DNA of 43,274 nucleotides from the NCBI GenBank assembly GCA_964400475.1, contig CAYNTH010000005.1, positions 11,064-54,337 of the forward strand, written 5' to 3'. Below the pieces are notes generated by a model. The model was not told the DNA's origin, searched no databases, and saw nothing but the letters and a program-made list of their open reading frames with translations. A program made the translations under genes and the position numbers. Within the stretch, counting starts at the first letter, position 1, and every line of letters begins with the position of its first letter. This stretch comes from an uncultured archaeon. GTDB taxonomy: Archaea > Aenigmatarchaeota > Aenigmatarchaeia > CG10238-14 > SCSR01. Positions 1-43,274 of the stretch are shown piece by piece.

Positions 1-371
1 ACAATCAGCCCGTGTATGTTCTGGAATTCATCATATCCCTTTTCACCATCTACGGTCCCGTGTTTCCTTATCAGCCCGGTTTCGGACACATCGTATTTGA
101 GCCAATGCGTGCGCTCCATAACATCTTCCACATCTCCCATTTGATCAGGATCAACGAATATGTCAACATCGCAGGAAGTCCTCTTCCGCATGTAATCGCT
201 TGTCACATTTATGCTCGTGCCCAGTGCAGAGCTCCCGCCTATGAAGAAATCTATGTTGTTTTCCTTCAATATGCCCGCAATCTCATTCGAAACCTCTGTC
301 AAATAATATAACGGACACTGCCTGTTCACAACATAAACCGGACTAACGAACTCATATCTTACATCGTCCAT
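1..371 (-). CDS. Nucleotidyltransferase-fold protein (runs off the left edge of the window)
   Basis: Hand translation of the minus strand from ATG at 371 gives MDDVRYEF...FFIGGSSAL...RKRTSCDVDIFV, open to the window edge. The hGGS plus DxD arrangement is typical of Pol-beta-like NTases. Not in the ORF track. Confidence 0.6.
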   Translation of the reverse strand, partial: MDDVRYEFVSPVYVVNRQCPLYYLTEVSNEIAGILKENNIDFFIGGSSALGTSINVTSDYMRKRTSCDVDIFVDPDQMGDVEDVMERTHWLKYDVSETGLIRKHGTVDGEKGYDEFQNIHGLI

Positions 372-459
372 GCGAATCAATTAAAGATTAATGCGATAAT
401 CTTAAGTGCTTAACGGGTATTTATAAACCATTTTTAAATCACGTCGCCTAATTACAAAC

Positions 460-1239
460 ATGAAATTCGTAACAGATGTATTCTCTAGAGAGGAATCTAA
501 CGTTGTTGCAGTCGGGGTCGATTGCCCTGATTCGCTTAGGGATGTCAGTCAATTGGTGGAACCGTTCGACATAATATCCGGGAGGAACATGCTCGAGAAC
601 ATCATGATATATGATTCCGGTGATGTTGAAATCGGTGGGGTGGAAAGTAGTGTTTCCGATATTCTATCAAAGGACAAACTACCACTGATATTAGCAACTC
701 CCCACACTGTTACACTACATGCGATGAAATCGGTCGGGAAGAATGCGAAACTGGTTGTGTGGGATGCGCATGCTGATGTCAAGGACGAATACGAGGGTTC
801 TAAACACAGCCACGCGTGCTGGCTCAGGAGATTAATAGAATCGGGATTCGACCCGGATGATGTTGTTATATTGGGATTGCGCTCGGGTGATCGGGAAGAG
901 TTCGAATTTTTGAAATCAGAGGGTATCGATTTTTTTTCTTCTATAGACATTAAGAGAGGTGTTGAGTCCGTTAAGAAACGCCTGGAAAATTGGGTGTCTG
1001 GTTCCAAGTTCTATATGAGCGTTGACATGGACGTATTCGATCCTTCTATAGCCCCGGCTGTAAAATATCCTGAACCTGATGGTATATCATATAGAGAATT
1101 CTTGTCCATATTGGAATCGCTCGAAAAAGGAAAATTGATCGGTATGGATTGTGTTGAGATAATACCGATACCTAAAAATAGAATCACGGAATTCATGGCA
1201 GTGAAATCGATATTCAAAACCCTGGAGAAGTTACTGTAA
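460..1239 (+). CDS. speB: Agmatinase / arginase (ureohydrolase) family protein
   Basis: Metal-binding motifs PHTVT, WDAHAD, SHAC and SVDMDVFDP, plus P.PDG and D.VE. N-terminus is shortened. Confidence 0.75.
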   Translation: MKFVTDVFSREESNVVAVGVDCPDSLRDVSQLVEPFDIISGRNMLENIMIYDSGDVEIGGVESSVSDILSKDKLPLILATPHTVTLHAMKSVGKNAKLVVWDAHADVKDEYEGSKHSHACWLRRLIESGFDPDDVVILGLRSGDREEFEFLKSEGIDFFSSIDIKRGVESVKKRLENWVSGSKFYMSVDMDVFDPSIAPAVKYPEPDGISYREFLSILESLEKGKLIGMDCVEIIPIPKNRITEFMAVKSIFKTLEKLL

Positions 1240-4092
1240 TCTGAAGAATATCATCAATTGACTGATAATCCTCTGTATTAGCGACTGGCTCATACATTCG
1301 TTATTTACACACACGTTACTCCTACATTCGAAATTGTTCTCGCATTCATCATCCCCGCCTTTCTGTGTCACCATGTCCCCGTCGAATGAACAGTATTTGC
1401 CTTCACGTCTGATACCTATTGACAAACAATTTCCATCGTAGAGACAACCTGATTCACAATCAATGTCCCCATTTTCCACATCTTCTTCAGATACAACAGG
1501 ACATTCATAAAATTCGCAGTCATTATCTGGATTTCTGCTGACGAATGTGCCATCAGGACATTCTTTTACATCTGCAGCGCAGGCAGTTATATTTCTATCT
1601 GCAGTGTAATTTCCGTATTCAAAGTCCAGATATTGCACCGGTAGCTCACATCCGAGCCTGTTCATATGTACTCTTATCCTCCAACTGCCCGGACTGTCCA
1701 GATAAACATCAGTATTAAATGAATATGCCCACCCCAATCCACCACAGGTCACAGAACCATTGGTTATGAAGAATTCATCACCGTCCGGGGAAATCAACTG
1801 GTAGTCGCAAACGAAACCGCTTTCAGCTGATTCCGTATGGATAGTTATGTAATCGCCTTCATTAAATTTGTCTTTATCCAAATATGCATTGAATTCGCAA
1901 TTGGGTTCAATTGTTTGTTCTACACAACAACAAACATCGCAGTTATACGATGCTGATTTTGAATCAATTGTTAAACTACCGAAATCGTTGGGAAGTGATA
2001 ATGTATCACCATAATATAATACCTGTGGTGATATTGGATAATAAATAACCCTTATTTCACTATCGGCTCCTATAATACCATCGCTACAATCGTTGCCTAA
2101 AAATATTATACCCCATCTATCGGTTCCCGGGAATGCATCATTCGAATTCGATGATCGATATTCAATATCGACATCGGAATCATATCTGTGGATTGTAGAA
2201 CCGACTGGTCCAACAACCATATCCACATTGGCAACCGAGCCATCATATGAACCCAATATGGATGTTATTGTAACTTCTAAATTTAGCGAATCGAATGTCT
2301 TTGTAACGGAACTTCCAGTAGTCCATCCTGTAACTGTTTCTTCAGCTATGATATTTCCGTCGGCATCTTCTACTTTCAATTCGACGAAGGACGATACACC
2401 AATTCCTGTATATATTTTATAATCACCATATTCACAAACACTAGTTGCATTCACATGTGAACAATGTTCACCGACCAACATCAATATTGAATCTGATTCA
2501 ACAGCGACTATTTCAAAGGACTTACCCAATAAGCTAATACCGACTGGATATTGATATTGCGGCGATGACATGTCACCCTTGCTACTCTCAGATGAGAGGT
2601 TGACCTGCTTTTTGAATTTATATTTGTAATAAAAATCATCCGAATCCACAGTAATCGAATTTATAGAATCATCCGAATTACCCAATGCCACCGATTCCTC
2701 CGATATGTCAGTGGATTCCAAATCCACATCCCAATCGATTTCTAGAACGCTTGATGCCACCGAACATTCGCCCCCACTCTCCAAACATTCAGCAGAAGAT
2801 GCCATACATATACCAGGACACTCCAAATTCAAAATGGATTCCTCATCACAATCGCTAATACATGTATCAGATGTCTCGCCACAATTGCATTCTCCGTCAC
2901 CACAATGGAAACAATTGGTACAGTAAGAAGAGCCGTCAACTGAACCACAATCCCAGCTGTCGTAAGAACACTGACAGTCCGAATCGCAGTCCCCGTATCC
3001 ATCTATTTCACAATACTTGCGTTCGGAATAATCACATTTCGTACCATACAGAGAACATTGTGAAACGCTTGTGAATGAACAGGGTACAGTAGCATTAATG
3101 TTATCACATTCAGCCAAGATAGTTCCCTTTTCCGAATTATTCACTGTAATGTCCGCACTAACAACAGTACCATCGGACAGTGCCCTTATGGAATTCAAAT
3201 GCAAAACCAAATTCAATGAAGGTATGATCTTCGTATCCATGACAGTTGTTTCCCACACATCATCTCCATTGGCATCTCTGATTACAACACTCATAAAACT
3301 ATCCGTACTACCCAATATTGGGTACAAATAATATTTCAAATCAATATCACAAGATTCACCAGAACTCACAACACCATCTCCGCAGTATTCTGCTGTTATG
3401 TCGGTCGTACACTCGCAGCAGCAGTTACAATCGGATGTTGTAGAACACTCGTAATTCTTCCCCAGACTGGAACAATGTGCACTGCACTCGCTCGGACTGG
3501 ACATGCATACATTTTCACATGTTGTTTCATTGTTTTGAACAGGCGAATATATAAAAAGATAGAAACATCTTCCCCCATATATCCTTATCTTATCGGAAGA
3601 TGTTGTATAATTAAAGTATTGATTCAATTGTGGGCCGTTTTGCAGATCTACAATCTCTTTAGTCACCCATTGACCATCTTGATATTCAAATATTGTAAAA
3701 TCAGGGTATTGGCATGATGCCGAATCAGTACGTGTCCTGAATATAAGCTCCTTGCCAGGCACCACTTCATAATATTTATTATTTGCGCATCCATTCCAAT
3801 CAAACCATTTCGCATGACCTTCGCCTGTTGTAGGATATCTGTCTCCACTCCAACTATAACACACTGATACATCTGCATCATATGGGTTCAATCTTTCATA
3901 ATTTTCTAGATTAGGCTCTGATGTATAACTATTAACAATATATCCCGTTATACCCATTGGGTCAAAGACAGATATCATGCGATTGCCTATTATATTCAAT
4001 AAAGTCGATCTGCCGGATTCGGCACTAACGATGGTTGTCAGTGTCAGATAAAAAACGAGAGTTATCAGAAATATGAATCTAATTCTCTTCAT
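1231..4092 (-). CDS. Large secreted Cys-rich surface protein with S-layer-like segments
   Basis: N-terminal signal peptide; CGDG..E.C motifs; a CAADVKECPDGTFVSR...CEF..CP module; C-terminal CENNFEC.SN.C followed by an amphipathic tail; many NxS/T sequons. Confidence 0.75.
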   Translation of the reverse strand: MKRIRFIFLITLVFYLTLTTIVSAESGRSTLLNIIGNRMISVFDPMGITGYIVNSYTSEPNLENYERLNPYDADVSVCYSWSGDRYPTTGEGHAKWFDWNGCANNKYYEVVPGKELIFRTRTDSASCQYPDFTIFEYQDGQWVTKEIVDLQNGPQLNQYFNYTTSSDKIRIYGGRCFYLFIYSPVQNNETTCENVCMSSPSECSAHCSSLGKNYECSTTSDCNCCCECTTDITAEYCGDGVVSSGESCDIDLKYYLYPILGSTDSFMSVVIRDANGDDVWETTVMDTKIIPSLNLVLHLNSIRALSDGTVVSADITVNNSEKGTILAECDNINATVPCSFTSVSQCSLYGTKCDYSERKYCEIDGYGDCDSDCQCSYDSWDCGSVDGSSYCTNCFHCGDGECNCGETSDTCISDCDEESILNLECPGICMASSAECLESGGECSVASSVLEIDWDVDLESTDISEESVALGNSDDSINSITVDSDDFYYKYKFKKQVNLSSESSKGDMSSPQYQYPVGISLLGKSFEIVAVESDSILMLVGEHCSHVNATSVCEYGDYKIYTGIGVSSFVELKVEDADGNIIAEETVTGWTTGSSVTKTFDSLNLEVTITSILGSYDGSVANVDMVVGPVGSTIHRYDSDVDIEYRSSNSNDAFPGTDRWGIIFLGNDCSDGIIGADSEIRVIYYPISPQVLYYGDTLSLPNDFGSLTIDSKSASYNCDVCCCVEQTIEPNCEFNAYLDKDKFNEGDYITIHTESAESGFVCDYQLISPDGDEFFITNGSVTCGGLGWAYSFNTDVYLDSPGSWRIRVHMNRLGCELPVQYLDFEYGNYTADRNITACAADVKECPDGTFVSRNPDNDCEFYECPVVSEEDVENGDIDCESGCLYDGNCLSIGIRREGKYCSFDGDMVTQKGGDDECENNFECRSNVCVNNECMSQSLIQRIISQLMIFFRLQ

Positions 4093-4128
4093 ATATAATT
4101 ATACGATACACATCTAATAAATCTTATT

Positions 4129-5367
4129 CTAAGAGTAAAGGCCCATTAACAAATCAACGGACGGATATCTATTCCCCGCAAGCCCATGCAGCCATGCACC
4201 ACCGCTCACGAGCGCATAACCGCCTGCATCCACGATAGGCCTCAAAAGATCGTATTCCATGACCTCCTGCGACGTATCTCCCCCCAAGAAATACAATCCC
4301 TCGCCCAGTATGCGCAGGGTCAGCTCGATCCCATTGTCATACCCCTCTTCGAAAACACCCAACGGCCCGGCCCGTATCCGTATCTCCTTATCCTGCAGCT
4401 TCTCAGCATACAGTTTCACTGTCTCATCTCCTATATCCATTATGGTACCATTCGTTTTTCCCAATTCTTCGATATAGACATTGTAATCATCACCATTCTC
4501 CCTGATTATGAAATCTATGGGCGTGGATATGTCCTTCTTCGAATTGGCAACCAGATTCTCAGCTGCTGTTATATCCTTTTCACCGTATTTCATATTTATC
4601 CATCGATTGTTCTTCTCACCCAAATCGTATCCCTTTGCGGCCGCGCATACCTGCCCGGAGCCGCCACCCGTGAATATGTCGAAATCTTCGGATATCTTCG
4701 ATAAGTACTTCCATTTCGGCTTTATGCCCCCTACGATTATACCCTTTCCGTTTTCGGTGTCCATGACCTGCTGAAGCTTGTGCAGTTCGTGCGAAGAGCG
4801 CATGCCAACATACGTGTCAGCAACGTACGGTAAGCACATCATACTACTGTGATCCCTGTGCCAAGATGGTATGGCATCGTTCACGCAGGACTTTATTCCA
4901 GCGGACTTGAAAAAGCTGCTGTAATTACAATTATCCGGGTCGAAGTCGTATTCGTCCTCGAAGAACCTAACATTGTCCCATACAAGTATGTCTCCCGGTT
5001 TGAGATTGCTTATTTTTTCTTTTGCTTCCCTGGTGAAGCACCGCTCATAAGGCAAAAATTCGATATCAACATCCATTGGCATAAGCTTCTGCAATAGTCT
5101 CGTGTGCTTCCTCAGGGAGAGATTATCCAGATCCGGTTTTTCGGGCGGCGAATTCGGTCGCCCCTGGTGTGAACACAAAACTATACCAGTATAATAAGAG
5201 AGTAATTTGAGATTATTGGCAGCCACCTGCATCCTGAGATTGTTCTCAGGTATGTTGCCGTCCTCGTCCACTGGAACATTGATGTCTGTTCTGACCAATG
5301 TGGGGTTCTCGAGTTGTTCGGTCAGGTTTATCAGCTTGATGTCCCTGATGTCGTCATGATATCCCAT
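4129..5367 (-). CDS. pgk: Phosphoglycerate kinase (divergent)
   Basis: Motifs RTDINVP, SHQGRP, NVRF, NDA...HR.H.S, DIG..T, GPLGVFE, GGDT and SGGA. Start moved to the ATG at 5367 (MGYHDD). Confidence 0.85.
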   Translation of the reverse strand: MGYHDDIRDIKLINLTEQLENPTLVRTDINVPVDEDGNIPENNLRMQVAANNLKLLSYYTGIVLCSHQGRPNSPPEKPDLDNLSLRKHTRLLQKLMPMDVDIEFLPYERCFTREAKEKISNLKPGDILVWDNVRFFEDEYDFDPDNCNYSSFFKSAGIKSCVNDAIPSWHRDHSSMMCLPYVADTYVGMRSSHELHKLQQVMDTENGKGIIVGGIKPKWKYLSKISEDFDIFTGGGSGQVCAAAKGYDLGEKNNRWINMKYGEKDITAAENLVANSKKDISTPIDFIIRENGDDYNVYIEELGKTNGTIMDIGDETVKLYAEKLQDKEIRIRAGPLGVFEEGYDNGIELTLRILGEGLYFLGGDTSQEVMEYDLLRPIVDAGGYALVSGGAWLHGLAGNRYPSVDLLMGLYS

Positions 5368-5451
5368 ATGATAAAAATAATGCACAGAAACAAACAAAAA
5401 TCTTTCCAAATCAAAGCTTTAAATAATATCCGACAAATGATATTTTATCGA

Positions 5452-5537
5452 GCGGGGGTCCGATAGCCTGGCCAATTCGGCAGGACTGAGGTTCCTGTGC
5501 TTTAGTAGCTCCGAGGGTTCAAATCCCTCCTCCCGCA
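5452..5537 (+). tRNA. tRNA-Leu(GAG), no intron, CCA not encoded
   Basis: Acceptor stem GCGGGGG/CTCCCGC plus A73; anticodon arm CAGGA-CTGAGGT-TCCTG; long variable arm; T-arm GAGGG-TTCAAAT-CCCTC. Confidence 0.95.
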
Positions 5538-5685
5538 CTATCGATTGGATTTGGGATATTCATCTAAACTGTTACAAAATCGTGGAAGAGAGAATAAATG
5601 ATGGAATGTCCATATACTCCCGGTAGAAAATGAGTTCTCCAAGGGTAAAATAAATAAAAAATGACGGGGTTAACCGCCGCAAAAT

Positions 5686-6252
5686 TCATCCCATGATGCC
5701 GTTTAATCCAGTCATCATACCGGTCATACCCGTGTTCGTTAAGTAAGTTGCGAACAGAGAGTAAGATAGCAGTATCAACAACAGGGACAACCCTATCGGT
5801 ATTATCAAAGTGGCTATAACCACTTCGATTGTCTTCATCTTATGTACCAGCGACAACCCCTTTATGTTCAAGTACAGGGAATATATTGCCGAGAATATAT
5901 TCACTATCGGTACCCATCCCAGGAGTATGTGTGGGGTGGACGAATATACTGTGATCATGTAGGTCTTGTCATATTTTCCAGGATCACCCACTATTATCAA
6001 CAATACGTGGTTTATTGCTGATACAAGGAATGCGCCGAGAATACCAGAGATGAAATAACTAATGACCATCACGGGTATTGTGGAAAACGCTTTACCAAGT
6101 GAAAACGTGGTTATGCACATCAGAACAAGCGGCACCAGCAAAATTTTCGCATGGTATAGCAAAGCTTCTTTGTATCCCTTCTTTCGCCTGAGTTTCTTGA
6201 AGAATTTCTCCGGCTCGGTAATGATGGATTTCACTTTTTCAAATATATCCAT
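5686..6252 (-). CDS. Yip1-domain membrane protein
   Basis: N-terminal IITEPEKFF, about 5 TM helices, YDKT...YSSTP and GLSLVHK. Confidence 0.8.
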   Translation of the reverse strand: MDIFEKVKSIITEPEKFFKKLRRKKGYKEALLYHAKILLVPLVLMCITTFSLGKAFSTIPVMVISYFISGILGAFLVSAINHVLLIIVGDPGKYDKTYMITVYSSTPHILLGWVPIVNIFSAIYSLYLNIKGLSLVHKMKTIEVVIATLIIPIGLSLLLILLSYSLFATYLTNTGMTGMMTGLNGIMG

Positions 6253-6327
6253 AATAATGTTTTATTTTGGGTAATTAAATTCACGCATGGGAACCATTTA
6301 TAATCCAGATTCCAGAAATATTATAAT

Positions 6328-7488
6328 ATGTCGGAGATACTGTCGTTCTTCATAATATTGAGCGCCGGACTGGTCTTCTCGGAGATATTCAAGCGGCTGG
6401 ACCTGCCATATGTGAGCGCGCTCATAGTCGGCGGCATCCTGATAGGACCTTATTTTTTGAACATAATAGAAGTGGATGCCCAGATATCATTCCTGGGTTC
6501 GATCGGTGTCATATTCCTGATGTTCATGGCCGGGAGCGAGATAAAGATGGACTCGTTCAAATCAATGGGCAGGGATATATTGATACTTACCGTGTTCAAC
6601 GGCATAATACCATTCATAACAGGATTCCTCATCGGACAGGCGTTCGGATACGGTTTTCTCACGTCCATGGTGCTGAGCACAGCACTGATATCGTCCTCGA
6701 TAGCTGTCATAATACCAGCGATGGAGTCCCACAGGCTCATAGACACCAACCTTGGCAAAACCGTTATCACAGCGACTGTGTTGGAGGACATTGCAAGCTT
6801 GATACTTTTGGCGATATTACTTCAGAACATACATCAGACAACGTCGCTGCCGATCATATTACACATGCCGGCGGTCATCCTGCTCATAATCGGGATGAAA
6901 GTTGTAATACCCATGCTGGAAAAGAAGTTCCACAAGAGGAAGAGGGGGCGTGACCTGTTTGAGAGCGAGCTGAGGTTCGTATTTTCGATATTGCTGGCAA
7001 GTGTGATAATATTCGAATCAATAGGGGTGCACTCCATAGTGGCCGGATTCATAATAGGCATATTGCTAGGAGATTCTGTGACAGGAAAAGTGGAAAATAA
7101 GATAAAGACCATAAGCTACGGACTATTCATACCAACGTTCTTCATAATCATAGGGATGAACACGGACATCTCGGTTTTATTCTCAACGCAGTACATAATA
7201 CTGGCTGCAGCCGTGGTATTGGGCTCGATTGGCTCCAAGATTATGAGCGGCTACATCGCCGGAAAACTCATAAAGAAATCGAACAAGGAGAGTTTGTTGA
7301 TTGGTGTGTTGACAACACCGCAGCTGTCGACAACGCTGGCAATAGCATTCGCTGCTGTGGAATTCCAGATACTCACGCAAGAGATAATAACTTCGTTAGT
7401 GATGCTTTCTATAACGACCACGCTGATATCCCCGCTCCTGATAAAGGCGATCGTGTCCAGGAGGGACGTCAAGGTCACCAAATTGTGA
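6328..7488 (+). CDS. Cation:proton antiporter (CPA2/Kef-like, no regulatory domain)
   Basis: About 12 TM helices; GILIGP, LMFMAGSE, SSIAV, TVLEDI and FIPTFF..IG motifs. Confidence 0.85.
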   Translation: MSEILSFFIILSAGLVFSEIFKRLDLPYVSALIVGGILIGPYFLNIIEVDAQISFLGSIGVIFLMFMAGSEIKMDSFKSMGRDILILTVFNGIIPFITGFLIGQAFGYGFLTSMVLSTALISSSIAVIIPAMESHRLIDTNLGKTVITATVLEDIASLILLAILLQNIHQTTSLPIILHMPAVILLIIGMKVVIPMLEKKFHKRKRGRDLFESELRFVFSILLASVIIFESIGVHSIVAGFIIGILLGDSVTGKVENKIKTISYGLFIPTFFIIIGMNTDISVLFSTQYIILAAAVVLGSIGSKIMSGYIAGKLIKKSNKESLLIGVLTTPQLSTTLAIAFAAVEFQILTQEIITSLVMLSITTTLISPLLIKAIVSRRDVKVTKL

Positions 7489-7543
7489 GCCTCCAGCACG
7501 AAAAACGATAAATAGATTGTTTACAATCTCTAATTGTGATTCA

Positions 7544-8164
7544 ATGAATAAAGAGCTCGGTCGGGTCGAGGTGATAACCGGGAGCATGTTCTCCGGTAAG
7601 ACTGAGGAATTGATAAGGAGACTTATACGCGCTAAGATAGCCAAACAGAACGTTCTCACATTCAAGGCAAATCTGGACGACAGGTACGACAAGATGGAAA
7701 TAACATCCCACAGCGGGATGTCTTTGAGGTCCATCCCAGTACCGATAACGGTCGAAGGTGTTGAAGAGATAAAGAAACGCGTGGACGAACAACGGGAAAA
7801 CGGCAAGAAAGTGGATGTTGTTGGTATAGACGAGATACATTTTTTCGATGATTCGATCGTAGATCTATGCGACCAATTAGCAGATGATGGTGTCAGGGTC
7901 ATAGCGGCCGGGTTGGACCTGGATTTCTCGGACGAACCATTCGAACCAATGAAGAGGCTGTTAGCGAAGGCGGAGAAGGTGGACAAATTGAACGCCATCT
8001 GCATGAAATGCGGCTCCCTGGCTTCCAAGAACTATCTCAAATCCGAGAGGATCACTGATCCGAAAAAGCCCGTAATAGGGGGTTCAGAACTATACGAGGC
8101 AAGGTGCAGGAACTGCTTCAAACGCCCTGATATAGTCGATGATGTGGACAAGGATTCCGAATAA
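7544..8164 (+). CDS. tdk: Thymidine kinase
   Basis: GSMFSGKTEEL P-loop, IDEIHF, AGLDLDF, Zn sites CMKC and CRNC, IGG.E.YEARC. ATG at 7544. Confidence 0.95.
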   Translation: MNKELGRVEVITGSMFSGKTEELIRRLIRAKIAKQNVLTFKANLDDRYDKMEITSHSGMSLRSIPVPITVEGVEEIKKRVDEQRENGKKVDVVGIDEIHFFDDSIVDLCDQLADDGVRVIAAGLDLDFSDEPFEPMKRLLAKAEKVDKLNAICMKCGSLASKNYLKSERITDPKKPVIGGSELYEARCRNCFKRPDIVDDVDKDSE

Positions 8165-8173
8165 GCTTCAAAT

Positions 8174-9331
8174 TCAATAATCTACTCTTTTCATACTGTC
8201 CATGATATTTTCCAGAATACCATGCACATCAATATGCGATTCGGCTTCCGTTATTTCTTCCAAATTCCCCATTGTCCTTGGCTCCGATGGAACAGCACCG
8301 CATTCAGAGGAAATGGATATCGATTGATCGTATGTACCTATTCTCTTTGCCATCTCTATGTTCTCGCGCTTGTCGTTCCCTATCAAAGGACGGAAGACCG
8401 GCATTTCGCTCGCATTGTCCAAAACAGCTATGTTGTTGAGTGTCTGTGACGCCACCTCTCCCAATGTTTCACCTGTGACAACACCCATCGCGCCTTTTTT
8501 ATCAGCAATGGAATTTGCGGCCCTGTACATCATCCTCTTACACAGCAAACACGTGAGATTTTCAGGTATCTCTATATTATCGAGTATTGTTTTCAAAATT
8601 TGGCCGTGGTCGAAGGAATACAATGGTATCTGCCAGCCCATGGACCATTCTTGCAAGGTTTTCAATACAGCTTCCACTCTATCAATACCCATGTCTCCGC
8701 CATATGGCACAGTATCAGCGTACAATGCGATTATCTGACACCCTCTTTTCATCATTTTCCAGGCAGCCACAGGACTGTCTATACCACCTGACAACAAACA
8801 AACGACCTTTCCCGCACTACCAACAGGCAGCCCACCAGGACCGTCGATTATCTCAGTATATATGTACGTATTGTCGTTCCGGACCTCGACGAATATCTCG
8901 ACATCCGGATCATCGAGATCAACATCCCTGTCAACAACATCGCCCACAAGCTTGCCCAATTCCACGCTCGTGTACGGGTGGGAACCGGCCCTCTTGCCGC
9001 GTACAGCGAATTTCTCCCGCTCATCGACCCATTCATCATAATTGCTCTTCACGAACTCTTGTATGGTTTCTATGTCGGATGTATCCAAGTGATGGCATAT
9101 CGAGAAGGACACTATGCCGAATGTGCGCTTCAGCAACCCGCAAACAGCGTCCAAATCACATTCCCCGACCTTCAGGAACAGCCTCCCGCGGGGCATCGTT
9201 ATCGTGGAAGCTATTCCCAATCCACTGAGACCGTGTTTGATGTTGTTCTTGAGCCGTTTCTTGTAGATCCTTTTCACTGGGGGCGATTTCAGGAATATCT
9301 CACCGTACCTCAAAAGTATTATCCTCGACAT
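8174..9331 (-). CDS. thiI: tRNA 4-thiouridine(8) synthase ThiI (no rhodanese domain)
   Basis: RYGEIFLKS, THUMP domain, GGLPVG, SGGIDS PP-loop, CLLC, GETLGEVASQT and RPLIG.DK. Confidence 0.95.
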   Translation of the reverse strand: MSRIILLRYGEIFLKSPPVKRIYKKRLKNNIKHGLSGLGIASTITMPRGRLFLKVGECDLDAVCGLLKRTFGIVSFSICHHLDTSDIETIQEFVKSNYDEWVDEREKFAVRGKRAGSHPYTSVELGKLVGDVVDRDVDLDDPDVEIFVEVRNDNTYIYTEIIDGPGGLPVGSAGKVVCLLSGGIDSPVAAWKMMKRGCQIIALYADTVPYGGDMGIDRVEAVLKTLQEWSMGWQIPLYSFDHGQILKTILDNIEIPENLTCLLCKRMMYRAANSIADKKGAMGVVTGETLGEVASQTLNNIAVLDNASEMPVFRPLIGNDKRENIEMAKRIGTYDQSISISSECGAVPSEPRTMGNLEEITEAESHIDVHGILENIMDSMKRVDY

Positions 9332-9392
9332 ATCAATCCTATGACTAAATTTTTGGCTGTATTCAAATAGTTATTGTTCCGAACAGAAATAA

Positions 9393-10019
9393 TCACTTCA
9401 ATACCTTGCCGGTCTCCATGTACCATAGATACAAATCTAGTTCGGCTAGGCTAAGTCCTGTCTTGTCCGCCAACTCGGCCAATACACTTTCTATACGCAT
9501 GTACCGACTGGGTGTAAGCGTTTTCGGCCTGTCTATGATTCCGTGCCTCACCAACAGGTCGATTATGTGGAAGTCTATTATTGCCAGGTTCTTGAATCCT
9601 ATGTTGCGCAGGAAGTGGCTCGATTCCTTGTATCCGAGCCCCTTTACATTCTTTGCCAGCCAATGCCTTAAATCGGCCTCTGACTCGAATTTCTCTATAT
9701 TCTCCTTCACAGAATCTTTGTGCTCCCTTGCCTCAACGATATAACCAGCACGTGCATTCGGGAATCTGTGGCCGAATTCCCTGAGCTTCTCCACCAATTC
9801 GTCCTCCGGCAGTTCGCAGTATCCATCATCTATCTCGGACTGCATCTTGATACTGCGCTCCGCATTGAAATTGGCCGTGGTTATGCAGAAACAGAGTTCT
9901 TTGAATATTGAACTGTTGTCCATATTACCGAGTCCCTCGAATTCATTCATACGCTCTTCTATCGTTTCCGCGATCTCCGAATCCTTAAGTTCCTCTATAT
10001 CACTAACCAACTGGTCCAT
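9393..10019 (-). CDS. ogg: 8-oxoguanine DNA glycosylase/AP lyase (archaeal/Thermotoga OGG type)
   Basis: ELCFCITTAN, GHRFPNARA, KGLGYKESSHFLRNIG, AIIDFHI and DLYLWYMETGKVLK. Confidence 0.93.
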   Translation of the reverse strand: MDQLVSDIEELKDSEIAETIEERMNEFEGLGNMDNSSIFKELCFCITTANFNAERSIKMQSEIDDGYCELPEDELVEKLREFGHRFPNARAGYIVEAREHKDSVKENIEKFESEADLRHWLAKNVKGLGYKESSHFLRNIGFKNLAIIDFHIIDLLVRHGIIDRPKTLTPSRYMRIESVLAELADKTGLSLAELDLYLWYMETGKVLK

Positions 10020-10054
10020 TACACTTATTAGAGTCTCCAATCTTAAAAATATTC

Positions 10055-10456
10055 ATGAGATTGTGGTCCATACACCCGAAATACCTGGACAGTAAGGGAC
10101 TTGTTGCGGTTTGGAGGGAGGCACTGCTTGCGCAGAAGGTGCTGGAAGGAAAGACGAAGGGATATAGGAACCACCCGGAACTCGATAGATTCAAATCGCA
10201 CGAGCATCCACTTGCGGCAATAGGCAAATATCTGGAATACATACACGATGAATCATTGGAGCGTTCATACGAGTTCGATTACGGTAAGATTTTGGTGCAC
10301 AAAGAGGTTGAGAAGATAAAAATAAGCGAAGATCGTGTCGAATTCGAGGTCGAACACATGAAAGATAAGCTCAGAAAAAGGGATAAAACCAAATATGGGG
10401 AATTGTGTGATGAAAATGGTGTGGAATTGAACGAAATTTTCGTGATTTCGGAGTAA
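10055..10456 (+). CDS. Pyrimidine-dimer DNA glycosylase / endonuclease V-like protein
   Basis: MRLWSIHPKYLD.KGLVAVWREALLAQ.VL.G.TKGY.NHP.L.RF signature. Confidence 0.88.
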   Translation: MRLWSIHPKYLDSKGLVAVWREALLAQKVLEGKTKGYRNHPELDRFKSHEHPLAAIGKYLEYIHDESLERSYEFDYGKILVHKEVEKIKISEDRVEFEVEHMKDKLRKRDKTKYGELCDENGVELNEIFVISE

Positions 10457-10540
10457 AATGCCCTTTTTAAGTGTTTTGTCACATGATAAAGCATTTTTAT
10501 AGTGGAAGAGTATTAACAAGTATACTCAAAGTGATTTAAC

Positions 10541-10741
10541 ATGAAAACAGATCTAATAGACAAAATAGCATTAGCTCTGGTTGTAATCGGAGGATTGAAT
10601 TGGGGATTGGTCGGATTGATGAATTTCAATCTGGTAACATCCCTATTCGGTTCGATAATGTATCTTGATACAATCGTTTACAGCCTAGTAGGACTTTCAG
10701 CTTTGTGGGTAGCTTACTATCTTTCACAAATGATGAAATAA
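10541..10741 (+). CDS. DUF378 small membrane protein
   Basis: LVVIGGLNWGLVG..FNLV..LFG and IVY.LVGLSA. Confidence 0.9.
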   Translation: MKTDLIDKIALALVVIGGLNWGLVGLMNFNLVTSLFGSIMYLDTIVYSLVGLSALWVAYYLSQMMK

Positions 10742-10843
10742 AGGCTATCTGCGGGTTGAAATTTTACACATCCTTTCTTTTTCTTTCTTTTTTTAAATAG
10801 TATTGATATTTATGAAAAAATCAGAAATCAATCATATTTAATA

Positions 10844-11332
10844 TCATCCGAAATAATTGAGATTCTCAGTTTCTATGTCACCTACCATCTCTATCTGCCC
10901 GTATGTCTCCGGTTTTCCGTAATTGATCTTACTTATATCGGAAAAGACGGCACTTATACCATATTTGGCTATTTTCGTTGCAGTATGTTCAGTTCCAAAC
11001 GCCTTTTCCGAGATGGAATGTGTCAACATCTTCGTCTCATGTTCGTTCAGGTGACCCAGGGAATGTATGTATTCGTGGAGAAGTACATGGAATACGTATG
11101 AATTTATCAAATCCTTATTACCAGAATCCAGCACTTTTTGGAGCAGTGATTTGTTCATCACTATGAAATTGGATCCGACCTGATAATAAGCGCCTATCTG
11201 GTCCGGTAAGTGAGATAACCCCAATATTATGCCCGCGCGCCTCTTGTTGGTAATGGATTTCACAGCATCCTTGACCAATTTGAATATCTCCTCAAAATCC
11301 GAACATTTTTCCAATTTTTCAACAAAATCCAT
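10844..11332 (-). CDS. Putative zincin metallopeptidase
   Basis: HVLLHEYIHSLG (HExxH) followed by E..T. Family recalled from other archaea. Confidence 0.6.
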   Translation of the reverse strand: MDFVEKLEKCSDFEEIFKLVKDAVKSITNKRRAGIILGLSHLPDQIGAYYQVGSNFIVMNKSLLQKVLDSGNKDLINSYVFHVLLHEYIHSLGHLNEHETKMLTHSISEKAFGTEHTATKIAKYGISAVFSDISKINYGKPETYGQIEMVGDIETENLNYFG

Positions 11333-11404
11333 AGTAATCAATTTTTAGTTTATATACACACTAACCATATATTTAAAACTTGTGTCTATAATGAAAAGGA
11401 AGGG

Positions 11405-12022
11405 TCACTTTTCGCTCACACGATTAAAACGCCTGTTCACTTCTTCCCAATCCAATATTTTCCAGAAAGCGTCTATGTATTTACCCCTATCATTCCTGTA
11501 ATCCACATAATATGCATGTTCCCACACATCCAACACCATCAATATATCCAATGAAGGCACCATATTCTGGTTGTGTTTTTCTATTTGCATTATGATCGGT
11601 CTTTTGGACAACTTATCGAATGCCAGAACAGCCCAGCCAGAACCCTCAACCGATTTGGCGGCTGACGAGAATTCCTTTTTGAATTTGTCGATATCACCAT
11701 ATTCCACCTTAATGGCATCGAATATATCGTCTGTTGGCGCATTATCTTCTGCATTTTCCACAACTGGTTTTAGATTCTTCCAAAACATGGAATGAAGTAT
11801 ATGACCAGCGAGATTGAATGAAAACGCCTTCAAAGTGGCCTTCATATCAATTTCTTCCCCATTATTGCGAGCATCTTCCATTTCCCGGAGTATGTTGTTG
11901 GAATTATTAACATATCCCTGATGGTGACGGTCGTGGTGTATAGTCAACTGCTCCTCGGACATATGTGGTTCCAGTGCGTCTTTTTCAAATCCAAGTTCGG
12001 GTAAAGTATATTTTTCTACCAT
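11405..12022 (-). CDS. sod: Fe/Mn superoxide dismutase
   Basis: LEPHMS, HHDRHHQGYV, GHILHSMFW, GSGW and DVWEHAYY. Confidence 0.97.
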   Translation of the reverse strand: MVEKYTLPELGFEKDALEPHMSEEQLTIHHDRHHQGYVNNSNNILREMEDARNNGEEIDMKATLKAFSFNLAGHILHSMFWKNLKPVVENAEDNAPTDDIFDAIKVEYGDIDKFKKEFSSAAKSVEGSGWAVLAFDKLSKRPIIMQIEKHNQNMVPSLDILMVLDVWEHAYYVDYRNDRGKYIDAFWKILDWEEVNRRFNRVSEK

Positions 12023-12086
12023 TATTCATCCCCCTTTAACGATTATCGGAATATACATAACATCAAATTATAAGTAAAAAAGGTTC

Positions 12087-12149
12087 TCAGCATTCGCATG
12101 GAGAACATCCGCACACATTACATTCACTGGTTTTACATCCGCAACCCAT
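12087..12149 (-). CDS. Metallothionein-like 20-aa peptide MGCGCKTSECNVCGCSPCEC
   Basis: Hand translation gives 7 Cys in CxC/CxxC spacing. SD-like GGGATGA lies upstream and a T6 tract follows the stop. Same strand as the flanking ferritin-like gene and sod. Confidence 0.65.
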   Translation of the reverse strand: MGCGCKTSECNVCGCSPCEC

Positions 12150-12194
12150 ATATTTCATCCCATATAACTAAAAAATTGGGTGCTAGTGCACCAT

Positions 12195-12476
12195 CTATTT
12201 AGAAAGTTCTTCAACTTCTTCCCTGCCCTCTTCCAGCTCGTCAACGTACTCGCTGTCCATCTCCATCAAAAGAGCCTGGAACTCACCAACATGAGTCTTC
12301 TCCTCCCTGGCTATGTCCATGAGTATTGTCTTGAGTTTTTCGTTGCTAGCTGCAGCAGCAAGCTGCTCGTACAGGTTGATAGCGTCCAATTCGGCTATTA
12401 AACCCAATCTGGCTATCTCGAAGTCCTTCTTCTCATCATCGACCTTATCCAGGTCAATTGGGAATTTAGCTAACAT
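12195..12476 (-). CDS. Ferritin-like protein (encapsulin-associated Flp/EncFtn type)
   Basis: IAELDAINLYEQ...IAREEKTHVGEF...EG.EEV.EL closely matches the ferritin-like domain recalled from Thermococcales encapsulin fusions. Confidence 0.85.
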   Translation of the reverse strand: MLAKFPIDLDKVDDEKKDFEIARLGLIAELDAINLYEQLAAAASNEKLKTILMDIAREEKTHVGEFQALLMEMDSEYVDELEEGREEVEELSK

Positions 12477-12645
12477 TTAATCACCATTATAAATTATGGG
12501 TCAATCAATAATTACTTACGCAATATAACCATTTATGATAAACTAATTATAACACTGTTATAATTTAAATATTGTGGTGGTTCATTTCCTGTGCAATTTT
12601 ATCACTGGACAATCCTTAAATTTTTGTAGAACAATATTATTTGTG

Positions 12646-13017
12646 ATGAATACAAAAAATCTGACCCCTGAGGATATAAAGAGGTTCAAGAACATGAGCA
12701 GACTGGAGAAGATATCGATATATTTGATGGACGCTCTCCCGGTTTACGCACTCAACGGAGATATGTTCCTGGAACCGGAATCTGTCAGTTTGAACAGGGT
12801 AAACATATCCATCATGGAGTCACTCGAAGAGGAGAAGAGAATAGCACAGCGCAAATACGAGGAATACGTGAGTAAATACGGCAAATGTGAAATAGGTCCC
12901 AGTGAATTCGCAAGATATTTCAGGAGATGTTACAGGGACGGATTATTGAATGAAACCGAAATGGACGTGGATACAGCGGACGTAGTATCTGACACTCAAT
13001 ACTTTCTAAGCATTTAA
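12646..13017 (+). CDS. Hypothetical protein
   Basis: ORF with host-like codon usage; no motif recognised. Confidence 0.55.
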   Translation: MNTKNLTPEDIKRFKNMSRLEKISIYLMDALPVYALNGDMFLEPESVSLNRVNISIMESLEEEKRIAQRKYEEYVSKYGKCEIGPSEFARYFRRCYRDGLLNETEMDVDTADVVSDTQYFLSI

Positions 13018-13095
13018 AGAATAATACACGGGGTGCTCATAGGGTCACCTATATCCTACTAAAAATATTTTAATGATGGAAAACAATCCATATTT

Positions 13096-13356
13096 ATGGC
13101 TGAAGGTGACAAAAAGCTCGTAGGAAACGTAACACACTACTTCACCAATATAGGGGTCGCTGTGGTCAACGTAAAGGACATCATAGAAGTGGGAGATACG
13201 CTCAGCTTCGAGGGAGCGACAACCGATTTCACACAGAAAGTAAAATCCATGCAGATCGATAACAAGGACGTAGAAAAGGCGAAAAATGGAGACGACATCG
13301 GCATGAAGGTGAAGGATAGGGTGAGAGAAGGGGACAACGTTTACAAAGTGGAATAA
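13096..13356 (+). CDS. Stand-alone EF-Tu domain II-like beta-barrel protein (similar to the U32 peptidase C-terminal domain)
   Basis: VG.VTHYFT.IGVAVV, GD.L..EG.TTDF.Q.V.SMQI and G..IG.KV..RVREGD.VY. Confidence 0.8.
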   Translation: MAEGDKKLVGNVTHYFTNIGVAVVNVKDIIEVGDTLSFEGATTDFTQKVKSMQIDNKDVEKAKNGDDIGMKVKDRVREGDNVYKVE

Positions 13357-13410
13357 ACACGGGATTCGAAAGAATTTTTATCTGGATTACATATATTTCT
13401 TTAGAGTAGT

Positions 13411-14127
13411 ATGAAGATTGTGATTTCGATCGGTGGATCGCTGCTGACAAAGGGCTCGGATTTTTCCAACCCGGACAGCTACACGAAAAATTTCAACAAA
13501 TATGCGAAGATAGTGAAGGACATATACGATGACGGTTATGAGGTTGTGGTCGTGTGTGGTGGTGGCATACCAGCGAGGATGTTCCAAAAGGTTGGCAAAC
13601 ACTTCACGCGCGATACCGAGATATTGGACAGATTGGGTATAGTCGCAACTGATCTCAATGCATACCTGTTCCTGGCTGCCCTGAACAAGATAGAGGATGA
13701 TATCGTGTATGGTGAGGTGCTTAAGGACCCGAGCGATGTCGGATATACGAATCTCAGCACGAGCGGGAACAAGATAATAGTTTGCAGCGGGTGGAAACCG
13801 GGGTGTTCTACTGATTTGGATGCTGTACTGCATGCCAAAGCGATAAGTGCGGATATTGTCATAAATGCGACCAACGTGGATGGTGTTTATACGACCGATC
13901 CTGACAAGGACCCGACAGCGAAGAAATTGAAATCTCTAAGCTACAAGGAATTCGAGAACATAGTTTCCAAAATCCCGCAGGAGCCTGGGGAATACAGACT
14001 TTTCGACTTGAAGGCGGTTGAGATATTGAAAAGGGAGAGGATAAAGCTCGTCATAGTCGACGGCTCGGATCCAAACGAGATATTGAGGGCCATACAAGGG
14101 AACCACAACGGCACAACAATCTCTTAA
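13411..14127 (+). CDS. pyrH: UMP kinase (archaeal type)
   Basis: ISIGGS, VCGGG..AR, D.LGI.AT.LNA, PG.STD, NATNVDGVY..DP and GT.I. Confidence 0.92.
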   Translation: MKIVISIGGSLLTKGSDFSNPDSYTKNFNKYAKIVKDIYDDGYEVVVVCGGGIPARMFQKVGKHFTRDTEILDRLGIVATDLNAYLFLAALNKIEDDIVYGEVLKDPSDVGYTNLSTSGNKIIVCSGWKPGCSTDLDAVLHAKAISADIVINATNVDGVYTTDPDKDPTAKKLKSLSYKEFENIVSKIPQEPGEYRLFDLKAVEILKRERIKLVIVDGSDPNEILRAIQGNHNGTTIS

Positions 14128-14903
14128 TCCGAATCATATCCAATTTCCATATCCACATCATGGCCGGATTCCAAACCACCGCTAGTATACTGCCTTATCT
14201 TTTTCATCAGATGACTGACCCCATCCCTGGCACCATATCCGCCCATAAAACCGAATGCTAATGGTACATACGATAATGCATATGAGAGCGGCTTATACGG
14301 TTCCGGCAGGCAGTCTTTGACACATTCCACTGTCTCATTCATGTCGTATCCAAAAATCGTTCGAACAACATAACTAGAAACTATAATCGATTCCATTAGA
14401 CGCATTGGTGCCTTTCTACAACCGCTGTCTTTCAACATATAACCTGATGCAAAACTGGTGAATAATGGACCTACAACAGCCGATATAGCAGAATATAACG
14501 ATCCTTTGACAGTACCCCAATGCACGTAATCTGGCATTACGGTTACGACAGCGCTCCCGCCCGGGGAATATCTAATCACACCATTGCTCGCAGATTCTAT
14601 TGCGTCCGACAATACGGGGATTTCATAAATATCCGACATATATATCCTGCTGCTAGAAATAGCTGAATCGGAATGCAATAATTTGGTTGAGATATAATGG
14701 GATAATTCATGCAAATGGTCATGGATGTACGAACTCATGTACAAAAACGGTAGTTGTTCTAAAGATATCTTGATCACTTGAAATAAATTTTTACCAGTTA
14801 ATTCCTCTTCCAATCCATCGCGGATTTCGCTTAAATATCCGGACGATGAATCGAACAACCGCTTCGAAAGTTTTTGCAATGTTCTAACACCGGATTCGAC
14901 CAT
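14124..14903 (-). CDS. Membrane protein with HExxH, possible M50-like peptidase
   Basis: LHELSH, a later VGPL motif and GYD, with hydrophobic segments. Confidence 0.4.
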   Translation of the reverse strand: MVESGVRTLQKLSKRLFDSSSGYLSEIRDGLEEELTGKNLFQVIKISLEQLPFLYMSSYIHDHLHELSHYISTKLLHSDSAISSSRIYMSDIYEIPVLSDAIESASNGVIRYSPGGSAVVTVMPDYVHWGTVKGSLYSAISAVVGPLFTSFASGYMLKDSGCRKAPMRLMESIIVSSYVVRTIFGYDMNETVECVKDCLPEPYKPLSYALSYVPLAFGFMGGYGARDGVSHLMKKIRQYTSGGLESGHDVDMEIGYDSD

Positions 14904-15052
14904 AACAACATATGATAGCCGGATAGTATATAAATATTTCCCTTTTAACCATCGATAAGTGATAACATATTTCATCGTATTGTTGCATTGCAGAATAATC
15001 GAGATATGATTAAAGATATATAGATTTCAAATAGAATCATATTTTAAGAAAT

Positions 15053-15126
15053 GCCTCAGTAGCTTAGTTTGGTGGAGCATCACATTGGTAATGTGGAGGC
15101 CGCGAGTTCAAGTCTCGCCTGAGGCT
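15053..15126 (+). tRNA. tRNA-Thr(GGT), no intron, CCA not encoded
   Basis: Acceptor stem GCCTCAG/CTGAGGC; anticodon arm TCACA-TTGGTAA-TGTGG; T-arm GCGAG-TTCAAGT-CTCGC. Confidence 0.95.
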
Positions 15127-15315
15127 CTGATATCTATTTTGTACATGGACGATTCGTCCAACACCTCATCATTTTCATCGCCCCCAAGGTTCCATCTAAC
15201 ATTTACCATAGTCGGTAGCTGTTTGTAGCCATCTTGTACGCGAAATTGGCCTTCTCAACTTCCGTCTTTGGAGTTCCTTCCAATTGCCTGTATATCTTCC
15301 TCCTGCAATCCCTTA

Positions 15316-15978
15316 TCATATCCTCTTCCAAAGATTCAAGAAATCGAGCCATCCTTTGTACACAACGCCAGCTATGAATGCGATTCCTACGCCTAATATA
15401 AAAGCCAATCGTAAAATCAGTTCGTCCACATGACCGAATACATTAGGCAAAAAATAAAGCAAGGCTGATACTACAACAGCAGTTGATCCCAACACAACCA
15501 AAGGCGTCCCGAACATCTTTTTCTCTTTTTCATGAACAGCTTTAGATTTTTTTTCATATTTCTTCTCAAATTTACTAAAATACCGCTTACACTCTTCGTC
15601 TTCTAGCGCTTGGTCCATCCATAACGATACAGGCAACAAAACTACTATGAAAGGTGCCATCAAATAGGGGATATTACTGGTAACCATGTACTCGAAACCG
15701 AATGTGGCTATTAAAAAATAAGAAAGTTTAACTTTAGTATATATTTTCCCCTGGAGAACCCTGATCCCCAAAAGAACAATCAATAGAGGAAGCGACAGTA
15801 AAGCCACAGCTAGAGCGTAAAAGATAAAATCGTCGATATATGTACCTTCCCAATCAGGTACTTTTGCGAATTCCTGAGGTATTGCGAATGCTAACTCATA
15901 AACAACAAGCAACAATCCTATTGCGATTAGGGAATACCCTATAGTCGTAACTTTTCGGGGTCTGTTTTTAGAAAACAT
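15316..15978 (-). CDS. Hypothetical multi-pass membrane protein
   Basis: About 6 TM segments with a Lys-rich loop; flanked by a 10-bp inverted repeat. Confidence 0.65.
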   Translation of the reverse strand: MFSKNRPRKVTTIGYSLIAIGLLLVVYELAFAIPQEFAKVPDWEGTYIDDFIFYALAVALLSLPLLIVLLGIRVLQGKIYTKVKLSYFLIATFGFEYMVTSNIPYLMAPFIVVLLPVSLWMDQALEDEECKRYFSKFEKKYEKKSKAVHEKEKKMFGTPLVVLGSTAVVVSALLYFLPNVFGHVDELILRLAFILGVGIAFIAGVVYKGWLDFLNLWKRI

Positions 15979-16152
15979 TGATTAAATTTATACACCATTG
16001 CTTAAATATTAGGGATTGCATCTCGTGTCATGCCACTGGATTCTATATTCAGTGTTTCCATCCGCTCGTGTGCATGTGAATTTGGAAATACTTCAACTTG
16101 GACTTCTTCCATAATATTAAATAATGAGAAATACTTTTATCAGTTTTCCAGA

Positions 16153-16623
16153 TCAGTTCAATACATACACCGAATAATTCAAAACAGCCGCGAAAGTGAC
16201 CCAAATAATGTAAGGCACCATCAGATAAGCAGCGACTTCATCCAACTCGTAGAATTTATAGATTGTGTATGATATCGCCACCCATAATACGATTATCTCG
16301 ATTAGCGCGTAAAGTGGATTTCGTAACCCGAAGAACAATATCGACCAAAATGTATTCAAAACCAACTGAACAGCATAAACCCCTATAGCATCCCTGCTAT
16401 CTGAGGTGTCCTTCTCCCATATTATATAGGAAGCCACACCCATCATCGTATAAAGCACCACCCACACAGGACCGAACAGCCATCCGGGAGGCGTAAAACC
16501 CGGTCTCACTAATTGTGAATACCAAGTACCTATTGTATTGTAGGTGAAAATAGAACCGATAACGCCGGCCGTCTGCGCTATTATTATTGCTTTAACAAAA
16601 CCTATTAGCCGCTCTCTCTTCAT
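16153..16623 (-). CDS. tspO: TspO/MBR tryptophan-rich sensory protein
   Basis: WY..L.RP.FTPPGWLFGPVW..LY, QL.LN..WS.LFFG and PY..W..FA..LN. Confidence 0.93.
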   Translation of the reverse strand: MKRERLIGFVKAIIIAQTAGVIGSIFTYNTIGTWYSQLVRPGFTPPGWLFGPVWVVLYTMMGVASYIIWEKDTSDSRDAIGVYAVQLVLNTFWSILFFGLRNPLYALIEIIVLWVAISYTIYKFYELDEVAAYLMVPYIIWVTFAAVLNYSVYVLN

Positions 16624-16642
16624 ATGATCACAGTATAATTAG

Positions 16643-16712
16643 CCCCCATCAGGCCGCCCGATCAGTTAAAATCATTTGGTTATCATTAACTCTGACCGTC
16701 ATCATATGGGTT
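16643..16712 (-). ncRNA. Box C/D 2'-O-methylation guide sRNA
   Basis: Minus strand reads CCCA-U-AUGAUGA (C)-CGGUCAGAGUUA-AUGA (D')-UAACCAA-AUGAUUU (C')-UAACUGAUCGGGCGGC-CUGA (D)-UGGG. It has a terminal stem, a TTAAATA box about 25 nt upstream, and guides complementary to conserved rRNA. Confidence 0.75.
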
Positions 16713-16765
16713 AGTTAATAATTCGCATGGGTAATATTTAATTCTTAACAGGAGTGTAATTAATT

Positions 16766-17005
16766 ATGGCAGACGACGATAATGACATAAAATTGGGCGA
16801 GTTCAGGCTTAGGAAAGACGCTGTTTTGTTGATAAAGAAGACCACATGGAAGGGGGATGACAGGATAGATTTCCGTGTCTGGAAAGATTCTCCGAAATAC
16901 AAGGGACCGACAAAACAAGGATTCGTACTACCGATGGACAAGATAGACGATTTCATAAAGATGGTAGAGAATATGAAGGAAACGCTTGAAGAAGAATCGG
17001 ATTAA
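16766..17005 (+). CDS. PC4/YdbC-like ssDNA-binding protein
   Basis: WKG..RIDFRVW and GPTKQGF.LP motifs. Confidence 0.8.
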   Translation: MADDDNDIKLGEFRLRKDAVLLIKKTTWKGDDRIDFRVWKDSPKYKGPTKQGFVLPMDKIDDFIKMVENMKETLEEESD

Positions 17006-17277
17006 TCCATTGGAATCGAGTAGCTTGGCGTAGAATCCGAAATCTCTATGGTATCCTTGACAGCGCTACACAGACCGGGTGTGAGATAGCTGAACAGATT
17101 ATAACCGTATATGTTCGTTTTGCACATGGTTTCCCTATAAAAGTCTGATATCTTGTCCTTGTCGAAGTCGAGGTAATTCAATAAGTACTTACCACAACTA
17201 TCGAGTAGCCTGTTGACCCCATATCCAAGTAAAACTGCCCAATTCGATGCCTGTCTCAAGTTCATTACTATTGACAT
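17002..17277 (-). CDS. Hypothetical protein
   Basis: ORF only; its stop overlaps the stop of the PC4-like gene. Confidence 0.45.
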   Translation of the reverse strand: MSIVMNLRQASNWAVLLGYGVNRLLDSCGKYLLNYLDFDKDKISDFYRETMCKTNIYGYNLFSYLTPGLCSAVKDTIEISDSTPSYSIPMD

Positions 17278-17432
17278 TGTATTATGTTCTTACTCGAGCA
17301 CCGCTTTATAAGTTATACCTTTGCATTTCAATACAACAATATTTATAAATATCGGGATAACGCGAAAAATTCAATTTTTTCGGATATTTCGATGTGGAAA
17401 CATTTATATATCACTCAATGGTAGTGAATATT

Positions 17433-17942
17433 ATGGACATCACATACAGCGGACTGTTGGAAAAAATCGACGAGGGTAAATTCAAACCGGTTGAGGGATT
17501 CGTCGGCGGTCTTATCGAATATAGCATGGACAACCTAGAAACGCTCTCGATGAAACACGGAAAGGGACCGTACATGACCAGATTGAAATCACTGAAGTTC
17601 CATTCCGACAGCGGTGATACAATGATCCTCAGGAACCAGGACATGAAAATGGACGTTTATTTCAAAACATGGGGAAACAACGGGTATTTACACAGGGAGA
17701 AACACAATATAGGCAGTTATAGAGTGGCAGATATAGTGGTCGGGATGAACGAATTCAAGGAGAAGATATCCGAATTCAACGAACTTTTCTACAAGAGATT
17801 GAAGATTGTCAGTGGTATTGAAGAGCTGAATGGGAGTGTGTCAAAGAACGATATCTGGGAATCCGGAATTATGGGATTCTACGAGCAGATAGACATATGC
17901 AGTGAACTCCAGGAACTGGGCAAGGATATTTTTGGTGGTTGA
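17433..17942 (+). CDS. Hypothetical protein
   Basis: ORF with host-like codon usage; start uncertain (17394/17418/17433). Confidence 0.55.
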   Translation: MDITYSGLLEKIDEGKFKPVEGFVGGLIEYSMDNLETLSMKHGKGPYMTRLKSLKFHSDSGDTMILRNQDMKMDVYFKTWGNNGYLHREKHNIGSYRVADIVVGMNEFKEKISEFNELFYKRLKIVSGIEELNGSVSKNDIWESGIMGFYEQIDICSELQELGKDIFGG

Positions 17943-17944
17943 TT

Positions 17945-18235
17945 ATGGGAAAAAATGGTTTGAATAGGGAAGAAATGAAGCTGTTGGAGCTCAAGGCAAT
18001 GAACCCGTGCAACAACAGCCAGTATGGGAAAGTCGAGGATGTGGCTGATTATATCAGGACACTGTACATATCTGGTGATATGGGAAGGACATACATCAAA
18101 GACAACAAGTCTTGGGAAATGGCATTCGGTTTGTTGAGAACACTTGAACAGGACGGGAAAATCAGGTTACATTACGTGGAAGCGTCTGAAAACAACGAAT
18201 TCACGGGAACACCAACGTACGAAGTTATAGGTTAG
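17945..18235 (+). CDS. Hypothetical protein, possible winged-helix
   Basis: GGTGG SD overlaps the previous stop. LRTLEQDGKIR...GTPTYEV resembles a wHTH wing. Confidence 0.5.
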   Translation: MGKNGLNREEMKLLELKAMNPCNNSQYGKVEDVADYIRTLYISGDMGRTYIKDNKSWEMAFGLLRTLEQDGKIRLHYVEASENNEFTGTPTYEVIG

Positions 18236-20526
18236 ACGAACATACCCACAACCTTTTCTACAACATCGGGATTAACCGATATGGAATCTATTTTCTCCTC
18301 AACTAGGAATTTTATGAACTCCATATTCTCACTGGGAGCCTGGCCACATATACTGACAATACAATCATTTTCATGCGCCTCTCTAATCAACTGACTTATC
18401 GCTCTCTTAACAGCGGGATTTTCCTCTTCGAAATAACCCAATTTGTTCAATATCTCGGAATCCCTGTCAACACCCAACACGAGCTGTGTTAGATCGTTGC
18501 TCCCTATGCTTATACCATCGCAGATTTTGGCGAATTCCGATGCAAGGAAAACAACACTCGGTACTTCTGCCATTATCCATACCATGAAATCATCCCCTCT
18601 TTCAAGTCCCTCGTCCTCTATTATATCCATGCATTTCATGGTTTCATCGACTGTCCTAACGAACGGGAGCATCACCCAAACATTGTTGTATTTTTCTCTA
18701 ACAAACTTCACAGCCTTGCATTCTAGTCTGAAAACGTCCTCAAACTCGGGTGAAACGAACCTGGACACACCCCTCCATCCGAGCATGGGGTTCTCCTCCT
18801 TTGGTTCAAATTCGCTGCCACCCTTCAATTCGTCATATTCGTTAGTCTTAAAATCAGAAAATCTCACAACAACGGGCCTTGGATGAACTGCCGAGGCCAC
18901 CTTTTCTATAGCGTTTTTCAGCACTTCGGAATACTCGTGCGCTTTGCCATCATCTATCAAAGATTTGGGATGAATCCCAAGTTCAGCTATCACGAACTCT
19001 ATCCTCATAAGTCCTATGCCCTCGAACGGCAAATCCTTATAATCGTCTATCTTCTCCGGTACACCCAAATTCATGTATATCTTCGGTTTGTGATCACTAT
19101 CTATTTCTACATCGGTTGTTTCATCCTTGCCAATATCTATTTCCACATCACCATCGTACACTATTCCATTGGTCCCGTCCACTGTCACGGTCTTGCCGTT
19201 CCCTAACTTCTTCAAGGCGTCATCAGCACCGACTATGCATGGTATACCCATTTCCCTCGAAACAATGGCTGCATGGGATGTTGTACCGCCTTTTTCAGTT
19301 ACTATTGCAACGCATTTGCTCATGGCAGGTACGAATTCGGGCGAGGTCATCTCTGTAACAAGCACATCACCCTTCTCTATCTTCTCCGATTCCTCAACTG
19401 TTCTTACAATTTTCACAACCCCTGTTGCAGCGCCTGGAGACGCTGCTATCCCGCTCAAAATAACATCTGCACCCTTGACAGGATCTCCCTTCTTGAATTC
19501 CTTGTTCCCGGTTGTAACTGGTCGCGTTTGTAAAATATGGACATTGCCGCGTTCGATCGCCCATTCTATGTCCTGCGGACCGCTGTAATGTTCCTCCAGT
19601 TTCAACGCGTGCCTGGTGAGTTCTTTCACCTCATCTTCCGTGAGAACCTGCTCTTCCCTCTTGTCCTCGGGCACATCTATCTCAACCGTTTTCTCAGTAG
19701 ATATATCCCTTACATGCATCTTGTCCTTCCTGCCAATATTCTTCTCCAGGATTTCCATACTGTCCTTCGAGACTTTGTACATATCAGGATTGACCTTGCC
19801 GAGAACCAGCGACTCCCCCAGACCCCAGGCAGCTTCGTGTATGACAACATCCTCACCGCTGCTCGGGTCTATTGTGAATGTCACACCAGCCTTGTCCGCA
19901 TTCACCATCCTCTGCACTATAACAGCTATACTGGCCTCCTTAAATCCCTTCTTGGCCCTGTAGAAAATTGCACGTGGTTCGTAAAGGGATGCCCAGCACC
20001 TCTTCACAGCATCCAACAAATATGGAACCCCCTTCACGTTCAAGAAACTCGCCTGTTGACCTGCGAAACTGGCCGTTTTCAGGTCTTCGGTCGTGGCCGA
20101 GCTCCGTACAGCGACTATGGCCATGTCCTTACCTATGGACATTATACTCATATCTTCCGGCAGGTTTATATCCCGCTTGACCGATAATTTGTCGTATACG
20201 CGTTTTATCTCCTGTTTCACTGTTAAAGGGTAATCCGCATCCATTATCCTCCTCTTTATGCGGTCGGATGTATTATTTAGACTGTCAGTATCGTCAACGT
20301 CACAATTACTGATTAGTTTATTTATATCATCGTTCAATTTATTGGATTCCAAGAAATGTTCGAATGCTGATGTACTTACGACGAATCCACCTGGTACAGG
20401 CATCCCTATGGATACCATTTCACCCATGTTGGCCCCTTTACCACCCGCTTCCGGTAGGGAATCCTTTTTCAAATCCTTGAACCAAATAACATATTTGCTA
20501 GATTTTTTGTTTTCTTCTTCTGACAT
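18232..20526 (-). CDS. ppsA: Phosphoenolpyruvate synthase
   Basis: GGKGANMGE, AVRSSATTEDL..ASFAGQ, QDIEWA, GGTTSHAAIVSRE, E.NPMLGWRG, SIGSNDLTQ and ICGQAPS. Confidence 0.96.
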   Translation of the reverse strand: MSEEENKKSSKYVIWFKDLKKDSLPEAGGKGANMGEMVSIGMPVPGGFVVSTSAFEHFLESNKLNDDINKLISNCDVDDTDSLNNTSDRIKRRIMDADYPLTVKQEIKRVYDKLSVKRDINLPEDMSIMSIGKDMAIVAVRSSATTEDLKTASFAGQQASFLNVKGVPYLLDAVKRCWASLYEPRAIFYRAKKGFKEASIAVIVQRMVNADKAGVTFTIDPSSGEDVVIHEAAWGLGESLVLGKVNPDMYKVSKDSMEILEKNIGRKDKMHVRDISTEKTVEIDVPEDKREEQVLTEDEVKELTRHALKLEEHYSGPQDIEWAIERGNVHILQTRPVTTGNKEFKKGDPVKGADVILSGIAASPGAATGVVKIVRTVEESEKIEKGDVLVTEMTSPEFVPAMSKCVAIVTEKGGTTSHAAIVSREMGIPCIVGADDALKKLGNGKTVTVDGTNGIVYDGDVEIDIGKDETTDVEIDSDHKPKIYMNLGVPEKIDDYKDLPFEGIGLMRIEFVIAELGIHPKSLIDDGKAHEYSEVLKNAIEKVASAVHPRPVVVRFSDFKTNEYDELKGGSEFEPKEENPMLGWRGVSRFVSPEFEDVFRLECKAVKFVREKYNNVWVMLPFVRTVDETMKCMDIIEDEGLERGDDFMVWIMAEVPSVVFLASEFAKICDGISIGSNDLTQLVLGVDRDSEILNKLGYFEEENPAVKRAISQLIREAHENDCIVSICGQAPSENMEFIKFLVEEKIDSISVNPDVVEKVVGMFV

Positions 20527-20597
20527 ACTTACTATATTTTGATTTTTTTCGGTAATATTATTAATTCTTGAATAGCGGTTAGAAACGCCCGGGATTT

Positions 20598-22214
20598 TTA
20601 AACATCAGATAAAGAAACCGTACCGTGCTCGAAATATTCGATATTATGTGATTTGTCCCACCATTTCATGAAATTCAATAATAGCTTTTCTTCATTGTCC
20701 ATATTAGTGAAAGACCTGGTCCTTTCAGAGAACAACGAATTGCAGAACAACCTATCCTCTATTTTTTTGATTTTATCAAAATGGTAGTTCATTTGTTCGA
20801 GTTTCTCTTTCCAACCCATGCCATCTAACTCCTCGAATTCTATCCGGTTTCCACTGACCGAGACTCTTGGACCACTCTCGAATTTCTTTATATTGTACCG
20901 CCCGGGGAATTTCTTGAACAACCCGTCCAGCCAGAATTTGAAAATATCGAAATCCTTGATGTACTCTGAGTTCTTGTTAATGAATTCTATTGTCATATCT
21001 ATGTCGTGCTCGGTTTCATAAGGGAATCCGCATATAATCTCGATTTGGGACCATATACCCAACTCGTGTGCTTTGGCCAAGATACGTTCAGCCCTGTCAA
21101 TATCAAGGTCCTTGTTTATGAGATCCAGCATACGTTGACTGCCTGTTTCAAAACCGAATATCATCCTAACCGCACCGGCCCTCTTCAATTTACCCAACAA
21201 CCGATTGTCCATGTTGCGGAAATTCGCACAATCAGTCCAAGATATATCCAATCCCCTTTCAATAACAGTATCTGCAAACCTGTCCGCCACATCGTATGAC
21301 GGGTTAATCTCCGGGTTCATGAAGAAGAAGTATCTTGTATCATATCTTCTGGACAATTCCTCTATATCGTCAGCGACTGTGTCCATATCATTGAATGCCC
21401 AATAAGGATCGTTTGAACGCGCGCAGAAAGCACATTTGAACGGACAACCCTTTATGAAGAAATAGGGCAACACCAGTATCTGAGATTCTCCCCAGTCCGA
21501 CCGGACATCCGTCCTATATATATCCATGGGCAGTCCGTCGAAATCCGGTCTGACGAATATTGTTTCTTTTCCGTGGTTTACACGGTTGACAACTGTCTTA
21601 CCATTATCCGAATAAATTATACCAGGAATTTCTCTGTAAGGAACACCTCTTTCGTAGGATTCGCAATAATTCAAAAGGTTCGATTCGGGCAAACACGTGA
21701 ACTCTCCGATTATCCTACAGTCTATAAGTCCCGAATTGAGCATCTTACTGGAAACACGGTCATCTATCACACCCCCTATGATCACGTCCACATCGTATCT
21801 CTCCTTCAATAATTTGGCCAGAACCAAGGATATACCGGATACCGACGGATTGAACGGTCCGTAAAGGGAAAAACCGAAAACATCGTAACCGCTGCATTTT
21901 GTCATTCCCAATATCCGCTCTCCGATTTTCTCCAGCAATGGATCATATCCAGTGCGTATGAACTCGTTTATCCGTTTTTCGTCATTAAACACGCTCAAAT
22001 CGATATTGTCATCAGGAGAATCGGTTGTATGGTTGTGGTGATGGACTTTTATCATCAGGTCGTCTTGATCAACAAAGAAATGTCTGGATTTCATGAATGA
22101 CGTCAAAGTGGCTATACCGAGAGGGGGCAGATATGGTACACCGCTTTCCGAGCTGTGAGAATCGTCATTAACACTTGTCGAATACCGGGGTGTATACAGC
22201 AACTTCAACTTCAT
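20598..22214 (-). CDS. B12-binding radical SAM protein
   Basis: PPLGIATL, IIGG, GCPFKCAFC, GFETGS and GFPYET. Confidence 0.85.
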   Translation of the reverse strand: MKLKLLYTPRYSTSVNDDSHSSESGVPYLPPLGIATLTSFMKSRHFFVDQDDLMIKVHHHNHTTDSPDDNIDLSVFNDEKRINEFIRTGYDPLLEKIGERILGMTKCSGYDVFGFSLYGPFNPSVSGISLVLAKLLKERYDVDVIIGGVIDDRVSSKMLNSGLIDCRIIGEFTCLPESNLLNYCESYERGVPYREIPGIIYSDNGKTVVNRVNHGKETIFVRPDFDGLPMDIYRTDVRSDWGESQILVLPYFFIKGCPFKCAFCARSNDPYWAFNDMDTVADDIEELSRRYDTRYFFFMNPEINPSYDVADRFADTVIERGLDISWTDCANFRNMDNRLLGKLKRAGAVRMIFGFETGSQRMLDLINKDLDIDRAERILAKAHELGIWSQIEIICGFPYETEHDIDMTIEFINKNSEYIKDFDIFKFWLDGLFKKFPGRYNIKKFESGPRVSVSGNRIEFEELDGMGWKEKLEQMNYHFDKIKKIEDRLFCNSLFSERTRSFTNMDNEEKLLLNFMKWWDKSHNIEYFEHGTVSLSDV

Positions 22215-22253
22215 AAGAATAATAGAGAACCAGATATTTAATTAATAATATAT

Positions 22254-22775
22254 TCAGTTGTCAACGACTTCCATCCTTGTTTTGCATCTTATCTTGCTGC
22301 TGGCCCTTTTGAATGCGGCTTTAACGACTTTCAGGTTCTTCCTGCTGGTGTCGACCCTGAATATTCTCTGATCCTTATCCACAATAGCCGCCCTGTTCGC
22401 AGGTCTGCCGAACGCCTTCCTCATACCCTGTGAGAATCTATCCGCTCCCGCACCCATCGCGATGCTGTGCTCGCGGATGACGTGATGCGGATACACCAAT
22501 ATCTTGAATTTGTAATGCTCAACGCCAAGTTTCGGCTCCAATACTTTCTGTACGGACACCCTGGCAGCCTCAAGTGCATTGCTGCGTATGTTGACATCGT
22601 CCCTGGAAACAAGAAAAATACTTACCTCAAACTCGCCCGTCCTGTTACCCATCTCGAATATGTGCAATTTGGAATGCGGCGCACCGCCCACATAACTCTT
22701 CCTGGGCTTCTTCTTCGATACCCGTGTGTACGGTCTCTTCCTCTTCTTTATTGTTCTCCCCGGTCTCAATGCCAT
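22254..22775 (-). CDS. rpl10e: 50S ribosomal protein L10e (uL16)
   Basis: RPYTR, IRSNALEAAR, YPHHVIRE and GAGADRFSQGMRKAFGRP. Confidence 0.95.
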   Translation of the reverse strand: MALRPGRTIKKRKRPYTRVSKKKPRKSYVGGAPHSKLHIFEMGNRTGEFEVSIFLVSRDDVNIRSNALEAARVSVQKVLEPKLGVEHYKFKILVYPHHVIREHSIAMGAGADRFSQGMRKAFGRPANRAAIVDKDQRIFRVDTSRKNLKVVKAAFKRASSKIRCKTRMEVVDN

Positions 22776-22832
22776 TTTATCCACTCTGTTGAATTATCCA
22801 ATACAATTCTATTTGTCCTATGTTTTATAAAA

Positions 22833-23417
22833 CTAACTATTCCTGCAAGATATTATGTAATCTTCCCCCTTGCCGGTCAGAACGTACACCCTCTTGATTT
22901 TGGAATCGCTGAATTCAATACCAGTAATCGTTTTCACTAACCCGATATCATCCAATTCGGCCATAGACCTCCTAACGGATCTGTAAGATAGATTAGCACT
23001 AGTCGTCACATCAAATGTGGTCGACCCATTGATTGTTCCGTGAACTACACCATCGTAATATATTATATCAGAACTGGTGGAATGCACTGCATCGAGTGCA
23101 TCAGCCAACATTTCGGATTTGCTCCTCCTTGTCATACCCTGTATACGACCAATTATCCCCCTATATCGCCCATTCATGGCAAGTCCTAATGCACCGTATT
23201 TTTCATAAAAATCCACGATTTCCCTGCCCATACTCCCCAAGGCGTATATATCGTTTGGATAGTACTGTATTCTCTCTATAACACCCTCGTCAAGCGCCCT
23301 AGTGAACATCTCCTTGAATAGAGTGTATTTATTATTTGAAAATTGATGATACAGCTTTGTTATCTTTTTCCCTTGGTCAGTTTCGTACAGGAATTCTATA
23401 AAATCGTCGTAATACAT
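22833..23417 (-). CDS. Hypothetical protein with C-terminal winged helix-turn-helix
   Basis: LSYRSVRRSMAELDDIGLV...RVYVLTGKG is a MarR/PadR-like wing. Confidence 0.55.
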   Translation of the reverse strand: MYYDDFIEFLYETDQGKKITKLYHQFSNNKYTLFKEMFTRALDEGVIERIQYYPNDIYALGSMGREIVDFYEKYGALGLAMNGRYRGIIGRIQGMTRRSKSEMLADALDAVHSTSSDIIYYDGVVHGTINGSTTFDVTTSANLSYRSVRRSMAELDDIGLVKTITGIEFSDSKIKRVYVLTGKGEDYIISCRNS

Positions 23418-23566
23418 CCGACATCAAATTCTAAATGGAGTATTTACATATATAAGACTTTTTCACAAAACACCCCTTTATAAATACCGGTGTTAGACTC
23501 GCCGGAAACGGCGTCTACAACATATTTAAATAGACTATAAATAACAATTATTTATTGGATTACGCG

Positions 23567-23617
23567 TTGGACGATAACCTCGTCCGATTTTTATAACGAA
23601 TAAAAGGAGGTGTAAAA
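23567..23617 (+). promoter_or_regulatory. 5' leader of the histone gene with a hairpin and strong SD
   Basis: TTGGACGA-TAACC-TCGTCCGA hairpin, then AGGAGGTG. TATA-like TTTAAATA/TATAAATA at about 23525-23543. Confidence 0.45.
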
Positions 23618-23782
23618 ATGGCATTAGTAGTAAAATCGGCTGTTAGAGATCAAATCAAGGAAATGAGGATCAGTGGGAGCATTTGGGACACACTAGACAA
23701 GAAAGTGGACAAAATCCTGAAAGAAGCAGCTAAAAGAGCAAAGGCAAACGGAAGAAAGACTATCCAACCTAACGACTTGTAA
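23618..23782 (+). CDS. Short histone-fold protein (DUF1931 / face-to-face type), 54 aa
   Basis: MALVVKSAVRDQIKEMRISGSIWDTLDKKVDKILKEAAKRAKANGRKTIQPNDL contains R.S and RA.ANGRKT..D with a truncated alpha3. Perfect SD. Below the ORF-track cutoff. Confidence 0.9.
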   Translation: MALVVKSAVRDQIKEMRISGSIWDTLDKKVDKILKEAAKRAKANGRKTIQPNDL

Positions 23783-23795
23783 AATTTGAATAAAT

Positions 23796-23826
23796 GGGCG
23801 CTACTGCCCCTTTACTTTTTATTTTT
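23796..23826 (+). terminator. Putative terminator after the histone gene
   Basis: GGGCG-CTAC-TGCCC hairpin followed by T-tracts. Confidence 0.5.
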
Positions 23827-23893
23827 AAATCCTGACAACATCTCCAATATATTTCTAGAAAGACTTTAATCTCTAAACCACGATTTAATCATT

Positions 23894-24207
23894 ATGATGG
23901 TCTTACGCAAACCGTATGCTGAGGAGATATACGTACTTTCTAGGAGCATTATATTGAAAATGGGAAGGGGATAACGCCTTCAAAGTTGAAGGAAGAACTC
24001 CCGGAATACGACGGGGATGTGGTGATGGCTACTCTGGGATCCATGGATGGTATATATCTTATATCATCGTGGGAAAAGAACGATGAAAGCAGATGGGAAT
24101 CATTCTACAAACCGAACAAACAGTCGGAATGGGCGTCCCTTCTGGAAAAGATACTCGGACTTGATCCTGATGAGATAGAGTTCGATCCGGCTGCAAGGGA
24201 CCTGTGA
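23894..24207 (+). pseudogene. Frameshifted winged-helix-like gene (or sequencing indel)
   Basis: The frame from ATG 23894 (MMVLRKPYAEEIYVLSR) joins the 23944-24207 frame (EHYIENGKGITPSKLKEEL...) if one G is added at AGGAG near 23943. Confidence 0.5.
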
Positions 24208-24273
24208 TTACGGGAAACAAACAAATACCTCAAAGTTTAAAATCTTGTTTATATTAAATGGAAATGTGATAAA

Positions 24274-24843
24274 ATGAAAGTGATTGGAATTACGGGTACA
24301 ATGGGTTCTGGGAAGAACACGGTCAAAAAAATATTATTGAGCAAATTCAATACTTACCACGTCACCCTATCCGATGTCATAAGGGGGGAAGTCGAGCGCA
24401 AGAAGGGCAGCCTGACAAGGGAAAAAATGCAGAATATGGGAAACGAGATGAGGGAGAAATACGGTGACCATATACTCGCAAAGCTCGCGATCGAGTATTT
24501 ACCAAGGGACAAGGAAATGATAGTGGTTGATGGCCTCAGAAGTCCTGGTGAAGTCGAATACCTGAAACACGAATTCGGTAATAATTTCGTCCTTTTAGCT
24601 GTTGATGCGCCTATGGAAACACGATTCGAGCGCGTTCAAAAAAGAAACGACCAGAAGGATCCCAAAACTATGGAAGAGTTCAAGGAAGCGGATAACCGCG
24701 ACAGGGGTCAGGGAGAGCCAACGCACGGACAGAGAGTGAAGGATTGCGTACAGATGGCTGATTATAGCATAAAGAATGAAGGCACGCACAAACAGCTGGA
24801 AAAGAAAGTGATGGACGTTATGAAGAACATAATGCCGAAATAG
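24274..24843 (+). CDS. P-loop nucleoside monophosphate kinase (dephospho-CoA kinase-like, COG0237 type)
   Basis: GITGTMGSGKNT, SD.IR, DGLRSPGEV, AVDAP.ETRFER and AD..I.NEG. Confidence 0.8.
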   Translation: MKVIGITGTMGSGKNTVKKILLSKFNTYHVTLSDVIRGEVERKKGSLTREKMQNMGNEMREKYGDHILAKLAIEYLPRDKEMIVVDGLRSPGEVEYLKHEFGNNFVLLAVDAPMETRFERVQKRNDQKDPKTMEEFKEADNRDRGQGEPTHGQRVKDCVQMADYSIKNEGTHKQLEKKVMDVMKNIMPK

Positions 24844-24851
24844 GTTTTTGG

Positions 24852-25553
24852 ATGAGAGTAAAGCTTATAGCACATACACCGGAACCGGAGAGAGTATGCG
24901 CTGCATCAGCACAGACATCATACAACGAAAAGGGACCCATCGACCTTATAGAAGAGATAAGCGAGGAAAAGGCCAAAAAGGTCATAAAGAGGGTCGTTGG
25001 ATATGGACATGTCAGTGTTATAGAACATGCAAGTTTTACTTTCGGTGTAGAGGGCGTGTCACGCTCGCTAACACATCAATTAGTGAGGCACCGAATCGCA
25101 TCATACACACAGCAGAGCCAGAGGTACGTCAAAGTGGACGCTTCGAACAACGACTGGTACGTTATCCCGAAAACTTGCGATACTGAGGAAAAACGGGAAA
25201 AATTCCATAAGAGGATGAGGGATGTTGCCAATTGGTACGAGAAGGCCATAGAAGAAGGCATGACCAAGGAGGACGCCCGGTTTTATCTACCGAATGCCGC
25301 AAAAACGAATATCACTGTTACCATGAATGCACGCGAATTATTACATTTTTTTGCTTTGAGGTGCTGCGCTCGCGCGCAGTGGGAGATAAGGGAACTGGCA
25401 GATGAGATGTTGAAAGAGGTGAAGAAGGTCGCACCTGCTATATTTGAAAAAGCTGGGCCAAACTGCGTTCAGAAAGGATATTGCCCAGAGGGCAAGATGA
25501 AGCCGGATGAATGCAATGTTGAAAACATAAAGAAAAGGTACCAGGAGCTATAA
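24852..25553 (+). CDS. thyX: FAD-dependent thymidylate synthase
   Basis: GHVSVIEH, VSR...HQLVRHR.ASY.QQSQRY, EDAR..LP and LRCC.RAQWEIR. Confidence 0.96.
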   Translation: MRVKLIAHTPEPERVCAASAQTSYNEKGPIDLIEEISEEKAKKVIKRVVGYGHVSVIEHASFTFGVEGVSRSLTHQLVRHRIASYTQQSQRYVKVDASNNDWYVIPKTCDTEEKREKFHKRMRDVANWYEKAIEEGMTKEDARFYLPNAAKTNITVTMNARELLHFFALRCCARAQWEIRELADEMLKEVKKVAPAIFEKAGPNCVQKGYCPEGKMKPDECNVENIKKRYQEL

Positions 25554-25577
25554 AAGTATAGACATCAAATTCTAATT

Positions 25578-26033
25578 ATGGATTCCGTACAGACTTACGA
25601 TCCTACAATGGATCAGGATATGTCGGAAAATCCGGATATCGGGGACTACATAAATAAAATACTCTTTCTCAGGGAAATGCCGATGGGCAATTACTTCACA
25701 GGAAATGAAAAGCTAAGGATCAAACAAGAGATATTGATAAGTGATTTCATAGAACCCCTGAAATTGTGCAAGAAATACGTGGAAAACGAGGAAAAGATAC
25801 GGTCTAAAAACGATACGATCAGCATGATACGTATGTCCGTCATATTTGAAAATCCCCTCTTTTTCTCACCATACAACGGGATAGGACACTACCACAGCAT
25901 AAAGCCGTTCCTTGAAATAATTGACAAATACGAAAGAAGGAACAAGGAAATTTCTGATGAAATCAACCGGATGACCAACGGCAACATGGATAAAATGATG
26001 GAAATGTATGAATCTTACAAGGAGTATATTTAA
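25578..26033 (+). CDS. Hypothetical protein
   Basis: ORF only. Confidence 0.55.
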   Translation: MDSVQTYDPTMDQDMSENPDIGDYINKILFLREMPMGNYFTGNEKLRIKQEILISDFIEPLKLCKKYVENEEKIRSKNDTISMIRMSVIFENPLFFSPYNGIGHYHSIKPFLEIIDKYERRNKEISDEINRMTNGNMDKMMEMYESYKEYI

Positions 26034-26081
26034 ACCTCTATGTAAGATTGAAATAAAAATTTTTAGACACATCTCTAAATT

Positions 26082-26363
26082 ATGGGAGAGTCGGACGAAA
26101 TTATCTATGAAAAAATTTATCACATGTACAGCAACGTGGATATTGAAAATAATAAAAACGAGCAAGATATAACAGCATTGTACAAGGACATAGCCATAGG
26201 GACATTGCTAGAAATAATAGGAATAACGTTTGCACTAACATACTCACCAGAAACATCACAACTGTATAAAATGTTGGAGGGTATGACATCATTTGGCTTA
26301 ACAATGTTCCCAATATTTAGAATCAAGGACGCATTATCGAAACTAGAGGAATATAAGAAATAA
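26082..26363 (+). CDS. Hypothetical membrane protein
   Basis: ORF with two hydrophobic segments. Confidence 0.5.
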   Translation: MGESDEIIYEKIYHMYSNVDIENNKNEQDITALYKDIAIGTLLEIIGITFALTYSPETSQLYKMLEGMTSFGLTMFPIFRIKDALSKLEEYKK

Positions 26364-26795
26364 TCATCCATCAGTGCTGCCAAATCCGCCCCTGTTGTCT
26401 TTATCCATATTGTCGACCTCCGACCATACGGCTCTGTCAATCTTGACGAATATGCCCTGAGCTATTTTTTCACCTCGTTTCACCTCAACATCCTCATCGG
26501 ATATATTATATACCTGTAAAAGTATCTCATCGTCATCCCCACAATAATCCTGGTCTATGACCCCTATACTGTGCGGCATAATCAATGATTTCTTCTTAGG
26601 CGTGCTACTCCTGGGCACTATCATCAGAAAATAACCATCTGGCACCTCTATTACCAAATTCGATGGTAACAGTGCTATCCCGTTCGATTCGACCAATGTG
26701 TTCTCCCTGCACAATATGTCGAATCCCACAGATCCGGTAGTCTCATAAATGGGCAACGGTAATTCTTTATCTATTCGTTTGATTTTGACTTCCAT
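26364..26795 (-). CDS. dut: Trimeric dUTP diphosphatase
   Basis: GSVGFDI, PRSS, GVIDQDYCG, IAQG and RGGFGST. Confidence 0.93.
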   Translation of the reverse strand: MEVKIKRIDKELPLPIYETTGSVGFDILCRENTLVESNGIALLPSNLVIEVPDGYFLMIVPRSSTPKKKSLIMPHSIGVIDQDYCGDDDEILLQVYNISDEDVEVKRGEKIAQGIFVKIDRAVWSEVDNMDKDNRGGFGSTDG

Positions 26796-26836
26796 ATCTA
26801 TCTATTATCCTTGTCAAATTAATTATTTCAATGATT

Positions 26837-27373
26837 TCATTCGAACTCAACGCCGCTCAGACGAACACTGAAATCACCATTGTCTGGGAAAACATAAGTA
26901 TAATCTATCATGGCCTTAGCAGGAGGAGCGTTGTCCCTATTATATACACCCGAATCGAATGTGTCCAAATAGTTGTTCGTTGCTTCATCGAAAACTCTAT
27001 TCAATATTTTGTGGAATGCGTTCTTCCTTCGGTAAACCGAATGTCCACTTTCCTCGAAAGCCATTTTCTTTTTGAGAACTATTTCCTTTATCGGATATTT
27101 CAACGGATCTGCCATAACACACTTCCTGCCTTTCGTGCTCACTATCATAGTATCCGTTATCTTATATCCGTCTTCTCTCAGCGTACCACCCATGCTCGGG
27201 GATTCTTTGAATCTAAAAGAAAGACTGCGCTCGTGTTGGGGACAATCGGTCGTTATATCAATATATCTCGCAAGCTCGTCCTCGAGTTCCTCGCCCACGA
27301 AATTGGTATACATGCCTTGTATCTTCTCATAGAGTTTTGAAGCAACATCGCCTATTTTGTCAACACCTTTCAT
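26837..27373 (-). CDS. Hypothetical protein
   Basis: ORF only; start taken at MKGVDK. Confidence 0.55.
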   Translation of the reverse strand: MKGVDKIGDVASKLYEKIQGMYTNFVGEELEDELARYIDITTDCPQHERSLSFRFKESPSMGGTLREDGYKITDTMIVSTKGRKCVMADPLKYPIKEIVLKKKMAFEESGHSVYRRKNAFHKILNRVFDEATNNYLDTFDSGVYNRDNAPPAKAMIDYTYVFPDNGDFSVRLSGVEFE

Positions 27374-27526
27374 AATTCGATTCACCGAACAAAAAATACC
27401 AAATTGGTTGTAAAACGGTGACACGAATATAGTGAAATCAGAATAAAAACTTTTGTGGACTGGAGGACATATTTTTGATCCCGGAGTACAGATTTATTTA
27501 AATGTATTTTCACCAATTGAATTATT

Positions 27527-27796
27527 ATGGCCCTGGAAAGAATAAAATATCTGGACCCTAATCAAGAAATGTCGAAGGACGTGCTGAGGGACGAGCTCGA
27601 GATGATCATGAAAAAATACGGTGGGGAATCGGATATCAATATCGAGAACATAGGATATGGTTATGTGACAATGCCGGTTATCTACCTCATGATCAGTGAT
27701 GGGACCGGATTGGATAACCTCGAAGATATAGAATACTATGAATTGCCGTCTAATTCAAAAATAATGCAAATGCCTGAGCCGAGTGTGATGGTCTAA
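27527..27796 (+). CDS. Hypothetical protein
   Basis: ORF with an upstream TATA-like sequence. Confidence 0.5.
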   Translation: MALERIKYLDPNQEMSKDVLRDELEMIMKKYGGESDINIENIGYGYVTMPVIYLMISDGTGLDNLEDIEYYELPSNSKIMQMPEPSVMV

Positions 27797-29004
27797 TTCC
27801 AGAAAAGGTTGTTCAATATATTCTTCTTTTGTTTTTTCTTGCGTTCCTTCTCGCGTTTTTTCATCTTCCTTATGACTTTCTTTATGGTCTTAACGGATTC
27901 GTCCGCCTCTTTTTTGTTGTTACCAACGCCCGCGGTATTGCCCACACCCACAACGAGTATCGATCCCTTATCATCGGTTGCCTTGATCCTTTCCTCAATT
28001 TTTTCGATCACATTGGAAATAGCATCCAACATCGATTTTTTCATCGGCTGTATCGCCTCTTCCTGGCTCATCTTAACAACAATCGAATCCAGCGGAAGAT
28101 TCTTCTCAACAGCTACATCTTCTATCTGAGATTTGTCAACACCTAAGCCACCTATGGCAACGCCGACACCTTCCACAACCTTTCCAGTTTTTTCCCCCTC
28201 CAACTTGGCGGATGCGTCAACGGTTATTATCTTTGCGACTCTCTTCTTCTTAACGAGCTTTTCAGTGGCCTTTCCCAGTTTCCCAAGACGACCACCGGGA
28301 CCCTTGGCCTTCATTATATAAACTGTCCTGCCGCGTATCTTCTTCTTCGCATAAACTATATCCTTCTCCATCTCTTTGACCTTTTTACCACCTATCATAT
28401 TCGCTGCGACAAGAGGTCCGATAGTGTCCCCTATTGGCCATCCCTTCGATAATGCTTCCGTACCGTCCAGCAATGCACTGGATATGCGCTCGATCATGGG
28501 AAGCTGCATCTGGAGTACCATCGCCAACTGAAGGTTCTTTGTCTTCCTTATGAGTTCCACATAATGCCTGACGATTTTGGCCAATTGATTAAGAGAAATC
28601 GCACCAGACAATCCCATCTTTATGTTCTGTTTTTCCTCAGTCTCCTTATTCGGTGCAACCTGCTCAACGAAATAATCGAACCTGTCTTCGGCACCGTCCA
28701 TCATATGTTCTATCTTGCCTATTATACCGGACGGGTCCAGTTTGACTGGTTGTATCACGAAGAAATCCAAAAAATTACTTATGCCCTTTTTCACCTTCTT
28801 GCTCGGTTTCTCAGCCACTTGTTTCAAAACAATCTTCTTTCCCTTGCTCGTCCTCTTCTCCAGCTCCTTGGCAGATTGGTCCAACTTCCATATCATCTGC
28901 GTTATTATGATCTTAGGATATACCATGGTGAATAGGAAAAAGAACAGGAACCATATTATGCTTTGCCAAATATTTCCACCACTTCCGAAGAACATCTCGA
29001 TCAT
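27793..29004 (-). CDS. DUF1512 family membrane protein
   Basis: I.PV.LDP.GI, KIVRH, PIGD.IGP, ITVDA..KLEGE.TG...EG.GVAIGG.G and GVGNT.GV. Confidence 0.88.
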   Translation of the reverse strand: MIEMFFGSGGNIWQSIIWFLFFFLFTMVYPKIIITQMIWKLDQSAKELEKRTSKGKKIVLKQVAEKPSKKVKKGISNFLDFFVIQPVKLDPSGIIGKIEHMMDGAEDRFDYFVEQVAPNKETEEKQNIKMGLSGAISLNQLAKIVRHYVELIRKTKNLQLAMVLQMQLPMIERISSALLDGTEALSKGWPIGDTIGPLVAANMIGGKKVKEMEKDIVYAKKKIRGRTVYIMKAKGPGGRLGKLGKATEKLVKKKRVAKIITVDASAKLEGEKTGKVVEGVGVAIGGLGVDKSQIEDVAVEKNLPLDSIVVKMSQEEAIQPMKKSMLDAISNVIEKIEERIKATDDKGSILVVGVGNTAGVGNNKKEADESVKTIKKVIRKMKKREKERKKKQKKNILNNLFWN

Positions 29005-29117
29005 ATCATCACTTATATACAATATCAACAACGTATTTTTTAAACTTAGTATACTATATTAATTTAGTATAATATTACTGTTAGGATATAGAATATTATA
29101 TTCCCTTATATAAACAT

Positions 29118-29870
29118 TTGATGGACATGATGAAAATGGACTGGAAATCAAAACTAGCGGTGTTCACGATTATTGGAATTGGTGTATTACTCCTTCAGAC
29201 TGACAGTGGTAGGGATTACTTCAACAGCAGTATGAATCTTTTGAGGGTGAAAGCCGGTAATGCTGTTGCAACCACCGTCAGCGGACTGTTCAAGCAGAGC
29301 ATGCCAGAGGGACAGCCATACAAAATAGAACTGGAATCCAACAGGGAGGCGTTCGCAGGACAGTCTTACCCCATAGGCAACTCCAGTTTCGAGGTCAATG
29401 GGAAATGTGTCACATCAATCAGGATAGACAACATCTACCTGGAAAAGGAACTGACTGACTGCAATATCAAATCGGACAGCCTCAAGGGCGATTTCGGTTA
29501 TACTGAGAGTGGTACTGTCACATTCGACGGCACTGCTGAGAAGATACAAGTGGACGAACAGCTTTACAAGACCAGGTCCTCAGAAACAGTTATGGACAAC
29601 TCGTTGGATGTTAAATTTGAGGTCATCCCGGAGAACATGATACTTAAATCACTCGAACTGCCTAAGATCGAACTGGAATCCGTGAACGGGATAATAAAGA
29701 GATACAATGAAAACGATGAACTAAAGGGGGACGAACACCTGGACTCGGACATGCTGGAAATAAGGGGTTTCGAAGGGTATTTAAAGGTTGAGAATTCCAA
29801 TATAATTAAACTAAATGGTGATGCCGTTTCCGTTGAAGGCGGTAGCGGTGATCTGAGCTTCAAATGGTAG
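29118..29870 (+). CDS. Hypothetical exported / membrane-anchored beta-rich protein
   Basis: N-terminal hydrophobic anchor followed by a beta-strand-rich remainder. Confidence 0.6.
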   Translation: MMDMMKMDWKSKLAVFTIIGIGVLLLQTDSGRDYFNSSMNLLRVKAGNAVATTVSGLFKQSMPEGQPYKIELESNREAFAGQSYPIGNSSFEVNGKCVTSIRIDNIYLEKELTDCNIKSDSLKGDFGYTESGTVTFDGTAEKIQVDEQLYKTRSSETVMDNSLDVKFEVIPENMILKSLELPKIELESVNGIIKRYNENDELKGDEHLDSDMLEIRGFEGYLKVENSNIIKLNGDAVSVEGGSGDLSFKW

Positions 29871-29979
29871 AACTTCAGTATTGGAGAAAAAGCCGAAAAT
29901 AGCAATTATTTGATGGTAATTTTAGACTTTTTCTTTAACTGAACCCATTTCGAAGACTAAACAAAGGAGATGATAAATA

Positions 29980-30471
29980 ATGAGTGCGTATAAGAAAGAT
30001 ACTAGGACACGTAGGACTAGAAGAAAGAACTATTTGAAAAAGGATGAGCCTAAGATAGCCCTTTTTGTGGATGGGCCGAATATGCTCAGAAAGGAATTTA
30101 TGATAGATCTGCGGGAGCTGAAAAAGTGCATCGCCAAATATGGATGTGTGACAACAGCAAAGGTATTTGTTAACCAATTTGCACCTGAAAAACTCATAGA
30201 GGCCATAATCAACGAGGGTTTCGAACCTGTGATGATTTTGGCCGAAGTGGAGGCAGAGAAGAACGATGTCGATGTAGCAGTAGCTGTCGCATCCGTAGAG
30301 GCTGCCATAGCTCAAAACGTTGATTTTGTCGCATTGGCGTCGAGGGACGCTGATTACATGCCTGCTATCCATATTATCAAACAATATGGAAAGAAGGTCA
30401 TAATAATCGGTGCTGAACCCGGGATGTCAAGCGGTCTGATGAATGGCGCGGATTACGTGGAGATGTTGTAA
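29980..30471 (+). CDS. NYN-domain protein (TIGR00288-like)
   Basis: FVDGPNMLRKEF, DVDV and SRDADY.P. Confidence 0.9.
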   Translation: MSAYKKDTRTRRTRRKNYLKKDEPKIALFVDGPNMLRKEFMIDLRELKKCIAKYGCVTTAKVFVNQFAPEKLIEAIINEGFEPVMILAEVEAEKNDVDVAVAVASVEAAIAQNVDFVALASRDADYMPAIHIIKQYGKKVIIIGAEPGMSSGLMNGADYVEML

Positions 30472-30589
30472 TCTCCTTTCCTTTTTTATTTTTTAACAAT
30501 CTGAATACATCTTTTTATTCACAACCCCACATTGATTTAGATTAGTTTGGTGGGATTGGAAAATATCAAAATAATGTTTAGGCAATGCG

Positions 30590-31060
30590 CTATCCTTTCC
30601 TAACACGATTCAGCAACAAAATATCATCCTTTATATCAAGATTGTCTCTGGTGATTATCGCCCGTTTGTATTCCCCATCAGGGGATGTGAACCCAAACTC
30701 GTGGTAGAATAATCTATCAGCGAACTTGGAATATATACCCAGTTCATCCAGCTTCGACTGCAGCGCGTGTTTGTATCTGACTTTGTCGTAGGACAATCTA
30801 TCTTCAATATTATCTATCTCATCTTCGACCACTCGGACATCTTGTTTTGTCAGGTTGAAATTATACCTTAATATATGCCTGTGTGAATCGTTTTCCGGTA
30901 ATTTGGAACAGAGAAAATATGCACGTTTTCTGTTAGTATAAACATCATTGTATATCCCGTTCACAAAATCATTGTTATCCATACAAGCCAAACATTTTCT
31001 CCCGATAACGCTCATGACATCTTCCATGCTGAACAGCCTTTCCATATCTTCCAATTCCAT
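30590..31060 (-). CDS. Hypothetical protein
   Basis: ORF only. Confidence 0.55.
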   Translation of the reverse strand: MELEDMERLFSMEDVMSVIGRKCLACMDNNDFVNGIYNDVYTNRKRAYFLCSKLPENDSHRHILRYNFNLTKQDVRVVEDEIDNIEDRLSYDKVRYKHALQSKLDELGIYSKFADRLFYHEFGFTSPDGEYKRAIITRDNLDIKDDILLLNRVRKG

Positions 31061-31102
31061 GGGAAAAAGAGGTCAAACAACACTTATAAGGATTGTCATT
31101 TC

Positions 31103-32074
31103 CTACAAAAAACCGTTATCATCGTACCATTCTATCGTTTTTCTAATACCTTCTCTTAAATCAACATTAGTCTCGTACCCCAACACGTCTCTGGCTTTGG
31201 AAATGTCGTAAAAATGATTCTCCGTGAAAAAATCAACTACCTTCTGGTTCAATCGAGGTTCCACACCGAAAACACCCCCGACATTACCCAATATATACGC
31301 ACCAGCCTTCGCAATACTCACTGGAAAATGCAATGGATCGATATCAACTCCCAGTTCCTCTGCTATGGTATTAATGAATTCCGCAGTAGTTTTTGGTTCA
31401 GCACCTATCAGAAATTTCTCACCGAATGCGTCTTTATTCCCAATAACCAACTCGAATCCACGTACCATATCGATTGCGTATGTGGGTTGGTGAATATTGT
31501 CACCATTACCCACAAAATGTATCTTCTTGGATTTGACTGCATTGAATATCGGCAGATGATAAAAATCGTGGGGGCCGTAACAAAGTGTGGGTGATATTAT
31601 TGTAACATCTATTTCATCCATTTTCGAAAGGACCACTCTCTCACCTTCAAGTTTGGTCCTATAATATACCCTACTCGTGTCGTATCTTTTAGAATCTTCG
31701 TTCAACGGTACATCATTAACTGGCCCTATAATAGACGATGTGGAACACTGAACGAACTGTCCCACCCCAGATTCTATACTCTCTTGGAGAATATTCTTTG
31801 TACCAAGTACATTCACATCCCATGACAACTTCTCATCTTCCACCCACCCCTTCTTCTGGGCCGCCAGATTGAAGACAATATCAATATTATCGGTGATCCC
31901 GTCAAGCGAAGACCTGTCAACAACATCACCCTTGCTTATATCGACCCCCATATTCTTGAAAAACGAGGTGTCTTCTGGTTTGAAGAGCATGCATCTGACA
32001 TCGTGCTTATCAGCGAATCTTTTGACCAGATTCTTCCCGACGAACCCACCAGCACCTGTAATCAATATATCCAT
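31103..32074 (-). CDS. NAD-dependent epimerase/dehydratase (extended SDR)
   Basis: TGAGGFVG, NLAA, NV.GT, YYRTK and YGP.D. Confidence 0.9.
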   Translation of the reverse strand: MDILITGAGGFVGKNLVKRFADKHDVRCMLFKPEDTSFFKNMGVDISKGDVVDRSSLDGITDNIDIVFNLAAQKKGWVEDEKLSWDVNVLGTKNILQESIESGVGQFVQCSTSSIIGPVNDVPLNEDSKRYDTSRVYYRTKLEGERVVLSKMDEIDVTIISPTLCYGPHDFYHLPIFNAVKSKKIHFVGNGDNIHQPTYAIDMVRGFELVIGNKDAFGEKFLIGAEPKTTAEFINTIAEELGVDIDPLHFPVSIAKAGAYILGNVGGVFGVEPRLNQKVVDFFTENHFYDISKARDVLGYETNVDLREGIRKTIEWYDDNGFL

Positions 32075-32124
32075 TCCAAAATACCCAATATTAACTTTAT
32101 TAGATTTTAATAAAAAGAGTAATT

Positions 32125-33531
32125 ATGAAAATCCTGTTCATCAGGGCATCCAACTACCCAAAACACAATCATCCGGAAAACACGAGAGCACCGATGGACA
32201 TAGGGTATTCGGCATCTCTGCTAGAAATGGATGGGCACCAGACGCACCTGATAGACATGAAAGCAGACAATTTGGATGTTGATGGCGCGTTCTCAAAAAC
32301 TAAGAAAATCGATCCTGATATGGTTTTCATAAAAACGGAAACCCCGAACATCGATGTTTCACTCGAACTATCTAAACGCATAAAACAATCCAAAGATATA
32401 GACATCTATTTTTTCGGTCAGCACGCCACAACATTACCCGAGACGGTATTGTCCAAAAACAGGATAGTCGACGCATGTGTGATGGGGGAGCCCGAATATA
32501 CCATAAGAGAAATAACAAACAAGAACGGGAATGATTTACGCGGTATCAAGGGAGCCGTATTTTTCGAAAACGACAAGATTGAAAGAACGGGACGGAGGAA
32601 GCTGATAGAAAATTTGGACGAATTGCCAATGCCCAAACACGAATTCTTCCTAAACGGAAACTATAAGGATTATCTTCCAATTCAGTTGATGTCCAAGAGG
32701 AAATACGGATACATGATCACATCTCGTGGATGCCCGTACGACTGCATATATTGTTCGCCCACACTGAGAGTGTCTTATGGTAAAAATATGAGATTCCGCT
32801 CAATCCAAAATGTTGTGGACGAGATGGAGTTCCTTGTCGACAGCGGAGTAAACGTGATAGTATTCAAGGACGACGTGTTTACAGTATCCAAAAAAAGGAC
32901 GATCGAATTATGCAAGGAGATTATCAAGAGAGATGTGGACGTGAAATGGTTCGCCCAGACGAGATCGGATTGTTTGGACAGCGAGTTAGTGGATATCATG
33001 AAAGATGCAGGATGCGGGATAATCGCGATAGGGGTCGAATCAGGGTCGAACAGGATATTGGATATAATGGAAAAGGACGAAACGCGCGAACAGGCCGAAA
33101 GAGCGTTCGACATTATAAAAAATGCTGGTATAAACAGCGTGGGATATTTCATGCTCGGTGCACCGACAGAGACCATAGACGAAATGAAAGAGACAATAGA
33201 GCTATGCAAAAAAATCAGACCCGACATGATACAGGTCGCATTCTTCACACCATATCCGGGGTCGAAGGCATACGAAAACTATTGTGAAGGGTCCGACATA
33301 GATTTCAATAGTTTCACACATTATGACAGGCTCACACTCAATTGCAGTGATGTTTCCGATAGTCAATTAAAGGGCATGCAGAGGAGATTCTACAAGGAAT
33401 ACATATTTTCTATACCGTTCATAATCAACTACATCAGAAAAAAGATACCAACAGCACCGTTCAACATATTGGAAGATATCGAATTCGTGAAAAAGGGGAC
33501 CAGGTTCATATACAAAAACAATGATGACTGA
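32125..33531 (+). CDS. B12-binding radical SAM protein
   Basis: G.HAT, GEPE, SRGCPYDCIYC, DDVF, GVESGS, G.PTET and TPYPG. Confidence 0.9.
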   Translation: MKILFIRASNYPKHNHPENTRAPMDIGYSASLLEMDGHQTHLIDMKADNLDVDGAFSKTKKIDPDMVFIKTETPNIDVSLELSKRIKQSKDIDIYFFGQHATTLPETVLSKNRIVDACVMGEPEYTIREITNKNGNDLRGIKGAVFFENDKIERTGRRKLIENLDELPMPKHEFFLNGNYKDYLPIQLMSKRKYGYMITSRGCPYDCIYCSPTLRVSYGKNMRFRSIQNVVDEMEFLVDSGVNVIVFKDDVFTVSKKRTIELCKEIIKRDVDVKWFAQTRSDCLDSELVDIMKDAGCGIIAIGVESGSNRILDIMEKDETREQAERAFDIIKNAGINSVGYFMLGAPTETIDEMKETIELCKKIRPDMIQVAFFTPYPGSKAYENYCEGSDIDFNSFTHYDRLTLNCSDVSDSQLKGMQRRFYKEYIFSIPFIINYIRKKIPTAPFNILEDIEFVKKGTRFIYKNNDD

Positions 33532-33627
33532 CAAAAGCCTTTTTAAATTTTGCACACGCAACCGAATATCGGAAAAATGATATTGGTTTTATATATCTAA
33601 AGTACGAAAATAATTCTAGGTGAATGC

Positions 33628-33969
33628 ATGGGATTCTTAGATATTTTCAAGAAAATAGGCGGTGGGAAGAAGGAACGTATGGAAATACAACTGGATGAGA
33701 GCCTAAAACAAGAGGGACCGATGGACAAAATACTCGTACGCGTCGAAAACATAACTGGTATAAACGATGTTGAGAGGATAGAGAGACTGCTCAAGGAGGG
33801 CAACATATTACTTTTGAAGGTTTCTGACTTGCAGGCAAAGGATATCGGACAATTCAAACAGACCGTACAGATGCTCAAGAGGAGATGTGTACAGTTTGGA
33901 TGGGATATCGTGGGTATAGAAGACGGGTATATAGTGATAACGCCTAAATTCGCCCACATAGAGAGATAA
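33628..33969 (+). CDS. sepF: Cell division protein SepF (DUF552)
   Basis: D...I...L.EGNI.L and DIVG.....IVITP....IER. Confidence 0.8.
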   Translation: MGFLDIFKKIGGGKKERMEIQLDESLKQEGPMDKILVRVENITGINDVERIERLLKEGNILLLKVSDLQAKDIGQFKQTVQMLKRRCVQFGWDIVGIEDGYIVITPKFAHIER

Positions 33970-34015
33970 TTTTTTAATATACACACCCAATAATTGTCTA
34001 GATTTTGCAGAAGAG

Positions 34016-35563
34016 GTGGGTAAATTCGCAGATAAAAAAACAAAGTATTATTTAACTACCGCTATTCCTTATGTAAACGCTGCACCCCATATAGGGCACG
34101 CACTGGAATTTGCCCAGACGGATGCAATAGCGAGGTTTCACAAACTACTCGGAAAGGACGTATTTCTGACAACTGGCGCGGATGAAAATAGCCTGAAGAA
34201 CGTCCAAGCTGCTGAAAATAAAGGGATGACTGTCGAAAAACTCTGCGACAGAAACGCGTCCATATTCAAGGAATTCGCTGAGAAAATCGGACTGTCCTAC
34301 AGTGTTTTCAGAAGATCTTCGTCAAAGGAAAACCATTGGGATGGCGTACATAAATTATGGAAATTGTGCGACGAATCAGGCGATATATACAAGAAGAAAT
34401 ACAGGGGATTGTATTGCGTGGGATGCGAATCGTTCTACAAGGAGAACGAGTTGGAGGATGGATTGTGCCCTGAACACAAGAAGAAGCCGGAAGTCGTGGA
34501 GGAAGAGAATTATTTTTTCAAATTATCTAAATATCAAAACATACTAAAAGAGAAGATAGAAAAAGATGAGATAAGGATAATACCGGATAAGCGGAAGAAC
34601 GAGATGCTCGCATTCATAAAAGAAGGTTTGGACGATTTTTCTATATCCAGATCGGTTGAAAGGGCACACGGATGGGGTGTGCCTGTACCTGATGACGACA
34701 CGCAGATAGTCTATGTGTGGTTTGATGCATTGAGTGTTTATTTGACAGGAATCGGTTGGGGGTCTGATGACGAAAAATTCGAGAGATTCTGGCCGGCTGA
34801 CGTACATGTGATAGGAAAGGGCATAAACAGGTTCCATTCTATATATTGGCCAGCAATGCTGATGTCGGCCGGATTTGAACCACCCAAAAACGTGTTCGTG
34901 CACGGTTATATAACAGCGGAAGGAGAGAAGATGAGCAAGTCGTTGGGTAATGTGATAGACCCGATGGAGATGATAGAGAAATACGGGGCGGATGTGATCA
35001 GATATTATCTATTGAACGAGATACCGACATTCGAAGACGGTGATTTCTCCGAGAAGAGGTTGATAGAGAAGACCAACAACGAACTAATAGCAAATTTCGG
35101 CAATTTTGTATTCCGTGTTCTGAGCTTCCTCAAGGCCAATTTCAATTCGGTCGTACCCGAACCAGATACCTTGGATGAGGCGGATGAGAAGATGTTGAAA
35201 AAGGTCGAAAGTGCCAAGAAAAAGATGATAAAGAGCATGGAAAATCACAACATACGAAAGGCGTTCCAAGCAGCGCTGGAACTGGCCACAGAAGGCAACA
35301 AATACTTCCAAGAAAAGAAGCCATGGGAAACTATGAAATCAGACCCTGAAAAATGCAATAATACTATGTACATATCTACAAATCTCGTGCACTCATTGGC
35401 AATAGCATTCTGGCCGTTCACGCCATTCGCATCGGAAAGGCTCTGGTACCAGCTTAAGTTGGGCGACATATTCGCACAGGATATAAATGAACTGGAAGAG
35501 ATGAAACTGGAACCTGGACACCGGATAGGGGATATAAAACCACTGTTCAAGAAGATAGAATAA
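34016..35563 (+). CDS. metG: Methionine--tRNA ligase (short form, single Zn knuckle)
   Basis: TTAIPYVN..PHIGH, CVGC...CPEH, WG.PVP, YVWFDAL, KMSKSLGN and LF.KIE. Confidence 0.96.
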   Translation: MGKFADKKTKYYLTTAIPYVNAAPHIGHALEFAQTDAIARFHKLLGKDVFLTTGADENSLKNVQAAENKGMTVEKLCDRNASIFKEFAEKIGLSYSVFRRSSSKENHWDGVHKLWKLCDESGDIYKKKYRGLYCVGCESFYKENELEDGLCPEHKKKPEVVEEENYFFKLSKYQNILKEKIEKDEIRIIPDKRKNEMLAFIKEGLDDFSISRSVERAHGWGVPVPDDDTQIVYVWFDALSVYLTGIGWGSDDEKFERFWPADVHVIGKGINRFHSIYWPAMLMSAGFEPPKNVFVHGYITAEGEKMSKSLGNVIDPMEMIEKYGADVIRYYLLNEIPTFEDGDFSEKRLIEKTNNELIANFGNFVFRVLSFLKANFNSVVPEPDTLDEADEKMLKKVESAKKKMIKSMENHNIRKAFQAALELATEGNKYFQEKKPWETMKSDPEKCNNTMYISTNLVHSLAIAFWPFTPFASERLWYQLKLGDIFAQDINELEEMKLEPGHRIGDIKPLFKKIE

Positions 35564-35600
35564 AAACAAATTTATTTCTGATTCCACTAAATTGTTATCT

Positions 35601-35960
35601 ATGTCAGAGGAAAACGATATGGAATTCATACCATTCGAAGAATTCCAGAAACTGAAACTTAGAGTAGGTAAGGTAGTGGGTGCTGAAGAGATAGAAGGTT
35701 CTAGGAGTTTGCTGAGGCTGGATGTCGATTTTGGTGACAAGAAACTACAGGCAGTTTCTGGACTGAAGAAATGGTACAAACCGGATGACCTGATAGGGAA
35801 CGAATACATGTTCATAACGAACCTAGAGCGCAAGAAGTTCATGGGCGAGGAATCACAGTGCATGATATTCTGCGCAGAAGACGTTGATGAAAACGGTGAG
35901 GAAACGCCGATATGCATGGTTCCGGAAAAAGAGGTCGAGCCTGGTAGCAGGATACACTGA
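35601..35960 (+). CDS. Stand-alone tRNA-binding OB-fold protein (MetRS C-terminal/Trbp111/CsaA-like)
   Basis: FEEFQKLKLRVGKV, L.VDFG, NLE.KKFMG.ESQ.MI and PGSRI. Confidence 0.88.
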   Translation: MSEENDMEFIPFEEFQKLKLRVGKVVGAEEIEGSRSLLRLDVDFGDKKLQAVSGLKKWYKPDDLIGNEYMFITNLERKKFMGEESQCMIFCAEDVDENGEETPICMVPEKEVEPGSRIH

Positions 35961-36012
35961 CTCTTTTCCTTTTTTTATTTTTAATCTTACTAAAAATTCT
36001 CTTAAAATTAAA

Positions 36013-36522
36013 TCATATCTCGTACAAATACGTATGGAAATGTCCTGTTTTTATCTGTTTCACGGGAACCCATCCAGGTATCTCGTGAGCGGCAGATACG
36101 ACCTTCGCTCCTTTCTTCAATTCCTTCTCGAACTTGGGGTTCAGCTCCTCTGCAAGCCTCGGAGACAGGTACATTGTGACAACATCCGCATCCTTGTAAT
36201 CTTCATCGAAGATATCGTTCTTTATTACCTCGACCCTATCACCGAGCCTATTCAGCTTAATGCGAAGATTGGATATGATATACATCAACCCCCACCTCTC
36301 CACACCGACTGCCCTGACACCATACTCCTTGGCAGCTTCTATAATAACCCTTCCATCACCACTGCCAAGATCGTATAATACGTCGTCATCGCTTATATCA
36401 GCTAAATCCAACATTTTTCTCACAGTACCCATCGGCAACGGCACAAAAACAGCATCATCCCGCTGCAACTTTATGATGCCATACAAAAACAGGGCAGCCG
36501 GTATGAGTGTCCATTCATTCAT
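36013..36522 (-). CDS. Class I SAM-dependent methyltransferase (aKMT/FAM173-like protein-lysine MTase)
   Basis: FVPLP...V..ML.LA, YDLGSGDGR, ADVVT.YL and ELK.GA.VVS. Confidence 0.8.
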   Translation of the reverse strand: MNEWTLIPAALFLYGIIKLQRDDAVFVPLPMGTVRKMLDLADISDDDVLYDLGSGDGRVIIEAAKEYGVRAVGVERWGLMYIISNLRIKLNRLGDRVEVIKNDIFDEDYKDADVVTMYLSPRLAEELNPKFEKELKKGAKVVSAAHEIPGWVPVKQIKTGHFHTYLYEI

Positions 36523-36553
36523 GGAAATAATATTGGGTTTGTAAAAAATATCT

Positions 36554-37009
36554 TTATCCATCCATCAATTCATTTACCAGAACCTTGAGCGAAGGCATGA
36601 ATATATCATCCGGGCACTCGTTCAACACAGTGTCCAAACAGATATCCAATCTCTCTATTTGCCCAACGACCTCATACAATTTATCACAATCCGAAACAGG
36701 TGACGTGTGTTCTTTGTTGTATTTATTATATTTGAGTTTAATACCGTCTTTGCACCTGACGCACATTGAATAAATTTCACCGTCCCTGATAACAGCTTTC
36801 TCGCTTCTGAATCTGATACCGAACAATGTGTCTTTGAATTCGTAATATTTCACTGCAACAGACTCACTATCAGACTCGTACACCAATTTTATACTAGGAA
36901 ATGAAGAATCATCGATGCCATCAACCACATCCCATAGATTCTTGGATTTGTAAAAAAGCTTATTCCCGTCGCTACTCTTTTCCCAGGACAACCTATTAGA
37001 AAGCATCAA
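36554..37009 (-). CDS. Hypothetical protein
   Basis: ORF only. Confidence 0.55.
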   Translation of the reverse strand: MMLSNRLSWEKSSDGNKLFYKSKNLWDVVDGIDDSSFPSIKLVYESDSESVAVKYYEFKDTLFGIRFRSEKAVIRDGEIYSMCVRCKDGIKLKYNKYNKEHTSPVSDCDKLYEVVGQIERLDICLDTVLNECPDDIFMPSLKVLVNELMDG

Positions 37010-37087
37010 TTATAATTTCTCCCCGAAATTTAAATAATGGCCGAAAAAAGATAAAAATAATTTAACTAAATACCATGATATTCTTAG

Positions 37088-37591
37088 ATGGTTATGAAGA
37101 AAGTAAAGGATTACATGAACAAGAAAGTACTATACCTCAAACCTGATGACACGATATTAGATGCTGCCAAATTATTCTGCAAGAACAGGATATCAGGCGC
37201 ACCTATAGTGGAGGATGGCAGAACCAAGAAATTGGTGGGTATAATCTCCGAAACCGATTTGGTGGATTTCATGGGTCCGAATATATGTCCACAGCCTCTT
37301 TTTGGTGATTTCGCGCATCTATCATTGAGCATGACACTCGTCAATATTGTACACATGACGAAGAGGCAGATGGGTATGAAGGAAGATATTGAAAAACTGG
37401 TACAAACCGAGATAGAAAATATCATGCACAGGAATGTTATCACAATAACTGCCGACAGTAGTGTGTACGATGCTGCTAAGAAAATGGAGATGAACGATGT
37501 TAACAGGCTGCCTGTGGTGAAGGACGACAGGAGCAAAAAGATGGTCGGTATAATAACCAGGGCGGATGTCATAAGATCCCTTATAGAATGA
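37088..37591 (+). CDS. CBS-domain pair protein
   Basis: ISGAPIV...GIISETD and V.RLPVV...GIITRAD. Confidence 0.9.
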   Translation: MVMKKVKDYMNKKVLYLKPDDTILDAAKLFCKNRISGAPIVEDGRTKKLVGIISETDLVDFMGPNICPQPLFGDFAHLSLSMTLVNIVHMTKRQMGMKEDIEKLVQTEIENIMHRNVITITADSSVYDAAKKMEMNDVNRLPVVKDDRSKKMVGIITRADVIRSLIE

Positions 37592-37629
37592 TTCCAATAT
37601 TCTTAAAAGAGTTTTTGTTGTATTAGTAT

Positions 37630-39258
37630 ATGATGAGAGACTATTCTGAAGAAGGCCGTGAGCATAGATGCCCGGAGTGCGGGAGTGGAAACGTACTGGA
37701 CGATGAGGAGTCCGGGGAACGCGTTTGTAAGAACTGCGGTATGGTCATTTCTGATGTTATAACAGATACCGGTCCCGAATGGCGGGCATTCACCAAGCAA
37801 GAGAAAGATGCCAAGGCAAGAACCGGCGCCCCATCATCACCATTGTATGTTGACAGGGGTTCGGTGATTACATATCCTAAGGGGAAAGAGAACACTCCCG
37901 AAATGAGGAGGATGATAAAATGGAATCGGAGAGCGAAGGTAACCGAAAGTAAGGAAAGGAACCTGAACAAGGCCATGAACGAGATAAACCGACTCGGGGA
38001 CCAGTTGAAAGTTCCTAAACGTGTGAAGGAGAGAGCAGCGGTCATATACAAGGATGCGCTGAGAAATAATTTGGTGAGAGGCAGGAGCATAGACGAGATA
38101 GCTGCTGCATCTATGAAGGCTGCATTCAAGCAGATGGATATACAAAGACCGCTAAAAGAAATCACGAAGAAGACCCATGTCGACCATAAGGCTGTTGCAA
38201 GGTCTTACAGGTTGTTGGTGTACGAATTGGGTCTAAAAACACCAGCACCCGACCCGAGGAAAATGGTGGATAAAATCGCAGAGGAATTGGATCTGCCTGG
38301 AGACGTGAGACAGCATACCAACCGAATTCTGAAAAAATGCATGGATTTGAAAATAACAGGAGGGAAATCACCATCAGGTATGGTGAGTGCGGCGATTTAC
38401 ATAGCATCGGATTATAAGGCAGATATTGATGAAGATTATAAAAAAGTGCGCAAAACCCAAAGGGATATAGCAATGGCTGCAGATGTCACAGAAGTAACTA
38501 TAAGAAACAGATACAAAGATATAGAAAATAAATTCGAGAGCGAGGGAATAGACGTGGAGGAACTTGTTGAAGATATAGAAACAATTGATGTGACTGTCCC
38601 AAAATCAAAACCAAAGAAAAAGAACAAACAGCCCATAGATGGTGAATACGTCAACAGGCTGAAACAGCTATCTCACAGGCTCGATTTGGATGTGAAAACA
38701 TACAATATGGCCAGAGACATATATACACAGGCAATTGAAGAAGGAATTATAAACGAAAATTCCAAGAAAATTGGAATAGACGCATCATTAGCGGTTGCCA
38801 TGCGAATATACAACAAACAAATATTCCCCTACAGGAACGTCTCAAAAATATCGAACAACCTCAGCCATGAAATAAGAAACTTGCAAGAACGCCTATACAA
38901 TAAAATCGAAATGGAATTGCCAGAAGTGGAAATGTCGGAATATATTGATTATATTTCGAGGTTTTTGGTAGACGTGGAAGATTATGTAATGGAATCAGCT
39001 GAATTGTTGTTGAACGAGTACAAGATAGATAATAATGAAATAAGAGAAGAAAAGAAAGCAACATTGGCATTATCCGCAATAAAAAAAGCTTGCTCCCATT
39101 ACAAGATATACATGTCTCATCTGAAAATAGCGGAAACTATTGGAATAGACCCGTATGATGTATCAAAAACCGACAAGGAAATCGACAAGTATGATATTAA
39201 AAATATATTACAAGATCACGAATTATTCGATACTTTGATACGGAATAAAGCTTTATGA
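37630..39258 (+). CDS. tfb: Transcription initiation factor IIB with an extra C-terminal pair of cyclin-like repeats
   Basis: Zn ribbon CPEC...CKNC, GPEWRAF, ERNL, LVRGRS, GKSPSG and TQRDIA..ADVTEVTIRNRY, followed by about 240 extra residues. Confidence 0.92.
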   Translation: MMRDYSEEGREHRCPECGSGNVLDDEESGERVCKNCGMVISDVITDTGPEWRAFTKQEKDAKARTGAPSSPLYVDRGSVITYPKGKENTPEMRRMIKWNRRAKVTESKERNLNKAMNEINRLGDQLKVPKRVKERAAVIYKDALRNNLVRGRSIDEIAAASMKAAFKQMDIQRPLKEITKKTHVDHKAVARSYRLLVYELGLKTPAPDPRKMVDKIAEELDLPGDVRQHTNRILKKCMDLKITGGKSPSGMVSAAIYIASDYKADIDEDYKKVRKTQRDIAMAADVTEVTIRNRYKDIENKFESEGIDVEELVEDIETIDVTVPKSKPKKKNKQPIDGEYVNRLKQLSHRLDLDVKTYNMARDIYTQAIEEGIINENSKKIGIDASLAVAMRIYNKQIFPYRNVSKISNNLSHEIRNLQERLYNKIEMELPEVEMSEYIDYISRFLVDVEDYVMESAELLLNEYKIDNNEIREEKKATLALSAIKKACSHYKIYMSHLKIAETIGIDPYDVSKTDKEIDKYDIKNILQDHELFDTLIRNKAL

Positions 39259-39427
39259 TTGACATAATCAATTTTTCATATTGTAGAGCAAAATTGATTA
39301 TATCTATGCTAATACTCTTCCTATACAATACCAAAACCTTCTTATCCAATATGTTATCATACTCAATCTAAAATCGGAACAGTTCGAATATTTTTATCTA
39401 AAAACCAAATACTGATATGAAGAAGAT

Positions 39428-40426
39428 ATGAGCAAACAACCCTTCTATTACATATATGTGCTAGCAATGGTAGCTATGACAGCATACGTCTCATTCATAA
39501 TAATAAAATACAGTCCGTCACCCGCCATCAGCGATGGTTTAACTGGCAGGTTCTTCGATACAATTGGGATATATCAAAATAGGGGTGACTATGTTAAAAA
39601 ATTCCGTAATGAAGAAAATGTGGACGGGAAAAAGAATTTGGAAACGTTATTCAAAAACATATATGGAAACGAGAACATCTCGGCGTTGTCCAGAATAGAA
39701 AATATAACAATTCCAACTGAAAAGAAAAATAAGATTAGAATTATATGTTTGGGGGACTCATTCACAATGGGATATGGTGTGGACAAATCCGATACATGGC
39801 CCAGTCAATTGGAAAATAAACTGAATTCTGGCAATGAAAAATATGAAGTGATGAACCTGGGTATATCTGGAATAGGATCTGCTGAAGAATTGACCATATT
39901 AAAAAGTATGATAGAATATAACCCAGATATAGTGATACTCCAATTCCATTCAAATGATTTCATAAATATCAGCGAAGCATACGAGTCTGTAGAGGAATTG
40001 AAAAATGAGTATGAGAAGGGTAATTTGGAAATAAGGATAGACGAAAAAGAAAAGAACGAATTCGGAATGACCAAAAACGAATACATCAATTATTATATCA
40101 ATAAAATGGCATGGGGGATAAAATACAAAACATATACCAAAGAAGAGGAATGGAACAAAACCGAACCCCATTTAATTAAAATGATCGAGATTACTGAAAA
40201 AAATAATATAGAATTCATAATATTCGCATTCGATATCTACAATTACCAGTCCACAAATATAACACGACTATCCGACGAATATGATTTCACGTTCCTGAAT
40301 ATGAAGGAATACATTCACTCATTACCGCTAACTGATATAAGACTCCAGGACTACCACTTCAACCCAAATGGATACGATATAATAAGCGACGAATTACTAA
40401 AAACCTTAGAAGCGTCTAATAATTAA
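39428..40426 (+). CDS. SGNH/GDSL hydrolase with N-terminal membrane anchor
   Basis: GDSFTMG, NLGISG, ND and DYHFNPNG. Confidence 0.85.
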   Translation: MSKQPFYYIYVLAMVAMTAYVSFIIIKYSPSPAISDGLTGRFFDTIGIYQNRGDYVKKFRNEENVDGKKNLETLFKNIYGNENISALSRIENITIPTEKKNKIRIICLGDSFTMGYGVDKSDTWPSQLENKLNSGNEKYEVMNLGISGIGSAEELTILKSMIEYNPDIVILQFHSNDFINISEAYESVEELKNEYEKGNLEIRIDEKEKNEFGMTKNEYINYYINKMAWGIKYKTYTKEEEWNKTEPHLIKMIEITEKNNIEFIIFAFDIYNYQSTNITRLSDEYDFTFLNMKEYIHSLPLTDIRLQDYHFNPNGYDIISDELLKTLEASNN

Positions 40427-40557
40427 AAAAATTAGGCAAAACAGGGAATGAGCAAATATTCCGTTATTATCGCAACTGGTCCTTTAGGCATAGATAGAAA
40501 TGAAATAATAGCTTATAAAACAGTTTTGATTTCGTTAGGTCTAGACCTAATCAAAAA

Positions 40558-40935
40558 TCATTCGAATCTCTTGCCGAATTTCAAATAAGGATCGATTTTC
40601 CTCTCGATTAGAACCGGCTCACCGTCGATCATCTTGTATTTTAAATGGGCTCTGTGATTAAAAATCTTCCATTCGTTATAACCATCCCCCTTCATGGATT
40701 CTATATTATATTCGTCTAAAACCAATTCTGGGAAAACTAATTCGACATTAACTTCATTATCTGTAGATGCTGATATCTTCGCATATATATTGTTGTCATC
40801 TGGAGCCAAATTTTCATCAACAGGACGCTTCAACTTTATCCACCAAACGCCCTGATAATCTTCTATTTCGAATCCTCTTTTGATGTATTCCCTATAGAGT
40901 TTATCCAGACCATCGATGCATATCGAACTGTCCAT
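40558..40935 (-). CDS. Hypothetical protein
   Basis: ORF only. Confidence 0.55.
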   Translation of the reverse strand: MDSSICIDGLDKLYREYIKRGFEIEDYQGVWWIKLKRPVDENLAPDDNNIYAKISASTDNEVNVELVFPELVLDEYNIESMKGDGYNEWKIFNHRAHLKYKMIDGEPVLIERKIDPYLKFGKRFE

Positions 40936-40971
40936 AGTTAAAATATTTGTACAAAAGCTTTTATTTGGACA

Positions 40972-42147
40972 CTATCTTCGTCTTCTCCTGGAACGCCTTC
41001 CCCTTCTACCACGTTTATATCTCTTGGTATGGAAGGATAATTTCTTGAATTTGGGTGTATCAACCTTCTCTACATCATACCTGTATTTCTGCAATATCCG
41101 TCCGAATGTCTTGTGATCTTCGTTGGCTATCAGGGATATTGCCTTACCTGTCTTTCCCGCACGGGCAGTACGACCTATCCTATTCGCAAAACTCTCTATG
41201 TCGTTCGGTATGGAATAGTTGAATATGTGTGTAACACCATCTATATCCAAACCACGGGCTGCCACATTCGTAGCAACCAAACACGTAAATTTGCCCTTAT
41301 CGAAATCCCGCATTATCCTCTCACGTCTGGCCTGTGTAAGACCTCCGTTTATACAAAGGGCCTTTATACCATGTTTCTTCAGATTGTAAGCAACCGAATT
41401 GGTTTCCCTTCTAGTGTTACAGAACACTATACACATATTCGGGTTTTCTTCCTTGATCAGATGCGTTAATAGAGAGAACTTCTTGTGTCTATTCACATCA
41501 TAATAATACTGTCTCAGGACCATATCGTCCACCTTGTGGGACGTCTTTATCCTCTGTGCGTTCTTGGTAAAACGGTTGGCTATACCCAAGAGCTCCCTGG
41601 GCATTGTCGCACTGAACAAAAGCGCCTGTTTGTCATTAGGCGTCTTCCTTTCTATAGAACGTATGTCGTCGATGAAACCCATGTTTATCATCTTGTCGGC
41701 TTCATCCAATATGAATGCTTTCACATTGCTAACATTCAATGTACCCCTTCTCAGATGGTCCAGGATACGACCTGGTGTACCAACGACTATATCGGTATCT
41801 CTCAAATCCCTTATCTGTGGGTTTATAGAAACACCGCCGTAAATCGCGCGTATCTTAAGCCTCTTGTGCTTCGACAAATCGCGGAAATCACCGGCTATCT
41901 GTTTTGCCAGTTCACGCACAGGTGCCAAAACCAGAACCTGCACACCCTTCCCTCTTTCGGTCTTTTCTATCACCGGGATAGCAAAAGCCGCTGTCTTACC
42001 AGAACCTGTCTGCGATTGTCCTATGACATCCGCACCTTGTTTGATTACTGGTATAGTCTCTTTCTGTATGTTCGTAGGGTTTTCAAAACCCATATCTCTT
42101 ATCGATAACAATATATCATTATCTATATTCAATTCTTCAAATTTCAC
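40972..42147 (-). CDS. DEAD-box RNA helicase
   Basis: Q motif, QTGSGKT, PVRELA, GTPGR, DEAD, SAT, ARGLD and RIGRTAR, with an Arg-rich tail. Confidence 0.95.
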   Translation of the reverse strand: MKFEELNIDNDILLSIRDMGFENPTNIQKETIPVIKQGADVIGQSQTGSGKTAAFAIPVIEKTERGKGVQVLVLAPVRELAKQIAGDFRDLSKHKRLKIRAIYGGVSINPQIRDLRDTDIVVGTPGRILDHLRRGTLNVSNVKAFILDEADKMINMGFIDDIRSIERKTPNDKQALLFSATMPRELLGIANRFTKNAQRIKTSHKVDDMVLRQYYYDVNRHKKFSLLTHLIKEENPNMCIVFCNTRRETNSVAYNLKKHGIKALCINGGLTQARRERIMRDFDKGKFTCLVATNVAARGLDIDGVTHIFNYSIPNDIESFANRIGRTARAGKTGKAISLIANEDHKTFGRILQKYRYDVEKVDTPKFKKLSFHTKRYKRGRRGRRSRRRRR

Positions 42148-42310
42148 TTAAATCATCTCCTTTAATCTTTAAAGAAATCACATAAGCAATAGAATTAGTT
42201 TAGTCTAATTACATTAGATCGCAACCTCAACGGGTTGTCGAATCACTAACGCTATTTGTCACAACTTTGTATTTCTCTTCTTCAATACATACTCATAGGG
42301 GTATTTAAAG
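42148..42310 (-). promoter_or_regulatory. Promoter and long structured 5' leader of the DEAD-box helicase
   Basis: TTTAAATA at about 42302-42309, two hairpins inside a closing stem (42187-42258), and GGAGATGA SD. Confidence 0.45.
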
Positions 42311-42334
42311 ATTTGTGTTACGAAAGAGTAGTAA

Positions 42335-43054
42335 TCATCTGGACCTGCTGATCCTGGTTCTGGCCGTTTCCGCTCGAACCCTCGGCCCGATGAATGTCCA
42401 CAACCAATTCACGAATTCACTCACACTCTTCGTCTGTATGTATACTTCTCCTGGTCCGGTTATGTTAACGACCAACCCCTCGCCACCGAGTATGGTCTCC
42501 TTCCATCCGCCAAATTTTTCAACAGTATAATCGCACGTGTCGCTGAATGCGACCAGATGGAAATTGTCCACCACCAACTGCTGCCCCTTTTTCAAAACAT
42601 GTTTGTCGATGGCGCCGAACGTGTTTATGAACAACTGTCCGCTCCCGGAGGTCCTTATCATGAACAACCCCTGTCCGAAAAGTCCCTTCCGGAATCCTTC
42701 CCATCTAACATCCAGATCAACATTATCAGTGGACGCTATGTATGAACTCTTCTGTATTATGTATCCTTTTTTCGGGGTCACCTTGAACGTCTCTATATCA
42801 CCGACCGGTGCTGCGACCAGGGCAACCTCCGATCCATCGTCCATGGCAACGTACCTGTTAACAAATAAAGACTGACGCCCGAACAGGGACATCCCTATGG
42901 TCTTCAATATACTCTTGTCCCTGGTGGATGTTTCAACATCGATAGAAGGCGACATATAAGTGAGAGCCCCCGCTTCCGACTTTATGGATTCCCCCTTATC
43001 CATCTTCATTACAAGCATCGAATAGGATGGTCTGTACTTTATCTCATATTCCAT
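42335..43054 (-). CDS. TIGR00266 / AIM24 family protein
   Basis: E.I.SE.GA...MS, SLF.N.Y, GDI, VVDN.HLVAF and GGEGLV....GPG.V.IQT. Confidence 0.9.
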   Translation of the reverse strand: MEYEIKYRPSYSMLVMKMDKGESIKSEAGALTYMSPSIDVETSTRDKSILKTIGMSLFGRQSLFVNRYVAMDDGSEVALVAAPVGDIETFKVTPKKGYIIQKSSYIASTDNVDLDVRWEGFRKGLFGQGLFMIRTSGSGQLFINTFGAIDKHVLKKGQQLVVDNFHLVAFSDTCDYTVEKFGGWKETILGGEGLVVNITGPGEVYIQTKSVSEFVNWLWTFIGPRVRAETARTRISRSR

Positions 43055-43112
43055 TTCATTTCACCAATTGATAATAAAGAGAGTTTCTGCTATTAAAATA
43101 AATGGTTCGAAT

Positions 43113-43274
43113 TCAAGGTATACGTGTTCCCCAAAAAGTCACATAATATGTTCCTTCGCAACTCGCGACCGTTCTCCCGAACGGGAACCAATTCAAACTG
43201 TAATCGCATATCAATTCGTATTTTTCAGTGCCGTTTGGATATACCACCCAACCAAGTGTACCGTCTTTATGTGC
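43113..43274 (-). CDS. 3' end of a hypothetical protein entering from the right edge
   Basis: Open frame ...GTLGWVVYPNGTEKYELICDYSLNWFPFGRTVASCEGTYYVTFWGTRIP-stop. Confidence 0.5.
   Translation of the reverse strand, partial: AHKDGTLGWVVYPNGTEKYELICDYSLNWFPFGRTVASCEGTYYVTFWGTRIP

Follow-up and report, generated by a model that had tools for sequence, protein, structure and literature searches.

We describe a small open reading frame (ORF) in the genome of an uncultured archaeon which, judging from the conservation of its reading frame in related genomes, is very probably a real protein-coding micro-gene overlooked by gene callers. The ORF lies at positions 12,087 to 12,149 of the window, by which we mean the whole stretch of 43,274 nucleotides of DNA that was analysed. 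For what it encodes, we give about an even chance to a minimal thionein-type peptide of 20 residues, seven of which are Cys. An earlier sequence-only reading of the window had proposed a metallothionein-like gene at this place, and its ORF is reproduced here with the same position, strand (minus), length (20 aa), number of Cys (7) and number of aromatic residues (zero). That reading had also described the ORF as co-oriented with its two neighbours, correctly so: the EncFtn-like ferritin gene, the small ORF and the superoxide dismutase gene (sod) are all on the minus strand. The ORF, the signals around it and these two neighbours are the following.

12195..12476, minus strand: stand-alone EncFtn-like half-ferritin, 93 aa (PF22277, E 1e-08, 35.2 bits against a cut-off of 27; Rubrerythrin, 1e-06)
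12170..12192, minus strand: terminator-like hairpin GGTGCACTAGCACC (12192-12179), then CAA, then T6 (12175-12170), located after the EncFtn-like stop and ahead of the small ORF
12155..12161, minus strand: GGGATGA, weakly Shine-Dalgarno-like, 5 nt upstream of the start at 12149; includes the alternative ATG at 12158-12156
12087..12149, minus strand: candidate thionein-type small ORF, 20 codons plus TGA, translating to MGCGCKTSECNVCGCSPCEC
12076..12081, minus strand: T6 run, likely an archaeal oligo-T terminator, between the small ORF and sod
11405..12022, minus strand: Fe/Mn superoxide dismutase (PF02777, 5.9e-33; PF00081, 9.2e-30), the downstream neighbour

On the minus strand the ORF starts with ATG at 12149-12147 and ends with TGA at 12089-12087, and 7 of the 20 residues of its peptide are Cys, with no aromatic residue and no His. 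Oligo-T runs act as transcription terminators in archaea, and the T6 run that had been noted after the stop is indeed there, at 12081-12076, 5 nt past the TGA. This run and an AT-rich spacer of 64 nt lie ahead of sod, which, on this arrangement, is probably a transcription unit of its own. The motif GGGATGA, earlier described as Shine-Dalgarno (SD)-like, is present 5 nt before the ATG but is weak as an SD: it precedes 1 of 570 long ORFs against 0.6 expected. The motif enriched before the long ORFs of the window's genome is GGTGA (31 occurrences against 5.5 expected). The 3' end of the 16S rRNA, ending in GGATCACCTCC, was found in this genome, and by inspection GGGATGA is able to pair with its anti-SD sequence at 6 of 7 bases. 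The alternative in-frame ATG upstream, at 12158, would add MKY to give a peptide of 23 aa (MKYMGCGC...). Terminator-like sites number 2 against 0.3 expected, both of them being one palindrome seen on the two strands, and the hairpin with its T6 run is missing from the corresponding gaps in the two other genomes of the genus (9 nt in G001 and 22 nt in G002). The sequence-only reading makes no mention of this hairpin. A promoter for the small ORF could not be placed in the window.

The DNA of the window is present in sequencing runs labelled as microbial mat metagenome, and no RNA run was listed among them. In four DNA runs from one microbial-mat study there is a single population variant, at 12177, and the ORF itself is without variants. 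The variant, T>C on the plus strand, occurs in runs X1 and X3 and lies in the spacer just before the T6 run.

Taken by itself, the Cys-rich frame is within chance in the window's genome (G000; 649,330 bases in 15 contigs, 88% complete). This genome contains 8,551 ORFs of 15–60 aa, of which 9 are Cys-rich (five or more Cys that make up 20% or more of the residues); apart from the present ORF, most of these are rich in hydrophobic and aromatic residues. Ten simulations with an order-2 Markov model gave 0–4 Cys-rich ORFs each, with a mean of 1.2, and an ORF with 6–8 Cys arose in 7 of the 10. Consequently, the case for a real gene must rest on comparison with other genomes.

Among 61 related genomes searched at the DNA level, both remaining members of the genus matched the 3' portion of the ORF, and all three genus genomes (G000, G001 and G002) carry a small ORF just downstream of the EncFtn-like gene. 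The encoded peptides are MGCGCKTSECNVCGCSPCEC in G000, MGCGCCDKKKVCKACGCSPCEC in G001 and MECKCKNCNCSPCEC in G002, with 20, 22 and 15 codons, i.e., 60, 66 and 45 nt before the stop, and therefore all indels are in frame. In the codon alignment of G000 with G001, the differences at four codons (three Cys and one Pro) are synonymous, and five other codons differ non-synonymously, every one of them at a non-Cys linker position. The C-terminus CSPCEC-stop is invariant across the genus. The last 27 nt of the ORF are identical at 21–25 positions within the genus, compared to 68–71% identity for the EncFtn-like coding sequence, and the gaps separating the EncFtn-like gene from the small ORF (45 nt in G000, 9 nt in G001 and 22 nt in G002) are not alignable. 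A canonical SD precedes the ATG of MGC or MEC in G001 and G002 (GAGGTGAT and GAGGTGA). Since G001 permits no other start and the SDs of G001 and G002 are canonical, the 20-codon reading in the window is supported. The equivalent SD site in relatives reads GAGGTGA(T), AAGGAGG or AAAGGAG, and in four lineages a strong SD (GAGGTGAT, GAGGTGA, AAGGAGG and AAAGGAG) is found 5–8 nt before the ATG. Judged by these alignments, the conservation of the small ORF goes beyond chance. The sequence-only reading had suggested looking in the ferritin-adjacent DNA of relatives for conserved Cys positions with synonymous variation; the Cys-rich frame is conserved there in 3 of 3 genomes, with Cys codons that vary synonymously, and the conserved frame supports its proposal of a protein-coding micro-gene missed by gene callers.

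Outside the genus the peptide is rare. In a phylum sample of 371 genomes, the exact pattern CSPCEC-stop matched only the three genomes of the genus and gave no control matches. A relaxed pattern, CxCxPCxC-stop, matched 14 genomes of this sample against 6 control matches, and 10 of the 11 matches from outside the genus were judged, after translation, to be due to chance. The sole extra credible match is in G014, which belongs to a different genus of the same family and encodes MGRLADCKCRVCKCSPCKC from a GTG start. The ORF of G014 is at the syntenic site, flanked by Ogg and, on its other side, by a U32_C-like gene and a UMP kinase; the EncFtn-like gene was not found at this site or elsewhere in G014 with the query used, the genome being 85% complete. 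A profile built from six peptides recovered the same four genomes and one match in G128 that was rejected as due to chance, as it sits inside a 608-aa ORF. With 4 carriers among the 371 genomes of the phylum sample, the peptide family is tiny and patchily distributed. The U32_C-like gene is present in 60 of 70 family genomes, and 4 of the 30 such loci that were scanned contain the peptide, again in the same four genomes.

A stricter pattern, CxxCxCSPCEC-stop, was run on one genome per prokaryote species, on metagenome contigs and on a collection of viral contigs, the last of which gave no matches. Six loci were found in the prokaryote species genomes: two are the genus-mates, three (L028, L029 and L031) were rejected after translation as chance matches of the pattern, and one, L030, is in G371, a metagenome-assembled genome (MAG) of Woesearchaeota. 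The L030 member is an ORF of 30 aa with 10 Cys, including seven consecutive ones, and a strong SD, and its last eight residues are identical to those of G002. It forms part of a tight array at 484–2247 of this locus that consists of a PadR-family regulator, the Cys peptide, a 61-aa ORF that by reading looks membrane-spanning, and a class-V aminotransferase / cysteine desulfurase; the PadR-family regulator of this array has a Cys-rich C-terminal tail, and starts and stops overlap. Among 101 relatives of G371 one carries the peptide, a count which, like the L030 member and its context, depends on G371, a genome flagged as unpublished. Matches at L102–L104 were rejected as chance matches of the pattern.

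The metagenome contigs gave 20 loci. One of them (L050) is the G001-type sequence again, and three are on marine contigs (31–32% GC, one from TARA) that carry MAKCDNPNCKCENCTCSPCEC behind AAAGGAG, with one synonymous Ser difference. Fifteen were rejected as pentapeptide-repeat sequences, poly-Gln repeats or long ORFs in another frame, and one (L044) is doubtful, as its frame runs on beyond the motif. The marine ORF comes after a GFO/IDH/MocA oxidoreductase whose best named relative, at 70% identity, is from a SAR202 bacterium, and by this likeness the marine contigs are probably from SAR202. The archaeal origin assumed in the sequence-only reading may not hold for the whole family in view of these marine neighbours, and the peptide family may extend beyond archaea.

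Members beyond the genus end in CxCSPC(E/K)C-stop. Over the six distinct sequences, each conserved Cys is encoded by both TGT and TGC, Ser by codons of both Ser families (TCT, TCG, AGC and AGT) and Pro by CCA, CCT and CCG, and the stop is TGA, TAG or TAA at one shared position. The C-terminal agreement of the G014, L030 and marine members is partly by construction: all were found by patterns in which Cys and Pro at the C-terminus were obligatory, and the pattern that led to L030 and the marine members fixed Ser, Glu and the stop as well. The patterns did not impose the nearby start with its SD, the short length, the extra upstream Cys or the lack of aromatic residues. The likeness of the L030, L035 and G014 members may represent convergence of short Cys-rich frames. 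All members found are below, or exactly at, the 30-codon floor of gene callers.

Metallothioneins are defined operationally by low mass, about 30% Cys, absence of aromatic residues and His, CxC and CxxC arrangements of Cys, and formation of metal-thiolate clusters. The six distinct sequences are 15–30 residues long and contain 7/20, 8/22, 6/15, 6/19, 10/30 and 7/21 Cys, i.e., 32–40%. Phe, Trp, Tyr and His are absent from all six, and all six share ...CxxCxCSPCxC. The metallothionein-like composition that had been ascribed to the window peptide (Cys content, CxC/CxxC spacing, lack of aromatic residues) is consequently a property of every member, and His is lacking as well.

Searches for known families and structures gave no relative. 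Pfam at E≤10 yielded no family for the three peptides scanned, including the SmtA/BmtA and other metallothionein models, and NCBIfam at E≤10 likewise yielded none for the peptides. In the PDB, two chance matches were found by sequence, a knottin and a protease inhibitor (E 0.88 and 1.7), and no match at E≤10 by profile. A search of the ESM Atlas with the 30-aa member reached a best score of 0.77 and gave no lead.

The vertebrate metallothionein beta domain has the core CxCxxCxCxxC, and the same spacing is seen in the core CxCxxCxCxxCxC of the G002, G014 and marine members; unlike the beta domain, which has nine Cys, each peptide is one short segment, and homology between the two is not detectable. 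SmtA/BmtA and MymT are slightly longer than 50 residues, and SmtA makes use of His and has a zinc-finger-like fold. As candidate metal buffers, the peptides resemble SmtA/BmtA (Zn) and MymT (Cu) in being gene-encoded, prokaryotic and Cys-rich. They differ from SmtA/BmtA in that no ArsR/SmtB-type regulator adjoins the peptide; the G371 member comes after a PadR-family gene. According to a 2020 paper, SmtA and MymT were then the only bacterial metallothioneins that had been functionally studied (PMC7387436). The fungal family-8 Cu-metallothioneins of Neurospora crassa and Agaricus bisporus are described as having 26 aa and 7 Cys and as long considered the shortest metallothioneins (PMC4755600). 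The window peptide is like them in being a tiny single domain with 7 Cys, a start of the form X2-CXC, CxC pairs and no aromatic residues, and unlike them in ending on Cys, in being shorter (15–22 aa in the genus) and in having no sequence-family match. The hosts differ too, being archaeal and possibly bacterial in the present case. The likeness to the Neurospora type that had been noted for the window peptide does not extend to the positions of the Cys, which are X2-CXC-X4-C-X2-CXC-X2-CXC in the window compared to X2-CXC-X5-CXC-X3-CXC-X2-C-X3 in the fungal pattern (PMC4755600), and the patterns of the other members diverge even further.

The neighbours of the peptide differ among its carriers. 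In G001 the peptide is followed by GAGCC-T8 at the same offset and next by an opposite-strand gene. A T run is lacking in G002, where the ATG of a rubrerythrin that contains a RUBY_RBDX domain (8.3e-12) comes 15 nt past the stop. The sod gene adjoins the peptide solely in G000, not in G001, G002 or G014. Adjacency to the EncFtn-like gene is restricted to the genus, where it holds in 3 of 3 genomes, and the other two lineages (G371 and the marine contigs) have unrelated neighbours. The "ferritin + thionein + SOD module" envisaged in the sequence-only reading fails on this account, one half of it being found in G000 only and the other being specific to the genus. In the window, the small ORF belongs to a damage-response cluster in which ThiI, Ogg, a pyrimidine-dimer glycosylase, DUF378, a 165-aa ORF and SOD accompany it and the EncFtn-like gene.

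The EncFtn-like protein scores below the cut-offs of two NCBIfam encapsulin-cargo models (66.4 against 90 and 53.8 against 125), and the 88%-complete genome of the window gave no match to the encapsulin shell family (Linocin_M18, PF04454). A search for homologues of the EncFtn-like protein gave 7,429 matches at E≤1e-10, and the 120 matches listed are 91–123 aa long. Seven homologues, the six longest of the 120 (97–123 aa) among them, were read and show no Cys-rich tail or fusion. Of the 120 listed, only the homologue of 123 aa would have room for a tail, and its extension is instead N-terminal and hydrophobic. The protein is very strongly conserved, with 63–78% identity among the 120 listed of the 7,429 matches, whose sources include Woesearchaeota, Nanoarchaeota, Aenigmarchaeota, Patescibacteria, Omnitrophota, Marinimicrobia and Promethearchaeota. 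Directly behind the EncFtn-like gene, other genera have an ORF that reads as a desulfoferrodoxin (L007) or as MsrB (L011), or else convergent genes; this small ferritin-like gene appears to be recurrent in oxidative-stress arrays.

We regard the ORF as established, together with its composition, its protein-level conservation and its genomic contexts, and the interpretations considered here concern what the peptide does. One alternative to a thionein is an iron-centred partner, in which the peptide, with an Fe(Cys)4 centre like that of rubredoxin or desulforedoxin or with a small Fe-S cluster, would deliver electrons or iron to the stand-alone EncFtn-like ferroxidase and to rubrerythrin, amounting to a split mini-rubrerythrin. 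The genomic contexts speak for it: the peptide follows the EncFtn-like gene at 9, 22 or 45 nt in all three genus genomes, it is flanked by the EncFtn-like gene and rubrerythrin in the tight array of G002, it shares an array with a class-V aminotransferase / cysteine desulfurase in G371, and in another genus the EncFtn-like gene is followed by desulfoferrodoxin (named by reading the translation). No encapsulin shell was found in the window's genome, so the EncFtn-like protein would not be a storage cargo here. Like the rubredoxin-like domain of rubrerythrin or desulforedoxin, the peptide would be a small, Cys-only candidate metal site beside di-iron four-helix proteins. However, the peptide occurs without an EncFtn-like gene in G371, on the marine contigs and in G014 (not found there, at 85% completeness), and 6–10 Cys per 15–30 residues far exceed the need of one Fe(Cys)4 site. 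Rubredoxin and desulforedoxin have four Cys and two separated CxxC knuckles, an arrangement that the peptide does not have. The rubredoxin-type Pfam models are unmatched at E≤10, although the same search method detects RUBY_RBDX in the G002 rubrerythrin, and the lack of a Cys-rich tail in the 7 EncFtn-like homologues read among the 120 listed leaves no evidence of a fusion. We consider this alternative unlikely, though it deserves to be taken seriously. We think it decidedly improbable that the ORF is non-functional, either as a chance Cys-rich frame within a conserved non-coding element or as a recent untranslated ORF in the window's genome. The frequency of ORFs with 6–8 Cys in simulated genomes (7 of 10), the weak SD and the hairpin with T6 upstream of the ORF in the window, and the patchy distribution could all be read in this way; they are opposed by indels that stay in frame, Cys and Pro codons whose changes are all synonymous, the occurrence of all three stops and of both Ser codon families at shared positions, canonical SDs in four lineages, and the lack of any RNA-family or structural cause seen for the conservation.

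A regulatory role of the ORF, as a Cys-rich leader at which ribosomes would stall when Cys-tRNA is scarce and which would thereby tune sod, rubrerythrin or cysteine desulfurase, is in our estimate highly unlikely. It gains most from the G371 member, whose seven consecutive Cys codons are in an ORF that overlaps the start of the next one in an array ending in cysteine desulfurase, and from G002, where the stop is only 15 nt ahead of the rubrerythrin ATG. The same idea does not fit G001, where the T8 run and then an opposite-strand gene follow, and therefore no downstream target is there to be regulated, or the window, where a T6 run comes after the stop; moreover, the invariant Ser, Pro and Glu/Lys and the fixed C-terminus suggest selection on the peptide rather than merely on its content of Cys codons. 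The peptide could also be the precursor of a modified or secreted product, i.e., a RiPP such as a chalkophore-like metal chelator, and its small size and Cys-rich C-terminal core are reminiscent of RiPP core peptides. This seems scarcely probable at all: no radical-SAM, YcaO, DUF692 or other maturase is present among the 14 Pfam-scanned neighbours within ~6 kb of the window peptide or in the contexts at L003, L030, L035 and L055, three members open with MGC or MEC and are without a leader, and the genomes are small (0.65 Mb for that of the window). The leader-peptide, RiPP and non-functional readings are all less likely than a thionein-type peptide.

As a thionein-type peptide, the apo-form would be unstructured, and the thiolates of its CxC and CxxC motifs would wrap around thiophilic metal ions to form a small metal-thiolate cluster. 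By analogy, each chain might bind a few Cu(I) ions or roughly two divalent ones, whether Zn, Cd or Fe(II). In a genome of ~0.65 Mb in which no P-type metal ATPase or HMA protein was detected, such a peptide would buffer soft metals in the cytosol, or act as a sink for them, at little cost, and its thiols could double as a sacrificial antioxidant. In the genus the peptide is encoded beside oxidative-stress genes (EncFtn-like, SOD or rubrerythrin). We infer its translation, its binding of metal, the identity of the metal and its physiological role. The window's 88%-complete genome gave no match to the HMA domain or to the P-type (E1-E2) ATPase, which are present in 13 of 14 and 14 of 14 control genomes, respectively; because of the incompleteness, the metal exporters are to be reported as not found rather than as absent. 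The weak SD-like motif, the upstream hairpin with T6, the patchy distribution and the lack of a family or structure match are points against the thionein interpretation. The neighbouring genes (EncFtn-like, rubrerythrin, Fe/Mn SOD and cysteine desulfurase) point to iron over Cu or Zn, and consequently an iron or electron-relay role stays alive beside a thionein.

Metallothioneins are well described in eukaryotes and a few bacteria, and neither the phrase "archaeal metallothionein" nor archaeal metallothioneins were found in the open-access papers and preprints that were searched. We propose tentatively, and with more doubt than confidence, that the peptides represent the first gene-encoded metallothionein family in archaea and the shortest known (15–22 residues), replacing metal efflux and possibly partnered with the EncFtn-like protein. 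If this is true, a gene of 45–66 nt would substitute for metal-efflux machinery in the reduced-genome cells of DPANN and in some marine bacteria, and a peptide wired to a stand-alone EncFtn-like ferroxidase in the genus may also serve as its iron or electron partner. A conserved thionein of 15–22 residues would lower the size limit of the metallothionein class, give insight into how ultra-small genomes cope with thiophilic metals and oxidants, and offer chemists a natural minimal metal-thiolate scaffold. It would also be a further case of functional genes under the 30-codon floor of gene callers.

Other genes around the ORF deserve a brief description. A 147-aa ORF at 12574–13017 (plus strand), divergent from the EncFtn-like gene, is without a Pfam match and is missing at the syntenic site of G014. 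The 165-aa ORF at 10844–11341 (minus strand), just downstream of sod, is also without a Pfam match; it contains an HExxH-like HEYIH followed by more His and Glu, and by this motif it may be an unclassified small zinc metallopeptidase. The cluster at 9393–12476, which includes Ogg (9393–10040, minus strand), a pyrimidine-dimer DNA glycosylase (Pyr_excise; 10055–10456, plus strand), the Fe/Mn SOD and the EncFtn-like gene, fits a mat habitat exposed to light and oxygen.

Follow-up and report, generated by a model that had tools for sequence, protein, structure and literature searches.

The box C/D motif described here lies on the minus strand, from 16712 to 16643, of a 43,274-nucleotide stretch of DNA from an uncultured archaeon (GCA_964400475.1, CAYNTH010000005.1:11064-54337), which we refer to as the window. 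The motif occupies the gap between two genes. On its 3' side, outside the sRNA and on the same strand, is tspO (16153-16623, minus strand; Pfam TspO_MBR, E 2.9e-51). On its 5' side is a divergent open reading frame of 79 amino acids (16766-17005, plus strand) with a weak PC4-like match that falls below the cut-off (E 0.0066). An AT-rich, near-palindromic, TATA-like stretch at 16734-16765 is common to the sRNA and the divergent reading frame and could serve both directions. The TATA-like element on the sRNA strand, TTAAATAT (16741-16734, minus strand), is a putative promoter element about 27 nt upstream of the closing stem, close to the spacing of about 25 nt given in the initial annotation. 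The homolog from a second genome of the same genus (G001) has ATTTAAT in the same alignment columns. Elsewhere in the window, a tRNA gene at 15053-15126 (plus strand; 65.3 bits) is the sole Rfam match above threshold.

All of the sequence elements listed in the initial annotation were found at the locus, on the minus strand. A 4-bp closing stem is formed by CCCA (16710-16707) and UGGG (16648-16645). The C box, AUGAUGA (16705-16699), is perfect, and its UGAUGA core is identical in all five homologs that we describe below, counting this copy. It is followed directly by the 12-nt D' guide CGGUCAGAGUUA (16698-16687), the D' box AUGA (16686-16683), a D'-C' loop that reads UAACCAA (16682-16676) and differs between homologs, and the C' box AUGAUUU (16675-16669). 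The 16-nt D guide UAACUGAUCGGGCGGC (16668-16653), whose target is uncertain, is different in every homolog. It ends at a D box, CUGA (16652-16649), that is perfect and invariant. The closing stem is likewise kept in the five homologs, with a single C-to-U change in G033 that gives a U-G pair. Thus, the terminal boxes and stem as well as the internal boxes are those of an archaeal box C/D sRNA. In contigs from four DNA runs of one study, X1 and X2 span 16643-16712 with no variant inside; the variants closest to the sRNA are at 16641 and 16614.

The internal boxes had been called degenerate and do depart from consensus, and both AUGA and the UGAUUU of the C' box are invariant in five of five homologs. 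AUGA and AUGAUUU retain the UGA and UGAU cores required for the tandem G-A pairs of the second kink-loop. In C/D kink-turn geometry, the sixth C-box nucleotide pairs with the first of the D box. Here A1 of the D' box and U6 of the C' box could presumably replace the usual C-G pair with a Watson-Crick pair, and this restored pairing fits the invariance of the two boxes in the family.

No Rfam family reached its gathering score at the sRNA (16500-16900, E up to 10). The scores below threshold were 25.2 bits for SNORD18 (threshold 41), 16.5 for snoU43 (threshold 45) and 14.3 for sR5 (threshold 40).

The genome (649 kb in 15 contigs, about 88% complete) encodes the proteins of a C/D ribonucleoprotein. 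The initial annotation had noted that a lack of fibrillarin or Nop5 would speak against an sRNA; both are encoded, at 280.7 and 227.1 bits and in adjoining genes, together with L7Ae (104.6 bits), and all three score above the Pfam cut-offs. Genes for Cbf5 and Nop10 are also present. There is one 16S gene and one 23S gene, both on contig C3. These rRNA genes, at 57728-60850 and 70356-71614, lie about 9.5 kb apart and are therefore unlinked. The 16S gene matched the Rfam model in four pieces beginning at model position 296, and its 5' part may be diverged, interrupted or unscored. ARAGORN in default mode reported only 25 tRNAs.

With custom scanners, which could miss sRNAs that lack a stem or have degenerate boxes and so are not exhaustive, a canonical double-guide C/D candidate in intergenic DNA was found nowhere in the 649-kb genome but at the present locus. 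The two other hits fell within long open reading frames, and the reversed-genome control gave 0 matches. Other C/D candidates (C1:36915, C9:9911 and others) were rejected, being located inside long open reading frames or lacking the full architecture.

The D' guide had been proposed to target the helix 69 loop of 23S rRNA, with the modified nucleotide at about U1915. We find that the organism's own 23S rRNA contains GGUAACUCUGACCGUC at helix 69, exactly as predicted. The D' guide pairs with it over E. coli positions 1911-1922, with 12 of 12 pairs being Watson-Crick, and the nucleotide opposite the fifth guide position (N+5) is U1915, which is U1997 of the organism's own 23S (E. coli numbering throughout is from alignment to MG1655 rrsH and rrlH). 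A 12-bp Watson-Crick run was reached by none of 400 shuffled D' guides. By RNAduplex, helix 69 is the best D'-guide site in each of the four genomes compared, at -18.6 to -20.8 kcal/mol, while the best energies of shuffled D' guides average about -14 kcal/mol (standard deviation about 1.5). The D' guide thus has the complementarity expected of a rRNA antisense guide, that is at least 8-9 bp ending at the box with N+5 inside the duplex; the D guide does not show it in canonical form.

Among the homologs, the sole substitution within the D' guide is C or U opposite the invariant G1918, so that either a G-C or a G-U pair is kept. As the four genomes have one and the same helix 69 sequence, no two-sided compensatory covariation can be demonstrated. 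U1915 is normally a pseudouridine site. Because Cbf5 and Nop10 are also encoded, U1915 may end up as 2'-O-methyluridine or as methylated pseudouridine; alternatively, the two modifications may compete.

Four further distinct copies of the sRNA were identified: one in the same genus (G001), two in other genomes (G033 and G081) and one at a metagenome locus (L139). All five copies keep the C box, the D' guide, AUGA, UGAUUU, CUGA and UGGG. The present copy has a D' spacer of 12 nt and a D spacer of 16 nt, against 13 nt and 10-13 nt, respectively, in the other copies. Across all five, the D spacer varies both in sequence and in length.

By blastn against 61 relatives, homologs were found only in G001 and G033; most short matches were to the 23S gene or to coding sequence. 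A covariance model built from three copies recovered full-length homologs in four of 70 family genomes (this genome, G000, together with G001, G033 and G081), with E values from 5e-13 to 3e-19. Six weak covariance matches in other genomes of the phylum and a second weak match in this genome have no C/D boxes and were discarded. In a phylum sample of 151 genomes, the model found no homolog in the other 150. The pattern GTYAGAGTTANTGA gave 15 matches in 14 of the 118 genomes of the order (7 in the backwards control), and the 11 matches outside G000, G001, G033 and G081 have no C box, so that no further homologs were found among these 118. Exact-pattern scans of metagenome and genome collections yielded, among the 239 loci listed, three with a C box. 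Two of these have the same sequence as the G001 copy; the third, L139, is a new copy. The sRNA family is thus narrowly distributed in the genomes sampled.

Taken together, these results argue with good confidence that the locus is a genuine and conserved gene for a box C/D sRNA, whose predicted role is to guide methylation of 23S U1915. Judged from the sequence, it would be a stand-alone minus-strand gene for an archaeal sRNA of about 65-70 nt, and its transcription, assembly into a ribonucleoprotein and methylation activity are proposed by analogy with the class. Guidance to U1915 would be the conserved and selected function of the sRNA, and the D guide turns over quickly in the family.

The second guide was analyzed against the organism's own rRNAs. 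The best complement of the D guide is in the organism's own 23S rRNA, at E. coli 1071-1084 in the GTPase-associated centre, adjoining the A1067 loop. The pairing consists of GGCGGC/GCCGCC (6 bp), a 2-nt bulge in the guide and then UAACUGAU/AUCAGUUA (8 bp), for a total of 14 bp, and N+5 falls on C1075 (C1189 of the organism's own 23S). No shuffled D guide out of 3000 reached this total. Among 400 random genome segments matched in length, the only ones to reach 14 bp were the five that contain the gene's own antisense strand; none of the remaining 395, which lack the sRNA gene, did so. It is the only complement of the D guide that is better than chance. The site also varies between genomes, reading GCCGCC in the organism's own 23S, GCAGCC in G081 and GUCGCC in G001, so the D guide fits the variant of its own genome. 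The D guide of L139 shares ACUGAUCG with the present one, and its best ungapped site on the present organism's 23S is at the same place (9.5/11), a match that is not significant alone since 178 of 1000 shuffles reach it.

At -21.0 kcal/mol, the duplex energy of the 23S site falls inside the range of shuffled D guides (mean -19.6, standard deviation 2.2). A 12-nt spacer is the usual archaeal design, and both a bulge beside N+5 and a spacer of 16 nt are unusual. The bulge two positions from N+5 and the long spacer make methylation at C1075 doubtful. Pairing at 1071-1084 may lead to methylation, may only aid rRNA folding or may do nothing.

Two other searches with the D guide gave little. Among the 25 ARAGORN tRNAs, the only complements were G-U-rich runs, the best of 10 and on tRNA-Ala. 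Elsewhere in the genome, no complement with up to three mismatches was found except the gene's own antisense strand.

An alternative to a working second guide is that the sRNA is effectively a single-guide RNA, in which only the D' guide functions and the D spacer is an orphan, either drifting or shaped by the tspO promoter or leader. This is possible, though we consider it clearly the less probable view. It would account for a D spacer that varies from 10 to 16 nt among the five homologs while the rest is conserved, and for the fact that neither the 23S nor the 16S duplex (below) beats shuffled guides in energy. The position of the gene is also compatible with it. The tspO start is 19 nt past the 3' limit of the sRNA at 16643 with no T-run between, from which we infer that a tspO promoter must be located within the sRNA gene or upstream of it; this suggests that tspO would be either co-transcribed with the sRNA or driven by a promoter embedded in it. 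Orphans make up 28% of guides in Pyrobaculum and are frequent in sRNAs overlapping a gene or promoter, according to the sections of the catalogue of Lui et al. (PMC6009581) considered here. Against an orphan spacer stands the split 14-bp complement at 23S 1071-1084, with its 0 of 3000 shuffles and its match to the organism's own site variant.

The D guides of G001 and G033 also bear on this question, as they converge on 23S at about 2571-2580. The shared best site suggests that D guides in the family are not pure noise, though either match taken alone is no better than chance, as 651 and 585 of 1000 shuffles, respectively, do as well. The two guides come from loci L029 (G001) and L028 (G033) in different genera. 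The 23S site that they share reads GACGUUAGCU and is 2769-2778 of the present organism's own 23S; it lies close to the peptidyl transferase region, and N+5 is shifted by one between the two guides.

The initial annotation had assigned the D guide to 16S helix 44, with one bulged U and with C1402 as the modified position, and had read the sRNA as a dual guide for both sides of ribosomal bridge B2a, with D' directing Um1915 in 23S helix 69 and D directing Cm1402. The pairing and the position are indeed present in the organism's own 16S rRNA, which reads CACACACCGCCCGUCAAGCC. Guide positions 2-8, counted from the D box, pair with 1399-1405 (CCGCCCG), and after the bulged U a further 3 bp form with 1406-1408. 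N+5 is C1402, flanked by three pairs on each side, a better local geometry than that of the 23S alternative, and the duplex is the second best for the D guide at -18.5 kcal/mol. What did not hold is its significance. A 7-bp ungapped run over position 5 was reached by 239 of 400 shuffled D guides, and the gapped total of 10 (7 bp, bulge and 3 bp) by 357 of 3000. The run is shorter than the 8-bp minimum complementarity stated in the text of the Pyrobaculum catalogue that we draw on (Lui et al., PMC6009581). Additionally, the extra A after G1405 that had been considered is absent, so the organism's own 16S has no base that would remove the bulge.

The helix 44 match is also absent from the D guides of G001, G033, G081 and L139, all of which differ from the present one, and the helix 44 sequence itself is identical in G001 and G081. 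Precedent for the modification exists: C1402 is ribose-methylated in bacteria and yeast in the comparison given by Grosjean et al. (PMC2584109, in the part relevant here), and Cm1402 has been measured in Nanoarchaeum equitans, where no guide was found, with Iho sR11 proposed for it in Ignicoccus (PMC5389701, in the passages on this site). The Rfam snoU43 model, below threshold, has a guide end (GGGCGG and CUGA) that aligns with and resembles the end of the present D guide (GGGCGG plus one base) and can pair with CCGCCC.

Among eukaryotic snoRNAs, snR70 and SNORD43 guide the C1402-equivalent cytidine. Compared with these and with Iho sR11, as the latter is described in the source's section on it, the present guide offers only 7 contiguous bp and a bulge, at chance level and unconserved. 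We therefore regard the bridge B2a reading as unlikely: the 16S pairing is at chance, missing from four homologs and outcompeted by the 14-bp 23S complement. For the D guide, pairing at 23S 1071-1084 (real as pairing, uncertain as to methylation) ranks first, an orphan spacer second and 16S C1402 third.

It had further been proposed that the two guides pair with each other in an autoinhibited fold. They do form 7 bp with each other in the minimum-free-energy structure. The energy of this structure is ordinary (z-score -1.07; matched or bettered by 32 of 200 shuffles), as it is in two other homologs (z-scores -0.46 and -0.06), and autoinhibition was rejected on this ground.

The neighbourhood of tspO raises another explanation, offered in the initial annotation as a fallback, that the element is only a cis-acting, L7Ae-binding kink-turn in the tspO 5' leader that controls tspO translation or stability. 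The same strand, the 19-nt distance to the start codon without a T-run and the presence of tspO after the sRNA in the same-genus genome G001 are all compatible with this. However, tspO lies 3' of the sRNA in only two of the five distinct copies (G000 and G001), and in G033, G081 and L139 the sRNA precedes unrelated genes or a convergent gene. The PC4-like reading frame lies 5' of the sRNA in G000, G001 and G081, with other neighbours in G033 and L139. In all, five copies occur in three different gene contexts, and the differing neighbours indicate an autonomous gene rather than a tspO leader element. T-rich runs directly follow the stem in G001, G081 and L139, and in G001 the gap between sRNA and tspO is about 44 nt and contains a run of five T. 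A leader element would also not need a perfect 12-nt antisense to helix 69 conserved across genera. We consider this explanation very improbable. The lack of any Rfam family at threshold might allow that short motifs have come together by chance in AT-rich intergenic DNA, but this is scarcely credible given the empty reversed-genome control, the 0 of 400 shuffles at 12 bp and the full-length homologs in three other genomes (E 1e-13 to 3e-19).

If the locus is a U1915 guide gene, as we favour, its mechanism would follow that of the class. L7Ae would be expected to bind at two places, the kink-turn of the terminal C/D boxes and the kink-loop of the internal C'/D' boxes, with two copies of fibrillarin recruited by a dimer of Nop5. 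The 12-nt D' guide would base-pair with the helix 69 loop in nascent 23S rRNA, and fibrillarin would then methylate the 2'-OH of U1915, the nucleotide that faces the guide's fifth position counted upstream from the D' box.

The sRNA closely resembles the archaeal dual-guide C/D sRNAs catalogued by Dennis et al. (2015; PMC4644070) and Lui et al. (2018; PMC6009581), in so far as the main descriptions in those papers go. The C, D', C', D order is the same, the stem is short, the RNA is about 65-70 nt long and the D' spacer measures 12 nt. The sRNA also has a rRNA antisense guide ending at the box and directed at the helix 68/69/71 hotspot, one conserved and one labile guide, and a position near a protein gene whose expression signals it possibly overlaps. 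It differs from the catalogued sRNAs, as described in those same sections, in its D spacer of 16 nt rather than about 12 and in having AUGA/AUGAUUU in place of CUGA/UGAUGA as D'/C' boxes. Helices 68, 69 and 71 are described as methylation hotspots for archaeal C/D sRNAs in the relevant section of PMC4644070, where the contact between helix 69 and helix 44 is discussed. U1915 is not named as a methylation site in the sections of PMC4644070 and PMC6009581 covered here, and the supplementary site tables of these papers may hold predictions for U1915 or C1075. Likewise, the covered sections of PMC4644070 yielded no methylation in helices 42-44 of archaeal 23S.

Two published helix 69 guides invite direct comparison. 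In Haloferax and Haloarcula (Gm1934/Gm1950; Grosjean et al. 2008, PMC2584109, in the part dealing with this site), few guided methylations exist and one helix 69 guide is kept; fibrillarin and an sRNA are credited there with Haloarcula Gm1950, which is position 1909 of E. coli in helix 69. The present genome is similar in that custom scanners yielded a single canonical C/D candidate, again one aimed at helix 69. The haloarchaeal guide differs in acting at stem position 1909 rather than at loop position 1915, and in those organisms 1915 and 1917 are Cbf5 pseudouridines according to the same part of PMC2584109.

The second is Neq sR20 of Nanoarchaeum equitans, which guides 16S Gm1530 and 23S Cm1920 in helix 69 (Seistrup et al. 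2016, PMC5389701, in the passages describing this sRNA). It is a C/D sRNA of a DPANN archaeon and, like the present sRNA from a putatively DPANN-type lineage, has one guide at 23S helix 69, a likeness that concerns the targets as those passages describe them. The authors point out there that its two targets meet across the subunit interface, the very idea behind the bridge B2a reading of the initial annotation. Its Cm1920 is confirmed by mass spectrometry and RiboMeth-seq in the same account, whereas the present sRNA is known from sequence alone. The targets differ, being C1920 and the helix 45 region for Neq sR20 and U1915, with helix 44 in the initial annotation's model, for the present sRNA. 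Thus, a cross-subunit dual guide with a helix 69 target is already published for N. equitans; a Cm1402 guide would be new but fails the tests applied here. The present sRNA does not join Neq sR20 in that type, as its 23S guide qualifies and its 16S pairing is at chance level and unconserved.

Beyond Nanoarchaeum, we found no literature on C/D sRNAs in small-genome DPANN-type lineages. The split 6 + 8 bp pairing of the D guide resembles the core and accessory helices of the 'extra base-pairing' described for eukaryotic snoRNAs in the relevant part of van Nues et al. (2011; PMC3116282), and the portions of the literature covered here contained no description of extra base-pairing for archaeal sRNAs.

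The known picture of C/D sRNA function is unchanged by this sRNA, which adds a previously unannotated and well-supported C/D guide to a putatively DPANN-type lineage. Were guidance of Cm1402 true, one 70-nt RNA would methylate both partners of bridge B2a, U1915 in helix 69 and C1402 in helix 44, and would be a Cm1402 guide of the kind sought but not found in Nanoarchaeum. In a bolder variant, the GC-rich guide end may read both 16S 1399-1405 and 23S 1071-1076, making a single assembly chaperone for helix 69, the decoding centre and the GTPase centre. For the favoured U1915 guide, the broader meaning lies in what is kept and what is replaced. As the only canonical C/D candidate found by our non-exhaustive custom scanners, the sRNA would be part of a minimal guide set, which suggests, as does the similar haloarchaeal case, that helix 69 is a target kept in a genome with very few guides. 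The family also illustrates guide turnover, with the D' guide frozen across genera and the D guide rewritten in each lineage, here by a 4-5-nt insertion that creates the split complement to the GTPase-associated centre.
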